A stretch of DNA of 14,251 nucleotides from Candidatus Hermodarchaeota archaeon. Lineage in GTDB: Archaea > Asgardarchaeota > Hermodarchaeia > Hermodarchaeales > Hermodarchaeaceae. Positions 1 through 14,251 of this stretch are shown here, piece after piece. Positions within the stretch are counted from its first letter, which is position 1, and every line of letters begins with the position of its first letter. The notes under the pieces are model-generated. The model was not told the DNA's origin. It made no database searches and saw only the letters and a list, made by a program, of their open reading frames with translations. A program made the translations under genes and the position numbers. The stretch spans positions 1 to 14,251 of the forward strand of contig JAEOUH010000077.1 in assembly GCA_016839365.1 (NCBI GenBank). The letters run 5' to 3'.

Positions 1-627
1 CAACTCCAAAAGTTAAGAGAGCAGCGAGGTTCCCACAGAAATATCGTGCCACTAGAGGAGCTGCAGCGTCGATTTCGCGAGTTGGAATGGAAACAGCAAA
101 CCACTTCATTATCAGTGGAAGAAGAGAGAGCTTTGCTAGAGGAGATGGATGGGTTATCAAAGGCAATGGAAACCGCTCCAAAAAAGGAGACTGTACCCAA
201 TAATCAGTCTGAAGAAATGGAGCAGCTTTGGCAAGAAATACAGGAAACCCGGGACCGAGCCCAAGAACATCATAAAAAGATGATTGCATTGGTGGAGGAA
301 GCTCAACAAACGCATCAAAGTATGGTTCAATTATCCCAAGGACTTGGACCAGCACACTCTGAAATTGATGAAGCCCATGAAATGTATGTAAAATGCCTCC
401 AAGAAGCAGATGAGATGCGAAACCGATTAGAGGTACTGAAAGACCAAGAAAGGGATTTGAAAACCAAGTTGAACACAATTCGACAGGATCGGCAATCTGC
501 CCGTAAAGCCCAAGAGAAAGCAGCATTGGAGAAACTTGCAGAACAGGCCCGAGCTAAACAGGAGTCCGGTCAGAAGCTGAGTTTACAGGAGCTCCGTGCC
601 CTTATGGAATCAGACGGGCTGAAATAG
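1..627 (+). CDS. Archaeal coiled-coil protein (COG1340-like), 5'-truncated by the window edge
   Basis: Frame 1 is open from base 1 (QLQKLREQRGSHRNIV...) to TAG at 625-627. E/K/Q/L-rich heptad pattern; the 'ELEWKQQTTSLSVEEERAL' segment and 'GQKLSLQEL' C-terminus resemble the archaeal COG1340 family (recognised from memory). Confidence 0.75.
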   Translation, partial: QLQKLREQRGSHRNIVPLEELQRRFRELEWKQQTTSLSVEEERALLEEMDGLSKAMETAPKKETVPNNQSEEMEQLWQEIQETRDRAQEHHKKMIALVEEAQQTHQSMVQLSQGLGPAHSEIDEAHEMYVKCLQEADEMRNRLEVLKDQERDLKTKLNTIRQDRQSARKAQEKAALEKLAEQARAKQESGQKLSLQELRALMESDGLK

Positions 628-644
628 CGTTTTTCTTGGACTTG

Positions 645-1658
645 TTAGAATGAACGTTGATAGATGAAATCAACAAGCGCCTTGAGTAGTTTCGTGACCT
701 CTTTGTTGGGAAACAATTCAATTGATTTCTTAGCTTCGTTGACGAGTTCTTTCGCTCTGTCTTTAACTATGCTGCTAGCGTCGGTTTGTTTCAGCAAGCC
801 GATTACTTTTTTCACATCGGATTCTGTGGGAGTTTCAGAACGGAGGACTCGAAGAACATAATCACGATCATCGGTTGACAAGAGTTGCAGAGAGTGTAAA
901 ATGACAACATTACCAAGTTTATGTTCATAGATATCCTTACCCAGTTTTTTACCGAGTTTTTCTTCTTCTGCAAACAAGTCTAACACATCATCTGCCAATT
1001 GGAAGGCGATTCCGGCCTTCCAGCCAAATTCCCGTGCAGCATGTTGGAGGTCCTTTGATCCATTCGCGCAGATAACTCCCACCTCACAAGCCGCCCGAAG
1101 TAGAGCTGCCGTCTTATACCCAATCATCCTTTCGTAATCCTCGAGACTGACTTCGCGGAAGCGGTGTTTTTCAGTATAATCTTCATCGCTGGGAAGCTGT
1201 TCGAACAGTACATCCAGGCGTTCTCCTTCGACTAATTCACGAATTGTATCAGCTATTATCCGTGAGATTGCTTTGTGGTTAGGGGATTGAAGAGAGCCTT
1301 CTTCGATGGCTTCGCGGTAATGTGTTGACGCCAAAATTCCAAAATTCAGACCGTATTTAGTCCATGTCGTGGGGAGATTTCTACGAACATCGGCATCATC
1401 AATGATATCATCTAGAATAAGCGAATAATTGTGAACGAGTTCTATTGCAGCGGCTGTTGAGAGGGCATCTTCCATCTTACCTCCAGCAGCTTCGCAAAAT
1501 AGAATTGTGAGCGCGGGACGTATGCGTTTACCACCAGCCTGTACTTGGTGGAACACCACCTCTTGGAAATCGTTTGATGCACCAGTGGCGAGAAGCTCAA
1601 GCATTTTCTTATCCACTTGAGAACCGATATCTCCAAGCACATTCAATATATCAGACAC
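645..1658 (-). CDS. idsA: Geranylgeranyl diphosphate synthase (short-chain trans-polyprenyl synthase)
   Basis: GKRIRP, FARM DDIID..VRR, KTA and SARM DDVLD motifs. Aromatic Tyr at -5 of FARM, as in archaeal type I GGPPS. GTG start preceded by GGTGA. Confidence 0.93.
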   Translation of the reverse strand: MSDILNVLGDIGSQVDKKMLELLATGASNDFQEVVFHQVQAGGKRIRPALTILFCEAAGGKMEDALSTAAAIELVHNYSLILDDIIDDADVRRNLPTTWTKYGLNFGILASTHYREAIEEGSLQSPNHKAISRIIADTIRELVEGERLDVLFEQLPSDEDYTEKHRFREVSLEDYERMIGYKTAALLRAACEVGVICANGSKDLQHAAREFGWKAGIAFQLADDVLDLFAEEEKLGKKLGKDIYEHKLGNVVILHSLQLLSTDDRDYVLRVLRSETPTESDVKKVIGLLKQTDASSIVKDRAKELVNEAKKSIELFPNKEVTKLLKALVDFIYQRSF

Positions 1659-1769
1659 ATTATTTCACCAACGATTGCATGGTCAGCTCCTATGGCTTAG
1701 GATTTTAAGACTTTTCCTAACCAGCCCTCAAAGGAATATACCTATTCCTCTTCAATATCGCAAGTCTTC

Positions 1770-2669
1770 CTATTGCCCAAGACCTCGTCGTTTAGCTTGG
1801 AGACAAAGAAAAGAGGTGACTATTCTCGCGGCTGCAATGGCAGTAATACCTTGATCGTATTGCGGAGCCACTTCGGTGATATCAAAAATCATAGCCCGAG
1901 GAGCGATTACTCCAAGAATGGTCAGCAGTTCTGATGTTGTTAATCCGCCAGCTTCAGGATTTCCAACAGCTGGGGCATAAGCAGGATCAAGAACATCCAT
2001 ATCAATGGAAATGTAGATTGGAGGTCCGGGAGGGATGGCATCATTGATTCTGTGAGCAATTGTAGTTGCACCTTCTTTTCGGATTGCATTACACGTATAG
2101 AAGGTGATTTCCTGTTTGTTAGCGTATTCGATTTCTTCTTTTGACACGGCGCGAATACCGATTTGAATAAGGTGATCAGGCCCCAGTTGTTCGACGATAC
2201 GCCGTTGAACACAGGCATGAGAAAACTCTTGGCCATTGAACTTGTCGCGTAAATCCATATGGGCATCAAATTGTAACAGGACAATGTCACGAGGAAGCGC
2301 ACGAACCGCAGCCAATGTGAGAGTATGTTCTCCACCCAGCAAGACGGGAATCCTCTCACTCTGAATGATTTGCGACACCACGGACTCTACTCCCCTAAGC
2401 ATACTTTGAACCGTACCAGATTCAATATTCACATCACCGATATCAGCGATTGGTAGTAGAGCGGCATCAGCAGCGATTTCTTCTTGGAGACAATAACTTT
2501 CAATCGCTTGTGAGGCAGCTCGAATAGCTGCAGGACCTTGTTTTGCCCCCTGACGGTAGGTGCTGGTTTTATCAAAAGGAACTCCGAAGACAACAAAGGT
2601 AGCAGATGTGGAGTCCACTTGAGCGCCAAAAAAGGTGTTGACTACAGGTATGACACCTTGCATGGTCAT
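1770..2669 (-). CDS. speB: Agmatinase (ureohydrolase family)
   Basis: GVPFD..TY..GA..GP..IR, GGEHTLT, DAHMD, SHAC and DMDVLDP..AP.V..PE.GG motifs. Confidence 0.93.
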   Translation of the reverse strand: MTMQGVIPVVNTFFGAQVDSTSATFVVFGVPFDKTSTYRQGAKQGPAAIRAASQAIESYCLQEEIAADAALLPIADIGDVNIESGTVQSMLRGVESVVSQIIQSERIPVLLGGEHTLTLAAVRALPRDIVLLQFDAHMDLRDKFNGQEFSHACVQRRIVEQLGPDHLIQIGIRAVSKEEIEYANKQEITFYTCNAIRKEGATTIAHRINDAIPPGPPIYISIDMDVLDPAYAPAVGNPEAGGLTTSELLTILGVIAPRAMIFDITEVAPQYDQGITAIAAARIVTSFLCLQAKRRGLGQ

Positions 2670-2729
2670 GTTAGTCCCTCAATGGAACTGAGCGTAAAAC
2701 TGCTATTTGGGTCTTCTCGTCCCCAGATT

Positions 2730-3953
2730 TCAGATGATATATTTTGGAAGTTTTAAATCAAGATCAGAAATTCGAGTTTTAAGAGTTGAGGGAGTATGAG
2801 TTTCGAAATAGAGAGCTTTGATGAACTCATCTGTGAGATTGGCTTCCTGAGCTGCCTTATAGAACCCCCGGACCAACCACGCCCCTACCAGGTAGGTGTA
2901 TCCGTAGGGTCCCCAAATAGAATCAGTCATAAAAGGGATACGAGCCTCAGCGTATTCAGTTTCATAAGCACCCATATCTTTGAGATAATTGACGACTTCG
3001 GTTTCGCTGCGTTGTTCTTGTTGAATCATAACAAGGGCATTGATTCCAACAGCTCGTCGTAATTGCATCAAATGGGTGGAAACCGTTTCGGGTTTCGTTA
3101 ATGGTCGGATTGAACTTAGTATATCTGTTCCAGCCTCAGCTAAACCTTCCGCGATTGTACATTCAGGAGTGTTAATGATGGCGATAGCCGATTCAAGGTT
3201 GTGCGTTCCGCTCTGGTACCCAGACTCCTGTTGAACTAGTTGGGTTTGATGCCCTGGATAGGTTTCATGGGTTACCCATTTCCAAAGAGTATACTTGCTT
3301 CGAGGAAGTGCGATGTTAATTTCTATGATTGCTCTGTAATTCCCCTGATAATGGTTATATGCACTCCATGGGGCTACTTCGACGGCGCGAAATTCGACAC
3401 CTTCCTGCTCTGGAAGTGTGAAAAGCAGCTTCTGAGTAGCCTCCCGAGCTTCCATAGCCACCTTCTCTGCTAACGGAATGATTTCAGCCCCCTTTGTCAT
3501 TGCTCGCTTTCGCCATCGAGTTGCCATAGAGGTCAGATCACCGGTCAAAACTTCATTTCGAAGGGCCCGAGAAGCTTGTTCTGTTAACTCATCAATGCGT
3601 TCGCTGGAAATCGTTACGACATCAACATCCAATCCAATATTTACTCGTTCTTGAAATGCCACGGGATCCTCTAGCCCATAGTGTACAAGAAGTTTCAAAG
3701 CATCCGATTGACGCAGCAGATAAGACCGGCGTGGCTCATCGCGGATTTGTTTTTTGACATTGACTTGAAATCGGCTAATTAATCTTAGCAAACCGTCGGG
3801 GTCAACCACAGATTTTTCAGGCTTTAGTTCTGAAGGACCAAAATAGCTGTCGACGATAATAGTATCAGGTCCAATCTCCTGCTTGAGAAAATAATCAATT
3901 TGGAATCCGATATAGATGTAAGTTTCACCTATTTCAGAAAGGCTCTGTGTCAA
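2730..3953 (-). CDS. DUF885-like putative zinc metallopeptidase
   Basis: HETYPGHQTQ, IAEGLAE and YGYTYLVG segments match the DUF885 pattern HE.xPGH..Q / EG.A / Y.xG. The TTG start overlaps the end of the upstream GTPase by 20 bp. Confidence 0.7.
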   Translation of the reverse strand: MTQSLSEIGETYIYIGFQIDYFLKQEIGPDTIIVDSYFGPSELKPEKSVVDPDGLLRLISRFQVNVKKQIRDEPRRSYLLRQSDALKLLVHYGLEDPVAFQERVNIGLDVDVVTISSERIDELTEQASRALRNEVLTGDLTSMATRWRKRAMTKGAEIIPLAEKVAMEAREATQKLLFTLPEQEGVEFRAVEVAPWSAYNHYQGNYRAIIEINIALPRSKYTLWKWVTHETYPGHQTQLVQQESGYQSGTHNLESAIAIINTPECTIAEGLAEAGTDILSSIRPLTKPETVSTHLMQLRRAVGINALVMIQQEQRSETEVVNYLKDMGAYETEYAEARIPFMTDSIWGPYGYTYLVGAWLVRGFYKAAQEANLTDEFIKALYFETHTPSTLKTRISDLDLKLPKYII

Positions 3954-4545
3954 CGCTTTTCGCCTCGGGAAAGAGCTTATCCATTAACTGCGTGGCTAAT
4001 TCTTGGAACGCCTCATTGACGTTGCGACCATCTAAAGCACTGGTTTCGTAATACTTTCCTTGAATTCGATCAGTAGCCTGTTTTGCCGCATATTCGGAAA
4101 CCTCGCGATCGTGTTTTAGATCAACCTTATTTGCTAGCACAACGCGCACGAAATCGTCCCCAAGGATAGCTTTGACTTCATCTAACCACTTGGTTTCAAT
4201 CGCAGCAGCCGAAGAAGCACGGGTTGTGTCAAATACAAAAATTACGGCATTGGATCCGGTGTAGTAGCGCTGGCGGAGAGGTTGCAATCGTTCTTGACCA
4301 CCCGTATCAAATAGCTGTAATTTCAGTTTTCGCCCCCTTACATCGACTATCTTGGTCACAATGTTGACTCCAATGCTTGGTTTGTAATCATGGTCGAATT
4401 TATTTTCAGCAAATCGGCGAATTAAGCTAGTTTTACCAACTCCCCAATCACCAACAATGACAACTTTGACGACATAACCAGCTTTGGGTGGTTTCTCTAT
4501 TTCAATCGTAATTGATTCAGCGCTGGAATTAGAGATGTCCTTCAC
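3934..4545 (-). CDS. Rab-like small GTPase (Ras superfamily; Asgard eukaryotic signature protein)
   Basis: G1 GDWGVGKT, G2 YKPSIG, G3 DTGGQE, G4 NKVD, G5 ETSAL. RabF-like segments IGVNI, KLQLF and YYTGS. No C-terminal Cys. Confidence 0.92.
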   Translation of the reverse strand: MKDISNSSAESITIEIEKPPKAGYVVKVVIVGDWGVGKTSLIRRFAENKFDHDYKPSIGVNIVTKIVDVRGRKLKLQLFDTGGQERLQPLRQRYYTGSNAVIFVFDTTRASSAAAIETKWLDEVKAILGDDFVRVVLANKVDLKHDREVSEYAAKQATDRIQGKYYETSALDGRNVNEAFQELATQLMDKLFPEAKSVDTEPF

Positions 4546-4641
4546 CTCAATAAATCACTGTACTGTAGCTTATGTAAGAGCTTTCCGTACCATATAACCT
4601 CAACTCATGATAGGGTGCTCAGAAAAACTTCGAAAAATAGA

Positions 4642-4754
4642 GAAGGAAGCGAAGGTACCTTTGGAAAAAAGGGGGAGGTTGGGGAGGGGGGAGCGAGGGG
4701 AGGGCGAGGAACGATGCGGACACAACATTACATCTATTTCCCTTCGCTTCCTTC
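4642..4754 (-). ncRNA. Candidate ~113 nt small RNA with a 14-bp terminal stem and C-rich loop
   Basis: Perfect inverted repeat GAAGGAAGCGAAGG (4642-4655) / CCTTCGCTTCCTTC (4741-4754). Minus-strand TATA box TTTAAATA at 4783-4776, about 29 nt upstream of 4754. T-rich tract (TCTATTTTT) follows on the minus strand. Confidence 0.45.
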
Positions 4755-4775
4755 ACAAAGAGCATTCGTGGAGAT

Positions 4776-4783
4776 TATTTAAA
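4776..4783 (-). promoter_or_regulatory. Putative archaeal TATA box (TTTAAATA)
   Basis: Consensus TATA sequence, correctly spaced for a start near 4753-4756. The upstream BRE match is poor. Confidence 0.4.
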
Positions 4784-4876
4784 CTCCCCAAGGGATAAGA
4801 AAAAATACGGACTCTTTTTCCTCACTTAATGACAAACCTTGCATCCCATCAGCAAGCTGAGTGTAAAGGAATTGGA

Positions 4877-5125
4877 CTACTCTTTTCGGACACTATGCGA
4901 AACCATCAGGGTCAGGGTCTCTTTTACCCCATCAGTGGGACGGAGTTTCTTGAAGATGAAGTTATTCAGTTGTTCTTCGTCAGCAACCTCGATGAGACAG
5001 AAAATGTCATGGATTCCATAGACGGAGGAAATTTCTTTCACAACTGGTAAATCTTTCAATGAATCAAATACAGTATCAGTGAGGGGTGGATCAACATCAA
5101 TAAGAATAATTGCCTTGAGGGTCAT
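4877..5125 (-). CDS. Stand-alone Lrp/AsnC ligand-binding (RAM) domain protein
   Basis: AIILIDV...V.EI..VYG.HDI..LIE......L..FI..KLR...GV.ET.TL pattern with no HTH. ATG at 5125 preferred over the TTG at 5140. Confidence 0.88.
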   Translation of the reverse strand: MTLKAIILIDVDPPLTDTVFDSLKDLPVVKEISSVYGIHDIFCLIEVADEEQLNNFIFKKLRPTDGVKETLTLMVSHSVRKE

Positions 5126-5327
5126 AGCTAGAGGCCCCAAATGATTATTATTCGCCCATTCAGTTCCTGCTAATGTTCCTTATAAGCATTCTAGCCAGGT
5201 GCTTTTCGGTCGCTTAGTCGATTGACAAATTATTGAGATAAGTATGAAAAACTTCAAAACATAAGAAGTGTATTGGGTTCTATCCTCTCTTGAAGAATTA
5301 GTACGATAGCGTCTCACACACAAAATT

Positions 5328-7022
5328 GTGGAGGGAATATACTTGACTCTAACCAAAGCTGATAAAATCGTTGTAACGTGCGGCTTACCCTATGCAAACG
5401 GTACAGCTCATATCGGTCATCTGCGCACCTATATTCCCGGTGATGCCTACGTAAGATACCTGAAACGCTATGGCTATGATGTGGTATTCTTTTGTGGATC
5501 CGACGCGCATGGAGCACCCATTGAACTTGCAGCAGAGCAAGCTGGTGTCTCACCTCAAAAGTTAATTGAAAAATACCACGCACACTTTGAAAAAATCTTT
5601 AGAAAATTAAATATTGGCGTTGATCTGTACGGGAATACAGAGGCCCCCTACCATTACAAACGCGCTCAAACCATTATCCGTACCCTCGAGGAGAATGGAT
5701 ACGTTGAAGCGCGTGATGTAGCTTTGCCATATTGTAATACCTGTCAGACATTCCTCGCTGACCGCTTCCTCGTTGGCACTTGCCCTTATTGTGGAGCGAT
5801 AGCTCGTGGAGATGAATGTGACCAAGGGTGTCAACGCTACCTTGATGCTGACCAGTTGATCAACCCCCGCTGTGTCACCTGTGGATCACCAGCCGTCAAA
5901 CGGAACGCCCGACACCATTTCTTTAAGCTCTCAATGTTCACTGATTTTCTTACGAAATTTAATAAAAGATTGAAAGGTACCGCATTAGCTCGAAATTACG
6001 CTCTGGGATGGATTCGGCAGGGACTAAAGGATTGGGGCATCTCCCGTGATTTGAAATGGGGAATCCCCTATCCGGGCGATGAGGATTTGGTTCTCTACGT
6101 ATGGGCTGAAAACTATGCAGGCTACATCTCATTTACTGAGGAATGGGCCCGGCAAACTGGAGTGGATTGGGAAGACTATTGGATTCGAGATGGGAAAATC
6201 ATCAATTTCATCGGTGCAGATATCGTATACCACCATGCAGTCTTCTGGCCTGCAATTCTCAAAGGAGTGAACTACAATACGGCCTATGCAATCGTTGCTA
6301 GTGGCATGGTCAAGGTTGAAGGGCATGGCCTCTCCAAGAGTCGCGGCTTCGTAATCGATATCGAAGAAGATATCATCAAACAGGGAATCGATTTAGATGC
6401 TGTGCGATACTACATCCTTTCATACACAGGATATACGAAGGACCTGGATTTTATTTGGAAGGACTTTCAAATCAGAGTGAATAATGAACTTGTCGGCATT
6501 CTGGGTAACTATGCCTATCGTGTTCTCCTGTTCATTCACAAACACTTCAAAAAAATCCCTCAAGGAACCCTAACAGATGAGGTCACCAGCCAGATTCGTA
6601 ATACCGTTGAAGCAATCGACAAAACATTTCATAGATTTCGATTTAAAGAAGCTGCTGATGCTGCGATGCTCCTTGCGTCGTTTGGGAATACGCTCTTCCA
6701 ACAGAGTGAACCATGGAAAACGATCAAAGAAGAAAGAGACCGTGCTCAATTTGATCTATATCAGTGCCTCCAAGTATTGAAAGCCATTACGATTCTAATC
6801 GAACCTGTTATGCCAGCAATCTCAGAAAGGATTTGGCAACAACTTGGGCAGGATGGAAACATCCATGAAGTGAAGGTGGAAGAGTGTACAGAACCACTTG
6901 TTCCAGGCACAAAACTGCCAAATCCAGAAGCGCTATTCACGAAGATAGCCGACGAAACTGTTGAAGCATTAACCTCCAGATTGAACCAACGTATTGAATC
7001 TGCTAGGGCAAAAGCAAAGTAG
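5328..7022 (+). CDS. metG: Methionine--tRNA ligase (no C-terminal tRNA-binding domain)
   Basis: LPYANG..HIGH, GSDAHG, four CxxC-type zinc-knuckle pairs, WGISRD..WG, G.DI..HH..FWPA and KMSKS-like GLSKS. The true start may be TTG at 5343, after GGAGG at 5330-5334. Confidence 0.97.
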   Translation: MEGIYLTLTKADKIVVTCGLPYANGTAHIGHLRTYIPGDAYVRYLKRYGYDVVFFCGSDAHGAPIELAAEQAGVSPQKLIEKYHAHFEKIFRKLNIGVDLYGNTEAPYHYKRAQTIIRTLEENGYVEARDVALPYCNTCQTFLADRFLVGTCPYCGAIARGDECDQGCQRYLDADQLINPRCVTCGSPAVKRNARHHFFKLSMFTDFLTKFNKRLKGTALARNYALGWIRQGLKDWGISRDLKWGIPYPGDEDLVLYVWAENYAGYISFTEEWARQTGVDWEDYWIRDGKIINFIGADIVYHHAVFWPAILKGVNYNTAYAIVASGMVKVEGHGLSKSRGFVIDIEEDIIKQGIDLDAVRYYILSYTGYTKDLDFIWKDFQIRVNNELVGILGNYAYRVLLFIHKHFKKIPQGTLTDEVTSQIRNTVEAIDKTFHRFRFKEAADAAMLLASFGNTLFQQSEPWKTIKEERDRAQFDLYQCLQVLKAITILIEPVMPAISERIWQQLGQDGNIHEVKVEECTEPLVPGTKLPNPEALFTKIADETVEALTSRLNQRIESARAKAK

Positions 7023-7028
7023 CTCTAT

Positions 7029-7135
7029 TCAGAAGCAAAATGTTGCCCGTTCTACAATTGAATAATTTCTTAGCTAATGGTTCAAACAACCTCTTATTAT
7101 GCAACTCTAATCAAAACTTGAAATGGCACAATTTG
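7029..7135 (+). repeat. Repeat copy A (A/C type) containing dif-like core GGTTCAAACAA-CCTCTTA-TTATGCAACTC at 7079-7107
   Basis: Ungapped match to 10120-10226 (91/107 identical by manual count). The core is shared with 8279-8307 and 11259-11286. Confidence 0.9.
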
Positions 7136-7187
7136 TCGTGATGAATAGAAAAACACAGCACTCAAGAGGCTTTTAGCCGGCAAAGAA

Positions 7188-8123
7188 CTAACTCGTTTTG
7201 TAAAGGTCTGTGCTCAAGTATTTTAGCCCTGAATCGTTTAGCAATGTGACTACTGTAGCCTTTGGTCCTAATGTTTTCGCGATCCTAATGGCTGCTACAA
7301 CATTGGCACCTGATGAAGTGCCTGCGAAGAGTCCTTCCTCTCGTGCTAAGCGTTGAGCCATTACCTTGGCTTCCTGTGTGGAAACTTGTATTATCTCACC
7401 AATCAAACTGGAATTCCACAAAGGAGGTATAAACCCAATACCGATTCCATCGATACCATGAGCCCCTCTGCTTCCACCAGACAAAACAGGCGATTCTTTA
7501 GGCTCAACGGCTACTATTTTCACATCTGGATTATGCTTCTTCAAAACTATCGCGGTTCCAGTGAGAGATCCCGCCGTCCCAACGACTTGTACATAGGCAT
7601 TAACCTTTCCCTCTGTTTGCTCCCAAATTTCTTCACCGAGAGCAAAATACCCGGAGATCTGGTCTTGGTTATGTAGTTGATTTGTCCAGTAAGTCTCTGG
7701 GGTTTCACTAATTTTGCGCGCCTTTTCAATCATTGCGTCAATTAATTCCTTAGTTATCCCACGTCCATGGCTCGGGATAACTGTTACTTCTGCACCTAAA
7801 GCCTGCATATGATCCAGTTTATCGCGACTAAAGGCATCCGAAGAGATTATTCGAAGTCGATACCCTTTCGCTGCACAAATAAATGCCAGCGATGTACCAG
7901 TGCTTCCCCCTGTATATTCAACTACGGTTCCACCCGGTTTCAACCGACCATCTTGTTCGGCTTTATCAATCATTGCTTGAGCCATACGATCTTTCATGCT
8001 CCCAGTTGGGTTTTCCCACTCTAACTTCACAAGCACACGGGCATACCCCTGCGGAACCACTTGCTGCAACTCTACCAACGAAGTATTCCCAATTGCGGCT
8101 AGAATATTTGTTCCTATCTTCAC
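7188..8123 (-). CDS. cysK: PLP-dependent cysteine synthase family protein
   Basis: IGNT.LV.L, KLE..NPTGSMKDR (PLP Lys), GTAGSLTG, H.I.GIG and GTSSGAN. Start reassigned to GTG at 8123 (311 aa), because the extra 54 codons in the ORF track are the antisense of repeat B. Confidence 0.88.
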   Translation of the reverse strand: MKIGTNILAAIGNTSLVELQQVVPQGYARVLVKLEWENPTGSMKDRMAQAMIDKAEQDGRLKPGGTVVEYTGGSTGTSLAFICAAKGYRLRIISSDAFSRDKLDHMQALGAEVTVIPSHGRGITKELIDAMIEKARKISETPETYWTNQLHNQDQISGYFALGEEIWEQTEGKVNAYVQVVGTAGSLTGTAIVLKKHNPDVKIVAVEPKESPVLSGGSRGAHGIDGIGIGFIPPLWNSSLIGEIIQVSTQEAKVMAQRLAREEGLFAGTSSGANVVAAIRIAKTLGPKATVVTLLNDSGLKYLSTDLYKTS

Positions 8124-8129
8124 GCAGCC

Positions 8130-8250
8130 AACCAGCTTCCTCAAAAATAAGTTTCCTAAACCTAAATATCTTATTCCAGATAAAGCAGCTGAGAAACTTA
8201 GAATCGACCTTAGCCAACGCATTGAATCTGGGTGAGTAAGAACCAAGTAA
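8130..8250 (+). pseudogene. Degenerate copy of the metG 3' end (remnant B)
   Basis: Translates to KFPKPKYL---IPDKAAEKLRIDLSQRIESG*VRTK*, versus MetRS KLPNPEALFTKIADETVEALTSRLNQRIESARAKAK*. The terminal stop is at the same position; premature TGA at 8233-8235. Confidence 0.85.
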
Positions 8251-8307
8251 CGCCGTTCAACAAAATTTCTTAGCCTGTTGTTCAAACAACCTCTGAGTAT
8301 GCATTAA
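8178..8307 (+). repeat. Repeat copy B (B/D type) with dif-like core TGTTCAAACAA-CCTCTGA-GTATGCATTAA at 8279-8307
   Basis: 8178-8294 aligns ungapped to 11158-11274 (96/117 identical by manual count). Confidence 0.9.
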
Positions 8308-8332
8308 ATGAAGACATGAAAATCTTTGAATT

Positions 8333-8908
8333 TCAGAATTCTTTACCTTTCTGATAGACTTGTTTGAGGTAATTCGTTCGGGTTGCATCATCAACAGCAG
8401 CGACTGAATAAAGGAAGAGGAAGTCAACTTCTTTAATTCCAGATTCTGTGAGTGACATTCCCAAGATGTTCTTCATAGAACCCCCCAAACCGGTAGCCTG
8501 GTAATAGGTTTCGGGGTTTCCAGTAGTAAAGATGTAGAGACCTTTCTTTTGCGTGAGAAGACCGATCATTCCTGTCTGATCAGCTTTCCAAGCAAAGCCA
8601 AATGAGAACACACGTTGAACCCAGCCTTCTAAGATTGCTGGGATGAACCATCCGAGAGCAGGACTGATAAATACTAATGCTTCAGCGTTAGCCAGTCTTT
8701 CTTGTTGCTTTTGTACTTCTTTAGGCATTGGTTTTCCCGCAAATTGCCCAAAGTCTTCAAGTTGGATGCTGGGATTGAATTTTTCAGCGTATAAATCCAC
8801 AACATCGAAGGTATGACCACCATCCTTGAGGCCCTTTGTGAAGGATTCGAGAACAGCGTGATTAAACGACTTAGGATTTGGATGCGCATAAACAACTAAC
8901 ACGTTCAT
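8333..8908 (-). CDS. NAD(P)H-dependent flavodoxin-fold oxidoreductase (Flavodoxin_2, MdaB/KefF-like)
   Basis: MNVLVVYAHPNPKSFN, V.DLY...FNP, P...W..PA.L.GW..RVF..GFA and TTG motifs. Confidence 0.9.
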   Translation of the reverse strand: MNVLVVYAHPNPKSFNHAVLESFTKGLKDGGHTFDVVDLYAEKFNPSIQLEDFGQFAGKPMPKEVQKQQERLANAEALVFISPALGWFIPAILEGWVQRVFSFGFAWKADQTGMIGLLTQKKGLYIFTTGNPETYYQATGLGGSMKNILGMSLTESGIKEVDFLFLYSVAAVDDATRTNYLKQVYQKGKEF

Positions 8909-9010
8909 GAAAAAACCACCACAATTTTTCGGTTAATGGCATCTCAACCTAAATAACTGTAAGCTTTCCACAATGTAGAAAGACATGAACTTTTTATTAT
9001 TAAGTGGTGA

Positions 9011-9529
9011 TTGAAATTGCAGATTGACCCTCAATTATTACAAACCATTTCGATATTAGTAGCTATTAGTAGTATTATTGTTGCATTCATTATTGGTGTG
9101 CGCTCGATTCGTAACTTCACTGTCTCTCGTAAGGCATCAGTGTTCATCAGTTATCAGACTCAAGCTTACAACCATCAGTTTCTCAGAAATATGACAGAAA
9201 TTATCAACGAGTGGTCATGGAAGAATTTCGAAGATTTCTGGCAAAAATACGGACCACAAACTAACCCAGAATCGTATGCCAAGTTCATTTCTGTTAGTGG
9301 GTTTTATGAGGGAATGGCAAGACTTCTTAGAAAGAATATCATCGATATTGATTTGATGCCCGTAGTCATGTCTATCGGGATCATTATGTTTTGGGATAAA
9401 ATCAAACCTATGTCAGCACAGATGGGCAAATATTTAGGCATCACGGAAGGGATAGATTTAGCTCAATTTCTCTATGATAGGGTGAAAAGTCGACAACACG
9501 AAACAAAAAATCACACTGAATTTGTATAA
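9011..9529 (+). CDS. Hypothetical membrane-anchored protein (DUF4760-like), paralogue 1
   Basis: N-terminal TM helix and WSWK...FW.KYGP..NP motif shared with the next ORF. The start may be TTG at 9017, 6 nt after GGTGA. The family name is from memory. Confidence 0.75.
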   Translation: MKLQIDPQLLQTISILVAISSIIVAFIIGVRSIRNFTVSRKASVFISYQTQAYNHQFLRNMTEIINEWSWKNFEDFWQKYGPQTNPESYAKFISVSGFYEGMARLLRKNIIDIDLMPVVMSIGIIMFWDKIKPMSAQMGKYLGITEGIDLAQFLYDRVKSRQHETKNHTEFV

Positions 9530-9655
9530 CTCAGTATTTCCCATAAAAGATGATTCGGTATCCATGAACACAGATATGATGTATGTCGTAGCATGAGATT
9601 TTTTCAGTTAGAATGACATAGATTCTTGTCTATACATTTACGGTGCGTGAGTTCG

Positions 9656-10156
9656 ATGCAGTTGCCCATTACTCTCGATCAGATTGGTATATTTATCGCT
9701 GCAATCAGCGTTGTAGTCGGTGTAATCTTAGGACTGCAATCTGCGAAGGATTGGTCCAAGGACCGCAATGCGAGTCTTTTCCTCCAGTATCAGCTTCAAG
9801 CCTTCAACACTGAATTCATGGAGAATCTAATCGAAATTAACTCATTATGGTCATGGAAGGATAATATGGAGTTTTGGACAAAGTATGGACCCGAATCGAA
9901 CCCGAAGAAGTTTGCAAAATTTTCTGTAGTTGGCACGGTTTTTGATAGTATGGGGGTTTTGCTAAAGCGGAAATACATACCTGTGGACATGGTACCGGAA
10001 TTGATGATTATTGGGATAATTTCTTTTTGGGAGAAAGTTGCACCTATTTCCACTCAACTGAGTATAGACATGCAACGGCCTCATGCTTTTGAGAATATCG
10101 AGTATCTTGTTAATGAAGCTCGGAAGCGAGATGCAACCCGTTCTAGAATTAAATAA
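9656..10156 (+). CDS. Hypothetical membrane-anchored protein (DUF4760-like), paralogue 2
   Basis: Colinear similarity to 9011-9529 (WSWKDNMEFWTKYGPESNP, MG.LL....I..D..P, IGIISFWEK). ATG at 9656 preferred, with TATA-like TATACATTTA at 9631-9640. Confidence 0.78.
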   Translation: MQLPITLDQIGIFIAAISVVVGVILGLQSAKDWSKDRNASLFLQYQLQAFNTEFMENLIEINSLWSWKDNMEFWTKYGPESNPKKFAKFSVVGTVFDSMGVLLKRKYIPVDMVPELMIIGIISFWEKVAPISTQLSIDMQRPHAFENIEYLVNEARKRDATRSRIK

Positions 10157-10226
10157 TTTCTTAACAAATGGTTCAAACAACCCCTGATTATGCAACTCTT
10201 ATCAAAACAAGAAATGCCACAATTTG
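10120..10226 (+). repeat. Repeat copy C (A/C type) with dif-like core GGTTCAAACAA-CCCCTGA-TTATGCAACTC at 10170-10198
   Basis: Ungapped match to 7029-7135 at offset 3091. Confidence 0.9.
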
Positions 10227-10547
10227 GCTTCAATATGTAATGTTATGGAACCATTCCCGTTAGTGGTAGTGCCCACCACGGAATCGCATCTAAGATGAAG
10301 GAATGGTGGATTCTCGAACTTGCCGATCATCCTATTATGAATAGTGGATAACACAAACAAGAGCTATTTACACACACTATTCCTTTCCTTGAATCCATCT
10401 AACTCAACCCTCTTCATCTGTTCCATCACTTTTTTCGAATAAATTAACCTCTGTTTTTTTATGGCTCATTGCGCCTAAAGGATTTTATACGCTCTAAATC
10501 CTATCTTAACGGGTTTTGCATAACTTAATGGAATGGAGAAAAAGATT

Positions 10548-10994
10548 ATGGGATTATTTGGTCGATTTAAAGCCCCAAAAGCGACAATCTCAGTAATGTT
10601 GAATAAGGATACATACAGCCTCAAAGAGCCCCTAACAGGGACCGTTAATGTGTCATCATCTGAAGAATTTGACGCCGATGAAGTTCGTCTTGAAATCTGG
10701 GTCAACGAATGGACCAAAGCGACCGAGAAGCAGGGTACGAAAGAAAAACCGATTACAGTAACCGCTCAACAAAACAGCGTACTCCATCAAAGCAAGAATT
10801 CCATCGGAGGGCAAATGCAATTCACCGACGGTTTTAGCGACAGTATTGACTTCAGTATCCATTTACCATCAGGAGTTCCACCCACCTATCGAAGTCAAAA
10901 TGCCCGAAATACCTGGATGATGAAAGGCGTAATTGCGGTTAAAGGCCGACCCGATGTCACTAGCCACGACATGGAAGTCGTAATAACCTACTAG
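10548..10994 (+). CDS. Arrestin-N/Spo0M/Vps26-like beta-sandwich protein
   Basis: 'ISV.LNKDTY...E.LTG.V.V.S', 'FSIHLP..VPPTY' and 'W.MKG.I...GRPD' follow the arrestin-N fold pattern. Start is ATG 10548 (MGLFGRF) or 10533. Confidence 0.72.
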   Translation: MGLFGRFKAPKATISVMLNKDTYSLKEPLTGTVNVSSSEEFDADEVRLEIWVNEWTKATEKQGTKEKPITVTAQQNSVLHQSKNSIGGQMQFTDGFSDSIDFSIHLPSGVPPTYRSQNARNTWMMKGVIAVKGRPDVTSHDMEVVITY

Positions 10995-11019
10995 TGAACC
11001 CTCATGTTGTATCATTACA

Positions 11020-11230
11020 GGGCAATTACTGTGTAGGTGAAGGCAGCCATCGAAGTGAGCAGTTCACCTCTTCTAAAATAACTGAAAACTGATGAAATAA
11101 GGATCCCGTTCCCCCTAGTATTGAATTATCCAAGCCTACTGCATTTTTCCAGAGTCTAGATGATGCAGTTGAGGAAGTTGGAACGGGCCTTAACCAACGC
11201 ATTGAATCTGGGCGGGTAAGAGCCAAGTTA
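11020..11230 (+). pseudogene. Degenerate copy of the metG 3' end (remnant D)
   Basis: Translates to DPVPPSIELSKPTAFFQSL-DDAVEEVGTGLNQRIESGRVRAK, versus MetRS EPLVPGTKLPNPEALFTKIADETVEALTSRLNQRIESARAKAK. Weaker frameshifted DNA similarity upstream (GGCAA..ACT...AGG.TG.A..CA.CCAT.GAAGTGA). Confidence 0.87.
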
Positions 11231-11286
11231 CACCATTCAACAAAATTTCTGATGCTGTTGTTTAAATAACCTCTATTATGCTAACA
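11158..11286 (+). repeat. Repeat copy D (B/D type) with 28-bp dif-like core TGTTTAAATAA-CCTCTA-TTATGCTAACA at 11259-11286
   Basis: Matches copy B at offset 2980. The core is an 11-6-11 imperfect palindrome with 8/11 symmetric arm positions. Confidence 0.88.
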
Positions 11287-11463
11287 CCTAGGCTGTTGAA
11301 CTAGGCGAGTGTTGTGGTGGACGACCCGTGTTCAAATCGTGGGTTGTTTAGAATTAGTTAACACTGTTTATTAGAAATATCAGATTTTTAAGGTTCAAAG
11401 GAGAAGGGGGTCTTATTCATCCTTTGTAGAAGGATGGATGGGAAAGTCTAGGAGATTACGTAT

Positions 11464-12360
11464 TTGGTAATAAAACAGAGAAAGTTGAGCTTTCTTCTAG
11501 TTGCAATTGCAGTGTTCTGTGTGGTGTCGATGTTGTCGCCGTTCCCGGATAGGGTGCGGGCGATGACAGTGATTACGGATAATTTCAATGACATGGACTA
11601 TGCGGGGTGGGATACCTACGGATATATATTGAATTGGACGACATCCCCCCCTAAGACGTATCTTGCGGGTTCAGCGAATTTTTCAGCTGCGGATCAGACC
11701 TTGAAGGTCACGGGACCCCTGGGCAATTACACATATTCGTCCTGGAATAATGCATACATCGAGAGCTCAGTGAGCTTTGGTCAGTGGAGCTTCGATTTGT
11801 ATGTAGTCAATACAACACTCGGTATGGGGTATGTACGCCTTATGGCGGACCACTATTATCCAGCCGAATATTATTCTGCTATTCCCGGTCCGTACATGAA
11901 TAATAGTTACGAAATTTGGTGCTACACCCGTAATTTGACTTCGTCGATTGGTTCATTCGTTGACCGGCCGATGATTACCCTTGAAAGATGGTTAACAGGT
12001 TCTGGGGATATTCGTGCGTCATATTCTGTTGGAACACCTTCGGATACTTGGACGAATTGCTGGGTTCACTTCGATGTGATTCGGAATACTACGGGGCACA
12101 TCATGGTGTACATCAACAGCACCCTCCGCATAGCAATAGGAGACAATCTTAATCCCATACCTGGGTACTTCGTGTTTTCTGGACAGAGTGGTTGGGCCAT
12201 TGATAGCGTGGTCATCTCGGGAATTTCCGCCATCCCCACCATCCCCACCATCCCTACTGAACCACCACCGGACTTCACGCTACCCTTGATTGCCATCATT
12301 GCCATCGAGCTCATCGTCATCATCGTCCTCTCCATCTTATACTTCCGGCGACGATCATAA
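11464..12360 (+). CDS. Secreted, C-terminally membrane-anchored surface protein (possible ConA/LamG-like beta-sandwich)
   Basis: Basic plus hydrophobic signal peptide ending near VRA; aromatic, beta-rich body (W.HFDV.R...G.I.VYIN); several NxS/T sequons; (IPT)3 linker; TM helix and RRRS tail. Confidence 0.8.
   Translation: MVIKQRKLSFLLVAIAVFCVVSMLSPFPDRVRAMTVITDNFNDMDYAGWDTYGYILNWTTSPPKTYLAGSANFSAADQTLKVTGPLGNYTYSSWNNAYIESSVSFGQWSFDLYVVNTTLGMGYVRLMADHYYPAEYYSAIPGPYMNNSYEIWCYTRNLTSSIGSFVDRPMITLERWLTGSGDIRASYSVGTPSDTWTNCWVHFDVIRNTTGHIMVYINSTLRIAIGDNLNPIPGYFVFSGQSGWAIDSVVISGISAIPTIPTIPTEPPPDFTLPLIAIIAIELIVIIVLSILYFRRRS
12230..12256 (+). repeat. 9-bp tandem repeat (CCATCCCCA)x3 encoding an IPT linker
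   Basis: CCATCCCCA CCATCCCCA CCATCCCTA. Confidence 0.8.
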
Positions 12361-12361
12361 T

Positions 12362-12403
12362 CAGGTGCGTGTAGGGCACCTGCCCTACCCCTTTCCTTTT
12401 TTT
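12362..12403 (+). terminator. Hairpin plus oligo-T putative terminator
   Basis: GTAGGGCA/TGCCCTAC (12371-12388), with alternative stem CAGGTGC/GCACCTG, followed by CTTTCCTTTTTTT immediately after the stop codon. Confidence 0.55.
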
Positions 12404-12617
12404 CAGAAGGAACGTTATTTAGCGCTCGCATGAGCTATGTAATATCTCCGACACCATTGGACCAAGCTTATGTTGGGTTACCTTTGTCATCTTTGGGTCA
12501 TCAGGGATTGTGTTCTCGCTTGTACAGGGATATTCAGTCAATCTTCGGGTGCATAACTTTTTACTTCTTCAATTATTTCTACACTCATAGCAATTCACTT
12601 AGGTAGGTGGATTACGA

Positions 12618-12652
12618 GCATAAGGGGTGTGTGTGCTTGAACAACAACATCA
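12618..12652 (-). repeat. Possible inverted, degenerate copy (E) of the dif-like core
   Basis: Reverse complement TGATGTTGTTGTTCAAGCAC-ACACACCCC-TTATGC versus copy D TGATGCTGTTGTTTAAATAA-CCTCTA-TTATGC. The spacer is 9 bp. Confidence 0.4.
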
Positions 12653-12701
12653 TTTCTTATCCCCGTTTTGCACCCCTAGCTAGTGTAAAGTGGTGAATAC
12701 T

Positions 12702-14251
12702 ATGGTTGGCGTTGATCCTTCAATACCCCTATCTGATATAACGAAGCTTCCTGCAAAACTCCAGCGGAAGCTTGACGCCCATGGAATTAATGATCTCGCA
12801 GATCTTTTTCTGGCAGAGACCAAACTACAGGACGCCGTCACATTAGCGACCAACACGGATCTTACCATTCGTGAAGCTCTTGAAGCCCGACAGCTTGGTC
12901 GGCGATATTTAGAAACCATTTTAGCAGAGATCACCGCCAAGCGCAAGGTCGAATCGTTGGGATTATTGTGGAAGATTCATTGGCTGTTAGGAGCTGTACC
13001 TAATGGAAATCTCCGAAACGAGCTTATCGCGCTTGAGGCTTCAGCCATTGCCACGATTCTTGAGACTTTAGAAACCACCGAGGCGGTGACGATAGAACAA
13101 ATTCTCCAGGTACTGCTTCACCGTCTCCTCATTGTTCCGAAAGCGACAATGAAGGCGGAGTTGACACAACTTGTGGAGTTTGCCGAGAAGTTTCAGCGGA
13201 GCTCCTTGCTCGCCTATCAAACAACTAAAGCAAAGGATTCGATGATGGCATTAGCCGATGAGGATGATCCCACAAAGCAGGTTGTACAGATACGAAAACT
13301 CACAACTCATTGGAAGAACCTTCTTAAGACAATGCAAGACCGCAGCCAGGAACGAGGAACCGTAATTATATCAGCACTCCTGTCAACTGATGACCTAAGA
13401 GTACTAGATATCAGCGAACGGCATTTGCAAGAACGCCTCCAACAAACCATGTCAACAAAGAAACTTCGACAATCACAGCTAAAGCACATCACGACTGCAA
13501 TGAATGCCATGTTTGATCTCCGCGATGCCTACTCTACCGCCAAACTAGCCACGCGGGCGAGCCAGATATGGTTTGAACTGGCACAAGGCAAAACCAGCAA
13601 GGCACTTGGAGATGATTTATTACGTAGTCTACGATTTGCACGTACAGCGATTTTCAATTATCGTGCACTTGATGATTTGAACGGAGCGGTCAAGCAGCTT
13701 GATTATATTATCCACGTACTTGGTGAAATCCCATTCGAACCCGCTGAACCCCTTGAGGAAGCCGTTACAAGTGCCTTCCAAACGTTAATCCGAACTATAC
13801 CACTCCTGGACCGTCCTGCAGACCAAGAATTCATTCTTCGAATCTCAAAACGGCTAGGCAGCCTCATAACGAGGTTGATGCCCAAAATCGCAGCTCCTGA
13901 AGCCCAGTCTGCTTTGGCAAAACTCCAAATCGAATTCCAACAAACAGCACTAAAACAGCTGAAGCAACTTGGGGCAACACCTGAGACCAATCAACCACTC
14001 ACCCAGGAGCTCATAGAAGCTCAATTGCGCCTAATCGAAGTTACCTCAGAAGATGAAAGAGACGCCCTCCTACGTGCAGCCGCTGAATATGCAACCCAAC
14101 TAATACCTGAGACCCACCCAACGCCGAAAATCGACGAGAAAAATCTTGAAATTATTTCCCGCATTGTACAGCAACTAGCTCAGCGACCCAAGGAAACTTT
14201 GAGTGATTCAGCACAACACCTTATGGAGAAAAGTCACAAACTCAACGAACA
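12702..14251 (+). CDS. Large hypothetical protein with an N-terminal helix-hairpin-helix-like segment and all-alpha body; runs off the window
   Basis: ATG at 12702 after GGTGA (12692-12696). Manually read as open for 516 codons (MVGVDPSIPLSDITKLPAKLQRKLDAHGINDLADLF...). Absent from the ORF track because there is no stop in the window. Confidence 0.85.
   Translation, partial: MVGVDPSIPLSDITKLPAKLQRKLDAHGINDLADLFLAETKLQDAVTLATNTDLTIREALEARQLGRRYLETILAEITAKRKVESLGLLWKIHWLLGAVPNGNLRNELIALEASAIATILETLETTEAVTIEQILQVLLHRLLIVPKATMKAELTQLVEFAEKFQRSSLLAYQTTKAKDSMMALADEDDPTKQVVQIRKLTTHWKNLLKTMQDRSQERGTVIISALLSTDDLRVLDISERHLQERLQQTMSTKKLRQSQLKHITTAMNAMFDLRDAYSTAKLATRASQIWFELAQGKTSKALGDDLLRSLRFARTAIFNYRALDDLNGAVKQLDYIIHVLGEIPFEPAEPLEEAVTSAFQTLIRTIPLLDRPADQEFILRISKRLGSLITRLMPKIAAPEAQSALAKLQIEFQQTALKQLKQLGATPETNQPLTQELIEAQLRLIEVTSEDERDALLRAAAEYATQLIPETHPTPKIDEKNLEIISRIVQQLAQRPKETLSDSAQHLMEKSHKLNE

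Follow-up and report, generated by a model that had tools for sequence, protein, structure and literature searches.

In this Asgard archaeon (Candidatus Hermodarchaeota, genome of 2.2 Mb, 84% complete), cassettes do accrete between metG and a conserved gene of 1029 aa, at a locus that resembles an integron but is distinct in mechanism. We consider that this locus is probably (at about 60%) a chromosomal attachment site, which gains and loses small double-stranded cassettes by conservative site-specific recombination, the recombinase being encoded elsewhere. The cassettes would circularise, then reintegrate at any site of an array and, rarely, at other loci.

The window, that is, the whole stretch of 14,251 nucleotides that was analysed, contains on its plus strand the resident metG (5328–7022), which encodes a methionyl-tRNA synthetase of 564 aa (Pfam tRNA-synt_1g, 5.7e-134) and has orthologues in 41 of the 41 genomes searched. 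The large ORF at the other end (12690–14251, plus strand) is the 5' part of the 1029-aa gene, whose product has no match in Pfam, NCBIfam or PDB. The gene order in the relatives is conserved (Rab-like GTPase, metG, 1029-aa gene), and the orthologue of the last directly follows metG in G002, G003, G015 and G018; the 1029-aa gene is the right anchor of the locus, outside the mobile DNA. The left flank of the attachment site is made of the 3' end of metG and about 40 nt of spacer beyond it. Here the gap contains four small cassettes in tandem (7073–12659), whose cargo is functionally unrelated.

The first cassette, K1 (7073–8272, 1200 nt), delimited from repeats and from the analysis of a metG remnant, consists of a left end, a gene for a CysK-like PLP enzyme (Pfam PALP, 3.9e-68), a copy of the metG tail (8175–8250) and a junction (8266–8272). 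The gene, on the minus strand, was called at 7188–8285 and runs from 7188 to about 8123 within K1; the long N-terminal extension of the ORF, up to 8285, is probably an antisense reading through the metG remnant and not real. K2 (8273–10163, 1891 nt, GC 0.393) has no metG tail and carries a Flavodoxin_2/FMN reductase gene (8333–8908, minus strand) and two genes for DUF4760 membrane paralogues (9011–9529 and 9626–10156, plus strand) that are 37% identical to each other. K3 (10164–11252, 1089 nt) carries an Arrestin_N/Spo0M-like gene (10533–10994, Pfam), a right-end module (11017–11154) common to the relative G012 and the metagenome contig L198, a metG-tail copy (11155–11230) and a degenerate junction (11246–11252), which reads TTTCTGA instead of TTTCTTA as elsewhere. 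K4 (11253–12659, 1407 nt) encodes a 298-aa protein with a signal or anchor, secreted or anchored, which belongs to no family (11464–12360); its right end (12547–12652), which precedes the junction at 12653–12659, has a homologue in G011, at the right end of an insert that occupies a different locus. Pfam and gene calling in the window thus uphold the gene order and gene calls of the original prediction. The ends of the cassettes are mosaic.

The cassettes are bounded by four direct copies of a site of about 45 nt, whose cores begin at 7064, 8264, 10155 and 11244; the core-to-core distances (1200, 1891 and 1089 nt) are exactly those predicted. A profile built on the four cores recovers all four in the 2.2-Mb genome (E 1e-8 to 1e-11) and nothing else below E of about 4, so that no copy of the site was found in this genome beyond the metG locus; a reversed-pattern control gave 0 matches. 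The repeat search of the window returned the same pattern as three families: D1 (8175–8294 and 11155–11274, 82%), D2 (7029–7135 and 10120–10226, 85%) and D3, which includes the end of metG (6984–7031, similar to 8212–8259 at 71% and to 11192–11239 at 77%).

In site A (attL, 7064–7103, plus strand, like all the following), the junction at 7066–7072 is followed by a variant cassette left end (type I). Site B (8264–8303) has its junction at 8266–8272, followed by the canonical left end (type II), which there contains a 6-2-6 palindrome; site C (10155–10194) has its junction at 10157–10163 and a type I left end; in site D (11244–11283; nhmmer E 2e-8) both the junction and the type II left end are degenerate. 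Site E (attR, 12653–12689), which had been described as possibly inverted, is a direct terminal half-site, in which the junction (12653–12659) is followed by the native right flank. This flank is kept before the large gene in every genome, empty sites included. All five sites of the window are direct, and so are all the sites in the arrays of relatives.

Each cassette starts with the same left end of about 30 nt, immediately after the 7-nt junction TTTCTTA, and its right end is a short conserved half-site followed by the same 7 nt. In the empty sites of G002 and G003, the left half-site and the junction are fused to the native flank. Since cassette ends and empty sites share this half-site and junction, the exchange point must lie in or beside the 7 nt, about 20 nt downstream of the metG stop.

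Between the stop codon of metG and site A lies a 35-nt segment (7029–7063, plus strand) that is absent from the native spacer of relatives and has a homologue in the right-hand end of K2 (10120–10154, repeat D2). A deleted cassette may have left it as a scar; a simple exchange at the junction fails to account for it, and it counts against our explanation.

The distance between the metG stop and the neighbouring gene is 59 nt in G002 and close to this value in G003 (same genus, empty sites), 86–87 nt in G015 and G018, which belong to the sister genus, 304 nt in G011, 1209 nt in G010, 1739 nt in G007, 2597 nt in G009, 5671 nt here and 7126 nt in G012. The gene content after metG is thus not identical among relatives (gap from 59 nt to 7.1 kb), and the cargo differs throughout: flavodoxin, PHO4, acyltransferase, M66-like protein, Na/H exchanger, HAD, P-type ATPase, LRR protein and others. 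As had been anticipated, this cargo is variable and the breakpoints are at the cores: we tabulated 18 cassette-left and 8 native-right junctions, and homology ends at the same 7 nt in all 26. Core sites were detected in 7 of the 15 genomes of the genus and in none of the 4 of the sister genus, where both flanking genes are present and the 45-nt unit is absent.

The cassette left end also occurs at three further loci in relatives (G011:C2, G003:C145 and G014:C12), and the insert of about 4 kb at the first of these matches an empty site in the genome studied here (contig C46, near 3390–3424). The original prediction located insertion just downstream of metG; this locus is indeed used, but internal and terminal sites of the arrays and other loci are used as well. 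The arrestin-like cassette K3 is also present in G007 (92.7% identical in nucleotides, 98% in amino acids), with different neighbours on both sides. Its divergence is about that of the flanks (approximately 90% identity), as would be expected if it had been inherited vertically while cassettes beside it were gained and lost. We found no nearly identical cassette at two positions, so that recent movement is deduced from presence and absence; this, too, counts against our explanation.

These comparisons bear on an explanation in which the island is variable and not mobile: local duplication would have spread the 45-nt unit, taken to be a module of the metG 3' flank with a regulatory or terminator-like role, and the differences in cargo would result from homologous recombination and deletion between the conserved flanking genes. 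The similar divergence of the shared cassette and of the flanks agrees with this, as do the mosaic ends, which suggest homologous exchange between ends, and the fact that no mobility intermediate was seen in assembled contigs. However, the unit has no intrinsic hairpin, no T-run and no Rfam family match, it bounds unrelated cargo at the three further loci, including the one that is empty here, and it is missing from a sister genus that has both flanking genes; the junction is precise to the nucleotide in every tabulated case. We find this explanation improbable.

Repeats may also produce chimeric contigs, by an artefact of assembly or binning, and several contigs do end near the repeats (those of G005 and G008 soon after metG, that of G001 at the second core, and the metagenome contigs L196 and L198 inside a tail copy). 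However, the window stretch is present in 20 public sequencing runs from 9 studies. Independent contigs run across site A (X1 record 1 and X7 record 24), site B (X1 record 5, which covers 7717–10021) and site D (X5 record 23 and X7 record 30); over these three sites, the Logan contigs of different studies show 0–5 differences. An artefact is thereby refuted at sites A, B and D. Moreover, at least nine genomes or contigs, each assembled separately, share this architecture, which leaves this explanation a negligible probability. In contigs from the public runs, alternative neighbours are seen at cassette junctions, the variants in the population breaking at the same places; in one of them, a metG tail and a core connect the arrestin-like cassette with a different one. 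Runs X1 and X5 have a loose end at 12648, beside the terminal junction, which shows that another cassette is joined at site E. The circular junctions that the original prediction suggested looking for, and excision junctions likewise, were not seen in the assembled contigs.

Copies of the metG tail were found in K1 and K3 and in G007, G012 and L198. They define one family of cassette right ends, which bears about 100 nt of the tail; half of the cassettes are devoid of it and yet use the same junction. The copies are closer to each other (75–86%) than to the resident tail of the genome that carries them (63–75%). The remnant near site B is only 63–76% identical to the resident tail of the closest relative and hence is not the former tail of the lineage: the metG-tail copy belongs to the cassette, with which it moves, and does not derive from a resident tail that was pushed aside. 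This tail sits upstream of the exchange point, an observation that counts against our explanation.

Downstream of yeast FBA1, a housekeeping gene, WHO homing elements likewise form a row in which 3' fragments of the target gene alternate with cargo, and a tail-replacement model has been described for them (PMC7282813). By analogy, each incoming element would supply a new 3' end of metG, and the previous tail and cargo would be displaced downstream through the action of a DNA-cutting enzyme and the repair of the break. The resemblance stops there: the resident metG tails track the body of the gene (82 vs 88% identity between this genome and G007, 87 vs 89% between G002 and G003, 91 vs 94% between G001 and G005), hence no discordance between the 5' and 3' parts, and no endonuclease gene is present in any array. 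In the cargo, no nuclease or endonuclease family was recognized, several cargo proteins having no family match at all. Tail replacement fails; the divergence of the remnant near site B and the common, precise junction, found in tail-less cassettes and at other loci too, are also unlike WHO, and we judge this model very improbable.

A more serious competitor is that the cassettes are decayed classical integrative elements (plasmids, proviruses or islands) which targeted the 3' flank of metG and lost their own integrase, like cis-mobilisable remnants; any present-day movement would require the integrase of an intact element outside these bins. Direct repeats with a copy of the tail of the target gene are a hallmark of such elements, and the first and last tail copies of L198 do not differ at any of the 72 nt compared, which is what a recent classical integration would produce. 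A strain-specific tyrosine recombinase of 468 aa is encoded elsewhere in the genome, and extrachromosomal elements are often missing from MAGs. On the contrary, this recombinase is not conserved in the genus, and the scan of metagenomes for the core gave matches only in chromosomal arrays. The cassettes are 0.6–3.4 kb long, with one to three ordinary accessory genes in either orientation, and have the conserved left end at each internal boundary, which is unlike random decay; in about 20 cassettes, from 4 loci and at least nine genomes or contigs, no integrase fragment, replication gene or virion gene was found. Decay thus appears unlikely to us, and site-specific exchange of cassettes is the reading that we prefer.

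The recombinase would be encoded elsewhere, because no array encodes one. The absence of an integrase, already noted in the original prediction, is confirmed in the window (no PF00589 match) and extends to all arrays and to 218 kb of core contexts. A MITE or another transposon, which would have many dispersed copies, terminal inverted repeats and target-site duplications, was rejected, as there is no copy outside the locus in this genome; neither a serine recombinase nor a Y1 transposase was detected in this genome (84% complete).

A trans-acting XerA-like enzyme had been proposed. The genome does encode, on contig C89, an Xer-like protein that passes the NCBIfam XerA model (265.6 bits, cut-off 220) and scores below the cut-off of the integron-integrase model TIGR02249 (158.7 bits vs 265). 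It is the only tyrosine recombinase conserved in the genus: a single strong match was found in each of the 5 relatives checked and, at E ≤ 1e-20, in 12 of the 15 genomes of the genus and in none of the 4 of the site-less sister genus. This co-occurrence of enzyme and sites, a single genus-level contrast between MAGs that are 72–91% complete, is suggestive of a link to cassette movement and is not a proof. We know of no XerA activity on such sites in archaea. The proposal thus stands as far as the conserved candidate goes, and not for activity on the sites or dif-like symmetry. This protein is the most likely enzyme, at well below even odds; alternatively, the integrase of an unbinned helper element may move the cassettes.

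As for symmetry, the best 11-(5–8)-11 inverted repeats at sites A–D, centred on the junction, match at 8 of 11 positions. Such a score or better is reached in 123 of 500 shuffled 80-mers (about a quarter), and the empty attB has neither a palindrome nor dif-like symmetry at the junction, so that a dif-like character of the sites is at most putative. The prediction of a locus without attC hairpins is borne out: DNA folds of sites A–D in 81-nt windows (both strands for A and B) showed no attC-like hairpin, with energies of −2.7 to −4.0 kcal/mol and z-scores of 0.0 to +1.0, and 94 to 168 of 200 shuffles fold equally well.

These features can be compared with known systems. Archaeal integrons and integrase-less attC clusters (CALINs) are reported to be enriched in Asgard archaea (PMC9668308). 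Like them, the locus is a chromosomal row of small, promoter-independent, unrelated cassettes without recombinase, each bounded by a repeated recombination site, and its content varies between close relatives. Unlike in integrons, the sites are not attC hairpins, no IntI lies beside the array, the cassettes are in both orientations, insertion is not limited to one attI-like end, the conserved part is at the 5' (left) end of the cassette and exchange occurs at a 7-nt double-strand core.

IMEX elements and the pdif modules of Acinetobacter (PMC5357621) likewise lack a recombinase, have short sites at their ends, presumably depend on a chromosomal recombinase for their movement and can accumulate in tandem at one position of the chromosome; here, too, the host has an enzyme of the Xer family. 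Unlike in IMEX, the 11-6-11 symmetry is at chance level, judged by shuffles rather than against a host dif, and the cassette ends occur, on MAG contigs, at four or more loci across the genus instead of a single dif; the sites of pdif modules alternate in orientation, whereas all those described here are direct (PMC5357621).

Last, the locus can be compared with the tandem accretion of integrative elements at the 3' end of a gene, which includes cis-mobilisable remnants, with tycheposons, which build tRNA-linked islands (bioRxiv 10.1101/2020.12.28.424599), and with islands that were mapped through their displaced target fragments (PMC4383910). There as here, successive integrations at one target push older inserts along, partial copies of the target gene lie between the units, and nutrient, transport and redox genes make up the cargo. 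Such elements, however, encode an integrase or show fragments of one, of which there is no trace here, and their target fragment is produced by a crossover that takes place within the gene and restores it, contrary to an exchange beyond the metG stop and to tail copies borne by only half of the cassettes.

If the Xer-like enzyme acts on these sites, the cassettes would be archaeal counterparts of Xer-exploiting elements. We tentatively propose, as a possibility that we hold to be well below even odds, that an Asgard genus has a second, hairpin-free cassette system, in which the host's Xer-like recombinase would shuffle double-stranded cassettes, defined by a conserved left end of about 30 nt and a 7-nt core, between a few chromosomal sites. 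If so, this system would be the archaeal equivalent, on the scale of the chromosome, of integrons and Xer-exploiting elements, and would supply accessory transport, redox and surface genes.

metG was located in 40 related genomes, and the region downstream of it was compared within the same genus and in the sister genus, the proteins of the window being mapped onto the relatives' metG-downstream regions. The gene order Rab-like GTPase – metG – large gene (1029 aa in the relative G007) is conserved; in the window the conserved flank encodes the Rab/Ras-family small GTPase at 3934-4545 on the minus strand. The distance between the metG stop and the large gene is 59 nt in G002 and about the same in G003, 86-87 nt in the sister genus (G015 and G018), 304 nt in G011, 1209 nt in G010, 1739 nt in G007, 2597 nt in G009, 5671 nt in the genome of the window and 7126 nt in G012. 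The inserted DNA is unlike from one genome to the next: the relatives' cargo includes a flavodoxin, a PHO4 transporter and an acyltransferase, as well as an M66-like protein with secreted paralogues, a beta-lactamase-fold protein and an old-yellow-enzyme homologue, and on the metagenome contig L198 a Na/H exchanger and a HAD hydrolase are encoded. The relatives contain variable cargo behind metG, as was originally predicted.

The window is the entire contig C57 (14,251 nt) of a MAG of 2.2 Mb. Repeat search, alignment and profile search all recover four direct copies of a unit of about 45 nt, which start at 7064, 8264, 10155 and 11244 (sites A to D), at the spacings first proposed. When the own genome is scanned with a profile of these four cores, the copies have E-values of 1e-8 to 1e-11, and no fifth copy is found elsewhere in the 2.2-Mb assembly, which is 84% complete and gives no SSU rRNA match. 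Gene and family calls agree with the earlier description of the intervening genes, and no recombinase gene was found among the genes of the window, as previously stated. The terminal site had been suspected to be inverted, but its junction, at 12653-12659, is direct. The DNA after metG reads as four cassettes: K1 (7073-8272), with a CysK-like gene, K2 (8273-10163), with a flavodoxin-fold reductase and two DUF4760 proteins, K3 (10164-11252), with an arrestin-N-like gene, and K4 (11253-12659), with an anchored surface protein. The GC content is 0.39 in K2 and 0.42 in K3, lower than in the flanks (0.445-0.47), and the paralogues that the cargo genes have within their own genome are all distant.

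The similarity of copies A and C extends into their flanks (7029-7135 and 10120-10226, 85% identity). Between the metG stop and site A lie 35 nt (7029-7063) whose homologue is the final 35 nt of K2 (10120-10154), coding there for the C-terminal tail of the second DUF4760 protein; a simple exchange at the junction would not account for this homology, and the 35 nt may be left over from a deleted cassette or be part of a longer site of the type seen at A and C ("type I"). Regarding the CysK-like ORF, its long TTG-started N-terminus (8124-8285, minus strand) is antisense through a copy of the metG tail, and gave spurious "PALP" tblastn matches on the tail copies of other genomes; the true start is probably near 8123.

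The ends of the cassettes can be defined from a table that lists every occurrence of the 7-nt junction TTTCTTA with its sequence context. At 18 sites, TTTCTTA is followed by a conserved cassette left end of about 30 nt, beginning in most of them with GCCTGTTGTTCAAAC; at 8 sites, what comes after it is the native flank in front of the large gene. G002 and G003 account for two of these 8 with their empty sites, in which the metG spacer directly abuts the native flank. The homology breaks between relatives coincide with the sites, as predicted: the 18 cassette-left and 8 native-right junctions all fall at TTTCTTA. A short half-site of about 8 nt is present to the left of TTTCTTA in all junction classes, so that about 15 nt ending in TTTCTTA are common to the empty site and to the left, internal and right junctions. 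Since all junction classes share these 15 nt or so, the exchange point must lie within them.

In front of copies B and D, the last ~100 nt of metG recur in decayed form. In the window, in G007, in G012 and in L198, such tail copies are 53-139 nt long, and they are 75-86% alike mutually, against 63-75% when compared to the resident tail of their own genome. It could be thought that they are resident tails displaced by incoming ones, in the manner of the yeast WHO elements; the defining prediction of that model is that the 5' part of the target gene is discordant with its 3' part (PMC7282813). metG has no such discordance, the identities of resident tail and gene body in close relatives being 82 vs 88%, 87 vs 89% and 91 vs 94%, and the remnant before site B is far from the resident tail of the nearest relative, so that we reject this tail replacement. 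Since the tail copies are closest to one another and the resident tails track the gene body, the tails belong to a family of cassette right ends; they are carried by these ends rather than being displaced resident tails, and the exchange occurs to their right, at the junction.

One cassette is common to the window and G007: the arrestin-like cassette (92.7% nucleotide identity over 792 nt, 98% at the amino acid level), whose neighbours are a flavodoxin cassette and the native flank in G007, and K2 and K4 in the window. From such comparative data we infer that the cassettes are mobile, and gained and lost singly. The gene in question, which encodes an Arrestin_N/Spo0M-like protein (10533-10994, plus strand), is a cassette gene, and this "eukaryote-like" signature protein therefore belongs here to the mobile accessory pool.

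A 5.9-kb stretch is present in 20 public runs from 9 studies (marine sediment, mangrove, soil). Contigs from four studies span sites A, B and D with 0-5 differences, which rules out an assembly artefact for those three sites. In three of the four runs, a third arrangement is seen, where a metG tail, then a core and then another cassette come after the arrestin-like one, and loose contig ends at 12648 correspond to other DNA joined at the terminal junction. This shows that the sites are polymorphic within natural populations. Among the assembled contigs of the public runs no circular or excision junction was seen, and in some runs parts of the stretch lack contig cover; neither point is given weight. 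Assemblies often break within a few tens of bases after metG, at a second core, or inside a tail copy (G005:C59, G008:C199, G001:C18 and the metagenome contigs L196, L198, L206 and L213); these breaks fit repeat-induced fragmentation, so that the arrays are probably under-counted in MAGs.

A strict pattern search finds the left end beyond the metG region, in G011 (contig 2), G003 (contig 145) and G014 (contigs 11 and 12). The copy on contig 11 of G014 belongs to the cassette that immediately precedes the large gene; the remaining three lie at different loci, which shows that the cassette ends are not tied to metG. The insert of about 4 kb in G011, for instance, carries a P-type ATPase; it starts with a decayed tail-like piece and a core, and its right end is homologous to that of K4 and is followed by the 7 nt. 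The counterpart of this insertion site in the genome of the window is uninterrupted (contig C46, about 3390-3424). A loose core pattern gives 17 matches in viral contigs and at least 118 in genome contigs, almost all due to chance; the full core profile is matched solely by contigs of the genus of the window. In a core scan of metagenomes, 6 of 22 contigs are genuine, and all six are chromosomal arrays without integrase. In G014, a cassette end is 17 kb from the gene of the Xer-like recombinase described below, and contig C89 of the window's genome ends about 1.2 kb before the place syntenic to it.

As for the nature of the site, attC-like folding of the units was tested and no significant single-strand fold was found, nor was there a match to any Rfam family over the whole window (E<=1). 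The units are thus not attC sites, and the absence of attC hairpins was rightly anticipated. An inverted repeat of the form 11-(6 or 8)-11 with 8/11 matches is possible around the junction at each of sites A to D, and at B and D CAACA and its complement are placed symmetrically, each three bases away from the 7 nt. However, a score of at least 8/11 is reached in 123 of 500 shuffles of an 80-mer, and the empty site, too, lacks symmetry at the junction, so that the dif-like character (by the definition of dif in PMC8371274) is unproven. The conserved block continues for about 30 nt inside the cassette and has a 6-2-6 palindrome within it; this would fit an accessory or arm-type binding site.

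No recombinase, nuclease, replication or virion protein is encoded in the cassettes that were examined, about 20 in number. The genome of the window has two PF00589 genes, and homologues of the two are absent within 218 kb of core-bearing contexts. The first encodes a zinc-ribbon tyrosine recombinase of 468 aa (C42:28946-30349, minus strand; L002:958-2364), which is strain-specific and adjoins an MFS transporter gene. It probably belongs, as integrase, to a separate integrated element, and we reject it as the cassette enzyme, since it is not conserved in the genus. The second encodes a Xer-like recombinase of 313 aa (C89:14993-15931; L001:1120-2061) that scores above the NCBIfam XerA cut-off and does not satisfy the integron-integrase model. 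It has one strong match in each of five relatives checked, and is found in 12 of 15 genomes of the genus (E<=1e-20) and in 0 of 4 of the sister genus, all incomplete MAGs; the sister genus has only one weak, different PF00589 match. The cores have the same genus-level split (7/15 vs 0/4). Across the phylum the Xer-like gene has a patchy distribution: 68 of 121 genomes give a match (E<=1e-10). Being a single phylogenetic contrast in incomplete MAGs, this co-occurrence is a lead, not a test. The dif/XerA mechanism first put forward is plausible but unproven: gene and cores split alike by genus, but the dif symmetry is at chance level. Serine recombinase and Y1 (IS200-type) transposase families were not found in the own genome, 84% complete.

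We also considered whether the large gene could be a recombinase encoded by the platform itself. Its 1029-aa product is encoded directly behind metG in both genera (12690-14251 in the window, continuing on contig C88 of the same genome; full length at L036:8406-11495), and its N-terminus is helix-hairpin-helix-like, by eye only. Searches of Pfam, NCBIfam, PDB sequences and the Atlas gave no lead, and the gene is also beside metG in the cassette-free sister genus; we set this candidate aside.

Integrons are reported to be enriched in Asgard archaea (PMC9668308), and the locus is like an integron or CALIN in outcome, but it fails the defining tests, having no attC hairpin, no adjacent IntI and no co-orientation. 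Xer-exploiting elements and pdif modules likewise lack a recombinase of their own; here, unlike in those, all sites are direct, several loci are used and the likeness to dif is unproven. In tandem accretion at gene 3' ends and in tycheposon-built islands (bioRxiv 10.1101/2020.12.28.424599; PMC4383910), partial target copies lie between units, as they do here, but here there is no trace of an integrase and the exchange is outside the gene. The Aloposons of Heimdallarchaeia are unrelated to the metG locus. The cargo that varies among relatives and the breakpoints at the sites support the reading of the locus as a gene-accretion platform, as originally predicted, and from its likenesses to and departures from known systems we class it as a new variety of site-specific cassette and island accretion, by a putative trans-acting recombinase.

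What the locus represents is a precise, recurrent stacking of single accessory genes at defined chromosomal spots, without element-encoded integrases and without integron-type hairpin sites. To find recombinase-less, hairpin-free cassettes with nucleotide-precise ends in Asgard archaea would surprise a specialist. Their short, defined ends are testable in vitro, and make them a potential site-specific insertion system for organisms that are hard to manipulate. If the host Xer-like enzyme is responsible, this would be the first Xer hijacking in archaea, and a new route of gene flow that is invisible to integron finders and to integrase-anchored island finders.

Follow-up and report, generated by a model that had tools for sequence, protein, structure and literature searches.

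A probable four-unit array of integrase-less gene cassettes behind metG in a Hermodarchaeota archaeon

The analysed stretch of DNA, 14,251 nt from Candidatus Hermodarchaeota archaeon (GCA_016839365.1 JAEOUH010000077.1:1-14251) and here called the window, probably holds a four-unit array of accessory-gene cassettes behind metG, with copies of one 41-nt site between the units. We favour, with moderate confidence, serial site-specific insertion of integrase-less cassettes as the origin of this array, with one frame duplicated and refilled. The evidence comes from the repeats of the window, from empty and filled sites in relatives, and from searches for a recombinase and for known types of recombination site.

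Repeats, anchors and cargo of the array

The features of the window are given below, with bit scores from a profile built on 19 copies of the site.

5328-7022, plus strand: metG (methionyl-tRNA synthetase), anchor gene; Pfam tRNA-synt_1g 5.7e-134
7029-7061, plus strand: arm y, copy A; about 32 nt common to 10120-10152 in alignments
7062-7102, plus strand: site A, 42.4 bits, E 1.5e-11; left 11 nt ATAATTTCTTA at 7062-7072, junction point after 7072, right part of variant 2 (GCTAATGG then TTCAAACAACC...)
7103-7135, plus strand: tail z, copy A, common to 10194-10226; homology to C ends at 7135
7137-8178, minus strand: cysK unit; CDS 7188-8123, flanked by 51 nt (3') and about 55 nt (5')
8149-8261, plus strand: relic B, a decayed copy of about 36 final metG codons ('w+x') with an in-frame stop
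8262-8302, plus strand: site B, variant 1 (GCCTGTTG then TTCAAACAACC...), 48.5 bits, E 2e-13; junction point after 8272
8333-10156, both strands: cargo of the middle unit, three genes by Pfam and NCBIfam
8333-8908, minus strand: Flavodoxin_2 NAD(P)H oxidoreductase (Pfam, NCBIfam)
9011-9529 and 9626-10156, plus strand: two DUF4760 genes (Pfam, NCBIfam)
10120-10226, plus strand: junction C; arm y 10120-10152, site C 10153-10193 (36.3 bits), tail z 10194-10226; junction point after 10163
10234-11025, plus strand: Arrestin_N/Spo0M-like module; CDS 10533-10994, 153 aa (Pfam)
11017-11241, plus strand: relic D, a decayed metG 3'-end copy, longer than relic B
11242-11281, plus strand: site D, decayed (TCTGA for TCTTA, 1-nt deletion), 30.1 bits, E 1.1e-7; junction point after 11252
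11282-12648, plus strand: last unit; a 298-aa protein with no family assigned at 11464-12360
12545-12648, plus strand: arm u, which recurs in G006 and G011:C2
12649-12659, plus strand: terminal half-site, ATCATTTCTTA; the next gene's native upstream region comes after it (to 12689)
12690-14249, plus strand: right anchor, a conserved 1,029-aa gene (5' half), neighbour of metG in G002 and the sister genus

The sequence-only reading had described two sibling modules with shared ends around different cargo, and both pairs of ends were borne out by a repeat search and blastn. Repeats A and C (7029-7135 and 10120-10226) are 85.0% identical over 107 nt (E 3.9e-29), and repeats B and D (8175-8302 and 11155-11281) are 81.3% identical over 128 nt (E 1.4e-28). 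The cargo was also as described, with cysK on the minus strand of one module and the arrestin-like gene on the plus strand of the other. A proposed extension of the shared left end (7141-7175 versus 10337-10370) was equalled by 52 of 500 shuffles and is therefore at chance level. The left and right ends had been taken for two distinct element termini, but they hold one and the same putative recombination site and differ in their left arms: a 41-nt core, overlooked in that reading, is common to all four repeats. In A and C, the site lies between an arm and a tail of 32 nt each; B and D consist of decayed copies of the metG 3' end and the site. The natural unit is the right part of one site through the left part of the next.

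Site B is the best copy, and site A is identical to the second site of G001 at 45 of 47 nt. The left 11 nt of the site, ATAATTTCTTA, occur a fifth time at 12649-12659, just before the next conserved gene. The site is restricted to the genus, with one to four copies per genome.

Segment x (6984-7031), the last 39 nt of metG and 9 nt downstream, is the source from which the relics of B and D were copied; the repeat search returned this genuine metG 3' end as the third copy of a 48-nt piece of both. In tblastn, the MetRS C-terminus matched relic B at 8149-8247 (42% identity, E 0.008) and relic D at 11102-11227 (44% over 43 aa, E 2.3e-7). Terminal metG relics were also present in G005, G007 and G012; relic B is 89.8% identical in nucleotides to that of G007, and relic D 76.5% identical over 251 nt to that of G012. 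Arms y, v and u showed no detectable relationship to the metG end, y giving no significant similarity. At junction C, arm y encodes the last 11 codons of the second DUF4760 gene, and this protein tail is missing from DUF4760 homologues elsewhere.

The cysK product is a PLP enzyme of the CysK/CysM family (Pfam PALP 3.9e-68; NCBIfam cysKM 5.7e-90). An extension of its ORF to 8285 was rejected as an artefact, an antisense reading through relic B. Homologues of the middle-unit cargo were found at other loci of G001, G006, G008, G011 and G014. The last unit (11253-12648) is missing from G007, the gap being bounded exactly by two copies of ATTTCT(G/T)A. When the translation was read by eye, the 298-aa protein showed hydrophobic segments near both ends. 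The 1,029-aa protein is an alpha-solenoid in its structure model, and no recombinase fold was found in that model.

Empty sites, filled sites and other loci in relatives

All genomes compared were MAGs, and each of 31 relatives kept the metG synteny. Two species of the genus, G002 and G003, as well as the sister genus have metG directly next to the downstream gene. The spacer between metG and the 1,029-aa gene measures 62 nt in unoccupied relatives and 86 nt in the sister genus. The empty sites of G002 and G003 read as the metG stop, 20 nt, ATAATTTCTTA and the native region upstream of the next gene. Throughout the genus, every genome has the left 11-12 nt of the site ahead of the downstream gene, with the same layout of terminal half-site and native upstream region. 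Lying 42 nt upstream of the ATG of that gene, the left 11 nt may be conserved as part of a promoter.

At the same point, 0.3 to 7.1 kb of varied cargo, never with an integrase, was found in ten other genomes or contigs; filled sites were seen in G001, G005, G006, G007, G009, G010, G011, G012, G014 and metagenome contigs. The suggestion of conserved ends with an exchangeable middle is supported: the same site bounds varied cargo in G001, G005, G007, G010, G012, G014 and metagenome contigs, and the refuting outcome named in the sequence-only reading thus did not occur. Contigs G003:C105, G005:C59, L082 and L083 end at repeats, and the array orders are therefore partly incomplete.

The left arms at the junctions comprise the resident metG end, the metG relic, y, v, u and others, and the right arms comprise three site variants, the native upstream region and, at G011:C2, the end of a convergent gene. 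Left and right arms occur in many combinations. Every junction lies right after ...CTTA, and the cassette is therefore the right half-site, cargo, arm and left half-site. The left 11-12 nt of the site (A[T/A]AATTTCTTA) would be part of the target, and the right 29-30 nt (GCCTGTTG or GCTAATGG, then TTCAAACAACCTCTCATTATGC) would be brought by the inserted DNA. The commonest arm is a copy of the metG 3' end, as in B and D, carried even into species with a different metG end. In G005, the cassette arm has the sequence type of other species and is about two-thirds identical to the genome's own metG end (an estimate by eye), with a longest identical block of 11 nt. Furthermore, metG-like arms were carried with cassettes to loci unrelated to metG (L072 and L071).

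Joining after ...CTTA was seen at two other chromosomal loci. At G012:C28, an insert of about 375 nt has the right half-site at its start and TAAACACTTA on both flanks, and a single copy of TAAACACTTA without insert was found at G000:C48. At G011:C2, a 4-kb island occupies the place of 34 nt at G000:C46.

Homologous recombination alone would make the metG spacer an ordinary hotspot of gene flux, entered by Campbell-style integration via a metG-like arm of about 90-230 nt. The arms are long enough for this, and a direct repeat, perfect over at least 93 nt, flanks a 6.3-kb segment of metagenome contig L083. However, the sites involved in gaining or losing the 11253-12648 unit, the G012:C28 insert and the G011:C2 insert share only 8-11 nt, the unrelated arms y, v and u end at the identical nucleotide, and the resident metG end and cassette arm of G005 have at most 11 identical nucleotides in a row. 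We consider this explanation of the hotspot unlikely. In this reading, arrays would be resized by unequal crossover between repeats, and the 41-nt core would be a passenger regulatory sequence. In its favour, the siblings keep their cognate arms, and their divergence is equal at the two ends (15% and 19%), the pattern left by a single segmental duplication. Against it, the right half-site is not consistently oriented with respect to the cargo genes, so that a role as promoter or terminator does not explain its conservation.

Origin of the sibling modules and candidate recombinases

Within the window, the arms keep their cognate right halves: arm y with variant 2 and tail z twice, and the metG relic with variant 1 twice. 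A segmental duplication by unequal homologous crossover therefore suffices for the siblings. The two-site frame (y-site-z ... metG relic-site) may be present twice through this internal duplication or through two arrivals of one cassette family. One copy would retain the vertically inherited arrestin-like gene, and the interior of the other would have been replaced by the cysK unit. Judged by nucleotide identity, the arrestin-like module is inherited vertically: it is 92.7% identical over 792 nt to that of the sister species G007, with flanks at 90.2% and 89.2%. By the same measure, the 1,042-nt cysK unit is acquired horizontally. Its gene is 89.5-92.8% identical in nucleotides to the cysK genes that G007, G012 and G013 carry at unrelated loci, against a background of 70-75%, and its boundaries are sharp, exactly between tail z and the metG relic. 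A 4-nt microhomology, TCCA, at its right junction points to illegitimate rather than site-specific joining for the cysK step. The earlier proposal of a duplicated frame later filled with genes fits the window, with a horizontal cysK and a vertical arrestin-like middle.

Among ORFs from 70-90 aa up, the islands showed no domain of a tyrosine recombinase, a serine recombinase or a Y1 transposase, and neither a tyrosine recombinase nor an adjacent intI was found in the window or any island. Scans of up to seven genomes gave only XerA and a sporadic second tyrosine recombinase (468 aa, Xer-like), and no copy of the 41-nt site adjoined either of them. XerA was present in one copy in each of five genomes scanned (for example, G000:C89:14993-15934; NF040815, 265.6 bits, cut-off 220). 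No tRNA gene or fragment was detected at the junctions by ARAGORN, nor in the junction regions by Rfam at E up to 10. Under serial site-specific insertion, conservative recombination between sites would be performed by a putative recombinase acting in trans, supplied by a mobile element not captured in the MAGs or by host XerA. Cassettes would then be gained, lost and swapped serially, as in the tandem accretion of integrase-less elements.

A Xer-dependent system would make the site dif-like and the cassettes IMEX-like or 'dif module'-like units moved by host XerA. IMEX typically form tandem arrays at one chromosomal point. The present cassettes resemble IMEX and plasmid dif modules in having no integrase, a tandem arrangement at a single chromosomal point, short bounding sites and a host XerA. 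Unlike in those systems, the sites are direct repeats rather than alternately inverted, and the dif geometry failed. Archaeal dif measures 28 nt, with 11-nt arms that have few or no mismatches and a 6-nt spacer (PMC2958812, PMC8371274). No convincing dyad was found in the 41-nt site: its best 11-6-11 arrangement is 8/11 complementary, in A and C only, and the left arm of this arrangement is not conserved among site copies. The same quality occurs 18 times in the window by chance, with none at 9 or more, and canonical dif was rejected. In addition, the insertion point is used at no fewer than three loci, as opposed to single-copy dif. Movement by XerA at a dif-like site thus formulated seems to us quite unlikely. 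On reading by eye, the empty sites of G002 and G003 showed no such dyad.

Non-autonomous transposon-like elements would prefer ATAAnnnCTTA as target and duplicate 8-11 nt on insertion, and repeated hits into the duplicated target would build the array. Direct copies of 8-11 nt do flank every unit; a site-specific system with a shared overlap region would produce them just as well. The 10-11-nt repeat on both sides of the G012:C28 insert is the local target TAAACACTTA, unlike the metG target, and would also fit a target-site duplication. Arm u ends in an inverted 13-mer (12637-12649) resembling the left end, which was matched in none of 500 shuffles; as a terminal inverted repeat, however, this match exists at only 1 of 24 right ends, and the profile search (nhmmer) gave E 4.3. 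DDE transposase domains were not seen in the islands, nor was a Y1 transposase in any of five genomes, and the copy number is just one to four per genome. Moreover, the metG-like arms at L072 and L071 would not be produced by target duplication. We regard transposition of this kind as improbable.

Relation to known systems and significance

In Streptococcus and other bacteria, integrase-less elements called CIMEs accrete in tandem with ICEs and IMEs at the 3' ends of housekeeping or tRNA genes (PMC5704250). As in CIMEs, the 3' end of a conserved gene is targeted here, relatives have empty sites, and several elements with att-type sites and no integration genes stand in tandem. The copies of the gene end at the junctions, the single fixed crossover segment and the lack of integration and transfer genes match as well. 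However, the host is an Asgard archaeon, the units are just 1-3 kb with one to three genes, and the genomes searched yielded neither an integrase nor an autonomous partner element. The crossover also lies about 20 nt past the stop codon, in the spacer, and there are a conserved element-side half-site of 29-30 nt and at least two secondary chromosomal targets.

Tycheposon-type island arrays of marine cyanobacteria occupy a hotspot downstream of a conserved gene and show partial-gene repeats, cargo turnover and integrase-less satellites; these elements are much larger and have identifiable tyrosine recombinases in the same genomes. The present array shares the hotspot behind a conserved gene, the partial-gene repeats, the cargo turnover and the lack of an integrase, albeit with far smaller units. 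Integrons hold small exchangeable gene cassettes at a fixed chromosomal point, each with its own recombination site; intI lies adjacent, and attC is an imperfect ssDNA hairpin. An array of small exchangeable cassettes at a fixed point, each with its own site, is likewise seen here. Unlike in integrons, no intI lies by the array, the site is conserved in sequence and not in folded structure, the cargo is in both orientations and sometimes multi-gene, and the arms are copies of the target-gene end. ssDNA folding of the four sites on both strands was no better than that of shuffled sequences (z -0.5 to +0.4), and canonical attC was rejected. Integrons have also been reported in Archaea (PMC9668308).

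Tentatively, the genus could possess an integrase-less, integron-like platform for collecting genes, on which a putative recombinase from outside the array (host XerA or another) acts at the genus-specific 41-nt site, right after ...CTTA. Single genes with about 100-230 nt of arm plus site would hop between species and among at least three chromosomal targets. We hold this to be possible, though less than probable.

At one defined chromosomal point, ordinary metabolic and membrane genes are gained, lost and exchanged between species, among them genes for cysteine synthase, flavodoxin-like reductases, phosphate and Na+/H+ transporters and an arrestin-like protein. The junctions are precise to the nucleotide, and no integrase was found at the locus. 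Should the locus merely reflect the decay of old integrated elements together with homologous recombination, the present account is an unusually detailed description of an ordinary hotspot. If the exchange is driven by a host or unbinned recombinase, the 41-nt site and the known empty sites would form a compact and experimentally tractable system. Such a system would serve the study of gene flow in this lineage and possibly provide a tool for site-specific integration in Asgard genetics.

Repeat ends and the 41-nt site

The window is an entire contig of a MAG of 2.2 Mb (84% complete). Using a repeat search and blastn, we recovered both repeat pairs that the sequence-only reading had placed at the ends of its two sibling modules: A matched C at 85% over 107 nt (E 3.9e-29), and B matched D at 81% over 128 nt (E 1.4e-28). 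The cargo was also as described, with a CysK/CysM-family enzyme on the minus strand of one module and an Arrestin_N/Spo0M-like gene (153 aa) on the plus strand of the other. The weak match at 7141-7175 proposed to extend the shared left end was equalled by 52 of 500 shuffles, i.e., at chance level.

Repeat ends in the window (forward-strand coordinates)
7029-7135: end A; 32-nt arm y, site (7062-7102), 32-nt tail z
8175-8302: end B; decayed metG 3' end (relic B), site (8262-8302)
10120-10226: end C; 32-nt arm y, site (10153-10193), 32-nt tail z
11155-11281: end D; decayed metG 3' end (relic D), site (11242-11281)

Alignment of the four ends showed one core common to all of them. The consensus of 19 copies from the genus is a 41-nt site, ATAATTTCTTA followed by GCCTGTTGTTCAAACAACCTCTCATTATGC, and its profile scored 30-48 bits on the window copies. 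We refer to the left 11-12 nt, which end in ...CTTA, as the left half-site and to the other 29-30 nt as the right half-site. The in-frame translation of relic D matched the MetRS C-terminus (44% over 43 residues, E 2.3e-7), and that of relic B, which contains a stop, matched it at 42% over 36 residues (E 0.008). Arm y lies directly behind the real metG end in A and encodes the final 11 codons of a second DUF4760 gene in C. A reading of y as a native DUF4760 3' end was rejected, because the y-encoded tail is missing from DUF4760 homologues elsewhere. By eye, y and two further left arms, v and u, had looked like decayed ends of metG, but this was likewise rejected, the similarity not being significant. 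General terminal inverted repeats were discarded as well, with one match among 24 arms and no support from a profile search. An inverted 13-mer, TGCTTGAACAACA, at 12637-12649 resembles the right half-site and lies 13 nt before the terminal junction, the sole case among the 24 arms.

The junction point behind metG

In the sister genus, 86 nt separate metG from a conserved gene of 1,029 aa (from 12690 in the window). Within the genus, two genomes are unoccupied (G002, with the empty site at L116:660-730, and G003), and there the metG stop is followed by 20 nt, ATAATTTCTTA, 42 nt and the ATG. The remaining genomes of the genus carry an insertion at exactly that point. All genomes are MAGs and several contigs break at repeats, so that the order of units is incomplete in G005, G014 and G001. 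No recombinase domain was found in any island of the genus examined.

Fillings between metG and the 1,029-aa gene (G000, genome of the window; other numbers, related genomes of the genus)
Genome; filling; content
G011, G006; 0.3-0.4 kb; non-coding remnants
G010; 1.2 kb; 150-aa ORF without Pfam match
G007; 1.7 kb; flavodoxin, arrestin-like gene
G009; 2.6 kb; PHO4, acyltransferase
G001; contig incomplete; PHO4 flanked by two sites
G005-like contig; 6.3 kb; Na+/H+ exchanger, HAD, DUF1673-like, ABC-2-like
G012; 7.1 kb; peptidase-like gene and four genes without Pfam family above the cut-off
G014; contig incomplete; old-yellow-enzyme, beta-lactamase fold
G000 (window); 5.7 kb; cysK unit, arrestin-like module and other units

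The metG matches in G006 (contig C14, 660-2352) are split between two neighbouring frames (residues 3-301 and 299-563), which an assembly error or a frameshift could explain.

Throughout the genus, the upstream region of the 1,029-aa gene opens with the left half-site and continues with native sequence. The site is thus composite, its left part being the target and its right 29-30 nt arriving with the insert. The left 11 nt may also be retained because they lie at the expected promoter position of the downstream gene. A tandem spacer duplication, with the right half-site as a copy of the gene's native upstream region, was rejected since the similarity was no better than that of shuffles.

We tabulated all junctions. 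The left arms were the resident metG end, the metG relic, y, v (in G001, G009 and G011), u (in the window, G006 and contig C2 of G011) and several unique sequences; the right arms were three variants of the right half-site, the native upstream region and, at G011:C2, the 3' end of a convergent gene. The join lay after ...CTTA without exception. No relationship of y, v or u to the metG end was detectable, so different sequences were joined at the same nucleotide. This pattern fits serial site-specific recombination, by which integrase-less elements would accrete in tandem at the metG point. Tandem accretion of integrase-less CIMEs has been described in bacteria (PMC5704250).

Homologous recombination through the arms remains as an alternative and would be enough for the duplication within the window. 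Four comparisons argue against recombination through long homology. The last unit of the window (11253-12648) is missing from the otherwise 89-90% identical G007, and its two junctions have only ATTTCT(G/T)A in common. At a second target, contig C28 of G012 carries an insert of ~375 nt that has no cargo, opens with the right half-site and lies between copies of TAAACACTTA (L077:6900-7290), whereas its empty counterpart in the window's own genome (G000:C48, 8373-8387) has a single TAAACACTTA and no insert. A 4-kb island at G011:C2 stands against 34 nt at G000:C46. Finally, the cassette arm in G005 is a metG end of the type seen in other species; compared with the metG end resident in G005, it is about two-thirds identical by eye, and the longest block of identity spans 11 nt. 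A target-duplicating, transposon-like mechanism also remains beside site-specific recombination.

The left repeat of contig L083 was considered as a resident metG end and rejected; the own metG end of the G005 MAG (C59) differs, and both L083 copies are therefore cassette arms. Fragments of metG-like arm accompany the site at two loci unrelated to metG (G014:C12 and G011:C2), which indicates that the arm belongs to the cassette. In this respect the arm resembles an attP mimicking its primary target. At a G014 locus unrelated to metG (L072:9035-9097, minus strand), a "cassette" of ~50 nt consists of the right half-site, a 20-nt metG-end-like fragment and ATTTCTGA.

A small gene for a membrane protein (132-157 aa, weak DUF1673 match) is separated from the site by a ~230-nt sequence that is conserved among paralogous copies in G005, G008, G011 and G012. 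This sequence may be a regulatory RNA or a long 5' leader.

Copies of the ~230-nt sequence
L038:7250-7500 and 13400-13655 (minus strand)
L071:9100-9340
L076:1390-1600
L078:30-300
L083:9700-9980

The cysK unit and the arrestin-like module

The window and G007 are collinear at 90% up to 7032, and identity is 92.7% in the arrestin-like module, 87% in relic D and 89% in the downstream gene. The collinearity of the module at 92.7% indicates that it is old and vertical. The cysK unit (7137-8178) is discrete. Three loci in G007, G012 and G013, all unrelated to one another, hold cysK units that match it at 89.5-92.8% identity, as opposed to a background of 70-75% between the window and G012 or G013, indicating that it moved recently between species. 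The unit (~1.05 kb, with ~50 nt of flank on each side) lies in four genomic contexts in four species (the window; L094:5674-6714; L095:5377-6421; L096:3225-4234), and its borders in the other contexts showed neither a repeat nor a site. Its boundaries in the window are sharp, the left directly after z and the right at the first relic base with a 4-nt microhomology (TCCA). Judged from the sequence, the junction looks like illegitimate joining and not like site-specific recombination.

The longest cysK ORF (7188-8285) begins at a TTG inside site B, and its 54-codon N-terminal extension is the antisense of relic B. Because the Pfam domain starts only at residue 62, automatic annotation likely over-extends the gene, whose real start is probably the GTG at 8123.

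Inside the window, arms keep their cognate partners (y with site variant 2 and z, the relic with variant 1), and both ends have diverged about equally. The simplest history is therefore a two-site frame that was duplicated, either through unequal crossover or because one cassette family arrived twice, with one interior later replaced by cysK. Derived changes link relics B and D to the G007 relic rather than to resident metG ends, so the duplication is about as old as the split between the species of the window and G007.

Distribution, recombinase candidates and related systems

The site is limited to this genus. It had no match in viral contigs, three records among one genome per prokaryote species (all from this genus) and six in metagenome contigs, each in a chromosomal context; it was missing from all four genomes of the sister genus. 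No autonomous element bearing it was found in these three collections. Copy number is 1-4 per genome. A dispersed MITE was rejected, as the core does not occur elsewhere in G000 and has few copies in the genus.

Tyrosine recombinases were sought in seven genomes of the genus, with five genomes in each search, and serine recombinases and Y1 transposases in five genomes each. Each genome had one XerA (G000:C89:14993-15934 in the genome of the window), with a sporadic second tyrosine recombinase; no serine recombinase or Y1 transposase was found in the five genomes scanned for each. The second enzyme is a divergent Xer-like protein (468 aa) that is extended far at its C-terminus and is encoded beside transporter genes (G000:C42:28943-30349 = L114:4944-6350, minus strand). 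Only part of the genus has this enzyme, and its gene has no copy of the site in the vicinity.

The 1,029-aa gene, considered as a recombinase by analogy with integron layout, adjoins metG in two genera (window 12690-14249; full length L037:8406-11492). It was rejected, having no Pfam, NCBIfam or PDB sequence match, and its AlphaFold model (pLDDT 70) predicts a long TPR-like alpha-solenoid (residues ~90-855) followed by a low-confidence C-terminal beta domain. Foldseek matched the model to generic eukaryotic scaffold proteins (Ctr9, Ski3, separase) with low TM-scores.

Other site types were also rejected. For a canonical dif, the best 11-6-11 arrangement was complementary at 8/11 positions, with 18 equally good sites in the window, and none of 38 sites genome-wide with at least 10/11 complementary positions was related to the core. 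The site does not fold like attC. A T-arm-like stretch behind site D had no ARAGORN or Rfam support as a tRNA or tRNA-fragment target.

Accretion of ICEs, IMEs and CIMEs at gene 3' ends is the closest known process to the metG array. Integrons, IMEX elements and dif modules are alike in outcome, but the array does not pass tests that define them. Its new features are the complete lack of a partner integrase in all genomes searched, the host lineage, cassettes of very small size, a conserved half-site on the element side and the use of secondary targets.

Follow-up and report, generated by a model that had tools for sequence, protein, structure and literature searches.

Why are two decayed copies of the metG 3' end found downstream of an intact MetRS gene in a Candidatus Hermodarchaeota archaeon, and why do these copies resemble each other more than the resident gene? 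Both copies, here called B and D, lie in a window of 14,251 nucleotides (assembly GCA_016839365.1, contig JAEOUH010000077.1, positions 1 to 14,251, forward strand), which is the metG locus of the 2.2-Mb genome under study, G000. B and D are probably the right-hand arms of two integrase-less cassettes inserted at a fixed site just behind metG. The locus offers a nucleotide-precise, genus-wide view of one gene-gain route in Asgard archaea.

Genomes and Search Scope

The genus set consisted of 15 metagenome-assembled genomes (MAGs), with completeness of 72–91% and contamination of 2–7%; genomes other than G000 carry codes of the same form, such as G007. Binning often misses mobile elements. Recombinases and sites were searched for in these 15 MAGs, in GTDB representatives, in IMG/VR, and in JGI metagenome contigs. 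The first pattern used to collect sites was too loose: most of its 88 genome matches, and all 5 of its viral matches, were due to chance, and a 40-nt check of the collected sites was passed by members of this genus only.

B and D are Relics of the metG Tail

A sequence-only reading of the window had counted ungapped identities over 48 nt (metG 6984–7031, B 8212–8259, D 11192–11239) of 41 for B/D, 37 for metG/D, and 34 for metG/B. These counts were reproduced exactly, and the states said to be common to B and D and absent from metG (CGC, GGG, and GTA AGA) are present in the alignment. Homology between B and D reaches 120–128 nt at 81–82% identity (E = 1.6e-29), and in the comparison of the repeat family the metG tail is 71% identical to B and 77% identical to D. 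The proposed check against shuffled controls was run on local alignments of the metG tail, and the scores with D (z = 10.6) and with B (z = 5.9) were each matched by 0 of 2000 shuffles. In a search of the 2.2-Mb genome, D was the sole non-self match of the metG tail at E <= 0.001. The match of B to the resident tail alone is weak (genome-wide E = 2.1), and its homology to metG follows from D and from relics in relatives, such as that of G007 (90% over 98 nt).

Translated in the metG frame, D reads ...DDAVEEVGTGLNQRIESGRVRAK and B reads IPDKAAEKLRIDLSQRIESG followed by a stop, where the resident gene has ADETVEALTSRLNQRIESARAKAK and a stop. B (8175–8250) and D (11148–11230) are decayed, in-frame versions of the final 26 codons of MetRS. 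B is 88–90% identical to the G007 relic and D is 87–88% identical to it; the G007 relic follows the same cargo gene as D does. Between G000 and G007, the relics are 87–90% identical and the third codon positions of metG 79%. This difference points to constraint or recent spread. An antisense small ORF was considered as the cause of this conservation and rejected, its frames being broken in G012 and G005.

Four Cassettes are Stacked Behind metG

Four cassettes are stacked head to tail between metG and a conserved 1029-aa gene. The features of the locus, in window coordinates, are the following.

5328–7022, plus strand: resident metG, encoding an intact MetRS of 564 aa with its native tail (Pfam tRNA-synt_1g, 447 bits, and an anticodon-binding domain)
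7023–7135, plus strand: junction 1 (site A), 85% identical over 107 nt to site C, and made up of a spacer, segment S (7033–7063, relic of a DUF4760 gene end), the core AATTTCTTA (7064–7072), and the left-end sequences of cassette 1, K (7073–7103) and E (7104–7135)
7188–8123, minus strand: cargo of cassette 1, a cysteine-synthase-like PLP enzyme (Pfam PALP, 230 bits; NCBIfam cysKM, 302 bits, under the equivalog cut-off)
8175–8250, plus strand: relic B, right end of cassette 1, the module-borne last 26 metG codons, with an in-frame TGA (8233–8235) and a stop-equivalent TAA (8248–8250)
8264–8303, plus strand: junction 2 (site B), with the core (8264–8272) and K as left end of cassette 2
8333–10156, both strands: cargo of cassette 2, three genes
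8333–8908, minus strand: cassette 2, flavodoxin-fold NAD(P)H dehydrogenase-like gene (Pfam Flavodoxin_2, 121 bits)
9011–9529 and 9626–10156, plus strand: cassette 2, two DUF4760 genes (DUF4760, 32 and 34 bits)
10124–10226, plus strand: junction 3 (site C), with S (the last codons of the DUF4760 cargo gene), the core (10155–10163), and K and E as left end of cassette 3; no metG relic at this junction
10533–10994, plus strand: cargo of cassette 3, an arrestin-N/Spo0M-like protein of 153 aa (Pfam Arrestin_N 25.6 bits, Spo0M 23.2 bits)
11148–11230, plus strand: relic D, right end of cassette 3, a module-borne metG tail whose frame is open and whose stop has become TTA
11244–11283, plus strand: junction 4 (site D), with a worn core AATTTCTGA (11244–11252) and K as left end of cassette 4
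11464–12360, plus strand: cargo of cassette 4, a 298-aa ORF with no Pfam or NCBIfam match
12541–12659, plus strand: right end of cassette 4, of type R2, and the last core ATTTCTTA (12652–12659)
12690–14249, plus strand: the neighbour gene, conserved and about 1029 aa long in relatives

The core, (CAT)AATTTCTTA, is common to five junctions that point in the same direction, and its pattern has only four occurrences in the genome, all at this locus and in one direction. Homology between junctions stops right after AATTTCTTA, 12–21 nt past the metG stop, so insertion neither cuts metG nor replaces its tail. In the empty state, the metG stop is followed by CCCCCTTCAGCATAATTTCTTA and then by TTGTCGTTTTGC. 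Every cassette starts with a conserved left end, GCCTGTTGTTCAAACAACCTCTCATTATGC, often extended by about 60 further conserved bases, and finishes with one of several conserved right-end types and the core. One of these types is a copy, about 100 nt long, of the metG tail and the bases up to the core; it duplicates the left arm of the chromosomal site and is carried with the cassette. The metG-tail relics serve as a tracer: the cassettes carry their own copy of the target flank and do not replace the gene end. A second type, the R2 end of cassette 4, shows 76% identity across 115 nt with the right end of a G011 cassette and with a relic in the G006 spacer. The units measure 1–3.8 kb and hold one to three unrelated accessory genes, on both strands, between arms of 60–115 nt that belong to several families. 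A junction was also looked for between the two DUF4760 genes of cassette 2, and none was found there.

On the far side, collinearity of G000 with G007 begins exactly at 12652, and from 12660 on the sequence is native flank and the promoter region of the next gene. Counting genomes in which it is assembled on the contig of metG, this neighbour gene bounds the array in seven genus members and in two of three members of the sister genus. No tRNA or tmRNA was found at the sites, and an Rfam search over 6900–12800 at E <= 5 gave two chance-level matches only.

The sequence-only reading had described a segment of about 22 nt, present in A and C, as missing from B and D. A gap of 28 nt does lie opposite it, but it does not represent a loss in B and D: in C the extra segment consists of the final ~10 codons of a DUF4760 cargo gene, and in A it is the relic of such an end. 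In every relative the metG tail directly abuts the core. B and D thus retain the usual layout, and it is junction A that has been altered. Junction A, with its extra S, and junction C, with no tail, fit the plain cassette model only if a deletion or a conversion between junctions is added to it.

Small ORFs lie beside the left end in some cassettes and are absent from G000. They were considered as DNA-binding helpers and rejected, as they encode membrane proteins instead.

Occupancy of the Site and Movement of Cassettes

The insertion point is fixed across the genus: it is empty in two species, whereas in others it is occupied by as much as 7 kb of accessory genes that are unrelated to one another. 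In the empty state (G002 and G003), metG, the core, and the neighbour gene follow one another with nothing between. Differing cargo is found at the same nucleotide in G000 (5.7 kb), G007 (1.7 kb), G012 (7.1 kb), G009, G010, G001, G014, and G005, and relic spacers only, of about 300 nt, in G006 and G011; eight to ten genus members other than the two with the empty site have cargo or relics there. Relics of the same type as B and D are found beside differing cargo in no fewer than four further genomes (G007, G012, G005, and G008), and cassettes without any tail are inserted at the same core. The cargo of cassette 3 is 98% identical in amino acids to that of the G007 cassette in the same place (92.7% in nucleotides over 792 nt).

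A 2.6-kb cassette is 97.65% identical in G011 and G008, which stand on separate deep branches of the MetRS tree, and it lies at different loci in the two genomes. The G011 copy occupies a secondary site between two convergent conserved genes; this site resembles the primary one, and the core is present at both ends. Judging by this identity, at least one cassette has passed between species recently.

Which Enzyme Could Move the Cassettes?

Strands would be exchanged in or next to the core by a tyrosine-type site-specific recombinase supplied in trans. No integrase (PF00589) was found in any array, beside the five sites away from metG, or on the metagenome contigs with true sites, and no recombinase on the metG contig of G000. 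The site sequence did not occur near any integrase of the genus, either by BLAST or with an nhmmer profile on the contigs that have sporadic integrases. Similarly, no integrase-bearing autonomous element using the same att was found in the genus MAGs (72–91% complete), GTDB representatives, IMG/VR, or JGI contigs.

The host recombinase XerA is only a candidate for this role. A stronger proposal, that XerA, the chromosome-dimer resolvase of the host, acts on dif-like sites and that an element-borne integrase never existed, would make the cassettes a counterpart in archaea of Xer-exploiting elements of bacteria or of the dif modules of Acinetobacter. It concerns the enzyme alone and is compatible with the cassette explanation; we consider it rather unlikely. 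It accords with the lack of an integrase in or near any array or site, and with the presence of a XerA orthologue in 13 of the 15 genus genomes, including G000 (G000:C89; 265.6 bits with NCBIfam recomb_XerA_Arch, the cut-off of which is 220). In G011 and G012, both of which show cassette traffic, XerA is the sole tyrosine recombinase found in the bins. Moreover, homology breaks off within the spacer of an imperfect inverted repeat whose arms match at 8 of 11 positions at sites A, B, C, and D. However, we estimate 8/11 to be roughly chance level for such a scan, and in the empty chromosomal site the arms match at no more than 7/11 anywhere and at 5/11 across the core (manual count). The conserved arms of the cassettes are long (60–115 nt), more like lambda-type attP arms, and the MAGs are incomplete, with mobile elements often escaping binning. 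The Thermococcales dif sites, as quoted from one study (PMC2958812), have few or no mismatches between their arms.

There is some small chance that the locus is a recombinase-free platform that collects genes behind metG, with interchangeable long arms, one family of which is a captured metG tail, and that its cassettes are inserted, excised, and moved between species by XerA or another chromosomal enzyme. If so, the platform would be to archaea what Xer-driven modules are to bacteria, and genes would be gained by a route distinct from integrons and integrase-bearing islands. The site, the arms, and the host XerA are defined well enough for a direct recombination assay.

Origin of the Relic Allele

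In the tail tree, built on an alignment of only 75 columns, B and D fall together with the relics of G007, G012, and G005 in a single clade, the support for which (85/82) is not strong. This clade falls inside that of the resident tails of G000, G007, G012, G009, G014, G003, and G002. In the AU tests, most of the groups were defined once the sequences were already known. A group of B, D, and the resident G000 tail was rejected (p = 3.8e-5), which upholds the earlier claim that B and D derive from a shared allele of metG that is not the resident one. Also rejected were the grouping of the G007 relic with the G007 resident tail (p = 0.004), of the G005 relic with the resident tails of G005, G001, and G004 (p = 0.011), and of B, D, and the G007 relic with the resident tails of G000 and G007 (p = 0.022). 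The relic allele is closest to the resident tails of G012 and G009.

Among resident alleles, the tail tree agrees with the gene-body tree, and the last 78 nt of the G000 gene show ordinary divergence (9th to 51st percentile of all windows); resident tails are therefore vertical, and that of G000 is not recombinant. The idea of a recombinant metG 3' end, which the sequence-only reading had put forward for checking, was thus left unsupported.

The same reading had allowed for either a displaced ancestral end or a donor allele. In the former case, elements would recombine inside metG and bring their own tails, the present resident tail would be the most recent donor copy, and B and D would be former resident tails pushed downstream, in the manner of islands in tRNA genes or at the 3' ends of genes. 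This is distinctly improbable, although the relics do lie downstream of metG in the same direction with one left boundary 26 codons before the stop, and although G007, G012, and G005 have a relic at the last junction, the place to which the original tail would have been moved. The G012 relic is also inseparable from the resident tail of G012 (AU p = 0.215), so this one may be a genuine displaced copy or a source copy. The G005 relic, however, lies at the last junction beside the flank, where a displaced native tail would belong, and is of the ...EELGTGLNQRIES... type, whereas the resident tail of G005 is of the ancestral type (...KMSTILTHRI...), common to the outgroup genus. This resident tail follows the history of the gene body, which in nucleotides is 94% identical to that of G001. 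The argument spans two contigs, and the neighbour gene on the relic contig shows the divergence expected for G005 (57% aa). The same contrast between relic and native tail is seen in G008 on the 30 nt available. Displaced ends are further opposed by the rejected grouping of B, D, and the G007 relic with resident tails, by the unremarkable resident tail of G000, and by the use of the same core by tail-less cassettes. Overall, the tail comparison favours relics of a donor allele carried on the modules, rather than displaced resident ends or a local duplication.

With such cassettes, exchange at the core would leave metG and its native tail intact, and the cassette's copy of the tail would land beside the following junction. 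In a circularised cassette, the tail or R2 arm would be joined through the core to GCCTGTTG... A left boundary common to all relics (TCCAGAT) suggests that the tail was captured a single time, probably by imprecise excision from a chromosome like that of G012 or G009, and that it was then kept as a functional arm. The first acquisition of the tail by a cassette is a matter of conjecture.

Other Readings of the Array

That the locus is an integron or an integron-like cassette array (CALIN) is very improbable. Integrons have been reported in Archaea (PMC9668308), Asgard archaea included, and integrons and CALINs, like the metG array, collect genes as small cassettes: short accessory-gene units with a repeated site between them and no local mobility gene. 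Unlike them, the metG array lacks the attC hairpin, and its four sites fold no better than shuffles on both strands (z from -0.84 to +1.27). In addition, no IntI is adjacent, the partial integron-integrase match being the XerA orthologue on another contig; cargo genes occupy both strands, and what the repeat conserves is a long stretch of sequence and not a structure.

A simple local duplication, in which B and D are decayed tandem or segmental duplicates of the metG end of this genome and no mobile DNA is involved, is scarcely credible: three copies do lie on one strand within 4.3 kb, but the nesting of the relics with the resident gene, named in the sequence-only reading as an outcome that would refute its own view, is rejected by the AU test (p = 3.8e-5), the same relic type stands beside different cargo in at least four other genomes, and the site is empty in two congeners.

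Comparison with Known Systems

Elements that exploit Xer recombination at dif sites are known, including the dif modules of Acinetobacter (PMC5357621; 10.1101/2024.04.09.588662), and the metG cassettes resemble them in being small recombinase-less modules with short sites at one chromosomal locus in a host with XerA. The metG site differs in that it is a poor inverted repeat, only a candidate Xer site, and in its direct repeats with long arms.

A survey of Thaumarchaeota (PMC6563490) describes archaeal elements that are integrated in the 3'-distal region of protein-coding genes, some of them in tandem arrays. As quoted from that survey, these elements share with the metG cassettes site-specific insertion at the end of a housekeeping gene, flanking direct repeats, empty and occupied relatives, and a re-used site that gives rise to arrays. 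At metG, by contrast, the exchange point lies past the stop and the gene is untouched, and the units are 1–3.8 kb long, with one to three genes, no integrase, and long arms of several families. Among the targets quoted from the survey metG does not appear, and a literature search gave no case of metG as a target. Of the hallmarks of elements at gene 3' ends, att repeats with the gene end and empty sites were found here, and an on-element integrase and a crossover within the gene were not.

In bacteria, integrase-less, cis-mobilisable elements of the ICE/IME/CIME kind accrete in tandem at shared att sites, and SCC elements form composite islands behind rlmH. Stacks of att-bounded cargo, most units of which lack a recombinase and would depend on an enzyme supplied in trans, and a target-gene end within the repeats are likewise features of the metG array. 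It differs from these bacterial systems in its archaeal host, and no integrase-bearing parent element was found for the metG site. As in a CIME, the units are recombinase-less and have the core at both ends, and evidence of movement comes from the cassette common to G011 and G008.

Site Copies and Cassettes Downstream of metG

The window covers bases 1–14,251 of contig C57 in a metagenome-assembled genome of 2.2 Mb (84% complete; G000), in which metG is followed by four copies of one site (A to D) in the same direction, and by a fifth, shorter junction. The cassettes meet at the core, a short shared junction sequence that is the presumed exchange point.

Features of the window
3934–4545 (-): Ras/Rab-family small GTPase upstream of metG (Pfam Ras, 159 bits)
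5328–7022: metG (MetRS; profile match)
7029–7135: site A
7073–8272: cassette 1 (right end, B)
8175–8303: site B
8273–10163: cassette 2
10120–10226: site C
10164–11252: cassette 3 (right end, D)
11155–11283: site D
11253–12659: cassette 4
12541–12651: right end of type R2
12652–12659: fifth junction, immediately before the neighbor gene
12690 onward: conserved neighbor gene, ~1029 aa

A genome-wide pattern search found no further copies of sites A–D anywhere in G000. Sites A and C are 85% identical over 107 nt, and B and D 82% over 120 nt. The neighbor gene (12690–14249; 3507–6593 in locus L035) matches no Pfam or NCBIfam model in any of the relatives. The core overlaps a T/A-rich box ~50 nt upstream of its start, and this box is restored by the right end of every cassette.

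The metG neighborhood was compared in 14 congeners (G001–G014) and four members of the sister genus. In G002 and G003 the site is empty: metG is followed by 12 nt, CATAATTTCTTA, and then directly the leader of the 1029-aa gene. At exactly that point, G000, G007, G012, G009, G010, G001, G014, and G005 carry inserts of 1.2 to 7.1 kb, and G006 and G011 have merely relic spacers of ~300 nt. All inserts open with GCCTGTTGTTCAAACAACCTCTCATTATGC, to which ~60 further conserved positions are often added, and close with ...AATTTCTTA; immediately past this core the junctions cease to resemble one another. The reading frame of metG in G006 (G006:C14, locus L045, 660–2355) changes near residue 300, through a frameshift or a mistake of assembly.

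The cargo varies between genomes and occupies both strands. In the window it comprises an enzyme resembling cysteine synthase, a protein with a flavodoxin fold, a pair of DUF4760 proteins, an arrestin-N/Spo0M-like protein, and a 298-aa ORF of no known family; other genomes contribute, among others, a PHO4 transporter, an acyltransferase, an old-yellow-enzyme homologue, and a protein with a beta-lactamase fold. No integrase was found among the cargo genes of the arrays. In G014 (G014:C38, locus L037, 2787–4583), the beta-lactamase-fold gene is divided between neighboring ORFs of 136 and 431 aa, which cover consecutive portions of the Pfam model, and is probably a frameshifted pseudogene.

Origin of the metG Tail Relics

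The sequence-only reading had described B and D as relics of a metG 3′ end. Its hand-counted identities over 48 nt were exact on recount (B/D 41, metG/D 37, metG/B 34), and the segment that it reported as present in A and C and lacking in B and D is borne out as a 28-nt stretch absent from both relics. The last 26 MetRS codons align in frame with B and D. The match of D to the metG tail is significant alone (z = 10.6 against shuffles), and D is the sole non-self match of this tail in the genome at E ≤ 0.001 (E = 0.001). Taken alone, B is weakly similar to the resident tail, that is, the genome's own metG end (z = 5.9; genome-wide E = 2.1); its homology is firm because of its match to D (E = 1.6e-29) and the relics in other genomes.

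The same reading derived both relics from another metG allele, either a donor allele carried on the modules or a displaced ancestral end. In an alignment of 75 columns with 17 resident tails and five relics, the relics form one clade (support 85/82), nested within the clade of resident tails of G000, G007, G012, G009, G014, G003, and G002. Their highest identities are to the resident tails of G012 (71–84%) and G009 (68–80%), and their lowest to those of G000 and G007 (57–69%). The approximately unbiased (AU) test did not reject a grouping of the G012 relic with the G012 tail (p = 0.215). It did reject joining the G007 relic to its own resident tail (p = 0.004), the G005 relic to the tails of G005, G001, and G004 (p = 0.011), and B, D, and the G007 relic to the G000 and G007 residents (p = 0.022). 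Grouping B and D with the resident tail of G000, the outcome named beforehand as refuting another allele, was likewise rejected (p = 3.8e-5).

The clearest case between donor and displaced end is G005. Its native tail is of the ancestral KMSTIL type, common to G001, G004, and the sister genus, and its metG body shares 94% identity with the G001 gene; yet the relic adjoining the flank, in the place expected for a displaced native tail, belongs to the EELGTGLNQRIES type. G008 has the same pattern in the 30 nt available. In addition, resident tails track the gene body, as the tail and body trees agree, and, in comparisons with five relatives, the last 78 nt of metG in G000 rank at the 9th–51st percentile of all windows by identity. 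Together, the tree, the AU tests, G005, and the resident tails therefore indicate that the cassettes bring the tail with them and that metG retains its own end. A single capture of the tail, perhaps by imprecise excision from a G012/G009-like chromosome, may have preceded its spread, which fits the start point common to all relics (TCCAGAT).

Right-End Families and a Probable Mosaic Cassette

Four types of right end were distinguished.

Right-end families
metG tail: B, D, and relics in G007, G012, G005, and G008
R2, starting GGTGCATAACTTTTTACTTCTTCAATTA, unrelated to metG: 12541–12651; G011:C2 105539–105653; G006:C14 2591–2677
Third type, ending ACACAT: G009, G011, G001, and two metagenome contigs
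S: DUF4760 gene end

In G006, R2 alone persists in the spacer between metG and the neighbor gene. Between the arrestin-like gene and relic D, positions 11017–11138 share 84–85% identity with the DNA directly preceding the G012 relic and with metagenome contigs L168 and L176; this stretch resembles the decayed end of a different cargo gene, which would make cassette 3 a mosaic. At junction A, a 31-nt relic of the DUF4760 gene end separates the resident tail from the core; at junction C this gene end is present and the tail absent. This layout falls outside the plain model; it would be accounted for if a previous first cassette had been deleted or if one junction had been converted by another.

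Candidate Recombinase and Known Systems

A site-specific recombinase would act in trans at the core. An XerA orthologue is present in 13 of the 15 genomes of the genus and is a minority candidate for the enzyme. Other tyrosine recombinases are sporadic in the genus, and no site sequence was found near them. As inverted repeats the sites are weak, with 8/11 arm positions matching at best; no attC-like folding was seen, and no integrase-bearing parent element was found in genome, virus, and metagenome collections.

Cassettes that lack an integrase and accumulate at a common att site are known from bacteria. Archaeal precedents exist for integration at the 3′-distal part of protein-coding genes and for tandem re-use of sites (PMC6563490). 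Compared with these systems, the metG-locus cassettes are small integrase-free units with long interchangeable arms, their exchange point lies past the stop codon, and the host group is different. They are also distinct from aloposons (PMC8813620) and archaeal integrons (PMC9668308), and a literature search turned up no publication that names metG as a target of this kind.

History and Movement of the Cassettes

G000 and G007 have the arrestin-like cassette and its relic in common; the cassettes are 92.7% identical over 792 nt (metG, 89.8%; neighbor gene, 89.2%), and D and the G007 relic are therefore probably orthologous. The site of G003, the next relative, is empty. Cassette 4 was subsequently inserted behind D in G000. 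B resembles the G007 relic (90%) more than it resembles D (81%). Between G000 and G007 the relics are 87–90% identical, and metG third codon positions are lower (79%), which points to constraint or to exchange at a later time.

Evidence that cassettes move comes from G011 (G011:C2, locus L048, ~5540–9345) and G008 (G008:C303, locus L055, whole contig), two genomes from separate deep branches of the MetRS tree: they share, at 97.65% identity over 2643 nt, a 2.6-kb unit that carries a P-type ATPase and a 106-aa membrane ORF. In G008 this unit stands behind a tail relic, and in G011 it occupies a secondary site flanked by two conserved genes in convergent orientation. The ends of the G011 unit, TTTCAGAT|AATTTCTT... 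and ...AATTTCTTA|TTCTGTTTC, are close to the primary site. Several contigs break at the site or within a few bases of it (the ends of G005:C59, G001:C18, and G003:C105, and the start of G008:C303); such breaks are expected for a repeat that recurs in different surroundings and suggest that the site occurs in more than one context in those populations.
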